DNA of 64,000 nt from Hyalangium minutum (GTDB lineage Bacteria > Myxococcota > Myxococcia > Myxococcales > Myxococcaceae), in assembly GCF_000737315.1 (NCBI RefSeq), contig NZ_JMCB01000002.1, forward strand, positions 620,001-684,000. The letters are read 5' to 3'. Shown one piece after another: positions 1 to 64,000 of the stretch (position 1 is the first letter of the stretch; each line of letters begins with the position of its first letter). The notes beneath the pieces are model-generated. The model was not told the origin of the DNA and ran no database searches. It saw only the letters and a list, made by a program, of their open reading frames with translations. The translations under genes and the position numbers were made by a program.

Positions 1-54
1 GTCAGTGCCCAGCCAAGAGAGCAAGCGGCGAGCCATACGCCACGTGGCGAACAC
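1..54 (-). CDS. Possible 5' end of a gene running off the left edge of the window
   Basis: On the minus strand GGAGG is followed by GTG at 54, with an in-frame ATG at 36 (MARRLLSWLGTD...). Too short to identify. Confidence 0.3.
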   Translation of the reverse strand, partial: MFATWRMARRLLSWLGTD

Positions 55-269
55 CCCCTCCTTGTGACGAAAAGCGGCGGTGGAGGCAGGTGCAGAGAGA
101 CTGTGAGAGATCCAACCATCTTGGATCCTCACAATGCGGGAAGCGGGATCAGATCCGCGCGGACTGTCCTGGGTGCAGTGGGCCTGCACACCGCGTCAGG
201 ACCGCTGTGTGTTCACTGCAGACCGCGACCCGCGTCACACTCCGATGCAAGGGAGTGAACGACATGCCC

Positions 270-294
270 AAAATTGTCAGGAGGTGACAATTTT
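270..294. promoter_or_regulatory. Perfect inverted repeat, candidate transcription factor operator
   Basis: AAAATTGTCA-GGAGG-TGACAATTTT, with 10-bp arms, in an AT-richer intergenic stretch. Confidence 0.55.
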
Positions 295-399
295 TGTCGC
301 TGTCTCCAGGAGCGGGGTTCCACGGGCGCACAATCTTTCCACCGGTGCCACACAGGGGCACTCACAGGGGCGGCGCACAGCGAGGAACGAAGAGCAGTA

Positions 400-1596
400 T
401 TACCCGAGTGCCCCGGTTCTCGCAACTCTCCTGGGAGCCTTGCGTAACCAGTGGCGGGCGGGCTCTTCCACGAACTGGAAGAGGACGAGCGAGGCGGCCA
501 CGGCGGCGGGGGCGAGGAGCAAAGCGACGGTGTTGTGGGGAAGGGTGAGGGTGCGCGTGTTGAGGGCCAGCGCGAAGCCCATCAGCGAGCCGTGAGTGAG
601 GTAGAGCGCGTAGCTGGCGCCGCCGAGCCGGAGGAGCGGTCGTGTCCCCATCCCCATCCCACTCCAGGCCACGCCGCATGCGAGCAGCCAGATGCAGACA
701 GCGAACAAGGGGACGAGCACCCCCATCTGGACGATGGCCGAGGGCGTGGGAGGCAGGAGGATGAGCACGGCGGCGATGGCGCCGATGGTGGTGATCAGGC
801 CCGCCGTGCGCCAGGCCTGGCTGCCCTGACGCGTGCGGCGGCAGAACAGCAGTCCGAGGCACAGGCCCAGGACGAACTCGGGCAGCCGCAGGAGCGGGAC
901 GAGCTGGCTCGGCAGTTCGCTCCAGGCCGTGAGGATACGCACGGTGAGCGCGCCGGTGCCCTGCGCGCCGAGGCTCGAGACCAGCTCACCCGCGAGGAAG
1001 GGAGCCATGCCGAGCACCCAGGCGCTTACGGCCACGGAGAGCAGCCGCCGCGAGGACTGCCGTGCGAGCCAGACGCCCAGGAAGGGGAACAGCGCGTAGA
1101 AGAACGCCTCGGCCGAGAGCGTCCACGCCATGGTGTTCCAGACGGGGCGGCCGCCCTCGAGCCAGGCCTGGGTGAGGGTGAGCGTGGCGGCGCAGATTTG
1201 GGCCACCTCGCCGGGGGCCGCGGTGGGCTCGGCGTGGGAGAGCAGACGCAGGAAGAGGGGGAGGTCCACCGCCAGCGCGAGCAGGTAGATGGGGTAGATG
1301 CGCGCGAAGCGGGCCCGGTAGAAATCGCGCGTCGTCCCGACGAACCCGCCCCGCTCGTCCAGGTAGTTGTAGGCGAGGATGAAGCCGGACAGGACGAAGA
1401 AGAGGCTCACCGTGGTGAAGCCCGCTCGGAACAGGTTGCCGAGGAAGGCCGGAGCGTTGGGCTCACAGGGCGGGCAGTAGAAGTGGTAGCTGACCACGCC
1501 CAGGGCGGCGAAGAAGCGCAGGCCGGTGCACGCATCGAGCGGCGGACGGCGAAGGGCGGGAGCGGGGGAGGAGGCCATGAACGCGGAGGGCGCCAT
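400..1596 (-). CDS. Acyltransferase family 3 (OafA-like polysaccharide O-acyltransferase)
   Basis: Motifs TGLRFFAAL, LFFVLSGF, RFARIYP, WTLSAEAFFY and LGGASYALYLTH; many hydrophobic segments. Confidence 0.9.
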   Translation of the reverse strand: MAPSAFMASSPAPALRRPPLDACTGLRFFAALGVVSYHFYCPPCEPNAPAFLGNLFRAGFTTVSLFFVLSGFILAYNYLDERGGFVGTTRDFYRARFARIYPIYLLALAVDLPLFLRLLSHAEPTAAPGEVAQICAATLTLTQAWLEGGRPVWNTMAWTLSAEAFFYALFPFLGVWLARQSSRRLLSVAVSAWVLGMAPFLAGELVSSLGAQGTGALTVRILTAWSELPSQLVPLLRLPEFVLGLCLGLLFCRRTRQGSQAWRTAGLITTIGAIAAVLILLPPTPSAIVQMGVLVPLFAVCIWLLACGVAWSGMGMGTRPLLRLGGASYALYLTHGSLMGFALALNTRTLTLPHNTVALLLAPAAVAASLVLFQFVEEPARHWLRKAPRRVARTGALG

Positions 1597-1617
1597 CGTA
1601 TCAGCCCCCCAGGGCGC

Positions 1618-2763
1618 TCAGCGTTGGAGACGCTGTTGGTAGGCCGCGAGCACCGTGCGCGCGTGTGCCTGCCAGGTGAAGTGCCGGGCACGCTCGAGGC
1701 GCAGCTCACGAGGGGGAGGCAGGTGCCGGCCGGACAGGAGCGCATCGATCGTCTCCGTCCACCCGGTGACGTGGCCGACCGGGCAGTAGAGGCACGCGGT
1801 GTCGCCCACTTCGCGCAGCACCGGGAGCGCGCTGGCGACCACGGGCGCTCCGCAGGCGAGCGCTTCGATGACCGGGAGCCCGAAGCCCTCGGCTTCGCTG
1901 GGAACGAGCACGGCCTGGGCCCGGCGGTAGAGCCCCGCGAGTGTGGCCCGGTTCAGCTTGGGAGGCTGCAGCAGCGCATCGCCGATGCCGAGGCGCGCCA
2001 CCTGCTCGCGCTGAGCGGGAGTGAGCGCGCCACCTTGCTGAACGAGCCGCAGCTCCGGGTGGCGCGTGCGCAAGGCCGCGAAGACCTCGAAGAGCACGTC
2101 CAGGCGCTTGCGAGGAATGGAGCTGCCTACATGCAGGAGGTACGGCCGGCCGCCGAGGGGCGCGAGGACGGACTCGCTCGTGTCTCCGGGAGAGGGCTCT
2201 GGGCGGAACTCGGGGGACACGCCGGGAGGTGCCCACACGAGTCGTTCTGGCTCCACGAGGCCATGGCGCAGGAGCTCGTCGCGCACGGCCTGGGTGCCGT
2301 GGAAGACGATGGCAGCGCGCTGCAGGCCCAGGAGTGTCGTGCGGGCCATGAGGCGGAACCACGCGGGGCGAGGCTCTCGGTGGGGTTCGATCACCGAGCG
2401 GAAGGTGTCCAGGTCGTGGCAGTAGACGCCGGTGCGCCGGGCCGGCAGGGCGTGGACGAGCTGCGCGTACGAGTGGTCCACCACATGGAAGGCGTCATAC
2501 CGGCCACGGGCCAGTAAGGCCTGTGCGGGGTATCCGCCGAAGCGGGTGAGGAGCCGGTCCGTGTTGAAGGCCACGCGCTCGCTGATGCTGGGCAGCCGCT
2601 GAAAGAGGCGTGGCATCGAGGGCCGCACCCCTGTCACCGCCACTTCCGAGGGCAGTGCGGACAGCTCTTCGCGGAGGGACTCGCCGACGAGGTCCATGCT
2701 GGGCCAACCCTCCTCGATCGGATCCATCAGCAACGCGAGCTTCAGCGGTGCACGGGTGCTCAT
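1618..2763 (-). CDS. Glycosyltransferase family 4 (GT-B)
   Basis: Starts MSTRAPLKLALL at 2763 (the ORF-track 5' extension is spurious). Motifs LHVGSSIPRKR and PSEAEGFGLPVIEALACG. Confidence 0.9.
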   Translation of the reverse strand: MSTRAPLKLALLMDPIEEGWPSMDLVGESLREELSALPSEVAVTGVRPSMPRLFQRLPSISERVAFNTDRLLTRFGGYPAQALLARGRYDAFHVVDHSYAQLVHALPARRTGVYCHDLDTFRSVIEPHREPRPAWFRLMARTTLLGLQRAAIVFHGTQAVRDELLRHGLVEPERLVWAPPGVSPEFRPEPSPGDTSESVLAPLGGRPYLLHVGSSIPRKRLDVLFEVFAALRTRHPELRLVQQGGALTPAQREQVARLGIGDALLQPPKLNRATLAGLYRRAQAVLVPSEAEGFGLPVIEALACGAPVVASALPVLREVGDTACLYCPVGHVTGWTETIDALLSGRHLPPPRELRLERARHFTWQAHARTVLAAYQQRLQR

Positions 2764-3941
2764 GCGTGCGGGCCTCCACTCGTGGGGGAGGGGCTCAGCA
2801 GGGCCTCCAAGGTGCGCTCCAGGGAGAAGCGCTCGCGGTACACCTCGGCCGCGCGGGCTCCGAGGGCCGTGCGTTCCTCGGGGCGGGCCAGGAGCCGCTC
2901 GGTGGCCTCGGCCAGCGCGGACGAATCTGTGCCCTCCACGAGGGCCACCGCGCCCAGCCCGCGCCACAGTGGCTCGGTGAGGTGCCCGGTGTTGGTGATG
3001 AGCGGACGGCCCAGGGCGAGGCTCGCCATCACGGTGCCCCGTCGTGCGCTCACGCCATCCCCATAAGGCTGCACGAGCAGGTCGCACGCCGCGAGGTGTG
3101 CCACCAACGCGTCGGGCTCGAGAGAATCACGCGAGAGGAGCTGACGGGACAGCTCGGGGTGCTGCTGGAGGAGGCCTCTCTTCCAGGACTCACTGCCCCG
3201 GCCCAGCAATAGCATCCGGCGGCGGGAGTCCGCTCGCAGCAGGGGAACGAGCGCACGCTCCAGCAACCCCGAAGTGGCGGCGCCATAGGTGCCGAAGTGC
3301 CCCAGGAGGAGCCCCTCGCCGAGCTCGGCCCGGACGCGAGCCACCGCCTCGGGAGCCACGGCCGTGGGAAAGTTGCTGGGCACGGGGCGCCACTCGGCGT
3401 GGCGGCGGAGTGGGACCGGGAGGTGCTCGGCCCAGGCGGGAATGGAGACGAACGCACGGTCCGCCGCTCCGGCGACCAGCCGCAGCATGACGCGCGTGGT
3501 GCCGGCGAGCAGCTGGTGGCGCAGCGGATCCGCTGGGCTCCACGGGTAGACCACCTCGTGGAAGAAGACCCAGCGCTCGTCCTGGTGGCGAGCGGCGAAC
3601 CAGGCGCAGAAGGGCACATTCATCGCCTTCAGGCCGAACGCGTGGGGCACGTACTGGAGCAGCAGCCGCCGAGGCCTTCGGCAGCGATTCAACCTGCGGG
3701 TGAGCCCCACCAGCCCCCGAGGGGTGAAGAGGCCCGGAGCGCGGTGCACGGTGACGCCGTCCTCGACAGAATCGCCTGAGTCACCGGGGGACCAGACGTG
3801 GACCTCGGCGCCGCTGCGAGCCAGTTCCCGGGCGATGAGCCGCGTGTAGTCGCTGACTCCGCCGGGCTGAGGGGGGTACTCGCCCGTGAGCAGGTGCCAG
3901 GCAACGTCCGAGGCAGCAGCGGCGGGGCGCGGACGGCTCAG
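2760..3941 (-). CDS. Glycosyltransferase family 4 (start codon uncertain)
   Basis: N-terminal LTGEYPPQPGGVSDYT and C-terminal DLLVQPY...RRGTVMASLALGRP. The only plausible start is CTG at 3941, which overlaps the upstream TGA. Confidence 0.8.
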   Translation of the reverse strand: MSRPRPAAAASDVAWHLLTGEYPPQPGGVSDYTRLIARELARSGAEVHVWSPGDSGDSVEDGVTVHRAPGLFTPRGLVGLTRRLNRCRRPRRLLLQYVPHAFGLKAMNVPFCAWFAARHQDERWVFFHEVVYPWSPADPLRHQLLAGTTRVMLRLVAGAADRAFVSIPAWAEHLPVPLRRHAEWRPVPSNFPTAVAPEAVARVRAELGEGLLLGHFGTYGAATSGLLERALVPLLRADSRRRMLLLGRGSESWKRGLLQQHPELSRQLLSRDSLEPDALVAHLAACDLLVQPYGDGVSARRGTVMASLALGRPLITNTGHLTEPLWRGLGAVALVEGTDSSALAEATERLLARPEERTALGARAAEVYRERFSLERTLEALLSPSPTSGGPHA

Positions 3942-4603
3942 GAGGCCTCCATGTCCCGGATGGCCAGGAGCTGGAAGGCATGCTTGGGGAAGCGCGAGGC
4001 GAAGGGCTCGGTGAGCCGTGCCACGAAGCCGCCGAGCCGGCGAGGGCGGATGCGGGGCAAGGCATAGTCGCCGCGTAGGGGCTTCCACCCGCTCATGCCG
4101 GTGACGCGGTAGCCGCGCAGCTCGAAGTCATACACCTCCCAGCCCGAGCGGTGGTGCTGGTGCACGTTGCCGTCCCACTCGTCCTGAGGGAGGAAGCCGT
4201 TGGGCGTGAAGAGGATGACGCGCTTGCGTGCGATGGACTCGAGCATCTCCAGAAACCGGTAGCCGTCCGGCTTGTCGAAGTGCTCGATGACATCCAAGGC
4301 GATGGCGGCGTCGAAGCTCTTGGGGCCGAACGCCTCACCCACCTTCATGAGATCCATGCAGTGGTACTCGCTGTGGATGCCTGCGGCGCGGCTGCGCTCG
4401 ATGGCCTTGTCGTAGCCGTCCACGCCCACGGTGCGGGGGATGAGGTGGGAGAAGGAGCGGATCGGCGAGCGGAACCCGCAGCCCACGTCCAGCACGCTGT
4501 CACACGTGCCGACGAGCGCCTCGCGCAGGGTGCGGAAGAGCACCTCGTGCTCGCTCACCAGCACCTCGCGCCGGAGGAAGTGCAGGATGCCACCAGGTTG
4601 CAT
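3938..4603 (-). CDS. Class I SAM-dependent methyltransferase
   Basis: Motif I VLDVGCG; FDAAIALDVIEH. Confidence 0.85.
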   Translation of the reverse strand: MQPGGILHFLRREVLVSEHEVLFRTLREALVGTCDSVLDVGCGFRSPIRSFSHLIPRTVGVDGYDKAIERSRAAGIHSEYHCMDLMKVGEAFGPKSFDAAIALDVIEHFDKPDGYRFLEMLESIARKRVILFTPNGFLPQDEWDGNVHQHHRSGWEVYDFELRGYRVTGMSGWKPLRGDYALPRIRPRRLGGFVARLTEPFASRFPKHAFQLLAIRDMEAS

Positions 4604-4752
4604 GCGGCGCGGGACCGTAGCCCTCGCGCTCCGGGGGTGTCAAAAGACTCGCGCGGAGGGGAGGGGGCCCTCTCCTGGATGGAGAGCGTGCAGGCGCCTC
4701 GTGCTTGAGGGGAGAGGGGGTCACCATTAGCATCCTCGCGGCCTGTCTTGGG

Positions 4753-6267
4753 ATGAACGCCACCGCCGCCCCAGAAGCCACCACCTCCGAGGTGAAGGCT
4801 CGCGCCCAGAAGGGCGTGCTCGTGCTGGCCGCCCGCACCCTGGTATCGCAGGGGCTGCGGGTGGTGAGCGCCCTGTGTCTGTCGCGCCTGTTGTTCCCGG
4901 ATGACTATGGCCTGTTCGGCATCGTCTCGTACGCGGCCACACTGGGGGCGTACATGGGGGACCTGGGGCTGAGCGCCGCGCTGGTTCGCCAGACCCGCGA
5001 GCCCACGGCGGAAGAGACCTCGACGCTCTTTTGGGGCCACCAGGTGCTGACGGGGCTCGTCGCCATCATCGTGTCGCTGCTGGCACCCACGCTCGTCGCG
5101 GGCTACGCGCTGGGCGCCCAGGCGCTGCCGATGCTCTACGTCATGGCCGCGGGCCTGTTTTTCTACTCCCTGCGCGTCATCCCGCTGATGGCGCTGGAGC
5201 GGCAGCTGGCCTTCCCGGTCATCGCTCGCGCCGAAATCATCGAGAACCTGGCGCAGGTGGTCATCACCATCGGGCTGGCGGCGCTGGGGTGTGGGGCCTG
5301 GGCGCTGGCGGGAGGCGGGCTGGCGCGCGGAGTGGTGGGGTTGGTGTGCATCTGGATGGCGTCTCCCTGGCGGCCCCAGTTCACCTTCCACGGCTCGATC
5401 ATCCGGAGGCTGCTGGGGTTCGGGCTGGCGTACCAGCTGCCGCCGATCGTCGCGGCGTTCACGGCGGGCTGGGTGCCGCTCGTGGTGGGACGGGTGCTGG
5501 GCAAGGACTCGGTGGGGCTCGTCAACTGGGCGTGGGCGCTGGCCTCCACGCCGATGATGCTCAGCGCGATCCTCAACCGCGTGGCCTTCCCGGCCTACTG
5601 CCGGCTGCAGGATGACCCAGTGGGCTTCGCGGAGTACCTGCGCACCTCGCTGCGGCGCCTGTCCGCGGCGCTCTGCCTGCTCATTCCGTTGGCAGTGCTG
5701 GCGGTGCCGGTGGCCGTGCCACTCCTGTTCGGCGAGCGCTGGGTGCCTGCGGTGCCGCTGGTGCAGTGGTTCAGCATGGAGTGCATCCTCGTCACGCTCA
5801 CGGGGCTGCTGGCCACCGCGCAGAACGCGGGCGGGCGGCCGTGGGAGCGGCTCGCCGTCACGGTGGGCGTGGGCGCCTCGAAGTGGGCGCTGGGGCTCTG
5901 GCTCATCCATCGCTTCGGGCTCAACGGCGTGGGGCCGCTGGGTGTCGTCGTGGGCCTGGGCGAGCTGTGGGTGACGGCGTGGCTCGTCTCTCGGCTCAAC
6001 CCCGCGCTGCGAGGGATTGTGACGGAGGTGGTGGAGCCTTTCGTCACCGTGGGTCTGCTGCTGCTGGGAGCCTGCCTCGCCGCGGCGTACGCCTTCCGGG
6101 AGGGGCTGTGGGCGCAGGCGCTCGCCGGTGGGGTGCTGTTCTCGGGCCTCTTCCTGCTGCGGGAGCGGTTGCCGGGGCGAGTACCGTTGGTGGCGGAGCT
6201 GCGGACCATCGTGGCGCTCGTCCGAGCGCGGCGCAGGGGCGTGGCGCCGGGAGGGGCCGTGCCATGA
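4753..6267 (+). CDS. wzx: Wzx/PST-family polysaccharide flippase
   Basis: LSRLLFPDDYGLFG and DLGLSAALVR motifs; about 12-14 TM segments; located among glycosyltransferases. Confidence 0.88.
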   Translation: MNATAAPEATTSEVKARAQKGVLVLAARTLVSQGLRVVSALCLSRLLFPDDYGLFGIVSYAATLGAYMGDLGLSAALVRQTREPTAEETSTLFWGHQVLTGLVAIIVSLLAPTLVAGYALGAQALPMLYVMAAGLFFYSLRVIPLMALERQLAFPVIARAEIIENLAQVVITIGLAALGCGAWALAGGGLARGVVGLVCIWMASPWRPQFTFHGSIIRRLLGFGLAYQLPPIVAAFTAGWVPLVVGRVLGKDSVGLVNWAWALASTPMMLSAILNRVAFPAYCRLQDDPVGFAEYLRTSLRRLSAALCLLIPLAVLAVPVAVPLLFGERWVPAVPLVQWFSMECILVTLTGLLATAQNAGGRPWERLAVTVGVGASKWALGLWLIHRFGLNGVGPLGVVVGLGELWVTAWLVSRLNPALRGIVTEVVEPFVTVGLLLLGACLAAAYAFREGLWAQALAGGVLFSGLFLLRERLPGRVPLVAELRTIVALVRARRRGVAPGGAVP

Positions 6268-7220
6268 CGCAGAAGCCGGATCTGGTCATCTCCATCGTCA
6301 ATCACAGCAACCCGGAGCTGCTGCACGACTGCCTGCGGACGTTGTTCGCGACGACGCGGCAGTGCACCTTCGAGGTATGGGTGGTGGACAACGCCACGGA
6401 CGGGCGGGGCGTAGAGGCCATGCGGCGCGACTTCCCGCAGGTGCGCTGGCTCTTCAACAAGGAGCGCAAGGGCTTCTCGGCCAACCACAACCAGGTGCTG
6501 ACCCAGGCGAAGGCCCGCCACTTCTGTGTCTTCAATGACGACACCATCGTGCACGAGGGAGCGTTCGACGCGCTGGTGCGCTTCATGGACGCGAACCCGC
6601 GCGTGGGCATGGCGGGGGCGCGGCTGCTCAACGCGGACGGCACGGTACAGAATTGCGCGTTCCGGGAGATGACACTGGCGCAGGCGCTTTGGGACATCTG
6701 CTTCCTGCCGCGCCCGTTGCACTTCCTGAAGCGGCAGCACATTCACCCAGCGCAGTACGGCTACGAGCAAGCGCGGGTGAGCTGGGTGCTGGGCGCCTGT
6801 ATGGTGGTGCGGGAGGAGTGCCTGCGAGACGTGGGGCTCTTGGACGAGAGGCTCTCTCCGCTGGGGAACACGGAGGACACGGACTGGTGCGTGCGAGCGT
6901 GGAAGGCAGGTTGGGAGGTGGCCTTCTGCCCGGACGCGGTCATCACTCACCTGACGAGCCGCTCATTCCGGCCCTCGGCGTCGGGGCCGGACAAGATCCG
7001 CGTGGAGCTGTGGCGCACGCGGTTGGCCTTCTTCCGCAAGCACCATGGCCGGCTCCATGAGCAGCTCATGCGGCTCATCCTGGTGGGGACGCTGCCGTGG
7101 AACTCGTTCGTGCTGACACAGTCGCTGGTGCGGAGGCGGCTGAGCCTGAGCGAGTACAAGCGGCAGCTCTCCACGTTCTTGCGCATCTCTGAGATGGGCC
7201 TGCGCGCGCGAGTGGGGTGA
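6264..7220 (+). CDS. Glycosyltransferase family 2
   Basis: VWVVDNATD, GFSANHNQ, VFNDDT, VLGACMVVR and EDTDWCVRA; ATGA overlap with wzx. Confidence 0.9.
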   Translation: MTQKPDLVISIVNHSNPELLHDCLRTLFATTRQCTFEVWVVDNATDGRGVEAMRRDFPQVRWLFNKERKGFSANHNQVLTQAKARHFCVFNDDTIVHEGAFDALVRFMDANPRVGMAGARLLNADGTVQNCAFREMTLAQALWDICFLPRPLHFLKRQHIHPAQYGYEQARVSWVLGACMVVREECLRDVGLLDERLSPLGNTEDTDWCVRAWKAGWEVAFCPDAVITHLTSRSFRPSASGPDKIRVELWRTRLAFFRKHHGRLHEQLMRLILVGTLPWNSFVLTQSLVRRRLSLSEYKRQLSTFLRISEMGLRARVG

Positions 7221-7226
7221 GCGGCC

Positions 7227-8141
7227 ATGCCCTTCTTCTCCATCGTCATCGCCACGTACAACCGGGCCCGGCTGATCGGCGAGACACTGGAGACCGTCTT
7301 CGCCCAGGAGTTCACCGACTACGAGGTGCTCGTGGCGGATGATGGCTCCACGGATGGCACGCGCGAGGTGCTCGCGCGCTACGGCGAGCGGGTGCGCGTG
7401 CTGCGCCAGGAGAACCAGGGGCCTGGACCGGCGAGGAACCTCGGCATTCGGCACGCCGCGGGCCAGTACGTGGTGTTCCTGGACAGCGATGACCTGTGGT
7501 TTCCGTGGACCCTGGCGGCCTACCACCAAGCTATCGGCATGTACGGAAAGCCCTCGGTGGTGATGGGCACTCCCGCCAAGTTCCAGCGTCCGGAAGAGCT
7601 GTCCAGGGTGAAGCGAGGCGCGCTGAAGACCCATGCCTTCGCGGACTACTTCGCGACGGCGGAGGCGCCGTTCGTCCGGACCGCTTGCGTGGTCGCCGTG
7701 AGGACAGAGGCGCTGCTTCGCGTGGGAGGGTTCACGCCGCTGCGCATCATCTCCGAGGACCACGACCTGCTGTACCGGCTGGGCACGGAGCCGTGCTTCG
7801 TGTGGATGGAGGAGCCGCTCGTGGTGGGCTACCGCCAACACGGGAGTTCCTCGTCTCGGGACCTCGAGCGCGGCTACGAGGGGCTGTGCTACCAACTGGA
7901 GCAAGAGCGGCTCGGGCGCTATCCGGGGAGTGAGGCACGGAGGCGCGAGCGGCTGACGTTGATCCTCCACGGCGTACGGCACGTGTCACGCTGGTTGGTG
8001 GAGCACGGACGGCCGGACCTCGCACTGGACCTGTACCGGCGGAGCTTGCCTGCGCACCTCGTGGTGCCGCGCTGGCGCTACATGCTGGGGTTCGCGCCAT
8101 GGATGGTGGCGTCGGTCGCGCTGAAGCCGTTTCGCCGCTGA
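7227..8141 (+). CDS. Glycosyltransferase family 2
   Basis: FSIVIATYNR, VADDGSTDGT, GPARNLGI and VFLDSDD. Confidence 0.92.
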   Translation: MPFFSIVIATYNRARLIGETLETVFAQEFTDYEVLVADDGSTDGTREVLARYGERVRVLRQENQGPGPARNLGIRHAAGQYVVFLDSDDLWFPWTLAAYHQAIGMYGKPSVVMGTPAKFQRPEELSRVKRGALKTHAFADYFATAEAPFVRTACVVAVRTEALLRVGGFTPLRIISEDHDLLYRLGTEPCFVWMEEPLVVGYRQHGSSSSRDLERGYEGLCYQLEQERLGRYPGSEARRRERLTLILHGVRHVSRWLVEHGRPDLALDLYRRSLPAHLVVPRWRYMLGFAPWMVASVALKPFRR

Positions 8142-8249
8142 GGCATGCAGCCGATGACAGCCTATGAGGGAGGGTGCCTGTTGCCCTACCTACCATGTCA
8201 GACTCGGATGGTTTGATGGCGGAAACCATGAACGAGGTGGGTGGCGGAG

Positions 8250-9569
8250 ATGGAACGGATGGGTTTTGTGGCGCATATCGAGGAGGACCTGGAGCGGACG
8301 ATTTCGCAGGGACGGTTACCCGCGAGTGGCTTTCTTCCCTCGGAGAGCTTGCTGGCACGGCAGTATGGCGTCTCGCGAACCACCGTGAGGGAAGCGCTGC
8401 TGCGGTTGGCGGCGCGAGGCTTGGTGGTGCAGCACCCCGGGCGTAAGACCCGCGCAGTAGCCATGGACGTGGCGGTCACGCTCGAGAACCTGAGCGTGGC
8501 GCTGCATGCAGAAGGCCCGGCACACCCCGAGAGGCGACGGCTGCTGGAGGGGTACCTCGAGCTGAAGCGAGAGATGACAGTCGAGCTGCTGTCAGCCTGC
8601 TGCGAACGTGCCACCCAGGCGGATCTGGAGACACTGCAGGACGCCTGCTTCATGTTGAGGGAAGAGGCGCGCTGGAAAGGGCGTCCTGGTTGGGTGGAGC
8701 GAGAGTTCAACCTGTTGCGGCAGGCAGCAATCTTCTCGGGCCGTCCTGGACACTTCCTGCTCATCCAATCGCTGGAGCGTTCCTTCTGGGGGATGTCCGG
8801 GCGCTTGTTACCCCATCTGGACGGCGAAGCCATCTGTGGGTGGGCACATGCCGCGTTCTCAGCTCTGCATGACAAGGACGTGCAGGCGCTGAAGCATCAG
8901 CTGGCACCCTTGCTTCAGGCGTGCGACGAGCGCCTCCTCCGAGGACTCTCAGCCTTACAAGATGCCGCCCGCCCGCATATGATTCCTCTCGGTCCAACGG
9001 AGCTGCCCCGAAAGCAGCCCTCACAAGAAGCTCCGTTTCCGGACCAGAACTCCAGGCCCGATGTTGCGAGGTACGAGTCCTCAACAGGGGCCCTGTTTGG
9101 GGAACCTCGCATCGGGCCTGAGACCGCGACGACCAATCCATTGTTGGTGGAAGAGGTTCAGGAACTTCACTCCGACCTTGCTGCGGCAACGGGCGAATCC
9201 GTGTTGGCGAAGGAGGCCCAGGAAGTTCACACCGAGCTTGAAGCCGTGACGTGTGAGCCATCGTTGGAACAGGTCCAGAAGGTTCACGCTGAGCGAGAGT
9301 CTGCGAGGAGCGAACCCGTCTCCGATGCGCAAATCCAGGAGGCTCACACCGAGCCGGGGACCGCTACGGGCGAGGTGCCGGCCGAGTTCGGCGCGAACTT
9401 GTCTGCTTGTTGGACAGGTTCCGACAAAAAGCGGTCGGCAGGGGTCCCTCCTCCCGCGTCTGTGCCCTGCGGCTTGGGCTGCCCCTCAAGCGATACGGAA
9501 CTTGGGCGGGCGGTGTCTCCTGCCGGCGACGAGGAGGGAGAGATTGGAGCTGTCTCCGAGAAGCCCTGA
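8250..9569 (+). CDS. GntR/FadR-family regulator with a long, repeat-containing C-terminal tail
   Basis: Winged HTH LPSESLLARQYGVSRTTVREALLRLAARGLV; FCD-like middle region; low-complexity tail. Confidence 0.8.
   Translation: MERMGFVAHIEEDLERTISQGRLPASGFLPSESLLARQYGVSRTTVREALLRLAARGLVVQHPGRKTRAVAMDVAVTLENLSVALHAEGPAHPERRRLLEGYLELKREMTVELLSACCERATQADLETLQDACFMLREEARWKGRPGWVEREFNLLRQAAIFSGRPGHFLLIQSLERSFWGMSGRLLPHLDGEAICGWAHAAFSALHDKDVQALKHQLAPLLQACDERLLRGLSALQDAARPHMIPLGPTELPRKQPSQEAPFPDQNSRPDVARYESSTGALFGEPRIGPETATTNPLLVEEVQELHSDLAAATGESVLAKEAQEVHTELEAVTCEPSLEQVQKVHAERESARSEPVSDAQIQEAHTEPGTATGEVPAEFGANLSACWTGSDKKRSAGVPPPASVPCGLGCPSSDTELGRAVSPAGDEEGEIGAVSEKP
9150..9378 (+). repeat. Degenerate coding tandem repeat, 4 copies of 57-60 bp
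   Basis: Units start near 9150, 9210, 9267 and 9327 and share a CAGGA.GTTCAC-like core (peptides EVQELHSD, EAQEVHTE, QVQKVHAE, QIQEAHTE). Confidence 0.7.
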
Positions 9570-9592
9570 GCTGTGGGCTGAGCTGTCGTAGC

Positions 9593-11092
9593 TCAGGACG
9601 AGACCAGGGTTGCCACCATCGATTCGGTTAGCTTCGAGGCAGCTTGGTCCGCTTGGCGCAACCGGAGCTCGAGCTCGTCGCATTGCCTCGTGAGGGCTTC
9701 GAGCCTGCTCACGATGCGCCGCTGCTCGGGCAGAGAGGGAAGAGGAATGGGGGTTTCCTGCACGCGCCGGGTGTCGAGCCGGCAGGTGCCGTGGGACGAG
9801 CGCTCTACGTGTTGAAGAATGCGGGCACGTGCCGCCTTGCAGGCCCAGAGCAGGTATGGCCCTGTCTCGGGAAGGGCGGGCACCAGGCCCTTCATGTCCT
9901 GGTTGATGGTGACCTCCCGCGTGGTCAGCGCGACTGGGAATGAATGGGCGAGGATCATCCCTCGCACCACGAAGAGCAGGCTGCCCGGGGGAATGCGCCG
10001 GAGAGAGGATTGCTCGACAGCGAGCTCGGAGAGGTGGTCCTCCGTGTCGTCGAGATAGGAGCGCTTCATGTCCTTGGGACTGACCCAGGGGATGGGTCCA
10101 CTCCAGAGGGCGGTGTTGGCTTTGGAGGGAGTGCCCCCGCCCAGCAGGCCACCGAAGTGGCCCAGACGGCACCATCGCCAGGAGGAGGGGAGCGGATACG
10201 GCTCCTCCGCGGGGCTGACAGGAGGCAGGTGTGTATCCTTCACCCGGATGTTCCCTCGCATGCGCTGGCGCTCGGAGCCGAGGTGGGAGAGCAGTGTGTC
10301 CGCGCTTCCGTCATCGGGTTCTGACTTCGTGAGGATGCCCCTCAGGGCCGCGTGGAGCACGAGCTCTCTCAGGGCCTGAATGTCTTCGGGCCGCTCGAAG
10401 AGCACCTCGAAGTGGTCGAGAGCGTGTCTCCAGGCGGCGGAGAAGGCCTCGGGCTTCTGGGCCAAGACGAGCGCGTCGAGAACGGAGGAGCGGAGGCGGG
10501 CTTGAAGGGCTCGCTGCTTCGCTCTTCGAGACTCCCACTCATCGAGCCGCTGCATCAGCTCGTTGACCTTGGCGACGATGCGTCGCTGCTCCTCGCAGGG
10601 CGGGAGGCACACGGTCAGCGCATAGGCATCGTTTCGATTCAGGCCTGGGACTGCGATGGCTCGTCCCAAGCGCTCCAGCTTCAATGACCGGAGCAGCACG
10701 AACAGGAACTCCAGCTCCACCTCCGGTGGCGCCGTCACGAAATAGGCCGTGTCGATGGGCCAGCATGGCTCCGTGACGCAGTGGATGCTCCCCGCAGAAC
10801 CCTTGCGCCCGACAATGAGGCAGGGCTGGTGGACCAGCGCCTGGTCGTGACGGCCCACCACTCCGTTGGAGCCATACACGGGCACTTGGCCCGCTGGGTT
10901 GCGGGCTCTCTCGGGGAGCGCCTTGCCGTAGGTCAAGCGGATCAGCTCTCCCAACCGTGTCTTTATCCAGTGGGAGGTGTCCGAGGGCAGCAGCCGTCCT
11001 CGCACCGCCAAATCGAGGGTCAGCTCCCGGAGCTTCTCGATGTCTCCTTCCGCCTCTGCGAGGAGCTCGAAGTGCTCCAGAGCCGGCGTCAT
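9593..11092 (-). CDS. hsdS: Type I restriction-modification specificity subunit
   Basis: Two TRDs with conserved flanks (CLPPCEEQRRIVAKVNEL, PLPSLPEQRRIVSRL, LPSSWRWCRLG); LRELxLxxAxRG occurs twice. Confidence 0.92.
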   Translation of the reverse strand: MTPALEHFELLAEAEGDIEKLRELTLDLAVRGRLLPSDTSHWIKTRLGELIRLTYGKALPERARNPAGQVPVYGSNGVVGRHDQALVHQPCLIVGRKGSAGSIHCVTEPCWPIDTAYFVTAPPEVELEFLFVLLRSLKLERLGRAIAVPGLNRNDAYALTVCLPPCEEQRRIVAKVNELMQRLDEWESRRAKQRALQARLRSSVLDALVLAQKPEAFSAAWRHALDHFEVLFERPEDIQALRELVLHAALRGILTKSEPDDGSADTLLSHLGSERQRMRGNIRVKDTHLPPVSPAEEPYPLPSSWRWCRLGHFGGLLGGGTPSKANTALWSGPIPWVSPKDMKRSYLDDTEDHLSELAVEQSSLRRIPPGSLLFVVRGMILAHSFPVALTTREVTINQDMKGLVPALPETGPYLLWACKAARARILQHVERSSHGTCRLDTRRVQETPIPLPSLPEQRRIVSRLEALTRQCDELELRLRQADQAASKLTESMVATLVSS

Positions 11093-12546
11093 TGCGGCGG
11101 TCTCTCCAAGGCGTCCCGGAGCTCGTCCCGTACGGCGTTTCGGGCCCTCACGGCTTCGGCTGCCGCTTCGCGATACTGCCGTACCAACCCCTCGATATCC
11201 CCAGGTGCGTCATCCCGGGCGCGAGGATTCTTCATGTCCAGATTGTAGCCCCGTGCCTGGACCTCTCCGATGCGGACCTTCCAGGCGTGCTCGGTCTCCT
11301 GGCGATGGGTCCACCAGTGCTTCTCGGGCTCGAACTCCTCGAGGCGCAGTGGCCGCGTCTTCGAATAGCTCCTGGCTCCGGCGGGGTACGGGTGCTCGTA
11401 GAACCAGAGCTCCTGGGTGGGCTCGCCCTTCGTGAAGAAGAGCAGGTTCGTCTTGATACCCGTGTACGGATGGAAGACGCCCTTGGGCAGCCGGACGATG
11501 GTGTGGAGGTTGCACTCCCGGAGCAGCCGCTCCTTGATGCGCGCCTTCACGCCCTCGCCGAAGAGGATCCCGTCCGGTAGCACCAGTGCGGCCCGGCCTC
11601 CCTTTTTCAGCAGCGTCAGGATGAGCACCAGGAAGAGATCCGCTGTCTCCCGGCTGCGGAGCTCCGGCGGGAAGTGGGTTTCGAGCCCGTTCTCCTCGAT
11701 GCCTCCGAACGGTGGGTTCGTGAGGATGACGTCGACCTGGTCCTCAGGGCCGTAGTCTCGCAGGGGACGCGCCAGCGCGTTCCCGTGATGGATGTTCGAA
11801 GGCACTTCAATGCCGTGCAACAGCATGTTCGTCACGCACAGCACGTGAGGCAGCGGCTTCTTCTCTACCCCCAAGATGCTCGCCTGCAGCGCCGCCTCAT
11901 CCCGGGGGCTCTTCACGTCCTGGGTGCGCATGTGCTCGAGCGCACAGGTGAGAAAGCCACCCGTGCCGCACGCCGGGTCCAGCACCTTCTCTCCGAGCCT
12001 CGGGTTGACCTGGCTGATGATGAACTGCGTCACCGCTCGCGGTGTGTAGTACTCGCCTGCGTTGCCGGCGTTCTGCAGGTCCGCGAGGAGCTTCTCGTAG
12101 AGGTCCCCCAGCTCGTGCCGATCCGAGGCCCGGTGGAGATCGAGCGCGTTGAGCTTCTGGATGACCTGCCGCATCAACGTGCCCGACTTCATCGCGTTGT
12201 GGGCGTCCTCGAACACCCCTCGCACCACGGCCGCCATGGTTGCGTGCTTCCCCTTGGCTGGGAGCGCCTTCAGGGTCTTGAACAGGTCATGGTTGACGAA
12301 GTCCAGGAGCGCCTCGCCCGTGAGCCCCTCCGGGTTCTTCGCCCAGGTGCGCCACCGCAGCCGCTCCGGGATGGGAGACGTGTAGCTCGGGTTCCGCTGC
12401 TCCTGCTCCGCCTCGTGGCCGTCGAAGGCCTTCAGGAAGAGCATCCACACGAGCTGGCTGAGGCGCTGGGCGTCTCCGTCCACGCCCGCGTCCTTCCGCA
12501 TGATGTCCTGGAGGCTCTTGATAGTCGTCCCCGTCGACATGGCCAT
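11089..12546 (-). CDS. hsdM: Type I R-M N6-adenine methyltransferase (EcoAI/type IB-like)
   Basis: IKSLQDIMRKDAGVDGDAQRL, GEYYTPR, DPACGTGGFL and NPPF; 4-nt overlap with hsdS. Confidence 0.95.
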   Translation of the reverse strand: MAMSTGTTIKSLQDIMRKDAGVDGDAQRLSQLVWMLFLKAFDGHEAEQEQRNPSYTSPIPERLRWRTWAKNPEGLTGEALLDFVNHDLFKTLKALPAKGKHATMAAVVRGVFEDAHNAMKSGTLMRQVIQKLNALDLHRASDRHELGDLYEKLLADLQNAGNAGEYYTPRAVTQFIISQVNPRLGEKVLDPACGTGGFLTCALEHMRTQDVKSPRDEAALQASILGVEKKPLPHVLCVTNMLLHGIEVPSNIHHGNALARPLRDYGPEDQVDVILTNPPFGGIEENGLETHFPPELRSRETADLFLVLILTLLKKGGRAALVLPDGILFGEGVKARIKERLLRECNLHTIVRLPKGVFHPYTGIKTNLLFFTKGEPTQELWFYEHPYPAGARSYSKTRPLRLEEFEPEKHWWTHRQETEHAWKVRIGEVQARGYNLDMKNPRARDDAPGDIEGLVRQYREAAAEAVRARNAVRDELRDALERPPQ

Positions 12547-12567
12547 CCCCACCCTCGCGCGAACTCC

Positions 12568-13206
12568 TCAGGCCGCGCGGCGGCGCAGCACCGTCAGGGA
12601 TTCCTGCTCGTCGATCACCTCGAAGGTGGCATCCTTCACGATGACCTCGCTCGTGTAGCGCACGCTGCCTGCCCCCGGACGCGGGTTCTCCTTCGCGTCC
12701 CGGCTGTCATGCAGCGCCACCACGCCTCCGGGCGCCACCAGCGGGCTCCAGCCCGTCCAGTCCACCCGGAGCCCGTCGTACGTGTGGTCTCCGTCGATGA
12801 AGATGAAGTCCACCGGCGGCAGCCCCTGTGCCCGGTGGCGACGTGCGGCCTCCTCGCCCGTCGCTCGCACCCAGGTCACCCGCCCGTTGCGCACCGCGCC
12901 CACCTCCCGGTGCGCGATGAGGTACTGGAAGCTGAACCGCAGCCGGCCGGGGGGAAACGGATCCACCGCGTACAGCGTCGCGCTCGGGTCCATCACGCTG
13001 CGCAGCACCCGCGTCGTTACCCCGTGCCACACGCCGATCTCCACCAGCCGCTGCTTGCCCGCCGCGTGCTTCGCCAGGCACGCACGCTCGGCCGCGGACG
13101 TCTGCGTCTGGGCCTGCTCCAGACCGGCGAGCCAGAGGCCGAAGTGGGTGATGACGCGCATGCAGAGCTCCGTAGAGGGTTCGTGCTCGCGCCCTCCCCG
13201 GCGCAA
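12568..13206 (-). CDS. Class I SAM-dependent methyltransferase (Methyltransf_24-like); start may be ATG 13161
   Basis: LVEIGVWHG and FIFIDGDHTY...LVAPGGVVALHD. Confidence 0.82.
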   Translation of the reverse strand: MRRGGREHEPSTELCMRVITHFGLWLAGLEQAQTQTSAAERACLAKHAAGKQRLVEIGVWHGVTTRVLRSVMDPSATLYAVDPFPPGRLRFSFQYLIAHREVGAVRNGRVTWVRATGEEAARRHRAQGLPPVDFIFIDGDHTYDGLRVDWTGWSPLVAPGGVVALHDSRDAKENPRPGAGSVRYTSEVIVKDATFEVIDEQESLTVLRRRAA

Positions 13207-13336
13207 GTCCGCGTATCCCTAGCATGGTTCAGTGTGTCGGATGCGGGACGGCTGGGCTTTCTTTGTCACTCAAAGCATCCGGGGAGCCAGCCCCTCGGTG
13301 GAGGGTTCGCCGCCGGGTTCGTGTTATCCAGCACCC

Positions 13337-14479
13337 GTGTCCGGCCTGCGAGTGCTTCTCGCCATCCACCATCCGCTCGATCCGAATCTCGGTGCCCCGG
13401 GTGTCACCCTCGCATTGGGGGAGGCGCTCACCGGGCTCGGCTGCGAGGTTTCGTACTACGGCTTTGGTGAGGCCTTCCCCGGCGTCACTGCGTACTCGGC
13501 CTGGCACTCCGTGCGCTTTCCCTGGACGCTCTCCGCGTGGCTGACGCGCAATGCCGGGCGCTTCGATGTGCTCGACATCACCACGGGCGACTGTTGGCCC
13601 TGGGCCCGCCTGAGCCGCCCCGGAGCGAAGCGCCGCCATGCCCTCGTCACGCGGAGCCACGGTCTGGAGCACGTCGTCACCGAGCAGCTCCGCACAGACG
13701 CCCGCGCCGGTGCCGCGAACCTGAGCTGGAAGTATCCGCTCTACCACGGCGGCTTCCGGCTCTGGGAAGTGGGCCAGTCTCTGCGGCTCTCGGATCGTGT
13801 CGTGCTCCTCAACCCGCTGGATCGCGACTACGCGAGCGGCCACCTGGGGGTCCCCGCCGAGCACATCTGCCTCATCCCCCACGGCCTGCCCGAGCCTTTC
13901 CGAGCGCTCCCGCCTCCCGAGCTCCTCGCCGAGGGCCCGCTGCGCCTGGCCTTCGTGGGCTCTTGGATTCAGCGCAAGGGCCGCGAGGATGTCGTCGCCG
14001 TGGCTCGAGCACTGCTCGAGCAGCACGTGGCCTTTTCTCTCTCCATTCTGGGGACTGGGACCGGAGAGGCCGAGGTGCTCGCCGCTTTCCCCGCCGCCGC
14101 ACGGGAGCGCATCCGCGTGGTGCCGCGCTACCGCCACGCGGAGCTGCCCACCCTGCTCCGCGAGCACGAGGTGCTGCTCTTCCCCAGCCACGCCGAGGGC
14201 TATGGCATGTCGCTCATCGAGGCCATGGCCTGTGGGCTCGCTCCCATCGCCACGCCGGTGGGGGTGGCGCCCGAGGTCGTCCGTGAGGGCGAGTCCGGCC
14301 GGTTGCTGCCCATCGGCGATGTGCCGGGCTTCACCGCCGCCGTGCGCGCCTACGCCGAGGACCGGCAGCGGCTGCTCGAGGTCCGCCGCGCCGCGCAGAC
14401 TGCCGTACAGGGGATGACATGGAGGGACGTGGCGCTGCGGACGCTGCGTCTCTACGAGTCCGCACTCCAAGCACGGTAA
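13337..14479 (+). CDS. Glycosyltransferase family 4
   Basis: GTG start; FVGSWIQRKG and FPSHAEGYGMSLIEAMACG. Confidence 0.9.
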   Translation: MSGLRVLLAIHHPLDPNLGAPGVTLALGEALTGLGCEVSYYGFGEAFPGVTAYSAWHSVRFPWTLSAWLTRNAGRFDVLDITTGDCWPWARLSRPGAKRRHALVTRSHGLEHVVTEQLRTDARAGAANLSWKYPLYHGGFRLWEVGQSLRLSDRVVLLNPLDRDYASGHLGVPAEHICLIPHGLPEPFRALPPPELLAEGPLRLAFVGSWIQRKGREDVVAVARALLEQHVAFSLSILGTGTGEAEVLAAFPAAARERIRVVPRYRHAELPTLLREHEVLLFPSHAEGYGMSLIEAMACGLAPIATPVGVAPEVVREGESGRLLPIGDVPGFTAAVRAYAEDRQRLLEVRRAAQTAVQGMTWRDVALRTLRLYESALQAR

Positions 14480-14606
14480 CGCGGCGCGGGACGCCGTCGA
14501 GGGCCGGGGTGCAGGCGGGCAGTCTGCAGCCGAGCCCGTGAATTTCCCGGGCAAGACGTTGACGCGCCACGCCGTGCGCCGCCACCATGGCAGGTCTCGG
14601 CTCCTG

Positions 14607-16091
14607 ATGATCACCTTCCTGGTCACCTTCCTCGTCGCGCTGATGGTCTCCCTGGTGCTCACGCTCGTCGTGCGCAACCGGGCGCTGGCGTGGGGCTGGG
14701 TCGACCAAGCCAACTCCAGCCGCAAGGTGCATGTGCGCCCGATTCCCCGGCTGGGCGGCATTGCCATCGTCTCGGGCTTCTTCGCGCCCCTGTGCGCGCT
14801 CTTCTTCGTGGACTCGGGCGTGGGGTACCTGTTCCGGTGGCACCAGGAGCTCGTCTGGGGCCTGTTTACCGGCGGAGTGGCCATTGCCACGCTGGGCCTC
14901 TATGACGACCTGCAGGGAGCGGGCGCCCGGCTCAAGTTCTCCGTGCAGTTCGCCGTGGCCATCGCGCTCTACATGCTGGGCTTCCGCGTCGAGCTGATCG
15001 CCAACCCCTTCGGCGCGGCCCTCCCGCTGGGCGCCCTCAGCCTGCCGTTCACCCTGCTGTGGATTGTCGGCGTCATCAACGCCATCAACCTCATCGACGG
15101 GCTGGACGGACTGGCCGGCGGCGTCGCGTTCTTCGGCGTGGGCACCAACTTCATCCTCTCGCTGGTGCGCGGGGACGTCGTCATGTGCCTGCTGATGGCG
15201 GCGCTGGCGGGTGCCATCCTCGGCTTCCTCGTCTTCAACTTCAACCCGGCCTCCATCTTCATGGGCGACACCGGGAGCATGTTCCTGGGCTTCGTGCTCG
15301 CGGCCGTCTCGCTGAAGACGTCCACCAAGAGCGGCACCGCCGTGGCCATGCTCGTGCCCATCATGGCCCTGGGCCTGCCCATCATGGACACGCTGCTGGC
15401 GATGGTCCGGCGATCGGTGCTCGGGCGGCCCATGTTCAGCGCGGACAAGGAGCACATCCACCACCGCCTCATGAGCCGGATGGTGCTCAGCCACCGCTCG
15501 GCGGTGCTCGTGCTGTACGGGCTGTGTGCCCTGTTCACCCTCACGGCCCTGGGGCTCAACTTCGCCAACAGCGCGCAGAGCGCCATGCTGCTGGTGGGCA
15601 TGGGCATCGTCATCTTCGTGCTGATGCGCAAGCTGGGCTACCTGGACCTGCACCGCGCGAGCACCGTGGGAGAGACGCGGCGCAAGAACATCCGCCTGCG
15701 GACGCTGGTGACGGAGCTCTCCCGCGCTGTCCGCAAGGCCCAGTCGCTCCCGGAGGTGTGGGAGGCGGTGCGGCCGCTCGCCGAGGCGCTCGACGTGGCT
15801 CACCTGGAGCTTCGCCTCCAGCACCAGCGAGAGGGGCTCACCGAGGGCATCGTCTTCGAGACCCAGCGTCCCGCCGGCTCCGCCCTGCCGCTGGACGTGC
15901 ACATCGAGGTGAAGGAGGCGGAGGTGTCCCTGGGCTGGCTCCACCTCTCGTGGCGTGATGGGCGCTCGCAGGTGAGCCGGGATGAGGAGCTGGCGCTGGA
16001 GCTCGTCTCCGACGCCGTGGCCGAGCGCGCCGCGAGCCTGCTGGCCATTGCCCAGGCCGAGCCGGGCCGGGTCGTCTCCCTGAGGCGGTGA
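14607..16091 (+). CDS. WecA/MraY-family polyprenyl-phosphate HexNAc-1-phosphate transferase with a C-terminal soluble extension
   Basis: PRLGGIAI, GLYDD, NAINLIDGLDGLA, FMGDTGS and DKEHIHHRL. Start chosen at MITFLV; an alternative is 14538. Confidence 0.9.
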   Translation: MITFLVTFLVALMVSLVLTLVVRNRALAWGWVDQANSSRKVHVRPIPRLGGIAIVSGFFAPLCALFFVDSGVGYLFRWHQELVWGLFTGGVAIATLGLYDDLQGAGARLKFSVQFAVAIALYMLGFRVELIANPFGAALPLGALSLPFTLLWIVGVINAINLIDGLDGLAGGVAFFGVGTNFILSLVRGDVVMCLLMAALAGAILGFLVFNFNPASIFMGDTGSMFLGFVLAAVSLKTSTKSGTAVAMLVPIMALGLPIMDTLLAMVRRSVLGRPMFSADKEHIHHRLMSRMVLSHRSAVLVLYGLCALFTLTALGLNFANSAQSAMLLVGMGIVIFVLMRKLGYLDLHRASTVGETRRKNIRLRTLVTELSRAVRKAQSLPEVWEAVRPLAEALDVAHLELRLQHQREGLTEGIVFETQRPAGSALPLDVHIEVKEAEVSLGWLHLSWRDGRSQVSRDEELALELVSDAVAERAASLLAIAQAEPGRVVSLRR

Positions 16092-17131
16092 CGCGGGTGG
16101 GCGCGCGGGCTTTCCTGGCGCTGCTTCGCTCCTGGCCGGAGGCTCCCGACAGGCCGCCCCCCGTGGACGCGGAGGCCTTCGTTCGTGCCGCCGCGAGGCA
16201 CGGGCTCGGGGGCTTCGCGCAGCATGCGGCGGAGCGGGCAGGGTGGACATTGCCGGACGCGGCGCGTGAGGCCCTGCGCCGGGAGGCCCAGAGCAGCGCC
16301 GCGCGGGCCATCCGGGTCCACGCGCTCCTGGTGCGCTCCGTGGATGCGCTCGCCGCGGTGGGCGTGGTGCCGGTGTTGCTCAAGGGCACTGCGCTGGCGC
16401 GGCGGCTGTACCCGGAGCCGTTCCTTCGCGCGACCACGGATGTGGATCTGCTCGTGGCCAGCGGCGAGGTGGAGCGGGCCTCGCGAGCCCTGGAGGGCCT
16501 GGGGCTGAAGCGGGCGGCGGAGCGGCCTGGGCATGGCGGAGAGCACTCGCACCACCTCGAGTTCCAAGGGACGGCGGGGATGGTGGAGCTGCACCACCGG
16601 GCGCTCGTGGGGTACGGGCTGGCGCTCGAGTCCGAGCCGCTGCTCGCCCACGCCCAGGAGGCCGAGCTGGAGGGCCGCCGCGTGCGCCACCTCCGGGCCG
16701 AGGAGGAGCTGGTCTACCTGTGCTCGCATGCGAGCAACCACCTGCTGCAGCGCCTCTCGTGGCTGTTCGACGTGAAGCTGCTGCTGCGAGCGCACCCGGG
16801 GCTGCGCTGGTACCGGGTGGCGGACGTGGCGCGGGCTACGGCCTTCTCCCACCTGGCGTGGTACGCGCTGGAGGCCACGCACCGGCTGCTGGGAGCACCC
16901 ATGCCGGAGGAGGTGCTGGCCTTGATGGCTCCGCCGCGCTGGCAGCGGGTGCTGGCCCGGCGGTTCTTCTCCGAGGAGCGGCTGCTGGCGACGCGGCTCG
17001 TGACCCACAGGGCCGAGTGGGCCACCGCCAAGCTGCTCCTCGCGCCGCGCGCCGTGCCCATGGCGCGCTACGGGCTGTGGCGGCTGGGTGAGGCCGCACG
17101 GGCCCGGTGGCCGGGGGCGGCCCGGCGGTAA
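16088..17131 (+). CDS. Nucleotidyltransferase family protein (NTP_transf_5-like)
   Basis: LLKG...LYPEPFLRATTDVDLLV, VELHH and LCSHASNH...WLFDV. Confidence 0.8.
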   Translation: MTRVGARAFLALLRSWPEAPDRPPPVDAEAFVRAAARHGLGGFAQHAAERAGWTLPDAAREALRREAQSSAARAIRVHALLVRSVDALAAVGVVPVLLKGTALARRLYPEPFLRATTDVDLLVASGEVERASRALEGLGLKRAAERPGHGGEHSHHLEFQGTAGMVELHHRALVGYGLALESEPLLAHAQEAELEGRRVRHLRAEEELVYLCSHASNHLLQRLSWLFDVKLLLRAHPGLRWYRVADVARATAFSHLAWYALEATHRLLGAPMPEEVLALMAPPRWQRVLARRFFSEERLLATRLVTHRAEWATAKLLLAPRAVPMARYGLWRLGEAARARWPGAARR

Positions 17132-17219
17132 AGGCTGCTTCCGCAAGCGTGGTGGCGTGGACGGTGGTTGAAACCATGGATTGCGTCCCCGGGTGTTGAC
17201 TCGCTAAAGGAGCCCCACC

Positions 17220-18191
17220 ATGGCCCCCAGCCTGCTCGACACGTTCCGCGTCCTTTCCTCCTTCGATCCGCCCAAGGGGTCGCTGCGGGATGCGCCCTGG
17301 GAGGAGTACGTGGACTGGGCCATTGCCCAGGGGCTCGCCCCACTGGCGGCCTACAACCTGGAGTATCGGCTGGCTGGGGCGGACTCGCCCGAGTGGGCCC
17401 GGGACCGGCTGCTCTCCATCTACTCGGGTTCCGTCAACGACAACGTGATGAAGCTCGTCAACCTCAAGCAGATCGTCGACGAGCTCGAGGGCCGCAAGCT
17501 GTTGGTCATGGGCGCCGCCGCCTTCGCCGAGGCCATCTACCCTCACGTGGGCTTCCGGCCCGTGCTGGACATCCAGATGCTGGTGCGGCGCGTGGATGTG
17601 GAGGGCTTCTCCGGCTATCTCTCCCAGCACCACTTCAAGCCGGAGAAGGACGAGAGCAACAGCGGTGCCGCCCGGGTGCTGTCGGATGGGCGCACCGCCA
17701 TCTACCTCTTCGCGGACGCGCTCGGGCCGGACCGGCGCGAAGAGGTTCAGGGCATCTTCGACCGGGCCAAGCCCTGGAAGGTCTACGGCCCGTCCATCTT
17801 CCGGCCGGACCTGGAGGACATGGTGCTGCTCCTGGTCCTGGAGCACGCGCGCCAGGGCTACCAGGTGCCGTGGCTGTCCTTCGTAGACCTGCGGGAGCTG
17901 GTGACGGGCTCCACCTCCATGGGCAGTGTCTACTCCCGGCCGCTGGACATGGCGGCGCTGAAGGAGCGCGCGAAGGCGTGGCGGCTGGAGCGCGCCCTGT
18001 ACACCTCGCTGTCCATCATCGAGCGGCTCTTTCCGGAGACGGCTGCGGCCGTGGAGGCCTCCCGTCCGCCCCTGCGCCGCGCCACCCGCGAGCTGTTGAA
18101 CCGGCTCGTGGTGGAGCCCGTGAGCGTGCCGGGCAGCCACGGCGTGCTCCGAGGCGCGGACCGGCTCCGACGCCTGCTCACCGGGCAGTGA
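17220..18191 (+). CDS. Nucleotidyltransferase-like protein with a degenerate motif
   Basis: VMGAAAFAEAIYPHVGFRPVLDIQML aligns with the KG...Y...R...DxD motif of the upstream gene. Confidence 0.65.
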   Translation: MAPSLLDTFRVLSSFDPPKGSLRDAPWEEYVDWAIAQGLAPLAAYNLEYRLAGADSPEWARDRLLSIYSGSVNDNVMKLVNLKQIVDELEGRKLLVMGAAAFAEAIYPHVGFRPVLDIQMLVRRVDVEGFSGYLSQHHFKPEKDESNSGAARVLSDGRTAIYLFADALGPDRREEVQGIFDRAKPWKVYGPSIFRPDLEDMVLLLVLEHARQGYQVPWLSFVDLRELVTGSTSMGSVYSRPLDMAALKERAKAWRLERALYTSLSIIERLFPETAAAVEASRPPLRRATRELLNRLVVEPVSVPGSHGVLRGADRLRRLLTGQ

Positions 18192-18292
18192 GCCCCCGCC
18201 CGCCTCCCGGGCAGGCACGAGCGGTGTCCTCCACCTTCCCCTGACGGCCCTCTCGACGTAAGAGACAGGGGGCACCAGCCCCTGGGAGTCTC

Positions 18293-19594
18293 ATGCGCAT
18301 CGCCATCATCGGAACGGGCTACGTCGGCCTTGTCGCGGGCACCTGCTTCGCGGACTCCGGCAACGATGTCACCTGTGTGGACATCGACGAGCGGAAGATC
18401 CGCGCGCTGCAGGCGGGCGAGGTGCCCCTCTACGAGCCAGGCCTGGAAGAGCTCATCCGCAAGAACGTGAAGGAGCGGCGCCTGTCCTTCACCCTGAACC
18501 TGGCCGAGGCGGTGGGCCCGGCGCAGGTGGTCTTCATCGCGGTGGGTACCCCCGAGGGCGAGAGCGGCGACGCGGACCTACAGTACGTGCTGACCGCCGC
18601 CGAGCAGATTGGCCGGGCGATGCGCCAGTACACGGTGGTGGTGGACAAGAGCACCGTGCCGGTGGGCACCGCGGACAAGGTGCGCGAGGCCATCTCCCAC
18701 GTGACGAAGGTGGAGTTCGACGTCGTCTCCAACCCCGAGTTCCTCAAGGAGGGCGCGGCGCTGGAGGACTTCCTCAAGCCGGACCGGGTGGTGATCGGCA
18801 CCAGCTCGGAGCGGGCCCGCCGCATCATGGGCGAGCTGTACGCGCCCTTCGTCCGGACGGAGAACCCCATCTTCTATATGGATACGCGCTCGGCCGAGCT
18901 GACGAAGTACGCGGCCAACGCGATGCTGAGCACGCGCATCTCCTTCATGAACGACATGGCCGCGCTCTGCGAGAAGGTGGGCGCGGACGTGGACTTCGTG
19001 CGCAAGGCGCTCGGCGCGGATCGGCGCATCGGCTACCCGTTCCTCTTCCCCGGCGTGGGCTACGGCGGCTCGTGCTTCCCCAAGGACGTGAAGGCGCTGG
19101 TGGCCACGGGCCGTGAGCACGGGCTGGAGTTGGACCTGCTGCGCGCCGTGGAGCGCACCAACGAGCGCCAGAAGAAGCTGCTGGTGAACAAGGCCCTGAA
19201 GCACTTCGGCGGCTCGCTGGCGGGGCGCACCTTCGGCGTGTGGGGCCTGTCCTTCAAGCCGAAGACGGACGACATGCGTGAGGCGCCTTCCATTGAGATC
19301 ATCGAGGGCCTGCTGGGCAAGGGCGCCCAGGTGGTGGCGCATGACCCCGTGGCGGACCGCACCGCGCGGCGCTACTTCGGCGACCGCATCCGTTACGCCT
19401 CGCTGCCCTACGAGGCGCTGGAGGGCGTGGACGCGCTCTTCATCGTCACCGAGTGGAACGAGTTCCGCCACCCGGACTTCGAGCGGATGAAGTCGCTGAT
19501 GAAGTCGCCCATCATCTTCGACGGCCGCAACATCTACGACCCGGCGCGGATGCGCGAACTGGGCTTCACGTACCAGGGCATCGGCCGACCGTGA
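18293..19594 (+). CDS. ugd: UDP-glucose/GDP-mannose 6-dehydrogenase
   Basis: IGTGYVG, KSTVPVGT, SNPEFLKEG, GYGGSCFPKD and FKPKTDDMREAP. Confidence 0.95.
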   Translation: MRIAIIGTGYVGLVAGTCFADSGNDVTCVDIDERKIRALQAGEVPLYEPGLEELIRKNVKERRLSFTLNLAEAVGPAQVVFIAVGTPEGESGDADLQYVLTAAEQIGRAMRQYTVVVDKSTVPVGTADKVREAISHVTKVEFDVVSNPEFLKEGAALEDFLKPDRVVIGTSSERARRIMGELYAPFVRTENPIFYMDTRSAELTKYAANAMLSTRISFMNDMAALCEKVGADVDFVRKALGADRRIGYPFLFPGVGYGGSCFPKDVKALVATGREHGLELDLLRAVERTNERQKKLLVNKALKHFGGSLAGRTFGVWGLSFKPKTDDMREAPSIEIIEGLLGKGAQVVAHDPVADRTARRYFGDRIRYASLPYEALEGVDALFIVTEWNEFRHPDFERMKSLMKSPIIFDGRNIYDPARMRELGFTYQGIGRP

Positions 19595-20763
19595 GCCGGG
19601 CCGAGCCCCTTCCGGCGCTCACCGGGCTGCGCTTCTTCGCCGCGCTGCACGTGGTGGTGTTCCACTTTGGCTTCGGGTGGATGGAGCTCGCGCCCGGGTG
19701 GATGCAGGCCCTCTCCCAGTGCGGGTACGCCTCGGTGGGGTTGTTCTTCGTGCTCTCTGGGTTCGTCCTCTCTTACAACTACCTGGGGCCGGAGGGGCGC
19801 ATGGCGGTGGCGCCGCGCACCTTCTGGATCGCCCGGATTGCTCGCATCTATCCGGTGTACGTGCTCGCGCTGGTGCTGCTGGCGCCCCATGTCATGGCCG
19901 GCTCGCTGGCGGCGAACAGCCCGGCGATGGCGGCGGCAAAGCTGGCGGTGGGCGGCGGGAGCGCGCTGCTGCTCGTACACACGTGGCTGCCGCCCGCGAC
20001 GCTCTACTGGAACCCGCCCGGCTGGTCGGTCGCCGTGGAGGCGTTCTTCTACGCGGTGTTCCCGGCCCTCGCGGTCCGCATGGGGCGGTGGACGCGTGCG
20101 CGGCTCCTGTGGGCCCTGGCGGGGCTCTGGGCCCTGGGGCTCCTGCCGTCACTGCTCTACCTGGCGCTGGAGCCGGATGGGGAGCCCGCCAGCATCCTCT
20201 CGCGGGGCGTGTGGCTCACCGTGCTCAAGTTCAACCCGGTGCTGCGCCTGCCCGAGTTCCTCATGGGCGTCGTGCTGGGCCGGCTCTTTCTCCAGGAGGG
20301 GCCCGCACGCGGCCGTACGGGGGCGCTGCTGGCCTCGGTGGCGGCGCTGCTCACGGTGGGAGCCTTCGCTTCCAGCTCGCGGCTGCCCTTTCCGCTGCTG
20401 CACAACGCGCTGCTGGCCCCGGTGTACGCGCTGCTGGTGTACGGGCTGGCGCGAGGGGGCGGGGCCTTGGGATGGTTCTTGTCCCGGCCGCTCCTGGTCC
20501 GGCTCGGAGAGGCCAGCTATGCGCTGTACATCCTCCACCACCCGGTGTGGCTGGCAGTGGGGGCCGCCGCGGCGGCCATGGCTCCGTGGGTGGAGCTGAG
20601 CTCGCCCCGGGCCCTGTTCACCGTGTTCCTGCCGGTAGCGCTCGTGGCGTCGTGGCTCGCCCACCGGTATGTGGAGATGCCCCTGCGCGGAGGGGTCCGG
20701 CGCGTGCTCCAGGACTGGACGGAGCGGGGCCGCCGAGGCGCCGCGGTCGAGCCGGGGGTATGA
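19591..20763 (+). CDS. Acyltransferase family 3 (paralog of 400..1596)
   Basis: GTG start overlapping the ugd stop; LTGLRFFAAL, FFVLSGF, RIYP, WSVAVEAFFY and LGEASYALY. Confidence 0.9.
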   Translation: MSRAEPLPALTGLRFFAALHVVVFHFGFGWMELAPGWMQALSQCGYASVGLFFVLSGFVLSYNYLGPEGRMAVAPRTFWIARIARIYPVYVLALVLLAPHVMAGSLAANSPAMAAAKLAVGGGSALLLVHTWLPPATLYWNPPGWSVAVEAFFYAVFPALAVRMGRWTRARLLWALAGLWALGLLPSLLYLALEPDGEPASILSRGVWLTVLKFNPVLRLPEFLMGVVLGRLFLQEGPARGRTGALLASVAALLTVGAFASSSRLPFPLLHNALLAPVYALLVYGLARGGGALGWFLSRPLLVRLGEASYALYILHHPVWLAVGAAAAAMAPWVELSSPRALFTVFLPVALVASWLAHRYVEMPLRGGVRRVLQDWTERGRRGAAVEPGV

Positions 20764-20766
20764 AGG

Positions 20767-21060
20767 TCAGCGGGCCAGACCGCAGGCCAGCTTGCCCTCG
20801 GAGGTATTGAGGTCGACGTTCTTCGCCTCCTGCGAGCAGTCGCACGAGTCGATCTTGGACTCGCAGAAGGCCTCGTCCTCGGCGGTGGGCTCGACGACGG
20901 CCTCGTCGTTGATGGCGCGGCGCACGCACACCTCGCGCTCGAGCGAAGTCGTGGTGGAGCAGTCGCAGATTCTCTCGGACAGCTCGCGGCAGGCGCCCTT
21001 GCAGCCAGAGAGGCCGAGCAGGGCAAGGGACAGCAGGGCGATGGCGGCAGGACGGCGCAT
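20767..21060 (-). CDS. Small Cys-rich lipoprotein
   Basis: MRRPAAIALLSLALLGLSG-C lipobox; 8 further Cys in about 78 aa of mature protein. Confidence 0.75.
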   Translation of the reverse strand: MRRPAAIALLSLALLGLSGCKGACRELSERICDCSTTTSLEREVCVRRAINDEAVVEPTAEDEAFCESKIDSCDCSQEAKNVDLNTSEGKLACGLAR

Positions 21061-21247
21061 GGGCTGGCGGAAGATGCCAGATGCCACTCCGGATGCAAGC
21101 CGTGTCCCTCGGGGAGCGGTGGCTGACGAGGCTCCCGAGCCGCCTGCCCGCCTGCTCCCGGGAAGCCAGGAGGGGACCCCGTGCCTCAAGGGAAGGGGAC
21201 GGGGTGGAGGCTTTCTCGCTCGCTCGTGAGATAGTGAGGGCGCGTCC

Positions 21248-23917
21248 ATGGCCTCCGCGTCTCGCCGCACCTCCCGGTTCAGTCTTGGCGCCGAAGCGGC
21301 GCTCGCGGGGCTCATCATCCTTTGTCCCCTGGCTCTTGGCGGAGCTCCCACGTGGGTGCTCTGGCCGCTGGTGGGGCTGGCGGCGGTGGCTTTTGCCCTT
21401 GCAGGAGTGGGGGCTCGGCGCCTGGGGCACTCGCTCCATGTGCCGCTGATCGCGGTGCCGCTGGTGGCGGGCGCGGGGCTCTGCCTGCTGCAGCTCCTCC
21501 CGCTCCCCTCGGGCCTGCTCGGGTGGGTAAGCCCCGAGGCCGCCGCGCTGCGTGACTTCGCGCTCGCGCCTCTGGGCCTCACGTCCGCGCGTCCTGTCTC
21601 CCTGGATCCGCCAGCCACGTGGAGAGCGCTCGCGGGCTCTGCGGCGTACGCGCTGGCCTTCGTCGCGGCGGTGGAGGTGTGCCGCTCCCGGCGCTCCCGG
21701 CGGCGGTTGCTGGCCACGCTGGCTTTCACCGGAGCGGCGCTGACGGTGATCGGGCTGCTGCACGCGCTGCTGGGGGTAACGCAGCTGTTTGGCCTGCGTG
21801 CCTTTGCCCATGCGCAGCCGCCCCTGGTGACGCCGTTCGGCAACCCCAACCACCTGGCCGGGTTTCTCGGGCTGGCCTCCACGGTGGGGCTGGGCCTGAC
21901 GCTCACGAGCGAGCTGCGCGAGCGCGGAGTGCTCTTCGCCGCAGCGGCGCTGCTGTCCGGGGCCGGGGTGCTCCTGTCGCTCTCGCGCGCGGGGATCCTC
22001 TTCTTCGTGTTGGGGCAGGCGCTCCTCGCGGCGAGGACGCTGTACGACCGCCAGCGGACGGGCAGGGCGGAGCGCTCGCCGCTGCCCAAGGGCCGGGCCG
22101 CTGCCGCGCTGCTCGTCCTGGGCGCGACGCTGGCGGTGGGGGGCTACGTGGGGTGGGAGAAGCTGGTGGTGGAGGCCGCCAGCGCGGACAGCGTCGAGGA
22201 GCTGCGCCAGAGCAGCAAGGTGGAGCTGTGGCCGCGGATGATTGAAGCGGCGAGGGCCTTTCCGGTGCTGGGCATGGGCCGAGGCTCCTTCGAGTCTGTC
22301 TTCCCGCGCTATCAGACCGAGCCCAATCCCAACACGCTGACACACCCGGAGAACGCGGTGCTGCAGCTCGGGGCGGAGTTCGGGGTGCCAGGGCTGGTGT
22401 TGCTGGCCGGGATGGTGTGGGGCTTCCTGCGGTTGCTGCGGCGGGAGCGGCTGGGCGGCGCGGAGGTGGCGGTGCTCGCGGGAGTCGCGGCGCTCGGGCT
22501 CCACAACTTGTTCGACTTCAGCCTGGAGTTGCCCGCGTGCGCGGCGGCGGCGTGGGTGGCGCTCGCGGCGGTGGCTCGGCCGGAGGAGCGAGAGACTCCA
22601 GAGGCGCCGGCAGCGACGTGGAGGCTGGCTCCCAACCGGGCGCTGGGAGTTGCTGCGGCGCTGGTGCTCTTCGGGGGAGTGGGGCTGGTGGCGGGGCGGC
22701 ACACGCTGGCCGGAGCGGAGGAGGAGCTGTCCGGGCTCATCCAGGCCCGTGCGCCGCTGAGCCAGGTGCGAGCGCGGGCGCTGGCGCTCATCGACCGGCA
22801 CCCCTCGGACTATCTGCTCTACAGCCTCGCGGGCTCGGCGCACGCGGCCGAAGGGAAGGCCTCCGCCGAGGACGCGCTCGCCTTCGTGAACCGGGCGCTC
22901 TACCTGAGGCCCGTGGACCCGGACGCGCACCGGATTGCCGCGCGGGCGCTGCTGGCACTGGGGCGCCGGAGCCAGGGCTTCCTGGAGTACCGGCTGGCGT
23001 ACGAATCGGGAGATAGGGACGTGCTGGCGCGCGAGGCCCTGGAGCAGTCGCGCACGCTGGAGGATCTCCAGCGGCTGACTCCGAATGATCCCCGGGTGGT
23101 GGCCGCCCTGGCGCAGTCCCTCCAGTTCCGTCCTGGGAGGCAGGAGCAGGCGCTGGCGTGGCTCGCCTGGGCGCGTGAGTTCTTCGAGCAGGAGCTGAGC
23201 GATCGCTCGCCCGAAGCGTCACCGGTCCGTTTTGCCGCTCGAGACATGGATGCGCTGTGGGAGCAGGAGTCGCGCCTGCGCCTGATGCGGAAGGAGCTGG
23301 GGGAGGCCGATGTCCTGTGCGCCGAGCTGGAGAAGCGGGCGCCGGATGCGCTCGGGCCGCTGATGCTGCGGGCGGAGATTCTCCGGGCCCAGGGGCGGCG
23401 TGAGGAAGCGATCCAGTTGCTCGATCGGCTCCTGCCGCGCTTCCCAGGGAAGGTGGAGCTGGCCTTCCAGCTGACGAGCCAGCTGCTCGAAGGCGGGCTG
23501 ACGCGGCGGGCGAGGGAAGTGCTCCAACAGGCCAGTCCCTTCATCACGGACTATCCGCAGCGGGCGCGGCTGCTCTCGCTGGAGGCCATCAGCTTCGAGC
23601 AAGAGGGACTGCTTTCCCGCGCGCTGGAGCGGTACCAGACGGTCGCGAGGCTCGTACCCGCGCCAGAGGCCCACTTCACGGTGGCCCGGTTGCACGAGTC
23701 ACTGCGACGCTACGGAGAAGCGGCGCGCTCGGTGCGCGAGGGCCTGCATCTCCTGCCTTCCAACGTCCGGCGTGAGCAGGAGGAGTCTTGGGTGGCCCGC
23801 CTGGAGGAGGAGGAGCGCAAGCTCTTGGAGGCACGGCGGCAGGAGCTGATGCAGGACCCGCACAAGCAGGACATCGTCGAGCACCTGCTGGAGACGAGCT
23901 CCGACACGCCGCCGTGA
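21248..23917 (+). CDS. wzy: O-antigen ligase/Wzy polymerase-family membrane protein with C-terminal TPR-like helices
   Basis: PFGNPNHLAGFL, SLSRAG, FPVLGMGRGSF, HPENAVLQ and LHNLFDF, followed by TPR-like repeats. Confidence 0.8.
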   Translation: MASASRRTSRFSLGAEAALAGLIILCPLALGGAPTWVLWPLVGLAAVAFALAGVGARRLGHSLHVPLIAVPLVAGAGLCLLQLLPLPSGLLGWVSPEAAALRDFALAPLGLTSARPVSLDPPATWRALAGSAAYALAFVAAVEVCRSRRSRRRLLATLAFTGAALTVIGLLHALLGVTQLFGLRAFAHAQPPLVTPFGNPNHLAGFLGLASTVGLGLTLTSELRERGVLFAAAALLSGAGVLLSLSRAGILFFVLGQALLAARTLYDRQRTGRAERSPLPKGRAAAALLVLGATLAVGGYVGWEKLVVEAASADSVEELRQSSKVELWPRMIEAARAFPVLGMGRGSFESVFPRYQTEPNPNTLTHPENAVLQLGAEFGVPGLVLLAGMVWGFLRLLRRERLGGAEVAVLAGVAALGLHNLFDFSLELPACAAAAWVALAAVARPEERETPEAPAATWRLAPNRALGVAAALVLFGGVGLVAGRHTLAGAEEELSGLIQARAPLSQVRARALALIDRHPSDYLLYSLAGSAHAAEGKASAEDALAFVNRALYLRPVDPDAHRIAARALLALGRRSQGFLEYRLAYESGDRDVLAREALEQSRTLEDLQRLTPNDPRVVAALAQSLQFRPGRQEQALAWLAWAREFFEQELSDRSPEASPVRFAARDMDALWEQESRLRLMRKELGEADVLCAELEKRAPDALGPLMLRAEILRAQGRREEAIQLLDRLLPRFPGKVELAFQLTSQLLEGGLTRRAREVLQQASPFITDYPQRARLLSLEAISFEQEGLLSRALERYQTVARLVPAPEAHFTVARLHESLRRYGEAARSVREGLHLLPSNVRREQEESWVARLEEEERKLLEARRQELMQDPHKQDIVEHLLETSSDTPP

Positions 23918-23944
23918 GCAGGGGCGGACGTCGGAGATGGGTGG

Positions 23945-25615
23945 CTATCGGCTCTTCAGCACCGGCACCGAGCGCCAGAACACCTCGAGCATCTCGATGT
24001 TCTCGTCATCCATCAGAGAGCGCAGGGCCCGGTCCAGGTGGGACTCCTTATCCAGGGCCAGCCACTCCGTCGACTTCCCGGTGCCCAGGTTCTGCTTGGC
24101 GTTCTCGGGGGGAGGAACGTCCTCCTGCGGGAGGTCCGGGGTCTTCTGCGGTGCGGGGAGCTTCTCGGGAGTCTGCACGCCGGAGCCCTCGGGCTTCTGC
24201 TCGGGCTCGGGCTCCTTCTCTGGAGACTTCTGCTCGGGCGGCCCGAACTTCTGGAGCGCGAACCGGCGCGCGGCGATGGCGCCTCGGATGAAGAACTGCT
24301 CCCGGAGCAGCAGCGCGTTGGTGCGGCCCACGCGCTCGATGAGCAGGGCCTGATCCTGCCAGTCACAGATGCGCGGCAGGCCATAGACGGTGTTGAAGAA
24401 GATGCGCGAGGTGGGCGTGAACGCCAGCGCGTGGATGGAGTCGATGCGCTCCTCGGCCAGACGCGCAGCATCCTCCTCGGCCAGCCCGTCGATGATGTTC
24501 AGGTCCGTCGGCTCGGGCGAAGCAAAGCCTTCCAGGCCCAGCAGGCTCGCGGCGCGGTTGGTCACGATCCGGAGGATCCGCTCTCCGAGGAGCGCGACAG
24601 CAATGCCAATGAGCAGCGCCCCCGTTCTTCCACTCAGCGGGTTGGTGCCTGGGGCGGGCGGGGTAGTGGCAGCGAGGGGAGGCGGCTCGGCGAGCGCGGA
24701 TACCTCCGGCGCCCGGGGGATGGCGCTCAGTGGATTGCCTTCGAGCAGCAGGGCGCCAAAGAAGAGGGCGCAGACCGAGACGATCAGCAGCGTGCGAGAC
24801 GCGCGGGCCATCATCCGCGCGGTGGCGTCATTGCTCGCCGAGCGGAAGAAGATCTGCCCCAGGTGCAGGGTGAACGAGATGGTCACCGAGGTCCCCACCG
24901 CGAGCGCGATGTAGTCGTCCTCGGTCGTCATGAGCACGGTGCAGGTGATCAGGATGCTCGAGGCCAGGAAGCCGAGAATGCCCGCGTGGCGGCCCATGCG
25001 GTGGATGGCGCCCTCCATGATTTCCCGCTCGTACTCCCAGTTGGCGCGGGCGTGCTTGACGACCTGCGCACCGTACTTCCGGCTGGAGATGAGGGCGGGG
25101 TTGACCTCGAAGGAGAAGTCCCCGCGGGCCATGCGGCGCTCGACCAGGAGCGAGACACCGAGCGTCAGCAGCGCGGGCGCCGAGGACAGGCACAGGATGC
25201 CCAGCAGGGGCATGGAGATGCCCAGCAGCATGGGGCCCTTCATGAACTGCGGCTGCACCCTCAGGATGCAGTAGGCAGTGAAGAGGATGGCGGCCAGGAG
25301 GACCAGCAGGGCCGGCTTCACCAGCGAGGGCGCGAGCGCGGCCGTGGTCTTCGCCAGCGCCAGCCACTGCTCCTCCACGCGGGCACGGATGTTGGACCAG
25401 TGGGTGATGGCCAGGATGAGCACGCCCGCGAGCACCGCGAGGGCCAGCTTGCCGTACCAGGCGAGGTTCTCCCGGAAGGCTCGTCCCGTCTCGCTGGTCG
25501 CCAGCACCCAGGTGAGCACCAGGAGCGCGACCGTCACCAGGCCGTTGAGGGACGGCTCGATCCACCGCAGCGGGTTGAACTTCGGGCGGGCGGCTGGCTG
25601 TTGCTCATCGCTCAT
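23945..25615 (-). CDS. Uncharacterised polytopic membrane protein with a C-terminal helix-hairpin-helix-like region
   Basis: About 8 hydrophobic segments; DLNIIDGLAEEDAARLAEERIDSIHALA; Pro/Glu/Lys-rich linker; consistent GC3 bias. Confidence 0.7.
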   Translation of the reverse strand: MSDEQQPAARPKFNPLRWIEPSLNGLVTVALLVLTWVLATSETGRAFRENLAWYGKLALAVLAGVLILAITHWSNIRARVEEQWLALAKTTAALAPSLVKPALLVLLAAILFTAYCILRVQPQFMKGPMLLGISMPLLGILCLSSAPALLTLGVSLLVERRMARGDFSFEVNPALISSRKYGAQVVKHARANWEYEREIMEGAIHRMGRHAGILGFLASSILITCTVLMTTEDDYIALAVGTSVTISFTLHLGQIFFRSASNDATARMMARASRTLLIVSVCALFFGALLLEGNPLSAIPRAPEVSALAEPPPLAATTPPAPGTNPLSGRTGALLIGIAVALLGERILRIVTNRAASLLGLEGFASPEPTDLNIIDGLAEEDAARLAEERIDSIHALAFTPTSRIFFNTVYGLPRICDWQDQALLIERVGRTNALLLREQFFIRGAIAARRFALQKFGPPEQKSPEKEPEPEQKPEGSGVQTPEKLPAPQKTPDLPQEDVPPPENAKQNLGTGKSTEWLALDKESHLDRALRSLMDDENIEMLEVFWRSVPVLKSR

Positions 25616-25717
25616 GGGGCATCACCTCACACCCCGCGTGCTCCGAGGTGCACCCGATGATGGCCAGCACCCTTCTCCAGCGTCAAAAATACAGCGGCCC
25701 CTTGAGCGAGGCCGTCC

Positions 25718-27040
25718 TCAGCGCTGGAAGTCGTAGACGCTGCCGAGCTGGAGGATCCGGGTGAGCTCGTCGAGCGCCGTCATCGTCTCGCGGGCGAGCT
25801 TGGGATCCTGCAAGTCCTTGGCGTAGAGCGTCTCGCGGTAGTGCTTGCGGATCCAGGCGGCGAGCGACTCGTGGAGCGAGGCGGAGTAGAAGACGTTGGC
25901 CTTCACGGCGGCGCGCTCGGCGTCGGTGAGCCCGATGCGCTGGCGCAGGCAAGCCGGACCGCCGCCGTTGTTCATGGACTGGCGCACGTCCAGGTAGTGC
26001 ACGGCCTTCACGGGGTTTTCCTCGGCCACCACGCGCTCCAGGAAGCGCCGCGTGGTCTCCATCTCCTGGCTCTCGATGGGCGCGATGATGGCCATGCTGC
26101 CATCCGGCAGGGTGAGCACCTGGGAGTTGAACGGGTACGCCTTCACCGCGTCCTTCACCGGCAGCTCCGCCTGGGTGGCGACCACGGAGGTGAAGCCCGG
26201 GCCCAGCTTCTCGCGCAGCGTGCGGAGCAGCCCGGCGTGGTCCACGAAGGCCAGCTCGTGGAGCATGAGGAAGGCACCATTGCCCACGGCGACCACGTCC
26301 GTATGGAAGGCGCCCGAGTCGATGCCCTCCGGGTGCTGCTGCGGGAAGAGGGTGCGGTCTGGATCCAAATGGTGCAGCCGGGCGAGCGCCTGGCTGGCCT
26401 CCAACGTTTGCCGGGCGGGGAAGCGCTGGGGTCCGGCAATGTCCTTCCACGCGCTGCGGCCCCAGGCGAGCAGGTGCACCGCGGCATGTCCGGGCGTCAC
26501 GAGCCGGGTGTGGTTGGCCGCGCCCTCGTCGGCGAAGTGGCCACCGCCGGGCAGGGGAGCGTGCACGGCGAACCGCGCCTCGTCCGAGAAGATGGCGCGC
26601 AGCACGGAGTGCGTGGTCTCCGCCTCGATGGCGCGGTGGAACATCTGCTGGAGGTTGGCGGGCGTCAGGTGCATCCGCTTGTCCCCCGTGTCCTCCGAGG
26701 GCGCACAGGTGGCGGCATTCGCCGTCCACATGGCGGCGGCGCTGGAGGTGAGCCGCAGCAGGTGCTCGGCCTCGCGAGCGGCGCGGGTGATGACCTCCTC
26801 GTCGGTGCCGGAGAAGCCCAGCATCCGGAGCGTCTTCAGCGAGGGGCGTGGCTGGGGCGGCAGCACGGCCTGTCCCACCCCGAGCCCCGCCACGAAGCGC
26901 ATCTTCTCCAGTCCTTGGAGGGCGGCTTCGCGAGGGTAGCTGGCCTGGCCGCCATGGGTGGTGGAGGCCAGGTTGCCGACCGAGAGGCCGCCATAATTAT
27001 GAGTAGGGCCGACGAGACCGTCGAAGTTGTACTCGCGCAT
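25718..27040 (-). CDS. astB: N-succinylarginine dihydrolase
   Basis: MREYNFDGLVGPTHNYGGLS, AALQGLEKM, DEGAANH, FHTDVVAVGN and SMNNGGGPACLR. Confidence 0.95.
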   Translation of the reverse strand: MREYNFDGLVGPTHNYGGLSVGNLASTTHGGQASYPREAALQGLEKMRFVAGLGVGQAVLPPQPRPSLKTLRMLGFSGTDEEVITRAAREAEHLLRLTSSAAAMWTANAATCAPSEDTGDKRMHLTPANLQQMFHRAIEAETTHSVLRAIFSDEARFAVHAPLPGGGHFADEGAANHTRLVTPGHAAVHLLAWGRSAWKDIAGPQRFPARQTLEASQALARLHHLDPDRTLFPQQHPEGIDSGAFHTDVVAVGNGAFLMLHELAFVDHAGLLRTLREKLGPGFTSVVATQAELPVKDAVKAYPFNSQVLTLPDGSMAIIAPIESQEMETTRRFLERVVAEENPVKAVHYLDVRQSMNNGGGPACLRQRIGLTDAERAAVKANVFYSASLHESLAAWIRKHYRETLYAKDLQDPKLARETMTALDELTRILQLGSVYDFQR

Positions 27041-27059
27041 TGGATATAGAACCGGGGCT

Positions 27060-28016
27060 GTGGAGCACCCACCCTTAGCAAAGCGGCTGAAGCGTTTCCT
27101 CCGCTACCTGCTCATCCGGGCCGCGCTGGCCCTGGTCCACCCCATGCCCCTGGGGGTGGCGCGGTGGCTGGGTGTGCGCTTCGGGACACTCGCGTTCCTC
27201 GTAGCGGGAGGCGAGCGACGCAAAGCGTTGAAGTCCCTGGCCCGCGCCTTCCCGGAGAAGTCCGAGGCCGAGCGGCTTGCTCTGGCCCGCGCGTGCTTCC
27301 GCCACCTGGGCTCCGCCATGTTCGAGGTGGGGTGCACAGCGGCGCTCGACCGGGAGCTGAAGCAGCTCGTGGCGTGGCCTCAGGAGGAGCGGGCCGTGCT
27401 GGAGGCGGCGCTCGCGCGAGGCAAGGGCGTGGTGTTCGTCTCGGGGCACGTGGGGAACTGGGAGCTACTGGCCCGGCGCGTGGCCTCCGAGGGCTTCCCC
27501 TGCCAGAGCATCGCCAAGGAGACGTCGGATCCGAGGGTCACCGAACTCGTGAGCCGCTTCCGGGAGCGGGGTGGGGTGCGGAGCATCTGGCGCGGGCAGG
27601 AGGGGGCGGCCCGGCACATGCTCCGGGCGCTGAAGGGCGGAGAGATTCTGGGGCTGCTCATCGATCAGGACACCAAGGTGCAGTCCTTCTTCGTGCCCTT
27701 CTTCGGAGAGCTGGCGGCGACGCCTCGGGCGGCGGCGGACCTGGCGATCCGCACCGGCGCGGCGGTGGTGGTGGGCTTCTGCCAGCGCGGCGCGGAGGGC
27801 TACCGGCTGACGATGGAGGAGGTGCCCCTGCCCACCGAGCAGGATCGGGAGGCGGCGGCGCTGGCGCTCACAGCCGCGCTCTCCCAGCGGATTGAGGCGG
27901 CCATCCGCCGTGTCCCCGAGCAGTGGGTATGGATGCACCAGCGGTGGAAGACCCGTCCCGAGGCTCAACCCGCGACACTTGCTCCTGGAGTCCAGGCGCC
28001 CGCCCCCTCCCGGTGA
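27060..28016 (+). CDS. Lipid A lauroyl/myristoyl acyltransferase (LpxL/HtrB family)
   Basis: SGHVGNWE (HxxxxE), LIDQD, FVPFFG and PEQWVWMHQRWK. Confidence 0.9.
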   Translation: MEHPPLAKRLKRFLRYLLIRAALALVHPMPLGVARWLGVRFGTLAFLVAGGERRKALKSLARAFPEKSEAERLALARACFRHLGSAMFEVGCTAALDRELKQLVAWPQEERAVLEAALARGKGVVFVSGHVGNWELLARRVASEGFPCQSIAKETSDPRVTELVSRFRERGGVRSIWRGQEGAARHMLRALKGGEILGLLIDQDTKVQSFFVPFFGELAATPRAAADLAIRTGAAVVVGFCQRGAEGYRLTMEEVPLPTEQDREAAALALTAALSQRIEAAIRRVPEQWVWMHQRWKTRPEAQPATLAPGVQAPAPSR

Positions 28017-28029
28017 TAGGAAGAGACCC

Positions 28030-28575
28030 GTGCCGCGCCTCCTGCTCTCCAGCCTCCTCGTCCTCCTGGCCACCGCATGTGGGCCTCGCAGTGGGCCTGC
28101 GGGGGCCACCGAGCCTCCACCCCAGGTGGTGCTCTATGGCGTTCACATTCAGACCTTCGAGGGCGACCAGCTCGTCCTCGCCGGCCGCGCCGAGCGCCTC
28201 ACCTACCAGCGCGCCGAGGGCGCCGTGACGGCCACCAACACCCTGCTGCGCCTGCCCAGCCGTCGAGGCACCCAGCGCGCACCCTCGGGTCCCCGAGGAG
28301 GCATGGAGATCCGCGCCCCGGTGATGGAGGGCAGCCTCGCCTCGCGCCAGCTCACGGGCTCCGGAGGCGTCGTCATCCGCACCGCCGATGGCGCCGTGGC
28401 CCGCACGCCTCGGGCCACCTATGACGCTCCCGCCCAGCACGCCCGGGGCCGCGAGGGCGTGGCGGTGCAGGGCCCGGCTTATGGGCTCCGGGCCGACAGC
28501 TTCGACCTGTCCTTCGTGGATGGGACGTTCACCTTCGAAGGCGACACCCAGACCGTGGTGGGAGGGGCAAAGTGA
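28030..28575 (+). CDS. LptC-like LPS export lipoprotein
   Basis: Lipobox LATAC; beta-rich sequence; lies before lptA and lptB. Confidence 0.65.
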   Translation: MPRLLLSSLLVLLATACGPRSGPAGATEPPPQVVLYGVHIQTFEGDQLVLAGRAERLTYQRAEGAVTATNTLLRLPSRRGTQRAPSGPRGGMEIRAPVMEGSLASRQLTGSGGVVIRTADGAVARTPRATYDAPAQHARGREGVAVQGPAYGLRADSFDLSFVDGTFTFEGDTQTVVGGAK

Positions 28576-29087
28576 TCGAGTTCCTGGCGATGGCCTTCTT
28601 CCTGGCTCAGCCCACGCCGGCGCCCGCGGCGACGGACGGAGGCCCGCGCGCGCCGATGCTCGGCAACGTGCCGCTGAACAACCCGGTGGAGATCACCGCC
28701 AAGCTCATTACGGGCGAGCGCAGCTCGGCCACCTTCACCGGGGACGTGCAGGTGAAGCACCGCACGCTGGACCTCAAGTGCGACAAGATGGTGGCCTACT
28801 ACACGGGCGCCCGCGAGGTGACGCGCGTGGAGTGCACCGGCGGCGTGCAGGCCCAGGACGGCGACCGGTTCGCCCGGGGCGAGCGCGCCGAGTACGACGT
28901 GCCCAGCGGCGTGCTGGTGGTGACGGGCTCTCCCGAGGCCCGCCAGGGCACTACCTATGTGACGGGCACCAAGGTGCGCCTCACGCTGGGCAGCGAGCGG
29001 CTCGAGGTGGAGAACGCCCGCATCGTCGTGGAGACGGCCCCGGCGGGCGGCGGGAAGAAGGGCAAGGGAGGCGCGAAGAAGCCATGA
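28572..29087 (+). CDS. lptA: LptA/OstA-family LPS transport protein
   Basis: ATFTGDVQV, ARGERAEYD and LVVTGSPEARQG; synteny. Confidence 0.8.
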   Translation: MIEFLAMAFFLAQPTPAPAATDGGPRAPMLGNVPLNNPVEITAKLITGERSSATFTGDVQVKHRTLDLKCDKMVAYYTGAREVTRVECTGGVQAQDGDRFARGERAEYDVPSGVLVVTGSPEARQGTTYVTGTKVRLTLGSERLEVENARIVVETAPAGGGKKGKGGAKKP

Positions 29088-29824
29088 GCGCCGGGCAGCT
29101 CTTTGCCGAGGGCCTCCAGAAGAGCTTCCGCAAGCGCCAGGTGGTGCGCGGCGTCACCTTCACCGTCTCCCAGGGCGAGGTGGTGGGGCTGCTGGGGCCC
29201 AACGGCGCCGGCAAGACGACGAGCTTCAACATGGTGGTGGGGCTCGTCACCCCGGACCGCGGCCGCGTCCGCCTGGATGAGGAGGACCTCACGCACCTGC
29301 CCATGCACCGGCGCGCGCGCCGCGGCCTCGGCTACCTGCCCCAGGAGGCCTCCATCTTCCGCAAGCTCACCGTGCGCCAGAACTTCCTGGCCGTGCTGGA
29401 GCTCCAGAAGGGCTTGGACCGCAAGGCCCGCGAGACCAAGGCCCAGGATCTCATCGAAGAGTTCGGCCTGAACCATGTGGCCGATTCGCTGGGAGAGACG
29501 CTCTCGGGCGGCGAGCGGCGGCGCGCGGAGATCGCCCGCTCCTTGATTCCCAACCCCCGCTTCATCCTCTTCGACGAGCCCTTCGCGGGCGTGGACCCCA
29601 TCAACGTGGGGGACCTCCAGAAGCAGATCGCCCTGCTCAAGCAGCGGGGCCTGGGCGTGCTGATCACCGACCACAACGTCCAGGACACCCTCGGCATCTG
29701 CGACCGTGCCTACATCATCGCCCAGGGGCAGATCCTCGAAGAGGGCACCCCGGCCGCGATCGCAGAGTCGCCCCGAGCGCGCGCGGTCTACCTGGGAGAG
29801 CGCTTCCGCCTGCAAACGCCGTGA
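29084..29824 (+). CDS. lptB: LPS export ABC transporter ATPase
   Basis: GPNGAGKT, YLPQEASIFRKLTV, LSGGERRR, DEPFAGVDP and ITDHNV. Confidence 0.95.
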   Translation: MSAGQLFAEGLQKSFRKRQVVRGVTFTVSQGEVVGLLGPNGAGKTTSFNMVVGLVTPDRGRVRLDEEDLTHLPMHRRARRGLGYLPQEASIFRKLTVRQNFLAVLELQKGLDRKARETKAQDLIEEFGLNHVADSLGETLSGGERRRAEIARSLIPNPRFILFDEPFAGVDPINVGDLQKQIALLKQRGLGVLITDHNVQDTLGICDRAYIIAQGQILEEGTPAAIAESPRARAVYLGERFRLQTP

Positions 29825-29989
29825 AAACGGCCCCTTAGGGCCGATTCTTACGCGCTGAGAGAGCAGCCGAGCACGCTCCAACACACCCCTTGACTTTCGT
29901 TGGCCTACCCTTTGCGTCGAGGGGTGAACACCTGCCAGGAGACCCGAAACGTCTCCTAAATCCATGATTCCATTATGGAAATCAGGGCT

Positions 29990-30062
29990 TGCAAGCAAGA
30001 GGCCACATTCTTGGGCACTGGACGAATGGAGGGGGTCTTGCTAGTTTGGCACGGTCCTTGAT
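29990..30062. promoter_or_regulatory. Two sigma54 (-24/-12)-like elements upstream of rpoN
   Basis: Plus strand TGGCAC-GGTCC-TTGAT (30047-30062); minus strand TGGCCT-CTTGC-TTGCA (29990-30005). Confidence 0.45.
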
Positions 30063-30109
30063 TGAAGCTGAATGAGGGACATGTTTCTCCTCGGTGGGGA
30101 GCCTTTTCA

Positions 30110-31624
<1,515 letters not shown>

Positions 31625-31658
31625 GGAAGTGGATTGAGCTCTGAGGCAGGATGGCCTC

Positions 31659-32285
31659 ATGAGCACGGACACAGAGCTTCCCTGGAGAGATCTCATCCCC
31701 CTGATCGTCCCTCCTGTCACCCTGGAGGGACGTGCGGTTCGCCTGGAGCCGCTCGGCCCCGAGCACGCCGCGCCGCTGGCCTCCCTCTGTGAGGATGAGA
31801 TCTTCGAGTTCTCCGTTCAGGTGCTGCGCACCGAGGCGGAGCTGGCCGCGTACATCACCTCGGCCCTGGAGGCCGCCGCGCGGGGCACCGAGCAGCCGTT
31901 CTTCATCTGTGACCGGAACACAGGGGCCCCGCTCGGCACCACCCGGTACATGACGATCTCCCGCAACGACCGGAACCTGGAAATCGGTCACACGTGGCTG
32001 GGGCGCCGGGCCTGGCGCTCCCGGGTGAACACCGAGTGCAAGTTCCTCCTCTTGCGCCACGCCTTCGAGCAGCTGCGCGTCATGCGCGTCCAGCTCAAGA
32101 CCGATCATCGCAACGCCCGCTCCCGCGCCGCCATTGAGCGCATCGGCGCCAGGTTCGAGGGCATCCTCCGCAACCACATGCTGGTGCGCGGCGGCATCGT
32201 GCGGGACTCCGCGTACTACAGCATCCTCGACACCGAGTGGCCCGAGGTGAAGGCTCGCCTGCAAGAGCGACTCGCCGGGGAGTGA
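31659..32285 (+). CDS. GNAT N-acetyltransferase (RimJ/RimL-like)
   Basis: LEIGHTWL, NTECKFLLL and NARSRAAIERIGARFEGILR. Confidence 0.88.
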   Translation: MSTDTELPWRDLIPLIVPPVTLEGRAVRLEPLGPEHAAPLASLCEDEIFEFSVQVLRTEAELAAYITSALEAAARGTEQPFFICDRNTGAPLGTTRYMTISRNDRNLEIGHTWLGRRAWRSRVNTECKFLLLRHAFEQLRVMRVQLKTDHRNARSRAAIERIGARFEGILRNHMLVRGGIVRDSAYYSILDTEWPEVKARLQERLAGE

Positions 32286-32300
32286 TAGGGTCCGGGACGC

Positions 32301-33092
32301 ATGTTCCGCTCCGCTCCTTCTCTGAAATCCCTCGTGGTTGCTCCCTCGCTCGCCGCCGTGCTCGGGCTGCTCTCTGGCTGCGGCGGGCGTACCGAGACTG
32401 TCTCCGTCTCCCTGGAGGACCTCTCCAACCGCACACTCACCTACGCCCTCGTGGACGTGGACGCCCTGGAGACCCCGGACGCCGCGGGCTCCCACCGCTT
32501 CACCGTCACGCTGTCGCAGCCGGAAGATGGCTGCACGCGGCTCGTGGATGGCGTCACGGCCACCTTCAACGGCCAGCCCATGAAGCTGGAACTCGGCGGC
32601 TTCCCCGACACCAGTGGGCGGGATGCTTGCGAGCAGTCGCGCGCATGGTTCGACTTCGATCCTGAAGTCTGGAACGCCGAGCCCATCGAGGACGCCCGCG
32701 TGTTCCTCAAGGATAAGGACGGCACCCCCGCCATCACGCTCATCGTGAAGGGCGCCAAGGCCAAGCGCCGCTTTGCCTTTCAAGGGACCGGTACGGGCAC
32801 CACGCTGCGGCGTGGCCAGACGTACACGTACCGCTGGCTGCCAGCCGAGGAGACGCCCGGCCCCGCTACCGTCACGCTGCTCCGAGAAGGCGGCCGGGCC
32901 CCCGCCACCCTGCAGATCACCCAGGAGAACGGCGACGTGAGCTTCGTCCTCCCCGAGGCCACCCCAGCCGCCAACCACCTGCTGACCCTGAAGGCCAGCC
33001 TGGAGGGCGGTGTGCTCGACTGCCAGGGGGTCGCCAGCTGCAGCGGCTCCATCTTCCACTCCAGCGACTACGAGGTCGCCGTCGCTCAGTAG
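32301..33092 (+). CDS. Hypothetical lipoprotein
   Basis: Lipobox LLSGC; beta-rich mature region with paired Cys. Confidence 0.7.
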   Translation: MFRSAPSLKSLVVAPSLAAVLGLLSGCGGRTETVSVSLEDLSNRTLTYALVDVDALETPDAAGSHRFTVTLSQPEDGCTRLVDGVTATFNGQPMKLELGGFPDTSGRDACEQSRAWFDFDPEVWNAEPIEDARVFLKDKDGTPAITLIVKGAKAKRRFAFQGTGTGTTLRRGQTYTYRWLPAEETPGPATVTLLREGGRAPATLQITQENGDVSFVLPEATPAANHLLTLKASLEGGVLDCQGVASCSGSIFHSSDYEVAVAQ

Positions 33093-33218
33093 GCGGGGAG
33101 GCCGCTCGTTCTCCGAGCGAGCCAACGTCGGCGGCCATACGGTGCGGTTGTCCCGAGGTCAGTGGTTGCCGGACCTCGGGCTCGCACCCACCGTGCCTGG
33201 GTACCCCACGGAGGACCC

Positions 33219-34100
33219 ATGCCTCGCAACCCCGATCCACGTCACGCTGGCCAGAAGGCCCCCTTCAACGAGCAGCCCCAGGCGCATCCCGGTATCGAAG
33301 AGCGGATGCAGGAAGCCCCCGACTTTGGTGAGGACTCCTACAAGGGGCTCGGCCGGCTGAAGGACCGGGTGGCGCTCGTCACCGGTGGTGACAGTGGCAT
33401 CGGACGCGCGGTGTGCCTCGCCTTTGCCCGCGAGGGCGCGGACGTGGCCTTCGCCTACCTCAACGAGTACGAGGACGCGGAGAAGACGCGCCGGCTCCTC
33501 GAGGACGAGGGCCGCCAGGTGCTCGCCATGGCTGGGGACCTCGCCATCGAGGCTCACTGCCGCAAGCTCATCGAGGACACGGTGAAGCGGTTCGGCCGCA
33601 TCGACGTGCTCGTGAACAACGCCGCCTTTCAGGGCAAGGAGGTGGAGAAGTTCGAGGAGCTCGACCCCGAGCGCGTCGAGCGCACCTTCCGCGTCAACAT
33701 CCTCGCCATGTTCCACCTGGTGCGGCTGGCCCTGCCCCACATGAAGCCCGGCAGCGCCATCATCAATGTCGCCTCCGTCCAGGCCTATCAGCCCTCGCCC
33801 GGCATCCTCGACTACGCGAGCACCAAGGGCGCCATCGTCACCTTCACCAAGGGCCTCGCGCAGTCGCTCATCGAGCGCGGCATCCGCGTCAACTGCGTGG
33901 CCCCCGGGCCCGTGTGGACGCCGCTCATTCCGCAGTCCTTCAGTGGTGAGCACCTCAAGAAGTTCGGTGAGAGCAACCCCATGGGCCGCGCTGCCCAGCC
34001 CGCAGAGCTCGCGCCCTCTTTTGTGTTCCTCGCCAGCGACGAGTCGCGCTACGTCAATGGGGAGATCCTCGGCGTCACTGGAGGCAAGGTCCTCGCGTAA
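33219..34100 (+). CDS. SDR oxidoreductase (YghA/YhxC-like)
   Basis: TGGDSGIG, NNAA, YASTK and VAPGPVWT. Confidence 0.92.
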   Translation: MPRNPDPRHAGQKAPFNEQPQAHPGIEERMQEAPDFGEDSYKGLGRLKDRVALVTGGDSGIGRAVCLAFAREGADVAFAYLNEYEDAEKTRRLLEDEGRQVLAMAGDLAIEAHCRKLIEDTVKRFGRIDVLVNNAAFQGKEVEKFEELDPERVERTFRVNILAMFHLVRLALPHMKPGSAIINVASVQAYQPSPGILDYASTKGAIVTFTKGLAQSLIERGIRVNCVAPGPVWTPLIPQSFSGEHLKKFGESNPMGRAAQPAELAPSFVFLASDESRYVNGEILGVTGGKVLA

Positions 34101-34382
34101 GCGGGCCTGGAGCGGAGAGGCCCCTTGGCGCAGCGAAGACTGTGCAGGACCCAACCCATCACGTGACTCTCCGGTTGCTGTCCCAGAGGGCGCGGAAGTG
34201 GTTGAAACTCCAAGAGAATAGCTCGGGAATAAGCCCTGCGTCCACCTGTCGGAGGGATGGGGGCTCTCTCTCCCTGGGACGGTGGACAAGCGATCTCCAG
34301 GGGGGGCGGGTTGCTTTTGGACCCCCAGACCGTTTCTGATCTGAAACGGAGCACGTCCTACCCATGGAGGAGGCAGCTACGC

Positions 34383-35042
34383 ATGCAGATGAACATCACC
34401 TTCCGCCAGTTCGGAGCGTCGGATTCCCTCAAGGAGTACGCACGCGAGAAGGTTGACCGGGTAAATCGGCTGTTGGACCGGGCTGGCGAAGCGCATGTGG
34501 TGCTCTCGCTCGAACGTCACCTGCACCACGCGGACATCACGATCCACTCCGGTTCGTGGGTCCTCCGGGGCCGTGAGAAGAGCGAGGACATGTACGCGTC
34601 CATTGATCTCGCGATGGACAAGATCGAGCGGCAACTGCGCCGCTACAAGGACAAGCTCAAGAGCCACCACGGCCGCGAGAAGGTCCACCACCGGCAGGAT
34701 CTGATGAACCAGCTGTCGCGCGTGCGCCACGCTGTGTTCGAGATGCCGGGGGACGAGGAGTCCACCGCGCCCGAGCCCCAGACGAACGGCGCTCAGGCCT
34801 CCTCGCCGGCTCCGGCCAGTGAGGCGGACTCGCCGCGCATGCTCCGCACCACCCACCTCACCGTCAAGCAGCTGAAGGTGGAAGAGGCGGTGATGCAGAT
34901 GAACCTGATGAACAACGACTTCTACGTGTTCCACAACGTGGAGACGAACGCGATGTCCGTGCTCTACCGCCGCAAGGATGGGCAGTACGGCCTCATCGAG
35001 CCGCACGAGCCCGAGTCGGCTGCTGCCACGGGCACGCGCTAG
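34383..35042 (+). CDS. hpf: Ribosome hibernation promoting factor (long HPF)
   Basis: NITFRQ...DMYASIDLAMDKIERQLRRYKDK; C-terminal domain EEAVMQMNL...FYVF...LYRRKDGQYGLIE. Confidence 0.93.
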   Translation: MQMNITFRQFGASDSLKEYAREKVDRVNRLLDRAGEAHVVLSLERHLHHADITIHSGSWVLRGREKSEDMYASIDLAMDKIERQLRRYKDKLKSHHGREKVHHRQDLMNQLSRVRHAVFEMPGDEESTAPEPQTNGAQASSPAPASEADSPRMLRTTHLTVKQLKVEEAVMQMNLMNNDFYVFHNVETNAMSVLYRRKDGQYGLIEPHEPESAAATGTR

Positions 35043-35060
35043 CGGACCCCTGAAACACGA

Positions 35061-35095
35061 GCGCTCCGTCTCCCGAGAAGGGTGAGACGGAGCGC
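35061..35095. terminator. Stem-loop between convergent genes
   Basis: GCGCTCCGTCTC / GAGACGGAGCGC 12-bp stem just after the hpf stop. Confidence 0.65.
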
Positions 35096-35135
35096 GGTGC
35101 CGCTGCCCCGGGAAGGCTCCCGGGGTGGCGCGTTC

Positions 35136-35768
35136 CTACTGGTACTTGCGGCAGTAGGTGTCCGGCACCTGGCGCAGCACCTCGCGCGGAGCGGAGAAGC
35201 GCGCGATGGAGACTGCGGGCGAGTAGGTGTCCGTGTAGCTCACGAGCGCCAGGGTGAGCAGCGAAGCCATCTCGCCGACGGGGCGCGCCTGGAGGCTCTC
35301 CGGGAAGTCCACCGAGAACCCTTCCTCGAGAGGGCCCGAGCAGTCGCGCTTGCCGGAGAAGCCGCCCTCCACCCGGTTCAAGTAGTAGGCGCACAGGCCC
35401 ACGCGCGCCACCAGCACGTCCCCCTTCATGAGCAGGTCCACCGGAGCGCCGCCGAAGGTGCCCGAGGCGCGGACGTCATCGCCCTCGGACAGCTCCAGGC
35501 GGGTCGGCTGCGCGCCGAAGACGCCCGTGACGTTCTGGTAGTTCCACTGCAGCTCCACCGGCTGGTTGCGGAAGCGGCCGCGCAGCCCATCGTTCCGCAG
35601 GCTGATCGACGAGGAGGGACCGGTGATGTAGCGGTTCGTCACCACCATGGGCTCGGCGGAGCGCTGGCCCATGCGGACCTTCTCGCCCTCCGCCCGAAGG
35701 CCAGTGCTGGCCCCAGCGCAGCCCACAGTCAGACAGAGAAGAGACGACAGCAGCAGTGCGCGCGACAT
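35136..35768 (-). CDS. Hypothetical lipoprotein
   Basis: MSRALLLSSLLCLTVG-C lipobox; GGAG upstream of the ATG. Confidence 0.72.
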   Translation of the reverse strand: MSRALLLSSLLCLTVGCAGASTGLRAEGEKVRMGQRSAEPMVVTNRYITGPSSSISLRNDGLRGRFRNQPVELQWNYQNVTGVFGAQPTRLELSEGDDVRASGTFGGAPVDLLMKGDVLVARVGLCAYYLNRVEGGFSGKRDCSGPLEEGFSVDFPESLQARPVGEMASLLTLALVSYTDTYSPAVSIARFSAPREVLRQVPDTYCRKYQ

Positions 35769-35856
35769 GAGTTCCTCCGTTCGTTCGTTCGTTCCGTAGC
35801 CGTGACGACAGGAAGAACGCGGAGCCCGAAATGGCATATCGCGGGGGAATGGCGGT

Positions 35857-37599
35857 TCAGCGCGCGGCGCCCTGCGCGGCCTCGGCCTGCTTCTGTCCCA
35901 CCGGATCCAGGCCGTGACCGAAGCTGAACATGCGCAGGTGCACGGGCAGCCGCCCCGGCGTGCCGATCTCTCCGAAGAGGGCGGCGGCTGCGGCGGAGGT
36001 GGAGGCGGGCTGGTACGAGTAGACCGCGAGCACCGCGCGGGCCTCGTCCACCATCTCCACCAGATACGGCAGGCCCATGGAGACGACGACCACGGGCTTG
36101 CCGGTGGCGGCGGCCATGGTGACGAGCTCGGCCTGCCGGGAATTGATCATCCCCACCACCACCACGTCTGCCTTGAGCGCCGCCTTCCGGGCCTTCTGGC
36201 GCAGCGCGGCACGGCGGCTCTCTGCCGGGTATGCGGGGACATTGAGCACGGAGGCCCGAGGGGAGCGGGAGAGGATGGCCTCGCCCAGCGAGGGCTCGGC
36301 GGTGATGACGGCGATGCGCGTGGACGGGGACAGCGGGAAGTGCCGCCCATCCGTGCGCAGCAGCGTGACCGAGGCGCGGGCAATGAGGTGGGCCACCTCG
36401 CCATTGCCCGGAGGCGGCGGGTTGGAGAGCCGCTGCTCCAGAACGGGCGGCGTCTCGAAGAGGCCCCGGCGCAGCTTGGCGGTGAGGATGCGGCGCACGG
36501 CCTGCTCCAGGCGCGCGGCGGGCAGGTCTCCGCTCCGCGCGGCGGCGAGCAGGTGCTCATAGACTTCGATCTTCTTCTCCGGCTGCCAGGGCACCAGCAC
36601 CATGTCCGCGCCGGCCTTCACCGCCAGCACCGCCGCGCGGCCCACGCCGTAGCGCTGGGCAATGGCCTCCATCTCCATCTCGTCGGTGAGCACCAGCCCG
36701 TCAAAGCCCAGCTCCTGGCGCAGCAGCCCGTCCAGCACCTGGGGGCTCAAGGTGGCGGGCACGTCATTCCCGGTGAGGCGGGGGATGGCCACATGGGCCG
36801 TCATCAGCCCGTCCAGCCCGTCCTGGATGACGGCGCGGAAGGGCTCCATCTGCGCCAGCACCTCCTCGCGCGTCTCCTCCATGATGGGCAGCGACGTGTG
36901 GCTGTCCGCGTCCGTGGCCCCATGTCCGGGGAAGTGCTTGGCCACGGTGACGAGCCCCGCGTCCTGCTGCCCCTTCACGAAGGCTCGGCCCAGCTCGGAG
37001 ACCAGGGGCACGCTGTCCCCATACGAGCGCACGCCGATGACGGGGTTGCGCGGGTTGAGGTTCACATCCAGTACGGGGGCCAGGTTCATGTTGAACCCCA
37101 ACCGTCTCAGGTCCTCCCCCTGGGCCCTACCTGCTGAGTAGGCCAGCTCGGGCGAGCGAGTGGCGCCCAGGGCCATGTTGCTGGGCAGCACCACCACCTG
37201 GTCCTGCACGCGCACCACGTTGCCTCCCTCTTGATCCAACGCGAGGAAGGGGGGGATGTGATCGACCAGCAGCCGCCGGAGCCCGTCATTGAGCCGCGCC
37301 ACCTGACTGGCGTCGCGGACGTTGTGCTTGAAGAGGCAGACCCCACCCACCCGGTGGCCTCGGACCAGCTCCTCCACGTCCTCGTCCACCTCGGTGCCGT
37401 AGAAGCCCACCATCATCAGCTGTCCCACCCGGGACTCCAGGGAGAGGCCCGCCAGCAGGGTCTCTACCCGCTCCGAGGACACCGGAGGCAAACCTGGGAC
37501 GGGGGTAGGAGGTGCGGGCGCGACTCCCGGGGCGGGCGCGGTGGCGCAGAGGCCCAAAGAGAGCAGGAGGAGCAGGGGAACGAGGTGACGGGCAGACAC
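35857..37599 (-). CDS. nagZ: GH3 beta-N-acetylhexosaminidase (exported, with C-terminal domain)
   Basis: LDQEGG, NLAPVLDVN, KHFPGHG, MTAHV and LTDEMEM; N-terminal signal peptide. Confidence 0.9.
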   Translation of the reverse strand: MSARHLVPLLLLLSLGLCATAPAPGVAPAPPTPVPGLPPVSSERVETLLAGLSLESRVGQLMMVGFYGTEVDEDVEELVRGHRVGGVCLFKHNVRDASQVARLNDGLRRLLVDHIPPFLALDQEGGNVVRVQDQVVVLPSNMALGATRSPELAYSAGRAQGEDLRRLGFNMNLAPVLDVNLNPRNPVIGVRSYGDSVPLVSELGRAFVKGQQDAGLVTVAKHFPGHGATDADSHTSLPIMEETREEVLAQMEPFRAVIQDGLDGLMTAHVAIPRLTGNDVPATLSPQVLDGLLRQELGFDGLVLTDEMEMEAIAQRYGVGRAAVLAVKAGADMVLVPWQPEKKIEVYEHLLAAARSGDLPAARLEQAVRRILTAKLRRGLFETPPVLEQRLSNPPPPGNGEVAHLIARASVTLLRTDGRHFPLSPSTRIAVITAEPSLGEAILSRSPRASVLNVPAYPAESRRAALRQKARKAALKADVVVVGMINSRQAELVTMAAATGKPVVVVSMGLPYLVEMVDEARAVLAVYSYQPASTSAAAAALFGEIGTPGRLPVHLRMFSFGHGLDPVGQKQAEAAQGAAR

Positions 37600-37757
37600 G
37601 CGGGTGGGGATGCTAGTCGAGAGATGCCACCCCCTCCACCTTGCGTCCGGGTGAGCGAAGCCTGACGAAGCGCGCGAGAGTGGGCAGGCGACCCTTGCGC
37701 GAAAGAGTGGTGAGGAGTAATTGCCCCTCGACGTCGAGCGCCACCGCGGGAGCGCCA

Positions 37758-38219
37758 GTGAGAATCTCCGAGTTCCTCAGCCCTCAAGCCGTCATCGCGG
37801 ACATGCAGGCGCGCACCAAGCCCGAGGTGCTGCGCGAGCTGAGCGGGGCGCTCGTGCGCGCCCACCCCCAGCTGCAGGAGGACCGGCTGGTGGAGGTGCT
37901 GCGCGAGCGCGAGAAGCTCGGCTCCACCGGCATCGGCGAGGGGGTGGCCATCCCCCACGGCAAGCTCCCCGGCATGACGCAGCTGCTCGCCACCTTCGGT
38001 GTCTCCAAGCAGGGCCTGGACTTCGAGGCGATTGACGGCAAGCCCACCCACCTCTTCTTCGCGCTGGTGGCCCCGGAGAACAGTGCCGGTGTGCACCTCA
38101 AGGCACTGGCCCGCATCTCCCGCCTCTTCAAGAACCCCCGGTTCCGGGCCGCCATCCTCGAGGCCCCCTCCGCCGCGGATATCCACGCGCTCATCGTCCA
38201 GGAAGACGCCCGGCCCTGA
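37758..38219 (+). CDS. ptsN: PTS IIA (nitrogen-regulatory, PtsN-like)
   Basis: REKLGSTGIGEGVAIPHGK and HLKALARISRL. Confidence 0.88.
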   Translation: MRISEFLSPQAVIADMQARTKPEVLRELSGALVRAHPQLQEDRLVEVLREREKLGSTGIGEGVAIPHGKLPGMTQLLATFGVSKQGLDFEAIDGKPTHLFFALVAPENSAGVHLKALARISRLFKNPRFRAAILEAPSAADIHALIVQEDARP

Positions 38220-38243
38220 GCGGGCTTCGGAGGGGGGAGCTCC

Positions 38244-39089
38244 GTGGAAATCGTTCTTCGCCCCATCAATGATGGGTTCTTCCAGGAACTCGTGCTCCCG
38301 TTCTTCACGCGCTGCATGGGGGACGCGCCGCGCGCGCTGGAAGGGATGATGGGAAGGCTGGGGGACGAGGAGACGCGCTTCCTCTGTGATCGGCTGTTGT
38401 CCACGGCTTCGCCGGGCGGGCTCAGCGGGCTGGAGCGGGAACCTTGGGTCGAGCTGGTGGATCGGCTCGTCTTCCAGCCGTGGCAGCTGGGGGATTCGGG
38501 CTGGGAGCTCGGAGCCTCTCGGGCCGGCTACGCGGGCGACTGGGACGAGGCGCTGCACCTGGCGTTGATGGTGGAGCTGCCGGACTACCCGTATGGCCAG
38601 GCCCGCGAGGCCCGGGCTGTGCGAGACGCCTTCCGGCAGAAGCCCCGGGTCGAACTGGGCCTGGCCTCCTTCATTGGTGGCACCTGGGAGCCGCTCCCGC
38701 AGTTCCCGCCGGATCAGGTCTTCGCCACCCAGGGCCGCGCCGGGTACATGCCTCGGCAGGGCCTGGCCTTCGCGGACTGGGCGTGGCGGCCAGCGCATGC
38801 GGTGGCCGACTGGCACGCAACCCTGGTGCGCAAGCTGGACCGGCTGCTCACTCGAGAGGTGGAGCGGCTGAAGCTGCCCTCGCTGCCGGAGCGGGACGAG
38901 CTGCTGGCGTGGTGGACGGGCCGGGCGACCAAACCTCCGCCGCTGGCGGTGGTCTTCTCCGGCCTGGGACCCCGGGCTCCGGAGTGGATCTACGAGCTGG
39001 GTGTCCTCTGTGGCGAGGTGCGCACCGCCGCCCAGGAGCACTCCGCCGTGGTGTCACTGGTGACCAAGAGCACCCAGGTCCGCGTCTGA
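38244..39089 (+). CDS. Hypothetical protein
   Basis: 281-aa ORF with genome-typical codon usage and GGAG before the GTG; no motif recognised. Confidence 0.65.
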   Translation: MEIVLRPINDGFFQELVLPFFTRCMGDAPRALEGMMGRLGDEETRFLCDRLLSTASPGGLSGLEREPWVELVDRLVFQPWQLGDSGWELGASRAGYAGDWDEALHLALMVELPDYPYGQAREARAVRDAFRQKPRVELGLASFIGGTWEPLPQFPPDQVFATQGRAGYMPRQGLAFADWAWRPAHAVADWHATLVRKLDRLLTREVERLKLPSLPERDELLAWWTGRATKPPPLAVVFSGLGPRAPEWIYELGVLCGEVRTAAQEHSAVVSLVTKSTQVRV

Positions 39090-39093
39090 GGGC

Positions 39094-39540
39094 TCAGGTC
39101 CGCTGTGTCTCCAGCAGCAGCGTGACGGGCCCGTCGTTGATCAGCGCCACCTTCATGTCCGCTGCGAAGATGCCCGTGCCGACGGTGAGGCCCCGGGTAC
39201 GCAGCTGCTCGCAGACCTTCTCATAGAGGGCTTTGGCCGGCTCCGGCTCCAGCGCCTCCGTGAAGCTGGGGCGCCGGCCCCTCCGCGTATCTCCATATAA
39301 GGTGAACTGGCTCACGACGATGAGCTGCTTGTGCGTGTCCTCCAGGGACAGGTTCATCTTCCCGGCGGCGTCCTCGAAGATGCGCAGCGTGGCCAGCTTC
39401 TCCACCATCCACGGCACGTCCGCCTCCGTGTCCCCCTTGCCCACGCCCAGCAGCACCAGCAGCCCCGGACCGATCTGACTCACCTTTTTCCCATCCACGG
39501 TGACTGAGGCTTCGAGCACCCGCTGGACTACAGCCCTCAT
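39094..39540 (-). CDS. dtd: D-aminoacyl-tRNA deacylase
   Basis: [19 protein letters not shown] and NDGPVT. Confidence 0.95.
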
Positions 39541-39696
39541 CTCCATCCTCCTGGATTTCCTGGGGAAATCGGGTGAGTTCTCAGCGCACAAGAGATTATT
39601 CTTCCATACTAAGCAACCAAAATTCCTGATCGCAGAGAATCCCCATGTACTTACAGCGGCGCACTTCTGCCCCGCTTCAGCTTTCGGGAGTCCGCC

Positions 39697-40563
39697 ATGG
39701 CGATCTCTGTCGACAACCGCAGCCGCACCTACAGCCGCTCCTACGAGCAGAACCGGACCACGGGCGAGACCACGCGGACCACGCGCAGCACCAGCGAGCG
39801 CGGCCAGCCGGTGAAGCCTGAGGTGAAGAACAACGGCGTGAAGCCGAAGGCTGAGGTCGAGCTGTTCAAGGACAAGTTCGAGGCCGAGGCCAACGCGGTC
39901 TCCGCCGAGGGCAAGTTCGGCAAGCCGGGCAGCGCGCTCTCCGGTGAGGGCAACGTGAAGGTGGGCTCGGCTGGCGTGTCGGGCGAGGGCTCGGTGACTG
40001 CGGATCTGGCCAAGGGCCAGGTGAAGGCCGAGGGTAAGGCCGAGGCGCACGCCAACCTCGTGAGCGCCGAGGGCAAGGTGAAGTCCGAGTACGGCATCGG
40101 CAGCACCGAGGCGTCGGCCAAGGGCAACGTGGGCGCCGAGGCCAGCGTCAAGGGCGAGGTGGTGGTGGATCCGCTGCACGGCGACGTGGCGGCCTCCGCG
40201 GGCGGCGAGGCCTTCGTCGGGGCGCGTGCCTCGGCCGAGGTGGCGCAGACGGTCGGCCCGGCCACCGCGAAGGTGGGCGGTGAGGTGACCGCGGGCCTGG
40301 GCGCCGAGTTCGAGGCGGACGTGGGCCTGAAGGATGGCAAGCTCTCGGCCAACTTCGACATCGGCGCGACGCTGGGCATCGGCGCCAGCGTGGAGTTCGG
40401 CGTCGAGGTGGACGTGGGCAAGGTGGCCAGCGGCGTGAAGGACGCGGCCGGCGCGGTGGCGGACGTGGCCAGCAACGTGGCCGACAAGGCCGGCGACGTG
40501 GTCAGCGGCGCGGCCGACAAGGCCAAGGACCTGGCGGGCAAGGTCCTCGACATCGGCTGGTAG
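39697..40563 (+). CDS. Ala/Gly/Val-rich repetitive hypothetical protein
   Basis: Very strong GC3 bias; repeated beta-strand-like motifs followed by an amphipathic LEA-like tail. Confidence 0.75.
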
Positions 40564-40624
40564 TTTCCACTCGGGCCCTGCCGCGCTCGCAAAGAGGGCG
40601 ACAGGGCCAGGTGCCTGGGAGAGA

Positions 40625-41815
40625 ATGCAGCGCATGAGCGCGCTGGAGAGACTCCTCGAGGCAGGGCAGACAGCCAAGGCGAAGGCGGAGGCGGAGCAGA
40701 TCCTGGCGAAGAAGCCACAGGATCGCTCCGCCCTCGTCGTTTTGAGCAAGGTCCTCTTGCTGGAGGGCCAGCTCGAGCAGGCCGAGAAGCACCTGGCCGT
40801 GGCCGAGCAGCAGGGCGCCACGGCGGAGACGCTGCTGCTGCGCGCCAACCTTGCCTCGCAGCGGGGCCAGCTCGAGCCAGCGGTGGGGTACTTCCGCCAG
40901 GTGCTCTCCCGGGAGCCTCTGCGCGGCGAGGCCTGCTTTGGCCTGGGGCTCGCGCTCTTCAAGCAGGGCAAGACGGACGAGGCGCTCGCCGCGCTGGCCA
41001 AGGCGGTGCAGGTTCAGCCGAAGAACGCCATCTTCGTCTACCGGTACGGGCAGGTGCTGCACGAGGCCGGGAAGACGGACCTGGGCATCCAGACGATTGC
41101 GCAGGCCATCACCCTGCAGCCGAAGTTCCTCCCGCCCTACCTGTCGCTGATCGAGGTGCTCGTGGAGGAGGGGCTGGCGCTCCAGGCGCGCAGGCTGGTG
41201 CAGGAGGGCCTGCGGGAGATTCCCAACCACCCGCGCCTGTTGGCAGCACTCACGGCGATCTCGCTCGGGATGGGGGATGTGAAGGGGAGCTACCAGGCCG
41301 CCTCGACGCTCGCCACGCAGCGGCCGAAGGATGCCCAGGCGCAGGCCAACCTCGCGCTGCTGATGGTGCTCCGAGGCCAGAACCGGGAGGCACTGCACGT
41401 GTGCCGCACCATGGAGAGCCTGGGGCTGGCCACGGCGGACCTGAAGATGATCGAGGCCACGGCGCACGAGGCGGCCGAGCCACCGGCCTACGAGAAGGCC
41501 ATCGCGGCCTACGAGGAGGCGATGGCCTTGGATGCGAACGGCTGGAAGGCGCCCAACAACCTGGGCCAGCTGCTGATGCGCATGCCCGCCACGCCGCCGG
41601 AGAAGCTGATGTCCCGCGCCGTCACGGTGCTGGAGGAGGCGGTGCGGCGTCAGCCCGCGCAGCCCGCGCCACACCTGAACCTGGCGCTGGCGTACACGCG
41701 CCTGGGCGACAAGGCGAAGGCGCAGGCCCAGGCGAAGGCGGTGCTCGCCGCGAACCTGCCCGAGGGCGATGAGCTGCGCGAGCAGGCCGAGCGGCTCCTG
41801 AAGGCGCTGGGCTGA
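40625..41815 (+). CDS. Tetratricopeptide repeat protein
   Basis: Multiple TPR motifs ([29 protein letters not shown]). Confidence 0.85.
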
Positions 41816-41830
41816 GCGCGGCGGGGCGGC

Positions 41831-43342
41831 TCAGAAGCCGTAGCGGCCCGGGGCGAAGATGCCAGCGGGGTCCACGGCCTCCTTGAGGCGCTTGAGCAGC
41901 GTGCGCGAGTCGTCCTGCACGGGGATCTCCTCGGGGAAGCCGGGGAGGCCGAGCCGCATGGGGTAGTAGCCGGCCTGGATGAGCTCTCGCTGGAGGGCCT
42001 GGTAGCAGGCCATGGCGCGCTCGTCCTCGCCGGGGACTTCGCGATCGAACGCGAGCGCCACCACCAGATACATGCAACGCGGGGAGAGGGCCAGCAGGGC
42101 CACGTTGGGCTCCAAGGCGAACATGCGCGGCACGCGGGTGGCGATGGCGGAGGCGGCCTGGGCCTCCTCGCCGGTAAAGGGCACGGCCACCGAGCACCAG
42201 ATGAAGCCGCACTTGTCCCGGTCCGGGTGAGGCGGGTCGGGCACAGGGTTCTTCTTGCGCCAGTAGGTCATGGCGAGGTTGCCGTCCGAGGGGCGGCCCT
42301 GGAACGCGCTCTCGTAGTCGGGGCCACGGTCTTGCATTTCCAAGCGGTGGCCGAGTCCCTCCATGGCAGTGCCCACCCGGCGCTGGAGGAGGGCTCCTAG
42401 CTCTTCATCTTGGGCGGAGATGGCGCCGCTGATGATCCACCGGCCGAGCTCCTCGCGGAGCTGCTCCAGCATGAAGGAGGGCAGCGGCGTGCGTCCGCCC
42501 GTGTGCTCGAAGGGGAACTGGCGGGCGATGCTGAGCGCCTTCACGTCATTCCAGATGAAGAGGCTGTTGCGCAGGGTGCCATCGAGCGCGAGCGGCTGAA
42601 GGCGATCCAGCAGCTCCCACAAGTGGGCGTCCTCCTTCACGGCGTAGGCGAACTCGTGCAGATAGGGGGCCTTCTTCACCAGCCAGAAGGTCATCCGCGT
42701 CACCACGCCGAGGGCGGACTGGCTGAAGAGGCCATCCAGCGAGGGGCCCAGACCCCAGCGGAAGACAGGGGCGGCGTGGGCGCTGGGGAAGCGGGCCATG
42801 CCGGTCTCGATGCGCTCGCCATTGGGGAGCACCACCTCCAGGCCGCAGACGTAGTTGAAGATGTCGGCGTGAGGGCCGCGGCCGTCGCCGCGTTCGAGGG
42901 CGTTGCCAATAAGGCTTCCTTCGGGCGAGCCGCCAATGGTGGTGATGAAGAGGGGACTGTTGCGCTCTTTGAGCCAGGTGTACGCCTGACGGAAGGTCAC
43001 GCCGGGCTCGATGGTGAGGTAGGCGAGCTTCTCGTCGTACGCGAGGATGCGGTTCATCCGCGCCAGCTCGATCAACACGCACCCGTCGCGCGGGGGAACG
43101 CGGGAGCCATAGCCCCAATTGCGGCCGCCGCTGACGGGGTAGACGGGGACGCGGCGGGCCTGGGCGATGCGCAGACAGGCCTGCACCTCGGCGGTGGTCG
43201 AGGGGCGGAGGATGGCGGGGATGCGCTGGGTGGTGGCGAAGGTGGCGGTCTCGGCCGAGGCGAGCGCCTCGGGCTCGGTGATGACATGCTCTTCGCCCAG
43301 GGCGGAGCGCCACTCGGTGAGGGCGGTCTCCAGCGCGCTCAT
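41831..43342 (-). CDS. FAD-binding oxidoreductase, VAO/p-cresol methylhydroxylase flavoprotein family
   Basis: SGGRNWGYG, IEPGVTF, GNALERG and QSALGVVT; C-terminal VDPAGIFAPGRY. Confidence 0.85.
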   Translation of the reverse strand: MSALETALTEWRSALGEEHVITEPEALASAETATFATTQRIPAILRPSTTAEVQACLRIAQARRVPVYPVSGGRNWGYGSRVPPRDGCVLIELARMNRILAYDEKLAYLTIEPGVTFRQAYTWLKERNSPLFITTIGGSPEGSLIGNALERGDGRGPHADIFNYVCGLEVVLPNGERIETGMARFPSAHAAPVFRWGLGPSLDGLFSQSALGVVTRMTFWLVKKAPYLHEFAYAVKEDAHLWELLDRLQPLALDGTLRNSLFIWNDVKALSIARQFPFEHTGGRTPLPSFMLEQLREELGRWIISGAISAQDEELGALLQRRVGTAMEGLGHRLEMQDRGPDYESAFQGRPSDGNLAMTYWRKKNPVPDPPHPDRDKCGFIWCSVAVPFTGEEAQAASAIATRVPRMFALEPNVALLALSPRCMYLVVALAFDREVPGEDERAMACYQALQRELIQAGYYPMRLGLPGFPEEIPVQDDSRTLLKRLKEAVDPAGIFAPGRYGF

Positions 43343-43468
43343 GGCGTGCCTCTCTTGAGAGGGAAGCAGCTCGAGAGGCGATAGTCAGGGTCGCAGGCGA
43401 TGGGCAGGCTCACATGCGCCAGCTTGCCAGTGGGGGACCGTCCCCGGCTACACCCCAGACAGCAGGGT

Positions 43469-43987
43469 TCACCGGGGGCGGGTGACGAGCTCCTCGCGGC
43501 CGATGGGGCTGAGGCCTTGGGCCAAGAGCTTCCGGGCGGCGAGGACGGAGACGCAGTCGTCGGTGCTGTGGATGTCGCCGTAGAAGGTGAGGAGGGTGGG
43601 GGGCTCGACGACGCGGACTTCGCCGACCTGGACCGAGGGGACACGCCGCACGAAGACATCGAGGAGAACCTTCACGCCATCCACGTGGCGGGCGTAGCGA
43701 TAGAAGTTCTCCGAAGTGGCATCGAAGCGGGTCCAGGTGCGGGTGTAGCCGCGCTGGGTGAGGGCGTGAATGAGCTCGGGGAGACGCTCGGGCTCGACGA
43801 AGAGGTCCACGTCCTTGTGGTCGTGGAAGATCTTCAGCTCCTCGTGGGGAGGGGCCATGAAGTGCCAGGCCCAACCGCCGGAGAGGGTGACGAGCGGTGC
43901 GATGGATCGCACCTCCCGTTCGAGCACGCTGAGGCGCTCGAGGTTCCAGGGCTCATCGGCCCGTTTCGGATTGCGAGGATCTCCCAT
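43469..43987 (-). CDS. Nucleotidyltransferase-fold protein
   Basis: LSGGWA...HKDVDLFV resembles the Pol-beta GG...DxD signature of ANT(2'')/Lin-type enzymes. Confidence 0.6.
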   Translation of the reverse strand: MGDPRNPKRADEPWNLERLSVLEREVRSIAPLVTLSGGWAWHFMAPPHEELKIFHDHKDVDLFVEPERLPELIHALTQRGYTRTWTRFDATSENFYRYARHVDGVKVLLDVFVRRVPSVQVGEVRVVEPPTLLTFYGDIHSTDDCVSVLAARKLLAQGLSPIGREELVTRPR

Positions 43988-44074
43988 GGCCCGGCTCCTT
44001 GTAGAGGCGGGCGCACTGGACGGAAGGGGCCGGGGAGGTCTGACGGTTGGTGTGGCCACCGCGCCCAGGAGTTC

Positions 44075-44812
44075 TCAACCTTTGTGCAGAGCAGCGAACT
44101 CAGCGACAAAGTCCAGGTACCGGAGAATGGCCTGCTGGTGGTCGCCGTTACAGTCTCGTAAATACTTGGCGGGCCAGCCCTCCTCAGGAAGTTCCCGTTT
44201 GACGTCTCTCAGCCAATTGCCAAAGTTCGCGTACAGTTCGTTCTTGAGATGGTTGTCATCCGCGCAGGCGTTATACCCATCGATGAACGTATTGAAGCGC
44301 TCTGCGTTGGTGTTTTCGAGATGTTCATGGAGCCGCCCGTGCAACAGGCTTTCGCGGATGCACAGCAGGTAGGAGAGGGTATCTCGGGCGGCTGGCGGCC
44401 CTTCTTCAGTCTCAGGCGGCTGGGCAGGAGTCGCGTCGCTGGGCAAAGCCCGCTTCGAGCGTGGGGAAGTGGAGAATTCATGGACCCAGTCAAGGTACGT
44501 CCCAATCGCTCGTTCGTGCTCTCCCCCCGCCATGGACAGATGTCGCTCGGTGGCTTTTTCTATCGGCTCTTCGCGTCTCGTGCTCCAAAGCCACTCGCAG
44601 AATCGAGCATACGCTTCATCGGAGAGCTGATGTTCACGCAGGCAGGCGCGATACCCCTCGATAAAGCCTGCAAGCCGCTCCACAAGCGGATCTCCGATAT
44701 GAATGAAAAGTCTACCCTTCTTCATGTCCCGGTGAAGCAGGAGCAAGGCCTCCAGTGTTCCTACGGCCTCAAGATGCCCAAGGGTGGGCTCGAATTCGTG
44801 TTCATGGCTCAT
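44075..44812 (-). CDS. Putative immunity protein made of two homologous ~100-aa domains
   Basis: Internal duplication (FIEGY..C..F.EWL..H.RAI..YLDWVHEF vs FIDGY..C..F.NWL..H.QAI..YLDFVAEF); ATGA overlap with the upstream gene. Confidence 0.65.
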   Translation of the reverse strand: MSHEHEFEPTLGHLEAVGTLEALLLLHRDMKKGRLFIHIGDPLVERLAGFIEGYRACLREHQLSDEAYARFCEWLWSTRREEPIEKATERHLSMAGGEHERAIGTYLDWVHEFSTSPRSKRALPSDATPAQPPETEEGPPAARDTLSYLLCIRESLLHGRLHEHLENTNAERFNTFIDGYNACADDNHLKNELYANFGNWLRDVKRELPEEGWPAKYLRDCNGDHQQAILRYLDFVAEFAALHKG

Positions 44813-45351
44813 GGTGTCGAAACGACCTCCCATGAGATCTGGATGCGTGCCTGCAATCGCAAAAGATAATCGTCGAATTTCATGCCGAGGGGGCCTGTAT
44901 AAGCATCATAAATCGACGCCCCGATTCTGACGGCTACGTGGTAACCCGCACGAGACACAGAAGCTTGGTTGCCTTCGGTCGTTTCGAAGACCATGTAGAT
45001 GGGTCTTTCGGTGCGAAAAGCGACGTACTCCGGGCGCTGTCCCAGTTGTGTGAAAGCTTGATGGATGGTGCGTGCAACATCCTGGCACTTCCCCGGAATC
45101 TGACTCGCAGCGCTGTAGGCCACCTGAAGGTTTCTCAGCCACGCCGGTGCCTGTTGCCCGGTGTGAACCTCGTACAGGGCGATGGCACCGGCGATATCTC
45201 CCCGAGCCAGATAGGCCAGCAGTTTGGCGCGGGTGGACTCTGTGACCGTCATCGCCGTCGCTTGCGTAGGAGGGACGGGGCCTGCTCCTGCGGGTGTGAT
45301 CAGGAGAAAGAGGAGCAGTACGAAGCTTCCCTGGCTACAGAAGTGACGCAT
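44809..45351 (-). CDS. Secreted papain-fold protein (Tox-PL2-like putative toxin)
   Basis: GGAGG RBS; signal peptide (LLLFLLITPAGA); Cys-His-Asp pattern GKCQDVA / GYHVAV / IYDAY..P.GM. Confidence 0.65.
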   Translation of the reverse strand: MRHFCSQGSFVLLLFLLITPAGAGPVPPTQATAMTVTESTRAKLLAYLARGDIAGAIALYEVHTGQQAPAWLRNLQVAYSAASQIPGKCQDVARTIHQAFTQLGQRPEYVAFRTERPIYMVFETTEGNQASVSRAGYHVAVRIGASIYDAYTGPLGMKFDDYLLRLQARIQISWEVVSTP

Positions 45352-45386
45352 GGGCGACCCTCCGTAAGAGATCGATAGGTGAGATG

Positions 45387-46259
45387 CTAGGCGCCTGGAC
45401 GTTTCGGATCCAAGGCGTCTCGCACCGCGTCTCCGAGGAAGTTGAACCCCAGCACTGTGAGCGCCAGCGCGAGCCCTGGGAACACCGCCACGTGGGGAGC
45501 CACGAGGAGGTACTGCGTTCCCTGGTCCACCAGCGCGCCCCAGGAAGGTGTTCCCGGCGGTGCGCCCAGGCCCAGGAAGCTCAGTGAGGCTTCGGCCAGG
45601 ATGGCTCCGGGAAAGGCGAAGGTCGCTTGGATGAGCAGCGGCCCCGCCGCGTTCGGCAGAAGGTGACGGAACAGGATGCGCGCGTTCCCGCTCCCCAGGG
45701 CCCGCGCCGCCTGCACATATTCGCGCTCGCGCAGCGTGAGCACCTGTCCCCGTGCCAGTCGCGCGTAGCCCGTCCATCCCGTGAAGGACAGCGCGAAGAC
45801 CACGTTGGCCAGGCTGGGCCCCAGCACCGACGTGATGAAGATGGCCAACAGGATGCCCGGGAAGGCGAGCAGCACGTCCACCAGCCGCATCACCACCTCA
45901 TCCACCCAGCCGCCCACGTACCCTGCCAGTCCTCCGAGCGTCACTCCGACGAGCGCTGACACCACCACCGCGAAGAACGCCACCACCAGCGACACCCGCG
46001 CTCCGTAGAGCACATGGGTGAGCACGTCGATCCCGTTCTCCCCCGCGCCTAGCAGGTGCGCGGTGCTTGGTGGTGCCAGCTCCGCGGAGAGTTCGATCGC
46101 TTCTGGCGAATAGGGACTGATCACCGGAGCCAGCAGCGCGGTGAGCACCAGCAGCACCGCCACGCCCAGCCCGAACCGGCCTCCCAGCGTGCGCAGCCGG
46201 AAGCCCCGGCGCGGCACAACGCCCGGTGTCACCGCCGTGAGGGGAGAGGCCTCGCTCAT
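45387..46259 (-). CDS. Peptide/nickel ABC transporter permease (DppC/OppC-like)
   Basis: YGARVSL, MRLVDVLLAFP, REYVQAARALG and EASLSFLGLG. Confidence 0.92.
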   Translation of the reverse strand: MSEASPLTAVTPGVVPRRGFRLRTLGGRFGLGVAVLLVLTALLAPVISPYSPEAIELSAELAPPSTAHLLGAGENGIDVLTHVLYGARVSLVVAFFAVVVSALVGVTLGGLAGYVGGWVDEVVMRLVDVLLAFPGILLAIFITSVLGPSLANVVFALSFTGWTGYARLARGQVLTLREREYVQAARALGSGNARILFRHLLPNAAGPLLIQATFAFPGAILAEASLSFLGLGAPPGTPSWGALVDQGTQYLLVAPHVAVFPGLALALTVLGFNFLGDAVRDALDPKRPGA

Positions 46260-47167
46260 GAGCGCCTCCTGACGCGCGGGTCCACGAGCGTGTACGCCAC
46301 GTCCGTCAGCGTGTTCACGAGCACGTAGCACAGCGTGAACACCATCACCGTGGCCCGCACGGTGTTGTAGTCGCGCTTCTCAATGGCCGTGAGCAGCAAG
46401 GTCCCCATCCCCGGCCACGCGAACACCTTCTCCGTCACGATCGCTCCGCCCAGCAGCGTGCCGAACTCCAGCCCCAGTACCGTGAGGATCGGCAACAGCG
46501 CGTTCCGGAACGCGTGCTTCCACAGCACCGCGTGCGGGCTCAGCCCCTTGGCCTTGGCCACCGTGACGAAGTCCTCGCGCAAGGTCTCCAGCATCGCAGC
46601 TCGCGTCATACGAGACAGGAAGGCCGCCAGCGCTGTGCCCAGCGTCACCGAGGGCAGCACCAGGTGGCTCCACGACTCAGCGCCGGATACCGGCAGCCAG
46701 TCGAGCCACAGCGCGAACACGATGATCAACATCGGCCCCAGCCAGAAGCGCGGCACCGCCACTCCCGCCACCGCCACTCCCATCGCCGCCGAGTCCACCG
46801 CCGTCCCCTTACGCGCCGCTGCCGCCACGCCCAGAGGAATCGCAATCCCCACCGCGATGAGCAGCGAGGCCACCGTGAGCTGTAGCGTCTTCGGCAGCGC
46901 CTCGCCAATCGCCGGCAGCACCTTCCTCTGGAACGGAGGCAGCGAGGTGCGCAGCTCGCCCGTGGCGAAGTCCCTCGAGAACGTCCACAGCTGCGCGTAC
47001 CACGCTTGGTCCATGCCCACCGCGCGCCGCAGTGCCTCGCGATCCACCTCGGAGGCCTGTTCCCCCAACATCACGTCGATTGGATCCCCCGGCACCAGGT
47101 TCAGGAACAGTGAGATGAGCAGCAGCGCCCCCACCACCGCGATGCCCGCCGACACCAGGCGCCTCAT
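46256..47167 (-). CDS. Peptide ABC transporter permease (DppB/OppB-like)
   Basis: VPGDP, LPKTLQL, EDFVTVAKAKG, VTEKVFAWPGMG and RDY. Confidence 0.92.
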   Translation of the reverse strand: MRRLVSAGIAVVGALLLISLFLNLVPGDPIDVMLGEQASEVDREALRRAVGMDQAWYAQLWTFSRDFATGELRTSLPPFQRKVLPAIGEALPKTLQLTVASLLIAVGIAIPLGVAAAARKGTAVDSAAMGVAVAGVAVPRFWLGPMLIIVFALWLDWLPVSGAESWSHLVLPSVTLGTALAAFLSRMTRAAMLETLREDFVTVAKAKGLSPHAVLWKHAFRNALLPILTVLGLEFGTLLGGAIVTEKVFAWPGMGTLLLTAIEKRDYNTVRATVMVFTLCYVLVNTLTDVAYTLVDPRVRRRS

Positions 47168-48708
47168 GGCTTCACCATCCGCGCCCTCGCCAGCGAGCTG
47201 AGGAAGCCGTGCGCGCTGGGCTCGAAGCCCTCGAGCCGCCGAGATACCACCGCCACGCTGCTCTCGTGCCACAGCGGCGCATATGGCAGCAGCACATCCA
47301 GCCGCGCCTGGGCCTTTGCATAGAGCGCCTTGCGCTCCGAGGGCTCCACCCGGTTCGCCTCCTCCAGCAGCGCGTCCAGCTCCGCGTCCCTCAGCGCGCC
47401 CCGGTTCAGCCCTCCCCAGTGGTTCTCCTCCGTGGGCACGTTCTTCGAGTGGTACACGTTGCGCAGCAGGTCCGGCTCAATCACCGACGCCCACTTCAGC
47501 GTCACCATCTCGAAGTTCCCGCGCCGGATGTCGTTGAAGAACGTGCCGAACTCCAGCGGCCGCACCTCCACAGCCACGCCCCCGCGCGCCAATTGCTCCT
47601 GGAGCACCAGCGCCACCGACTTCCGGAACCGGTCCGTGCTCACCTTCAGGCTCAGCCGCAGCCTCGGCTGGCCTCCGGGCCCGTCCGGATCCACATAGCC
47701 CGCCTCATCCAGCAGTCGCGCCGCCTCGGCCGGGTCGTACCGGCAGCCCTCGCTCGGGCTGTAGGCCCAGTGCGTGCTCGGGAGCATCCCCGTGGCCGGC
47801 TTCGCCAAGCCGTGGAACTTGTGCTCCACCACCGGCTTCACATCGAGCAGGTGGCACACCGCCCGCCGCACCCGCTCGTCCGCCAAGGGCCCCGAGCGCA
47901 GGTTGAAGCCCAGGTACGCATAGCCTGTCCCCGGCCGCACCAGCACCCGCAAGCCTGGCTCCTTGCTCAGCAAGGGGAGCACCGCCGGAGACACCGCGTT
48001 CGTCACCAGATCCGCCCGGCCCTTGAGCAGCTCCAGCACCCGCGTCGTCTCGTCTCGCACCACCCGGAAGTACAGCCTCGGAATGGCCGGGCGACCTCCG
48101 TAATAGCCCTCGAAGGCCACCAGCGAGAGGTGCTCCTCGTCCGGTTGGGACTCAAACTGAAAGGCTCCCGCGCCCACCGGATGCTCCGCTTGCAGCGCCA
48201 CCCCGTCCGGCCCCGCACGCTCCGCTGGGACGATGCTCAGCGACAGCTCCGCCAGCAGCGCCGCGTACGGCCGGCGCAGGTGGAACCGCAGGGTGCGATC
48301 ATCAACCACCTCCACGGACTCCACCGCCTCGTACCGCTCCGCCTTCGGACTTTGCAGCGCGCGAGAGCGCACCCCGTCATAGGTGGCCTTCACGTCCTCG
48401 GCCGTGAGCGCCGTGCCGTCATGGAAGGTGAGCCCCGGGCGAAGGGTGAACTCCATGACGGTGGGGGACAGCGCCTGGAAGGACTCGGCCAGCGCGGGCA
48501 CCGGCCTGCTGCTGTCATCGAACGTGAGCAGCCCGGGCGCAATCAGCTGTCCTATCCGCTGGCCCGTGGCTGTCAGCGCGAAGCGGTCATCCACACTGTC
48601 CGGAGGCGCCTCCACCAGCACGGTGATTCCGTCGGGCGCAGGCTCCGGACGACACCCGGCTGTCAGTGCCAGCAACAACCCCAGGACCGTGTGGCGAAGC
48701 AAGGGCAT
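47164..48708 (-). CDS. Peptide ABC transporter substrate-binding lipoprotein (SBP family 5)
   Basis: Lipobox LTAGC; LRPGLTFHDGTALTAEDVKAT; PVGAGAF. Confidence 0.92.
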   Translation of the reverse strand: MPLLRHTVLGLLLALTAGCRPEPAPDGITVLVEAPPDSVDDRFALTATGQRIGQLIAPGLLTFDDSSRPVPALAESFQALSPTVMEFTLRPGLTFHDGTALTAEDVKATYDGVRSRALQSPKAERYEAVESVEVVDDRTLRFHLRRPYAALLAELSLSIVPAERAGPDGVALQAEHPVGAGAFQFESQPDEEHLSLVAFEGYYGGRPAIPRLYFRVVRDETTRVLELLKGRADLVTNAVSPAVLPLLSKEPGLRVLVRPGTGYAYLGFNLRSGPLADERVRRAVCHLLDVKPVVEHKFHGLAKPATGMLPSTHWAYSPSEGCRYDPAEAARLLDEAGYVDPDGPGGQPRLRLSLKVSTDRFRKSVALVLQEQLARGGVAVEVRPLEFGTFFNDIRRGNFEMVTLKWASVIEPDLLRNVYHSKNVPTEENHWGGLNRGALRDAELDALLEEANRVEPSERKALYAKAQARLDVLLPYAPLWHESSVAVVSRRLEGFEPSAHGFLSSLARARMVKP

Positions 48709-48977
48709 CCGTTTCCTGGTCGAGTCATCCCGAAGTGGTACGGTCGATGCCGGTACGCACCCCTCGGCACCTTCTAATGTTCCGGACGTGGTCCGGGAGC
48801 ATTCGTGATGGCGCTGGAACAGAAGGTCGGTCCACGGGGTTGCAGGTGCGCATCGACGACTGCCTGATGAAGAAAAGTCTACATCCTCGGCATTGCAACT
48901 TCGCCTGGCGGATGAGCAAGCGCCCAGCCAGGGCTGCGCCTACTCTTCCTCCCTTGAACTTCCGAGATCGGCTTCTC

Positions 48978-51242
48978 ATGATGGCGCGCGACTTCCCCGG
49001 AGCCCGTGTGCAGGTTCATCGAGCCAGAGCCCTCTTGGCCGCGACGGCCGCGATCATTCTTTCGCTTCCCGCAGCTCACGCAGCCCCGGCCGACAAGAAG
49101 GCCGAGCGCGAGGCGCTCAAGACAGCCTTGCTCGACGTCCTCCAACGCACGCCGCTCAAGGCCAGCCGCGTGGGCATCTCCATCCAGAGCCTGGATGACA
49201 GCTCCGTGGTGTTCAGCCAGAACCCGGACGACTTGCTCAACCCGGCTTCGAACGTGAAGTTGGTGACGTCGGCCGCAGCGCTGGCGACGCTGGGGCCCGA
49301 GTTCCGCTACGAGACCGAGTTCCTCGTGGACACGGAGCTGCCGCTGGACGGCAAGGTCAAGACGCTCTACGTGCGCGGCAAGGGCGACCCGTCCATGACG
49401 ACCGAGCGCCTGTACGGCGTGGTCTCCGAGCTGATGCACGCGGGCTTGCGCGAGGTGCAGGACATCATCGTCGACGACTCGTGGTTCGACCCGGAGCGCA
49501 CGCCGCCCGGTTATGACCAGGAGGAGTCGGACCGTGCGTACATGGCGCCCACGGGCGCGGTGAGCCTGAACTGGAACGCTACGGCCATCTACCTGCGGCC
49601 GGGCACCGCTCAGGGGGCCAAAGGCTCCGTGGAGATGGAGCCCTCCAGCGACTTCTTCGTGGTGGAGAACAACCTCACCACAGGCGGCCGGCTGGCCCGG
49701 CGCGTGGGTGTGGCCAGCAAGCCCTTCGGCGACAAGCAGAAGATCATCGTCAAGGGCCAGGTCTCCGCCGAGCAGGGCGTGGTGAGCGTGTGGAAGAAGA
49801 TCGACAGCCCGCCCATGTACTTCGGCTACACGCTGAAGGAGATGCTGAAGACGCGCGGCATCAAGGTGAAGGGCAAGGTGAAGCAGGGCCTGGCGCCCAC
49901 GCGGGCCAAGCTCGTGCACGTGGCCCAGTCGGACACGTTCGACCTCATCCTCAAGCGGCTCAACAAGCTGTCCAACAACTTCGTGGCCGAGACGCTGCTC
50001 AAGACGATGGGCGCCGAGGTGAAGGGCACGCCCGGCAGCTTCCAGAAGGGCATCGAAGTGGTGGAGTCGTTCCTCGAGCGCGAGGTGGGCATTCCTCCGG
50101 GCTCGTACGTGATGAAGAACGGCAGCGGGTTGAATGACAGCAACCGCTTCTCCGCCACGCAGATGACGCGCATCCTGCGCTACATGTACCAGCGCTTCCC
50201 GCTGGCTCCCGAGTACCTGTCCTCCGTCGGTATCGCCGGCAAGGACGGCACGCTGAAGTACCGCTTCGAGGGCAGTGAGGCCGTGGGCCGCCTGCGCGCC
50301 AAGACGGGCACGCTGGAGAACGTCTCCGCCCTGAGCGGCTACGTGCAGGCCACCGGTGGCGAGCTGTTCGTCTTCTCGATGATGGTGAATGACTACCCCG
50401 GCCGCTCGGGCCCCGTGGTGCAGGGGCTGGATGCGCTGGGCGCGGCAGTGGCCGCCACGGGCTCGTCCCTGGGGCCCTCGCGCGCGGTGGCGGCGCTGTC
50501 CGACAGCGCTCGGCCCGGCAGTGAGCTGGCCGCGGTGGCCAGCCGCATCAAGACGTACATGGAGCTGGGCAAGCAGCGCGACCAGCGCAACATCAGCTTC
50601 CTCCGCACGGCCTGGCGCAGCGAGCGCGACCCGGCAGTGCGTGCGGTGCTGGCCGACAGCCTCTACCAGTCCAACCCGAGCGACTACCTGGGCGCTCGTA
50701 CGCTGCTCGACAGCTACTCCGCGAGCGGTGACGTGTACGGCCGGCTGCGCGCGGTGGCGCGGGAGCTGTCCGTGGATGTGCCCGGCGTGGGCAGCATGGT
50801 GGAGCTGGCGGCGGGCGGGAACGCGGAGGCACTCTCTCGCGTGGTGGAGCTGGCGGGTGCGTCGCGCGGGGATGGGCCGGCGGAGACGGAGCTGGCCCAG
50901 GCGCTCGGTGAGGTGGCTCGCACCGCGCCGGAGGAGCTCGTGGGGGCGCTGCGCGAGGCGGGCAACGGCGAGCGGGACGTGGCGGTATCGCTGCTGGCCC
51001 GTGGGCTGGTGCAGGTGGGCGATGCGGACCATCCGTTCTGGAAGTCCCTGCGCAAGCAGCTCGGCGCTTCGGATCCGGCCCTGGTGACGTTCGTGCGCAA
51101 CCTGGATGCCACGCTCTCTCAGAAGGTGGCCGAGCAGAAGGCGCCTCGGGCGCCGGACTCCGTGGAGGTGTCGGGTCCGGGCTCGGCAGTTCCGGTGGGG
51201 CCTGGTACGTCGCGGACGGCCGAGACGCGTCCCGGCGGGTAG
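48978..51242 (+). CDS. dacB: D-Ala-D-Ala carboxypeptidase/endopeptidase (PBP4, S13) with a C-terminal helical extension; start may be GTG 49008
   Basis: SxxK (ASNVK), SNN and KTG motifs; NGSGL. Confidence 0.92.
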
Positions 51243-51369
51243 GAACTGGAAGGGTCCGGGCTCCTATCCCCGGATCATTTCAGGACTCTTGCCGCTCCAA
51301 GCAAGCAGCCGAGGACCCGAGCGCGCCCGGCATACTCGCCGGGTTCCGCGCCCGGCTTGGTTCGTGTAT

Positions 51370-51381
51370 ACCTGTACAGGT
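51370..51381. promoter_or_regulatory. Perfect palindrome upstream of ssb
   Basis: ACCTGTACAGGT about 100 nt before the ssb ATG. Confidence 0.4.
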
Positions 51382-51483
51382 GTTCGCTGGGTGCTGAACC
51401 CGGTGGATTGGCGCCGCTCCGTGGTGGAGCGGCTACCGAGCGGCTGGCCCGAGGTGGGCTGGCTATCGAAAGGCAGGGCAGTC

Positions 51484-51975
51484 ATGGCAGGAGGCGTCAA
51501 CAAGGTCATCCTCATTGGCAACCTCGGAGCGGACCCCGAGGTGCGCTTCACCCCGGGCGGTCAGGCGGTCGCCAACTTCCGCATCGCCACCAGCGAGAGC
51601 TGGAACGACAAGAACGGGCAGAAGCAGGAGCGGACCGAGTGGCACCGCATCGTCGTCTGGGGAAAGCTGGCCGAGCTGTGCGGCGAGTATCTGAAGAAGG
51701 GCCGCCAGTGCTACGTCGAGGGCCGCTTGCAGACGCGCGAGTGGACCGACAAGGAGAACCGGAAGAACTACACCACCGAGGTGGTGGCCACCGCAGTCAC
51801 CTTCCTGGGCGGGCGTGAGGGTGGCGCCAGTGCGGGCGCGGGCGGCGGCCAGCGCGGCGGAGGCTCGTACTCGCGCGGCGGCGGGGGCGATGATTTCGGC
51901 GGGCCTCCTCCGGGCGTGGATGATGGCGGCATGAACCAGAGCGGCGGCAACGGCGAGGACGACATCCCGTTCTAG
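51484..51975 (+). CDS. ssb: Single-stranded DNA-binding protein
   Basis: [22 protein letters not shown], Gly-rich linker and C-terminal DDIPF. Confidence 0.97.
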
Positions 51976-52005
51976 GCCGCGGCTCAGGGCACCCCCGCAA
52001 ACACT

Positions 52006-52083
52006 GGAGCCCCGGTTCCCATGCAGCACGGGAACGCGGGGCTCCTTGCGTTACAGCCTTCGACGGAGCCCCCGAGGGGCTCC
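52006..52083. terminator. Two hairpins between convergent ssb and sdhC-like genes
   Basis: GGAGCCCCG.TTCCC / GGGAAC.CGGGGCTCC (52006-52045) and GGAGCCCC / GGGGCTCC (52065-52083). Confidence 0.65.
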
Positions 52084-52085
52084 CG

Positions 52086-52769
52086 CTACATCTCGATCTG
52101 CATGCCCTCGCCGGGGCCGAAGGCCTCACCGGCCTGGAAGAGCGCGAAGATGGCGCCCCAGGACATGGCCAGCAGCACCAGGAATATGATGATGACCACC
52201 GGCTCGAAGCGCCGCATGGAGCGCTCGCTGGCGAAGATGCCCCACGCCATGCAGAAGTTCTGGACGCCGTTGGCGATGTGGTACGCCGTGCCCAGCGTCC
52301 CCAGCACGTAGACGAACAGCGTGGGGCCGTGGAAGCGCATCTCCCGGGCGATGTCGTTGAAGGCCTCGGCCTGGCCGTGCAGCAGCCGCGGCGCCAGGAA
52401 CGCCTTCCAGATGTGCGCGCCCAGGAAGGCCAGCACGCCCAGGGCGCTCACGCGCTGGAGGATGTACTTGAGGTTGCCGTAGTTGTTGTACGCGAGGTTG
52501 TTGGGCTTGAAGCTGAACATCCGCACCAGGCCCCAGCCCGTGTGGAACAGCAGCGGCAGCAGCGAGACCATGAACGCCAGCGCCTGCGAGAACGGGTGCG
52601 CGTACGTGGTGACGGCGCTCTCCCAGGCCGTGGCCCCGTAGAAGGCGGACAAGTTGTCCCACAGGTGGTTGATCACCCAGAGGGTCAACGGAAAGATGGC
52701 CAGGAACGACCCCAGGCGGGACTGGAGGAGCGGTGTCTTCTGGGGGAGGGCAGCGGCTTCGGTGCTCAT
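52086..52769 (-). CDS. Succinate dehydrogenase cytochrome b558-like membrane protein (stand-alone)
   Basis: 5 TM segments with four His in Bacillus SdhC-like positions (INHL, LFHT, GAHI, AYHI); YILQRVSA. Confidence 0.75.
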   Translation of the reverse strand: MSTEAAALPQKTPLLQSRLGSFLAIFPLTLWVINHLWDNLSAFYGATAWESAVTTYAHPFSQALAFMVSLLPLLFHTGWGLVRMFSFKPNNLAYNNYGNLKYILQRVSALGVLAFLGAHIWKAFLAPRLLHGQAEAFNDIAREMRFHGPTLFVYVLGTLGTAYHIANGVQNFCMAWGIFASERSMRRFEPVVIIIFLVLLAMSWGAIFALFQAGEAFGPGEGMQIEM

Positions 52770-53005
52770 AGGACTCCGGCAACGCGCGGGGGACGACTCC
52801 GCGGGTAGGTGGGTCGCGCGGGGGTTATAACGCGTCCTGGCGGCTCAGGGGCTGGGATCCGCCAGCCCAGGTGGCAGTCAGGGCGCTTGGAGGCATAAGC
52901 CGGGCCGATGCCTCGGTCCAGAAACTCCTCCTAGGGCGGGCAGGGGGCCGGACGCATTCTTCGTTGGCGAGCGCGGCGGTGTTGGGCACGCTACAGCCTC
53001 TCCTT

Positions 53006-53899
53006 ATGGCCGATGAACTCATCAGTGGGTTGTTGAAAGACGTGGATGTGCGCGTGGTGCTCGCGCTCACCTCGGAGCTGTCGCGCCAGGCGCGGGCCAC
53101 GCACAAGAGCCTGCCCGCCTCGGCCGCGCTCCTCTCGCAGGGACTCACCGCCGCCGCGCTCATGGGCGCGCTGCAGAAGGGCGAGACCCGCATCAACATT
53201 CAGCTGGAGTGCGATGGGCCGCTGCGCGGCTTCTTCGTGGATGGGGACACCGCCGGGGTGGTGCGCGGCTACACGAAGAACCCACTGGTGGCCCACATGG
53301 GCGCCGAGGGCGGGTACCGCTGGCGCCCCGTGCTGGGCAACAAGGGCTTCATCTCCGTGCTGCGCGACACCGGTAGCGGCGAGTACTACCGCTCCTCGGT
53401 GGAGCTGGAGCGCTTCGACTTCGCCGAGGACCTGGAGCGCTACTTCGGCCTCTCCGACCAGGTGGCCACCCAGCTGACGCTGGCGCAGCTGCCCACGCCG
53501 GGCAATGGCGCTCCAGAGCCCCTGGGCATCGTGGCGGGCGTGCTCCTCCAGCCGCTGCCGAACGGGGACCGGGAGGCCTTTCAGGCGCTCGGGGCCCAGG
53601 TCAAGGCGCGCTTCCACGAGGTGCTTCAGGCCCACGCCGCCGAGGGGGGCTCCGCGCTGCTCAAGGCGTTGCTGCCCGGACGGACGGACCTGGAGGTCAT
53701 GTCCCGCTACCCGCTGCGCTTCACCTGCACATGCAGCCGCGAGCGGGTGAAGACCGCCCTCATGGCCATGGGCCGCGAGGAGCTGACGGATCTGCTGGAG
53801 AAGGAGGGGAAGGCGGAGGTGACGTGCCAGTTCTGCACGACACACTATGTCATCCCCAGTGAGGAGATCCGCGAGCTGATGAAGGAAGCCGGGCAGTAA
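53006..53899 (+). CDS. hslO: Hsp33 redox-regulated chaperone
   Basis: CTCSRER and CQFC zinc motifs; N-terminal Hsp33 pattern. Confidence 0.9.
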   Translation: MADELISGLLKDVDVRVVLALTSELSRQARATHKSLPASAALLSQGLTAAALMGALQKGETRINIQLECDGPLRGFFVDGDTAGVVRGYTKNPLVAHMGAEGGYRWRPVLGNKGFISVLRDTGSGEYYRSSVELERFDFAEDLERYFGLSDQVATQLTLAQLPTPGNGAPEPLGIVAGVLLQPLPNGDREAFQALGAQVKARFHEVLQAHAAEGGSALLKALLPGRTDLEVMSRYPLRFTCTCSRERVKTALMAMGREELTDLLEKEGKAEVTCQFCTTHYVIPSEEIRELMKEAGQ

Positions 53900-54028
53900 A
53901 CAGAGAGAGACAGGCCGTGCGCCCCCAGGCGAGCGGACTCGCGACACCCCCGGCGACCTACGCGGGGGGTAGCCCTGGGCCTTCGCTCAAGGTATGACGG
54001 AGCAGCACCTCAGCTGGAGTCTCCATCC

Positions 54029-54706
54029 GTGGCTACCAAGCGGGCAGTGCCTGGTAAGGGAAAGTCCTCCAGGAAGGGCAAGCCCTCGCCCAATCCTTCC
54101 AAACCGCAAGAGGCGGAGAAGCTCGTCTCCATCCCATCGGACGTCGTGCTGGCGCCTCAAGCCGAGGCGCCTCGCATGCCCACCGGGAGAGATCAGTCCC
54201 GGCAGCGCTCCTCTGTGAAGGAGCTGTCGTGGGCGGACTTCGACCGGGCCGTGCAGGAGATGGCGCGCACCATTGGCCAGTCCTACAAGGCGCAGGCCGT
54301 GGTGGGCGTGGCCCACGGAGGCGTCTTCGTGGGCGGGGCCCTCTCCAGTGCGCTCGGCTGCGAGTTCTTCCCCGTGCGCCTCACCCGCCGCAGCCGGGAC
54401 CGGGGCGATTCGAAGAAGCTCCAGCTCTCTGGGGAGATGCCGCGAGAGCTGAAGGGGCGCCGCGTCCTCATCGTGGACGACGTGGGGGCCAGCGGCGACA
54501 CGCTGGAGCTGGCCAGCACGCTGGCGCGCAAGGTGGGGGCCCGCGAGGTGATGACCGCCGTCATGGTCGCGCGCCCCGAGAGCTACACGCCCGACTTCTG
54601 CGCCCTGTCCACCGCGGCGTTCATCGTCTTCCCCTGGGACTATGAGCCCGTGACGGGGGGAGCGGAGCTCGCCGACGACGTGGACCCCGATCAGGCGGGG
54701 GCCTAG
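54029..54706 (+). CDS. Type I phosphoribosyltransferase
   Basis: VGVAHGG and the PRPP loop [14 protein letters not shown]; VFPWD. Confidence 0.85.
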
Positions 54707-54722
54707 GAGGCGGACACGCGCG

Positions 54723-56639
54723 ATGATCATCGGGACGGCGGGCCATATCGACCACGGCAAGACGTCCCTGGTGAAGGCGCTCACCGGCATCGACACGGAC
54801 CGGCTGAAGGAGGAGAAGCGCCGGGGCATCACCCTGGAGCTGGGCTTTGCCCACCTCACGCTGGATGACGGCACGCTGGCGGGCGTGGTGGACGTCCCCG
54901 GCCACGAGCGCTTCGTGAAGGCCATGGCCGCGGGCGCTGGCGGCGTGGACCTCGCGGTGCTGGTGGTGGCCGCGGACGAGGGCGTCATGCCCCAGACACG
55001 CGAGCACCTGGACATCTGCCGGTTGCTCGGCGTGAAGGCCGGGGTCATCGCGCTCACCAAGAGCGACTTGTTGGCGGAGCTGGGCGAGGAGTGGCTCGCG
55101 CTGGTGAAGGCGGATCTGGTGGCTCTCACCGCGGACACCTTCCTGGAGGGCGCGCCCGTGGTGCCGTGCTCCTCCAAGACGGGCGCGGGGCTGCCGGAGC
55201 TGCGCGCCGCACTGACTCGCGCGGCCCAGGGCCTGCCTCAGCGCCCCTCGGATGGGCCCGTCTTCCTGCCCGTGGATCGCGTCTTCACCATCAAGGGCTT
55301 TGGCACCGTGGTGACGGGCACGCTGCTGTCCGGCACTTTGTCAGTGGAAGAGAGCGCCGCGCTGCTTCCCGGACGCCCGGGGCCGTTCCGGGTGCGAGGC
55401 ATCCAGGTGCATGGGCAGGCCGCGCCGAAGGCCCACGCGGGCATGCGCACCGCGGTGAACCTGGTGGGCGTGGAGCCCGACGAGATTGATCGCGGCATGG
55501 TGCTGGTTCGCTCCGGCGAGCTGCCGGAGACGCGGATGCTGGACGTGGAGCTCAGCCTGCTCCCTGCGGTGGAGGAGCCGCTGCCCCGGCGGCGCAAGCT
55601 GCTGCTGCACCTGGGCACCGCGCAGGTGGAGGCCACCGTGGCCCTGCTGGACCTGGAGAAGCTGGAGCCTGGAGAGACGGGCCTGGCCCAGCTCCGGCTC
55701 GCTGCGCCCCTGGCCGCGCTCGTGGGCCAGCGCTTCATCCTTCGAGGCTCGCGCGCGCTGCCCGGCCGGGGCGCCACCGTAGCCGGGGGGAGGGTGCTGG
55801 CCATTGCTCCGCCTCGGCGCCGCAAGGGGGCCTCCGAGGTCGTAGCCCCGCTGCTGGAGGCGGACGCGAGCGGGCACGTCACGTGGCTGCTGCGGCAGGC
55901 GGGCTACCGAGGGCTCACGCAGGCGGAGCTGTTCGGCCGCTCGGCGCTGCCGCCCAAGGTGCTCACCCGGACGCTGGAGTTGCTGGGCTCGCGAGGCGCG
56001 GCGCTGCTGGTGGATCGCGACAAGCGCCTCTACCTCTCGGGCGAGGTATTCGAGGGGCTCCAGAAGCGAGCCCTCGCGCTGCTGGCCGCCTTCCACGAGC
56101 GAGAGCCGATGCGCGAGGGGCTCTCTCGCGAGGAGTTGCGTCAGCGGCTCTCCGCGGAGCTGGACCCTCGCATCTTCCAGCGGGTGGCGCAGGCGCTGGT
56201 GGACACGGGCAAGGCGGAGCTGGACAAGGAAGTGATGCGGCTCAAGGGCCGGGGACGCACCCTCACGGTCAGTGACGAGGGCGCCCGGGCGCGGGTAGCA
56301 GCGGAGCTGGCCGCCGCGGCGCTGGCTCCTCCGACCTTCAACGAGCTGGCGCAGAAGCTTCAGTTTCCCGTGCCCCGGCTGCAGGAGCTGCTCAAGGTGA
56401 TGGTGTCAGAAGGAGCCATCGTCCGGGTGAGCGATGAGCTCCACTTCGAAGCGGGGGCGCTGACTGCTCTGCGAGAGCGGCTCGTGGCTTACCTGCGAGA
56501 GAAGAAAGAGATCTCCACCCAGGCCTTCAAGGAAATGGTGGGCCAGAGCCGGAAGTTCGTCATCCCCTTGTCGGAATACTTCGACCGGGAGAAGGTAACT
56601 CTGCGAGTCGGTGAGAAGCGGACCCTGCGGCGAGGATGA
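54723..56639 (+). CDS. selB: Selenocysteine-specific elongation factor
   Basis: [19 protein letters not shown] and TKSD; C-terminal winged-helix region ([13 protein letters not shown]). Confidence 0.95.
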
Positions 56640-59149
56640 GCGAGCAACCCTACAGCCAGGCAGCCCTGCGCGCCCTGATCGAGGCCTTCAGCCACCCCAT
56701 CGTCGTGGTGACGGCCCCTCACCTGCTGTGGCTGGCGAACGAGGCCTACCTCCGCCTGGTCGGCATGTCTCGCGAGCAAGTGGAGGGCCAGACCTTCCTG
56801 AACTTCGTCAACCAGGAGGAGCGCAGCCGGCTGGCGATGCGCTTCCAGATGTTCTTCGACGGGCAGGTCCCCACCTCCAAGACCCTCCGGCGCCTGATGC
56901 CCTCCGCGGATGGGCGGATGCACGATGTGTCCACTTACTCGCAAGAGATCAAGCTTGAGGACGGCGCGCGCGGGCTCCTCATTAACATTCACGAGATGCC
57001 CGATCGCCCCCCTGTGCTGGCCATTGCAGAGCGCCTGGTGGAGACCTCCGCCCGGCTCGTCAGCGCGCACTCCGCGGAGGACGTGCGCCGTGTCGCCCTG
57101 GAGGGGCTCTCGTCCGCTGGCTTCCGCGCGAGCTTCCTCAGCTGGGATGGGAGGATGATGACCTCCTCGGCCGTGGAGGTTCCCCGCACCGATGCGTCGC
57201 TGGCCGTCGAGGCGCTCAGTGAGGGGCGCGCCATCTACGGAGGCACGAACGCCACCGAGGCGAGCCACGTCTACCTCCCTCTGGGCGATGCGCGGCACGG
57301 CGTGCTGTGGGTGGATGGGCCGGGGCTCGATCCGGCGCACGGCTCGGCGCTGGCGCTCTTCGCCAAGGTGGTGGGCACCGCGCTCTCCGAGGCGCGGGTG
57401 CAGGCTGAGCGCACGAGAGATCAGTGGGAGCTGCAGGCGCTGGCGGAGGTGGCGCGCTTCGTTGCCCAGCCCGTGCCTCCCAGCCCCGAGGCCTTCTTGG
57501 AACGGCTGACGGCGCTGCTCTCCGCGGACGCAGCCCTGCTGCTGATCCAGGAGAAGCCTCAAGCCGCGCTGGCCCCCGTCGCGCACTTCGGTCTCCGGGC
57601 CGAGGAGCCGGGCAAGATGGCGCTCTCCCTGGGGCACGTCCTCGCCGACGCGGCGATGAAGGCCGAGCGGGGAAGGCTCTCGGGACCGTCCGAGGAGCTG
57701 GCGCTCCGTGAGGTCTCGGGAGGCAGGTTCGGCAGTGGCGCGGCGGTGCGCATCACCCGCGGTGGCAAGGTGTGCGGCACGCTCCAACTGCTGCGCGCGC
57801 CCGGCAAGCCCTTCCAGGTGCAGGACCTGCGGCTGCTGGGCACCCTGGTCGAGCTGTTGGTGACGCTGCTCGAGCAGCACCGCCTGCGCGCCGAGTCCGC
57901 GCGGCAGCTCTCCGAGACCAAGCTGCTGTTGGAGCTGGCCCGGACCACGGCGGGCGTGCTGGACCCGGCGGGCATCCTGGATGTGGCGGCGGACTTCCTC
58001 GTCCGCCTGCTGGACGTGTCCAACTGCTACATCCTCCTCTACGAGGAGCCTGCCAAGGTGCTGCGAGGCGCCGCCAGCTCCGCCACCCACCGCGACTTCT
58101 TCCGCTCGGTGAAGATTCCTCTGGATGGGGACAGCCTGTCGGCCCACGTCGCCCGGCACCGCCGCCCCATCGCCATCGAGGACCTGGAGATGACGCCCGG
58201 CGGCTACAACGACGAGCTGGCCCGACGCTTCGAGGAGAAGGCCGTCCTCGGGCTGCCGATGACGTCCCGGGACGAGCTCATCGGCGTGGTCATCGTGGAC
58301 GACACCCGGGGGCCGCGCATGTTCGGCCCCGAGATCATCGAACTGGCGGAAGCCACCTGTGGCCAGTTGGCCCTCTCCATCGCCAACGCGCGCCTGTACG
58401 AGTCGCTGTGGATGTCCTACGCGGAGCTGGCCGCCGCCCGTGCGGAGATGGTCAAGCGCGAGCGCCTGGCCGCCCTGGGCGAGCTGTCCGCCATTGTCGC
58501 CCACGAAGTGCGCAACCCCTTGGGCGTCATCAACAACGCCGTCACCACGCTGCGACGTCTGCTCAAGGTGCAGGGCGATGCGGCCATGCTGCTGGACATC
58601 CTCTCGGAGGAGAGCGACCGGCTCAACCGCATCGTCGCGGACCTCATCGACTACGCCCGGCCGAGAGACCCCATCCTCCAGCCGGAGGAGGTGAGTCGCG
58701 TGTTGTACGACGCGCTCGAGGCGGCCCGAGGGCTGGCCGGTCCCGGCGCCATGGCCGTCACGTTCCGGGTCGAGGTCGAGCCCGAACTGCCGCCCGTGCA
58801 CATCGACCGTCGGCAGATTCGGCAGGCGCTCGTCAACATGGCCGTCAACGCTGTCCACGCCATGCCTCAGGGCGGCGAGGTGACGGTGCGCGCCCGCCGG
58901 GAGCTGCACGACAACCGAGACCATGTGCGCATCGACATCTCGGACAAGGGCATGGGCATCCCCCCCGAGCTGCTTCACCGGGTGTTCGAGCCCTTCTTCA
59001 CCACCAAGGCTCAGGGCACCGGCCTGGGGCTCGCCGTGGTCCGCCGCATCCTGGATGAACACCGGGGCGAAATTTCTGTCGATAGCGCTCCAGGCCGTGG
59101 CACGACCTTCACGATCCGGCTACCCTTCCTTCCACCTTCTCTCCAGTGA
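56636..59149 (+). CDS. pxrK: PAS/GAF sensor histidine kinase (PxrK/SpdS-like)
   Basis: PAS and GAF domains, AHEVRNPL, DKGMGI, FFTTK and GTGLGL. The symbol is inferred from position next to the sigma54 activator and Pxr-like RNA. Confidence 0.85.
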   Translation: MSEQPYSQAALRALIEAFSHPIVVVTAPHLLWLANEAYLRLVGMSREQVEGQTFLNFVNQEERSRLAMRFQMFFDGQVPTSKTLRRLMPSADGRMHDVSTYSQEIKLEDGARGLLINIHEMPDRPPVLAIAERLVETSARLVSAHSAEDVRRVALEGLSSAGFRASFLSWDGRMMTSSAVEVPRTDASLAVEALSEGRAIYGGTNATEASHVYLPLGDARHGVLWVDGPGLDPAHGSALALFAKVVGTALSEARVQAERTRDQWELQALAEVARFVAQPVPPSPEAFLERLTALLSADAALLLIQEKPQAALAPVAHFGLRAEEPGKMALSLGHVLADAAMKAERGRLSGPSEELALREVSGGRFGSGAAVRITRGGKVCGTLQLLRAPGKPFQVQDLRLLGTLVELLVTLLEQHRLRAESARQLSETKLLLELARTTAGVLDPAGILDVAADFLVRLLDVSNCYILLYEEPAKVLRGAASSATHRDFFRSVKIPLDGDSLSAHVARHRRPIAIEDLEMTPGGYNDELARRFEEKAVLGLPMTSRDELIGVVIVDDTRGPRMFGPEIIELAEATCGQLALSIANARLYESLWMSYAELAAARAEMVKRERLAALGELSAIVAHEVRNPLGVINNAVTTLRRLLKVQGDAAMLLDILSEESDRLNRIVADLIDYARPRDPILQPEEVSRVLYDALEAARGLAGPGAMAVTFRVEVEPELPPVHIDRRQIRQALVNMAVNAVHAMPQGGEVTVRARRELHDNRDHVRIDISDKGMGIPPELLHRVFEPFFTTKAQGTGLGLAVVRRILDEHRGEISVDSAPGRGTTFTIRLPFLPPSLQ

Positions 59150-60600
59150 CTGACGCCATCATCCCTCCCAGTTCCACTCCTCTTCCGAGCCGCGGAAGTG
59201 TCCTCGTGGTGGACGACCAGCACAACATGCGCAAGACCACTGCTCTGGTCTTGAGCACCGAGGGCTACTCCGTCTTTCAGGCCGGCACGGGGCAGGAGGC
59301 GCTCGACCTGCTGGCCAAGCACAGCGTGGATGTGCTCCTGACGGACCTGAAGATGGAGCCCATGGACGGCCTGTTGCTGCTGAAGAAGGCGATGGAGGTT
59401 GCGCCCCGGCTGCAGGTCATCGTCATGACGGCCTTCGGCTCCATCGACAGCGCGGTGGAGGCCATGCGGTTGGGGGCGTACGACTACATCACCAAGCCCT
59501 TCAAGGACGGGGTGCTGCGCCACCGCGTGGAGCTGGCGCTGGAGCGCTCGCGGCTGTTGTCCCAGGTGAACCTGTTCGCCGACGAGTTCAACCAGCGCCA
59601 CAACCTCAATGCGCTGGTGGGCGCCAGCCCCGCCATGCGCGAGCTGAAGAGCCGCCTGCTGCGCGTGGCCCAGAGCGATGCCACTGTGCTGATTCAGGGC
59701 GAGAGCGGTACCGGCAAGGAACTGGTGGCGCGCGCGCTGCACACCCACAGCCGGCGCAGCTCCAAGCCCTTCGTGCCCGTCAACTGCGCCGCCATCTCCG
59801 AGAGCCTGCTGGAGAGCGAGCTGTTCGGCCACGCCAAGGGCGCCTTCACCGGCGCAGTGAAGGCCCGGCGCGGCCTCTTCGAGGAGGCGGACGGCGGCAC
59901 CCTCTTCATCGACGAGGTGACGGAGACCAGCCCCGCCTTTCAGTCCAAGCTGCTGCGCGCGCTGCAGGAGGGCGAGGTGCGCCGCGTGGGCGAGTCCACT
60001 TCGGTGCGCGTGGACGTGCGCATCGTCGCCGCCACCAACCGCGACATCGAGGTGGAAGTCCGCGAGAAGCGCTTCCGGCAGGACCTGTACTACCGCCTCA
60101 ACGTGGTGACACTGCGGGTGCCCCCGCTGCGCGAGCGCCTGGAGGACGTCCAGGACCTGGCCAAGCACTTCTTGAAGCGCGCCAACGAGCGCAACTCCCG
60201 GCCCCGGAGCTTGTCCTCCTCGTCCGTGGCACACCTGATGGACTACAGCTTCCCGGGCAACGTTCGCGAGTTGGAGAACCTGGTGGAGCAGGCCGCCGCG
60301 CTGGCCGAGGGCGACGAGCTCATGCCCGAGGACTTCCCGGTCCGCGCCCAGGGGCAGCTGACGCCCACTTCCGCGGAGCTGGCCAGCGCCGCGAGGGCTC
60401 CGGGCAGCCCCACGCACACCCTGGCCGAGGTGGTGGAGGAGGCCGAGCGCCGCGCCATCCTCCAGGCCCTGGAGCGCCACCAGAAGGACCTGGCCCGCGT
60501 GGCCGACGAGCTGGGCGTTTCCTCCACGACGCTCTGGCGCAAGATGAAGCGAATCAAATTGCCAGAGACGGGCCCGGGGAGCGATCCTCAGGGCAAGTAG
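59146..60600 (+). CDS. pxrR: Sigma54-dependent response regulator (PxrR/Nla19/SpdR-like)
   Basis: Receiver domain (VVDD, TDLKM), GESGTGKE, GAFTGA and FRQDLYYRLNV; Fis-type HTH. Confidence 0.9.
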   Translation: MTDAIIPPSSTPLPSRGSVLVVDDQHNMRKTTALVLSTEGYSVFQAGTGQEALDLLAKHSVDVLLTDLKMEPMDGLLLLKKAMEVAPRLQVIVMTAFGSIDSAVEAMRLGAYDYITKPFKDGVLRHRVELALERSRLLSQVNLFADEFNQRHNLNALVGASPAMRELKSRLLRVAQSDATVLIQGESGTGKELVARALHTHSRRSSKPFVPVNCAAISESLLESELFGHAKGAFTGAVKARRGLFEEADGGTLFIDEVTETSPAFQSKLLRALQEGEVRRVGESTSVRVDVRIVAATNRDIEVEVREKRFRQDLYYRLNVVTLRVPPLRERLEDVQDLAKHFLKRANERNSRPRSLSSSSVAHLMDYSFPGNVRELENLVEQAAALAEGDELMPEDFPVRAQGQLTPTSAELASAARAPGSPTHTLAEVVEEAERRAILQALERHQKDLARVADELGVSSTTLWRKMKRIKLPETGPGSDPQGK

Positions 60601-60681
60601 GCAGGCGTGGGCGGGTGAGACGGGCGGAAACATCACCACCGTCTCCCAGTGGATGAAACAACCCCCAGGAAGTGCTTCAGC

Positions 60682-60839
60682 TTTTCAGCCCTGAAAACGC
60701 TGTCACACGGCGGCGGGGCTGGGCGGCCTTCCGAGCCTGTAAGCGTCTGAAAAGACGAGGGGCGGAGGGGAAGCGGCATTTCAAATCTGAAATGACTTCT
60801 CCAATCTTCAGATCTGCAAGCTGGGTTTCAGCGCTGCAA
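60682..60839 (+). promoter_or_regulatory. Four palindromic (T/C)TTCA-N4-TG(A/C)AA sites, candidate enhancer
   Basis: TTTCAGCCCTGAAA (60683), TTTCAAATCTGAAA (60779), CTTCAGATCTGCAA (60806) and TTTCAGCGCTGCAA (60826). Confidence 0.65.
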
Positions 60840-60926
60840 TCGCGAACTTGAAATAAAACCCCCGCTCCGAAGCAGGCTGATCCTCTAAGTGCCTGAGAGA
60901 ACTAGAATTCACCCCGTCGTTGGCAT

Positions 60927-60942
60927 TGGCACGCGGGCTGCT
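60927..60942 (+). promoter_or_regulatory. Sigma54 promoter
   Basis: TGGCAC-GCGGG-CTGCT, with correct -24/-12 spacing. Confidence 0.8.
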
Positions 60943-60952
60943 AAGACACTCC

Positions 60953-61073
60953 TCGGGACGCATCGAAGCGAGGCTGAAGGAGGTTCCCCCCCACCCCTTC
61001 AGCACTTCCGGTGAGTCACTTATGAAGACCCGCGGCCCGGCTCCCTTTTGGGGTGCCGGGCCGCCTTCATTTT
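60953..61073 (+). ncRNA. pxr: Pxr-like small RNA (developmental gatekeeper of Cystobacterineae)
   Basis: Hairpin GCTGAAGG/CCTTCAGC with a C-rich loop (60973-61003) and terminal hairpin GCGGCCCGGC/GCCGGGCCGC (61032-61064) followed by a U-run. It lies between a sigma54 activator and a GNAT gene, as described for M. xanthus pxr. Confidence 0.82.
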
Positions 61074-61874
61074 ATGGCACTGAGGCCTGGCACTCCCGCG
61101 GACTACGCAGTCTTCGCTCGGCTCTTCCTGGAGCTCGGGGTGCGCGAGCCGCCTCCTTCTCCCGAGGTGTGGGCCGCGGAGCTCATGCCCCTCACGCAAT
61201 TCCATGATGGGCCTCAGGGACCCGTGGCGTACGTGGCGGCGGATGTGCTGGGGGACCTGGGCTACGTGGTGCAGCTCGTGGTGGATGGGGCCGCCCAACG
61301 GCAGGGGCTGGGCCGGCGGATGATGCAGGAGGTGGCGGCGCACTTCCGGGCCCGAGGCTGCACACGCTGGGGCCTGAACGTGAAGCGGGACAACACCGCG
61401 GCGCTCGCGCTCTATGGCTCCTTCGGCATGAAGCCGCTGCGTGAGGCGGTGTCGCTGACGGTCTCCCGGGCCCAGGTGGCGGCGCTCCCCGCCGCGCCCG
61501 AGAGCCTCCAGGTGGTGCCCGTGGTGGAGTCCGAGTGGGCACCGCTCACGGCGGCCTTCCAGATGATGCCGGAGAAGCTGGCGCGGTTCTCGAAGCGGGC
61601 TTCGCACCAGTTGCTGCGGCTGCACCAGCCCGGAGCTCTCGAGCCGATGCGCCTGGGGATGATGGACCTGCGTCAGGGGGGGGTGCTCTTTCCGTTCTTC
61701 GCGGCCACGCCGGGACATGCGCGCGCGCTGCTCGAGGACGCCTTCCGCCGCTCGGGTGTCGAGGCGCTCCACGTGGCCGTGACGGACGACGCGCCGCTCG
61801 CGGAGGTGCTGCGGGCCGCGGGGGCGGCCGTTGTCATGGAGACGCTCCAACTGCAGGGGCTGCTGGCCTCGTAG
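61074..61874 (+). CDS. GNAT acetyltransferase
   Basis: VVQLVVDGAAQRQGLGRRMM and NTAALALYGSFG. Confidence 0.85.
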   Translation: MALRPGTPADYAVFARLFLELGVREPPPSPEVWAAELMPLTQFHDGPQGPVAYVAADVLGDLGYVVQLVVDGAAQRQGLGRRMMQEVAAHFRARGCTRWGLNVKRDNTAALALYGSFGMKPLREAVSLTVSRAQVAALPAAPESLQVVPVVESEWAPLTAAFQMMPEKLARFSKRASHQLLRLHQPGALEPMRLGMMDLRQGGVLFPFFAATPGHARALLEDAFRRSGVEALHVAVTDDAPLAEVLRAAGAAVVMETLQLQGLLAS

Positions 61875-62615
61875 TCAGTGCAGGCTCCGCGCTTCCTGGC
61901 TCTGCCGGTAGGGGGAGAGCCGCAGCGAGTGGACGAAGCCTACGGGGGTGATGCCGCGCCCGTTGCGGTAGGGCCAGAAGCGCAGCGTGGCCGGAGGGAG
62001 CTCCACCTGTTCCAGCAGCCGCAGCTCCACCAGCGGATACCAGCGGCCAGCGGCCTCGCCTCGGAGGGGACGCACCTCGAAGGTGAAGCGGGCCTGCCCC
62101 GAGCGGCGCGCGGCTTCGAGCCGCTCCACCCGGCTGTGTCCCGGGGCGTCCACGTGGCTGGCCACGGCGCGCAGCTTCGCCCGGCCCAATCCGTTCACCA
62201 GGAAGGGGGACACCGCGTAGTAGTCGTTCTCCAGAAAGTCATGGGTGTCCGTGGAGAACGGCGCCAGCCCCAGTGTCCACGGGGAGCGCACGGTGGCGAA
62301 GAGCAGATCCTGATCGCCTGGCGAGGGCTCTTCGGTGACGGCCTCCTCCGAGCGCAGGCGCACCGCGAGCCCGAGGACATCCGGCCACTCGCGCTGTCCG
62401 CGCCAGAGGGCCGTGGACAAACGCACCAGTGCAGGCCCCGCCAGACGCGAGGCCACCGGCTGGAGGCTCTCGCGCGGGGTGATGATTTTCACCTCGGCAC
62501 GGTAGGTGATGCCCTCGGGGTGCAGGAGCCGCGCATGCCGCAGCGTTGCTCCCACCCGGACGGCGGGCCCCCAGATGCCGCCGATGATCCGCCCCAGCTC
62601 CTCCGAAAACGACAT
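61875..62615 (-). CDS. Catalase-related hypothetical protein
   Basis: RLLHPEG, VRLS, DVLGLAVR, QDLLFAT and FWPY patterns resemble small catalase-like proteins; start at MSFSEEL. Confidence 0.5.
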   Translation of the reverse strand: MSFSEELGRIIGGIWGPAVRVGATLRHARLLHPEGITYRAEVKIITPRESLQPVASRLAGPALVRLSTALWRGQREWPDVLGLAVRLRSEEAVTEEPSPGDQDLLFATVRSPWTLGLAPFSTDTHDFLENDYYAVSPFLVNGLGRAKLRAVASHVDAPGHSRVERLEAARRSGQARFTFEVRPLRGEAAGRWYPLVELRLLEQVELPPATLRFWPYRNGRGITPVGFVHSLRLSPYRQSQEARSLH

Positions 62616-62787
62616 GCGGAGACTCCTCCCGGGCCAAAGGTGGAGCGCGGGGTGGGCGGCGCAAAGCGCCAGGGGCGCAGGCTCGTCTGCCTGCCCGCAG
62701 GGCGGAAGCGAGGGTTGAAAAGACGACGCCCGTCCAGGCACGGGGCCAGGACGGGCGTGGGTGAAACGGGACCGGTGGGCGTGGGGA

Positions 62788-64000
62788 CTACTGGCCTCCG
62801 AAGAGGCTGCCAGCCTGAGTGAGCCACTCGGTGAGCGAGCCCGGGAGGATGCCCAGCACCACCACGGCAGCGGTGGAGAGCACCAAGGTGAGCTCGGTGC
62901 CCCAGTTGCGCTCCAGCGTGTGAGCGCCCTCGGGCACGGGCCGCATGAACATGTAAACGACGACGCGCAGGTAGTAGTACACGCCGGCCGCGCTGGAGAG
63001 CACGCCCACGATGGCCAGACCGATGAGGCCCGTGTCCACGGCGCTGCGGAAGATGAGCAGCTTGCCCATGAAGCCCATGGTGGGAGGGATGCCGCCCAGC
63101 GAGAGCATGAAGGCGGCCATCGCGAACGCCCAGCCCGGCCGGCGCTGCGCGAGCCCGCTGAAGCGGTCCAGGTCCCACGCCGTGCCCTTGTCCTCATCCT
63201 CGCGGCGCTCGAGCGCGGAGACGAGGGCGAAGGCGCCCACGGCGGTGACGGTGTAGGCCAGCAGGTAGAAGAGGATGCCGCGCAGCGCGTCCGCCTGGGC
63301 CTTGGCCACGTCCAGCGTGGCGCCCTCGTTGAGCGCGGTGGAGCCCAGCAGCGAGAAGCCCGCCTTGGGGTGGGTGACGAAGAGGGCGGCCACGCCCACC
63401 AGCAGGTAGCCGGCGTGGGCAATGGAGGAGTACGCCAGCATGCGCTTCACGTTGCGCTGCGGGATGGCCAGCAGGTTGCCGACGATCATCGTCAGGAACG
63501 CGAGCGTGGAGAAGATGATGAAGGGCACCTGCGGATCCATGCCCTTGCTCACCGAGAGGAACACGCGCACCAGGGCGGCGAAGGCCGCGGCCTTCACGCC
63601 GGCGCTCATGAGCGCGGTGACAGGGGTGGGCGCGCCCTCGTACACGTCCGGCGTCCACATGTGGAAGGGCACGGCGGCCACCTTGAAGGCGAAGCCCGAG
63701 GCCACCAGGATGACGCCGCAGTACACCAGCGCCTTGTGGTCCACCACCGCCTGGCCCAGGTTCTGGGTCAGCTGGGACAGCATCGTGGTGCCGGTGGCCC
63801 CGTAGAGCAGCGCCGCGCCGTACAGCAGCACCGCCGAGGAGAACGCACCCAGGATGAAGTACTTGAAGCCCGCCTCGCTGGGCCGCGTGCCGCGGCGCAG
63901 GTATGAGGTAAGGGCATAGGTGCCGATGGAGAGCACCTCGATGTTGACGAAGATGGTGATGAGCTCGTTGGAGATGGCCAGCAGGCTCATGCCTGCGGTG
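62788..64000 (-). CDS. nuoN: NADH-quinone oxidoreductase subunit N (5'-truncated at the window edge)
   Basis: EAGFKYFILGA, FKVAAVPFHMWTPDVYEGAPTP, KRMLAYSSIAHAGY and SLGGIPP. Confidence 0.95.
   Translation of the reverse strand, partial: TAGMSLLAISNELITIFVNIEVLSIGTYALTSYLRRGTRPSEAGFKYFILGAFSSAVLLYGAALLYGATGTTMLSQLTQNLGQAVVDHKALVYCGVILVASGFAFKVAAVPFHMWTPDVYEGAPTPVTALMSAGVKAAAFAALVRVFLSVSKGMDPQVPFIIFSTLAFLTMIVGNLLAIPQRNVKRMLAYSSIAHAGYLLVGVAALFVTHPKAGFSLLGSTALNEGATLDVAKAQADALRGILFYLLAYTVTAVGAFALVSALERREDEDKGTAWDLDRFSGLAQRRPGWAFAMAAFMLSLGGIPPTMGFMGKLLIFRSAVDTGLIGLAIVGVLSSAAGVYYYLRVVVYMFMRPVPEGAHTLERNWGTELTLVLSTAAVVVLGILPGSLTEWLTQAGSLFGGQ

Follow-up and report, generated by a model that had tools for sequence, protein, structure and literature searches.

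Do two small overlapping genes that follow an ABC transporter operon in Hyalangium minutum encode a secreted toxin and its antidote? The question arose from an earlier note on a 64,000-nucleotide stretch of this genome (the window), which had read the pair as a stand-alone exported papain-fold toxin coupled to a tandem-domain immunity-like gene. From the genome comparisons and structure models described below we conclude that the mobile gene pair very likely specifies a cysteine-enzyme toxin for export and an antidote that stays in the cytoplasm. The case is well supported, but as the pair belongs to the known Tox-PL-2 family it is a rather ordinary discovery, which extends a framework published in 2012 and does not overturn current views. 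The features of the locus are collected in Table 1.

Table 1. Features of the toxin-partner locus, in window coordinates
Feature	Position	Strand	Remarks
Toxin gene	44809-45351	minus	180 aa including signal peptide; divergent Tox-PL-2 papain-fold enzyme (predicted)
GGAGG ribosome-binding site	45359-45363	minus	7 nt before toxin ATG (45351-45349); direct sequence reading
Toxin signal peptide (Sec/SPase I), residues 1-23	45283-45351	minus	predicted cleavage AGA/GP; rule-based reading
Predicted catalytic Cys89 codon	45085-45087	minus	C89(QDVA); N-terminus of helix 89-102 in the model
Predicted catalytic His138 codon	44938-44940	minus	H138(VAV); in strand 137-143 of the model
Predicted catalytic Asp149 codon	44905-44907	minus	D149(AY); directly past strand 146-148 in the model
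Partner (immunity-like) gene	44075-44812	minus	245 aa, acidic, without signal peptide, two homologous all-alpha domains
Partner domain 1, N-terminal copy	44465-44767	minus	hmmsearch with single-domain profile, E 1.9e-41; more diverged, EGW/YLRDC motif lost
Partner domain 2, C-terminal copy	44084-44386	minus	hmmsearch E 1.5e-46; family motif WLRDVK.E.P.EGWPAKYLRDC.GDH kept
ATGA stop/start overlap of toxin and partner	44809-44812	minus	toxin TGA 44811-44809, partner ATG 44812-44810
Toxin-immunity cassette as a unit	44048-45399		1,352-nt insertion/deletion relative to the closely related contig L034, which is without the cassette
Neighbouring 172-aa ORF	43469-43987	minus	minimal-nucleotidyltransferase motif; same hypervariable slot, outside the cassette

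The toxin gene and its export signal

The toxin reading frame has 79 homologs with E values down to 1e-93 and is thus a real gene; all homologs found are about 180 amino acids long. Its start codon is supported by the GGAGG site and by the N-termini of the homologs. The protein begins with MRHFCSQGSFVLLLFLLITPAGA, followed by the predicted cleavage site and GPVPP, and the signal has a basic n-region, then a hydrophobic core of 9 residues, and ends in A-G-A (positions -3 to -1). The only cysteine of the N-terminal region (position 5) lies ahead of the hydrophobic core; since none follows the hydrophobic region, there is no lipobox. The same holds for the family: among 62 full-length homologs 59 begin with a hydrophobic, signal-type N-terminus that carries an A-x-A cleavage motif, and a lipobox-like motif is present in none. 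The ribosome-binding site and the Sec-type signal of the 180-aa ORF, both claimed in the earlier note, were thereby confirmed on the minus strand, the signal being of the SPase I type, and the uniform length and the missing lipobox agree with the note's description of the toxin as carrier-less, exported and not SitA-like.

Two other export routes were considered and rejected. A few homologs are named 'Lipoprotein' in UniRef, yet none of them has a lipobox. The twin-arginine pair of some Archangium homologs (MRRLR...), which had suggested Tat export, is not a conserved feature, and the window toxin has MRHF at this place.

The N-termini also bear on another reading, in which the pair would work inside the cell as a type II toxin-antitoxin or anti-phage defence module, its 'signal peptide' being a mis-called start or a membrane anchor. 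Such a module would fit two small translationally coupled genes of which the second has an acidic product, the label 'ParE' given by JGI to two homologs, and the partner at the sister locus L028, which is fused to a PD-(D/E)XK domain matching a PADLOC candidate. The signal-type N-terminus with its A-x-A motif throughout the family and the supported start codon speak against it, as do the searches: PADLOC returned no match for the window proteins, and Pfam and NCBIfam revealed neither a toxin-antitoxin family nor any similarity to ParE, which leaves that name without support as an identity for the toxin. We consider this module most improbable.

Tox-PL-2 membership, catalytic residues and fold

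The assignment of the toxin to the Tox-PL-2 papain-fold domain, made in the earlier note, was borne out by homologs above the Pfam threshold, by a papain/transglutaminase-like model and by an alignment with the toxin domain of an RHS protein. In the HMMER search that the note had proposed, the window toxin alone scored 18.7 bits (E 0.0021) against Pfam Tox-PL-2 (PF15643), under the cut-off of 25 bits. Nine of 10 tested homologs exceed the gathering cut-off (25.7-30.2 bits, profile positions 10-102 of 103), and the window toxin is 50-66% identical to the homologs that pass. The profile was matched by 41 of 42 toxin homologs (E<=0.01; best E 4.7e-8), and NCBI has named several homologs 'papain fold toxin domain-containing protein'. 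A canonical Tox-PL-2 sequence aligned directly to the profile of the toxin family at no better than E 0.083, though with its Cys, His and Asp in register. That the window toxin is a member of the already described Tox-PL-2 family is well supported.

Both the family and its signal-peptide-only architecture were described in 2012 by Zhang, Iyer, Aravind et al., who reported 'T2SS' (signal-peptide-only) and RHS architectures in delta-proteobacteria and cyanobacteria (2012, Biol Direct 7:18; PMC3482391). The systems described there share with the window pair and its relatives the papain-like fold, the Cys-His-Asp triad, the signal-peptide and RHS forms, the occurrence in delta-proteobacteria and cyanobacteria and an all-alpha partner; they differ in the sequence signature. 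Of the published 'C, NxxH, DN' the window toxin keeps C, H and D, but it has RAGYH (A135) in place of NxxH and Ala in place of the second Asn. An Asn three residues ahead of His is found only in part of the toxin family (e.g. RNGYH) and is missing from the window toxin's own clade, and the residue after Asp149 is invariably Ala, never Asn. A canonical Tox-PL-2 member (L111) keeps the full signature. Since the Asn residues of 'NxxH ... DN' are missing, the window family is a divergent Tox-PL-2 subfamily, as its low profile score also indicates. The signature Asn residues lie outside the catalytic triad.

The C...H...D pattern of the earlier note was confirmed. Across 42 toxin homologs Q84, C89, Q90, H138 and D149 are invariant, and C89, H138 and D149 align with the Cys, His and Asp of the RHS C-terminal domain and of the canonical Tox-PL-2 protein. 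In the AlphaFold (AF2) model of the toxin (pLDDT 84.9), a check of the triad likewise proposed in the earlier note, Cys89 begins a helix, while His138 and Asp149 fall on adjacent strands or next to them, consistent with a triad. The best Foldseek match of the model is the glutamine amidase NTAQ1 (probability 1.0, E 2e-3), followed by protein-glutaminase, Pasteurella toxin, transglutaminase 3 and N-acetyltransferases. All top matches are papain/transglutaminase-like enzymes, not NlpC/P60, at marginal values (E about 2e-3, TM about 0.41, identity 14-18%). A search of PDB sequences with the toxin profile gave a chance match only (E 0.4). The mature toxin of about 155 residues thus appears to be a papain/transglutaminase-fold enzyme with the invariant predicted triad Cys89-His138-Asp149.

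The alignment that links the toxin to polymorphic toxins was obtained with hhalign. Window residues 35-168 of the toxin family aligned with the C-terminal toxin domain of an RHS protein (L113; RHS repeats E 3e-76) at a probability of 98.4% and E 5e-15, and the aligned domain begins directly past the core-end motif '...DPSGQ'. The structured core of the mature toxin (about residues 35-168) is homologous to the domain that this RHS polymorphic toxin carries at its C-terminus. In front of the Pfam domain the family has about 50 further conserved, helical residues, which the RHS-carried version shares. The 'short helical N-domain' of the earlier note is modelled with a pLDDT of about 96 but does not stand by itself as a module, since the stretch aligned with the RHS C-terminal toxin domain includes it.

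The partner and the hypervariable slot

The partner reading frame is also a real gene, as more than 120 homologs of its domain show; at 50% identity the domain forms about 250 sequence clusters. As the earlier note had stated, the ORF has 245 codons, overlaps the toxin TGA with its ATG and encodes two homologous domains, and the identical 4-nt overlap was called at homologous loci. The protein is acidic and lacks a hydrophobic N-terminus; having no signal peptide, it is predicted to be cytoplasmic. Its model consists of two domains and is all-alpha. Both one-domain and two-domain partners exist among the homologs; the toxins that accompany a two-domain partner group in a single clade, and the tandem duplication is limited to this clade, which includes the window toxin.

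The searches for a named family gave no result. No Pfam Imm family was matched by the partner (E<=10), by 14 close homologs (E<=1) or by 76 distant relatives (E<=1e-3); the partner matched no model of Pfam, NCBIfam or PADLOC, and Foldseek found nothing below E 1 for the partner model in the PDB. Weak UBA-like matches span only about 19 residues of two helices and were dismissed as a local motif resemblance. Imm73, which was published as an all-alpha immunity protein 'sometimes in 2-3 tandem copies' (PMC3482391), is the nearest description: the partner is all-alpha, adjoins Tox-PL-2 toxins and occurs in one or two copies. The two are likened by description only, as no Pfam model recognises the partner. 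With its about 250 clusters, no Pfam model and no solved fold, the partner domain merits a family definition and a structure.

Since the partner has no match in Pfam, NCBIfam or PADLOC or to a solved fold, its role is read from gene context alone, and from this context we infer that it is an immunity protein. The survey of myxobacterial genomes that the earlier note had called for supports the toxin-immunity pairing claimed there. In all 24 toxin loci whose downstream DNA could be inspected, the partner domain comes directly after the toxin and on the same strand. The signal-peptide form of the toxin is spread through the Archangiaceae, there too with the partner domain directly downstream, and the domain also follows Tox-PL-2 toxins immediately in at least two unrelated lineages. 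A distant partner relative stands behind the canonical Tox-PL-2 gene of L111, which scores 130 bits, and a two-domain relative behind the RHS toxin of L113, whose cassette is also low in GC. Tandem toxin-immunity-toxin-immunity arrays were found at two loci (L007, L022), extra partner genes upstream of the toxin at two others (L018, L020), and frameshifted toxins beside intact partners at three (L017, L019, L023). In two Stigmatella genomes the partner gene is an orphan, no toxin lying within 5 kb of it, and in Stigmatella sp. the orphan gene is intact.

The pair lies in an AT-richer patch directly after the ABC transporter operon, as had been noted before: GC is 0.54-0.59 over positions 44000-45200 as compared with 0.68-0.70 in the flanks, and the toxin gene starts 35 nt after the second ABC permease gene has ended. 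In nearly all of 18 modules measured GC is 6-14 points below that of the flanks. When the locus was compared by blastn with L034, homology stopped at position 9952 of L003 and resumed at 11305 (window positions 45400 and 44047), and these bounds coincide with the low-GC patch. The slot between the permease and the oxidase genes is empty in L031, holds only the 172-aa ORF in L034 and contains other cargo in L033, L028 and L032. Proteins of the flanks share 90-97% identity, whereas the toxin reaches 71-79%, as with its alleles in L028 and L029, and the partner 67%; the pair is likewise the faster-diverging part of the Archangium loci, and the module was found in at least six genomic contexts. 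The cassette is therefore an accessory element in a hypervariable slot and evolves faster than its neighbours. Near-isogenic loci with the slot empty or filled with other cargo or diverged alleles, together with the partner-only genomes, offer natural controls for competition experiments.

The cassette moves into the slot by recombination. No terminal direct or inverted repeats of at least 6 nt were found at its ends and no integrase or transposase near it, for which reason a site-specific mobile element was rejected and homologous recombination through the flanks is favoured. Neither toxin nor partner had a tblastn match among 72,556 plasmids, so the pair is not an obvious plasmid cargo. A scan for promoters and terminators revealed no promoter-like site and no minus-strand terminator that would mark the pair as an operon of its own. 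The neighbouring 172-aa nucleotidyltransferase-like ORF, which like toxin and partner gave only noise with NCBIfam, does not belong to the pair: it occurs without it in L033 and L034, which places it outside the cassette, and is replaced by unrelated genes in L028.

These comparisons also bear on a housekeeping reading, in which the toxin would be a periplasmic enzyme, e.g. a cell-wall or lipoprotein amidase, and the partner its cytoplasmic chaperone or regulator, and the pair would not be a conflict system. Cell-wall amidases are found among the papain-like folds, and the pair continues transporter genes in an operon-like manner in two contexts (ABC permease here, MatE in Archangium). A housekeeping function is difficult to reconcile with the absence of the pair from the same locus in the close relatives L031, L033 and L034, and with its patchy distribution over at least six contexts, low GC, rapid divergence and pseudogenised copies; moreover, the fold matches are transglutaminase/amidase-like, not NlpC/P60, and the protein is homologous to the tip of an RHS toxin. 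We regard this reading as very unlikely.

Proposed mechanism and comparison with known systems

We propose that the pair is probably a Tox-PL-2 two-gene polymorphic-toxin cassette in its minimal form, composed of an exported toxin and a cytoplasmic immunity partner. The toxin would cross the inner membrane via Sec, lose its signal to signal peptidase I, leave the cell by type II secretion or within outer-membrane vesicles and damage cells that lack the cognate partner. Translation of the partner is coupled to that of the toxin through the ATGA overlap. The partner would bind the toxin one-to-one and block it in the cytoplasm, which could shield the producer from toxin that folds before export and kin from incoming toxin; duplication of the partner domain may strengthen the binding or widen the range of toxin variants neutralised.

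The toxin would act on a protein substrate by thiol acyl-enzyme chemistry. Because of the nearest folds of the model, hydrolysis or transfer at the side-chain amide of glutamine (deamidation, transglutamination) is considered more likely than ordinary proteolysis. The reaction type taken from fold matches is a lead, not a result. NTAQ1, protein-glutaminase and the C3 domain of Pasteurella multocida toxin all deamidate glutamine and belong to the transglutaminase-like papain clan. They match the model best and have a comparable order and spacing of Cys...His...Asp, whereas their identity to the window toxin is only 14-18% and the E values are marginal. The modelled glutamine-amidase-like fold suggests a protein-deamidating antibacterial toxin; to our knowledge, few of these have been characterised. 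Tox-PL-2 has been assigned to the same transglutaminase cluster (PMC10318531).

If the proposal is correct, the pair is, at 1.35 kb, a small and genetically amenable example of the Sec-signal-only polymorphic toxins, which are the least understood class in diderms, and the main question that it raises is how such toxins reach their victims. No delivery machinery or secretion-system genes were found near the cassette. We know of no route by which a soluble, non-lipidated periplasmic protein enters the cytoplasm of another diderm cell, and this counts against our main reading, the partner being cytoplasmic.

The RHS C-terminal cassettes resemble the window pair in that a homolog of the toxin core stands past the core-end motif, GC is low and a two-domain partner relative comes next. 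Here a 23-residue Sec signal stands in place of the RHS shell, so that the pair lacks what RHS provides for encapsulation and delivery. The SitA/SitI systems of myxobacteria, which depend on outer membrane exchange, also use polymorphic toxins exported by Sec, each encoded on accessory DNA beside the gene for a cytoplasmic immunity protein (PMC5562445, PMC8546572). In contrast to the window family, SitA needs a lipobox Cys, which is lacking in all 62 homologs, and the window family is without an escort domain.

A bolder version of the proposal, which we put forward tentatively and hold to be rather unlikely, is that soluble, Sec-only, non-lipidated Tox-PL-2 enzymes add a fourth, as yet unrecognised route of antagonism to those that myxobacteria have in outer membrane exchange (SitA), type VI secretion and Rhs. 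They would enter the cytoplasm of a neighbour without a carrier, e.g. by vesicle fusion or by riding outer membrane exchange, and would deamidate or cross-link a conserved protein there; the partner would represent a new immunity fold, its duplication broadening the protection against diverged alleles.

In a rival explanation the toxin would be a secreted predatory or digestive enzyme and the partner a purely self-protective cytoplasmic inhibitor, after the model of barnase-barstar or staphopain-staphostatin, with neither killing of kin nor immunity to incoming toxin. The enzyme would then act outside the cell or in vesicles on proteins of prey or environment, and the partner would mop up enzyme that has folded before export. 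An exported enzyme with a cytoplasmic partner fits this explanation, and so do a Sec signal as the only export feature (no carrier, lipobox or nearby secretion-system genes), the secreted protein-glutaminase among the nearest folds, and the many lytic enzymes that myxobacteria secrete, partly in vesicles (PMC10433427). But the same domain serves an RHS polymorphic toxin as its C-terminal toxin, with a partner of its own; there are an intact orphan partner in Stigmatella sp., extra partner copies and tandem diverged modules; and the pair is polymorphic for presence and absence and has diverged more rapidly than the flanking genes. These features are typical of conflict cassettes, not of digestive enzymes, and we therefore judge the digestive explanation unlikely and retain the polymorphic-toxin cassette.

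In barnase-barstar and staphopain-staphostatin, a Sec-exported enzyme is likewise combined with a co-transcribed inhibitor that stays in the cytoplasm. The window pair follows the same logic of exported enzyme and cytoplasmic inhibitor, but it is homologous to neither, and neither of them forms polymorphic cassettes whose inhibitors also occur as orphans. The inhibitors also differ in fold: staphostatins are beta-barrels, whereas the partner described here is modelled as all-alpha.

The gene pair and its setting

The earlier note had described a 180-aa ORF with a ribosome-binding site, a Sec-type signal and a C...H...D pattern, coupled through a 4-nt stop/start overlap to a tandem-domain gene in an AT-richer patch directly after an ABC-transporter operon. 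This observation was confirmed in every detail. As read from the sequence, GGAGG stands 7 nt ahead of the ATG of the 180-aa ORF (toxin), the overlap with the 245-aa ORF (partner) reads ATGA, and GC is 0.54-0.59 over 44000-45200 vs 0.68-0.70 on either side. The operon upstream encodes a substrate-binding protein and two permeases; 35 nt separate the second permease gene from the toxin start, and the pair is followed by a 172-aa ORF and an FAD-binding oxidase gene. The contig is JMCB01000002.1 of assembly GCA_000737315.1, presumably from Hyalangium minutum strain DSM 14724. The interval between the second permease gene and the oxidase gene is referred to below as the slot, and homologous loci and proteins fetched for comparison carry L- and P-numbers, respectively.

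The operon has no adjacent ATPase genes in the window or in the relatives L028 and L029, and the toxin cassette occupies the place where dppD/F-like genes would be expected. The 172-aa ORF shows only weak matches, namely to NTP_transf_5, aminoglycoside 2''-adenylyltransferase and Lnu(D). L033 and L034, where the toxin pair is absent, have this ORF at 92% conservation, and it is missing from L028 and L031. A 288-aa protein elsewhere in the window has degenerate repeats (…SAEGK…GEGSV…), a composition rich in Gly, Ala, Glu and Val, and no Pfam family; the L028 version is 97% identical to it.

Table. Positions of the features in the window and in the homologous loci
Feature	Sequence	Positions	Strand	Remarks
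Toxin ORF	window	44809-45351	minus	180 aa, ATG start
Partner ORF	window	44075-44812	minus	245 aa
ATGA stop/start overlap	window	44809-44812	minus	toxin TGA over partner ATG
Slot	window	43343-45399		permease gene end 45387 to oxidase gene start 43342
Insertion/deletion relative to L034	window	44048-45399		1,352 nt
172-aa ORF	window	43469-43987	minus	minimal-nucleotidyltransferase motif (SGGW...DVDLF)
ABC-transporter operon	window	45387-48708	minus	
288-aa protein	window	39697-40563	plus	
Frameshift-broken toxin genes	L017; L019; L023	5941-6441; 5843-6399; 309-733		beside intact partners
Orphan partner	L026, Stigmatella sp. ncwal1	5001-5711		intact
Orphan partner	L027, S. aurantiaca	5001-5537		degenerate, internal deletions
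Partner-nuclease fusion (P0213)	L028	6543-8135		
Extended partner ORF	L032	7357-9018		
Archangium module regions	L001; L002	8625-19606; 4616-12555		
WD40-repeat protein genes	L017; L021	498-5837; 581-5728 (minus)		

The toxin: family, fold and export

A word-indexed search returned 79 toxin homologs, nearly all of about 180 aa, those with names coming from Archangium and Melittangium. Several carry the NCBI label 'papain fold toxin domain-containing protein', and relatives thus already bear a papain-fold toxin annotation. The JGI name 'plasmid stabilization system protein ParE' on two homologs (P0017, P0030) is without Pfam or NCBIfam support and is probably a mis-annotation.

In an alignment of 42 homologs Q84, C89, Q90, H138 and D149 are invariant, among them the Cys, His and Asp of the presumed triad. 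The reading as a Tox-PL-2 papain-fold domain is likewise supported: Pfam Tox-PL-2 (PF15643) matches 41 of the 42. Since the window toxin itself scores below the cut-off of 25 (18.7 bits, E 0.0021) while nine of ten tested homologs exceed it with nearly full profile coverage, the family is a branch of Tox-PL-2 that has diverged. Of the published 'C, NxxH, DN' signature it retains the triad and not the flanking Asn residues.

The AlphaFold2 model (pLDDT 84.9, pTM 0.76) places Cys89 at the N-terminus of a helix, with His138 and Asp149 in or beside neighboring strands, an arrangement that is, as modelled, papain-like. Foldseek against the PDB put human NTAQ1, an N-terminal glutamine amidohydrolase, at the top (probability 1.0, E 2e-3, ~118 aligned columns), followed by pseudomurein endoisopeptidase, transglutaminase 3, protein-glutaminase, the C-terminal domain of Pasteurella multocida toxin and arylamine N-acetyltransferases. 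These matches agree with a 2023 classification that places Tox-PL-2 within the transglutaminase cluster of papain-like enzymes (PMC10318531). Because the Foldseek scores are marginal, it is a lead only that the toxin may attack the side-chain amides of glutamine and not peptide bonds.

The N-terminus, MRHFCSQGSFVLLLFLLITPAGA with predicted cleavage before GP, combines a basic n-region with a hydrophobic core of nine residues and A-x-A ahead of the cleavage site; as no Cys follows the core, the signal is of the Sec/signal-peptidase-I type and not that of a lipoprotein. Among 62 full-length homologs 59 have a hydrophobic N-terminus, none has a lipobox, and 51 contain a single Cys beyond residue 35. 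The toxin is a papain-fold enzyme that carries an export signal and has its triad intact.

Its relation to classical polymorphic toxins emerged from three distant relatives of the partner domain, looked up in their own contigs. P0299, a two-domain protein, follows a 140-aa canonical Tox-PL-2 gene (130.6 bits, E 3e-38) that shows the complete C / NGHH / DN signature. P0243, also two-domain, is preceded by an RHS-repeat protein no shorter than 877 aa (RHS_repeat E 3e-76), whose last ~150 residues start right after the core-end motif '...YQYVGGAPTISTDPSGQ' and align with residues 35-168 of the window family (hhalign probability 98.4%, E 5e-15), N-terminal helices included and Cys, His and Asp in register; GC there is 0.63-0.70 over the RHS body and drops to 0.51-0.58 over the tip and partner gene. 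The sole neighbor preceding P0313 is a 134-aa gene with no Pfam match. The enzyme is homologous to the RHS toxin tip, and by this alignment its mature core is therefore the same unit as the exchangeable C-terminal domain of the RHS toxin, preceded in the window by a signal peptide. In agreement with this, both 'T2SS' (signal-peptide) and RHS architectures have been published for Tox-PL-2 from delta-proteobacteria and cyanobacteria (PMC3482391).

The partner and a possible mechanism

The tandem-domain character of the partner was borne out: its halves are 38% identical (E 3e-23), and its model is all-alpha, with two helical domains and a disordered linker at 124-140 (pLDDT 84.8). Because it is acidic (42 D+E vs 28 K+R) and its sequence has no hydrophobic segment, it should remain cytoplasmic. 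Nearly all of the 14 homologs of the full-length protein are two-domain; in Archangium the toxin is followed by a gene for one copy of the domain (100-123 aa). A single-domain profile found 121 proteins in Archangium, Hyalangium, Melittangium, Stigmatella, Cystobacter and Vitiosangium, and an exhaustive HMMER search 250 clusters at 50% identity (E<=1e-3). The toxins paired with two-domain partners, the window toxin included, form a single clade. The EGW/YLRDC motif is lost from the N-terminal copy in the window and its nearest relative and kept in the C-terminal copy and the single-domain proteins.

The domain has no match among Pfam, NCBIfam or PADLOC models, nor in any solved structure. Weak matches to UBA_4, UBA_HYPK and CUE (partner residues 216-234; homologs P0081 and P0084) span only the last two helices of each domain (GDHxxAIRKYLDFVAEF) and were discounted, being probably a local resemblance of helical motifs. 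By published description the partner fits Imm73, the all-alpha immunity protein of Tox-PL-2, which is 'sometimes found in 2-3 tandem copies' (PMC3482391).

A scan with one genome per species gave 22 loci. When six-frame translations of these and of the earlier-fetched loci were searched with hmmsearch, the partner domain lay directly downstream on the same strand in 24 of 24 toxin homologs having downstream DNA, which supports the reading as a toxin-immunity pair. The partner is a cytoplasmic two-domain protein strictly linked to the enzyme gene. Tandem tox-imm-tox-imm arrays occur in L007 and L022, and an additional partner gene precedes the toxin in L018 and L020. Three loci have frameshift-broken toxin genes beside intact partners; these are either toxins in decay whose immunity gene was retained, or errors of assembly. 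In two Stigmatella genomes a two-domain partner gene occurs on its own, no toxin lying within 5 kb of it. These orphan genes adjoin a divergently transcribed Ser/Thr kinase gene.

In the mechanism that we propose, the enzyme would cross the inner membrane via Sec with cleavage of its signal, be released through type II secretion or in vesicles, and harm cells without the cognate partner through thiol-dependent protein modification; the location of the partner suggests a cytoplasmic target, and neutralization would occur through direct binding. Delivery is the weak point. The recognized routes of myxobacterial antagonism comprise SitA lipoproteins passed on by outer membrane exchange, type VI secretion and Rhs proteins (PMC10433427); none of them suits a protein that is soluble and carrier-less.

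An accessory cassette with several alleles

In two metagenomic relatives the pair lies at the same locus between flanking proteins 90-97% identical to those of the window, the toxin being 71-79% and the partner 67% identical. A metagenome scan with the permease gene yielded further alleles of the slot and showed it to be hypervariable from one close relative to another. In L031 it is empty (160 nt), L034 has the 172-aa ORF only and L033 a GntR-like gene plus this ORF; in L028 and L032 the slot contains a toxin with a partner extended well past two domains, L028 also having an unrelated 176-aa ORF. The extension in L028 is a PD-(D/E)XK nuclease domain (PDDEXK_4, E 2.5e-10), which also matches the PADLOC candidate system PDC-S26; this may be an orphan toxin tip that was captured, or a fusion made in gene calling. 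The L032 partner is similarly extended, the nuclease identity being established in L028 only.

Compared with L034 the pair is a clean insertion/deletion, the left edge of which falls in the last codons of the permease gene. As there are no terminal repeats at its ends and no integrase or transposase gene near the pair, homologous recombination through the flanks is the simplest mechanism of exchange. Module GC is 6-14 points under the flanks in nearly all 18 modules measured, the module occurs in at least six different genomic contexts, and conservation at syntenic Archangium loci is nearly always lowest in the toxin gene; like the slot alleles, these findings point to a mobile accessory cassette, and as such the pair behaves.

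The main rival reading, a secreted enzyme with a purely self-protective inhibitor in the style of barnase and barstar, is less probable, as it is hard to reconcile with such fast divergence, the orphan partner genes, the tandem diverged modules and the RHS-carried homolog. The pair is a Tox-PL-2 toxin with an Imm73-like immunity protein, so likened by description, in a signal-peptide-only architecture. The novelty is modest and consists of a well-delimited cassette that has a natural allele series, an immunity domain family without model or structure, a modelled toxin fold that would point to glutamine-amide chemistry and a delivery route not explained by recognized systems.

In Archangium a MatE transporter gene immediately precedes the module (1-nt overlap or 3-nt gap), and a bpMoxR/bpX5/bpX6 gene set adjoins it, which in A. 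minus (L001) is flanked by two modules on opposite strands, 8 kb apart; in L002 a TsiV-family (type VI immunity) gene is nearby. In Hyalangium versicolor and a related MAG, where regional GC is low (0.56-0.59), the toxin module has beside it, on the opposite strand, the gene of a ~1,715-aa protein with many WD40 repeats.
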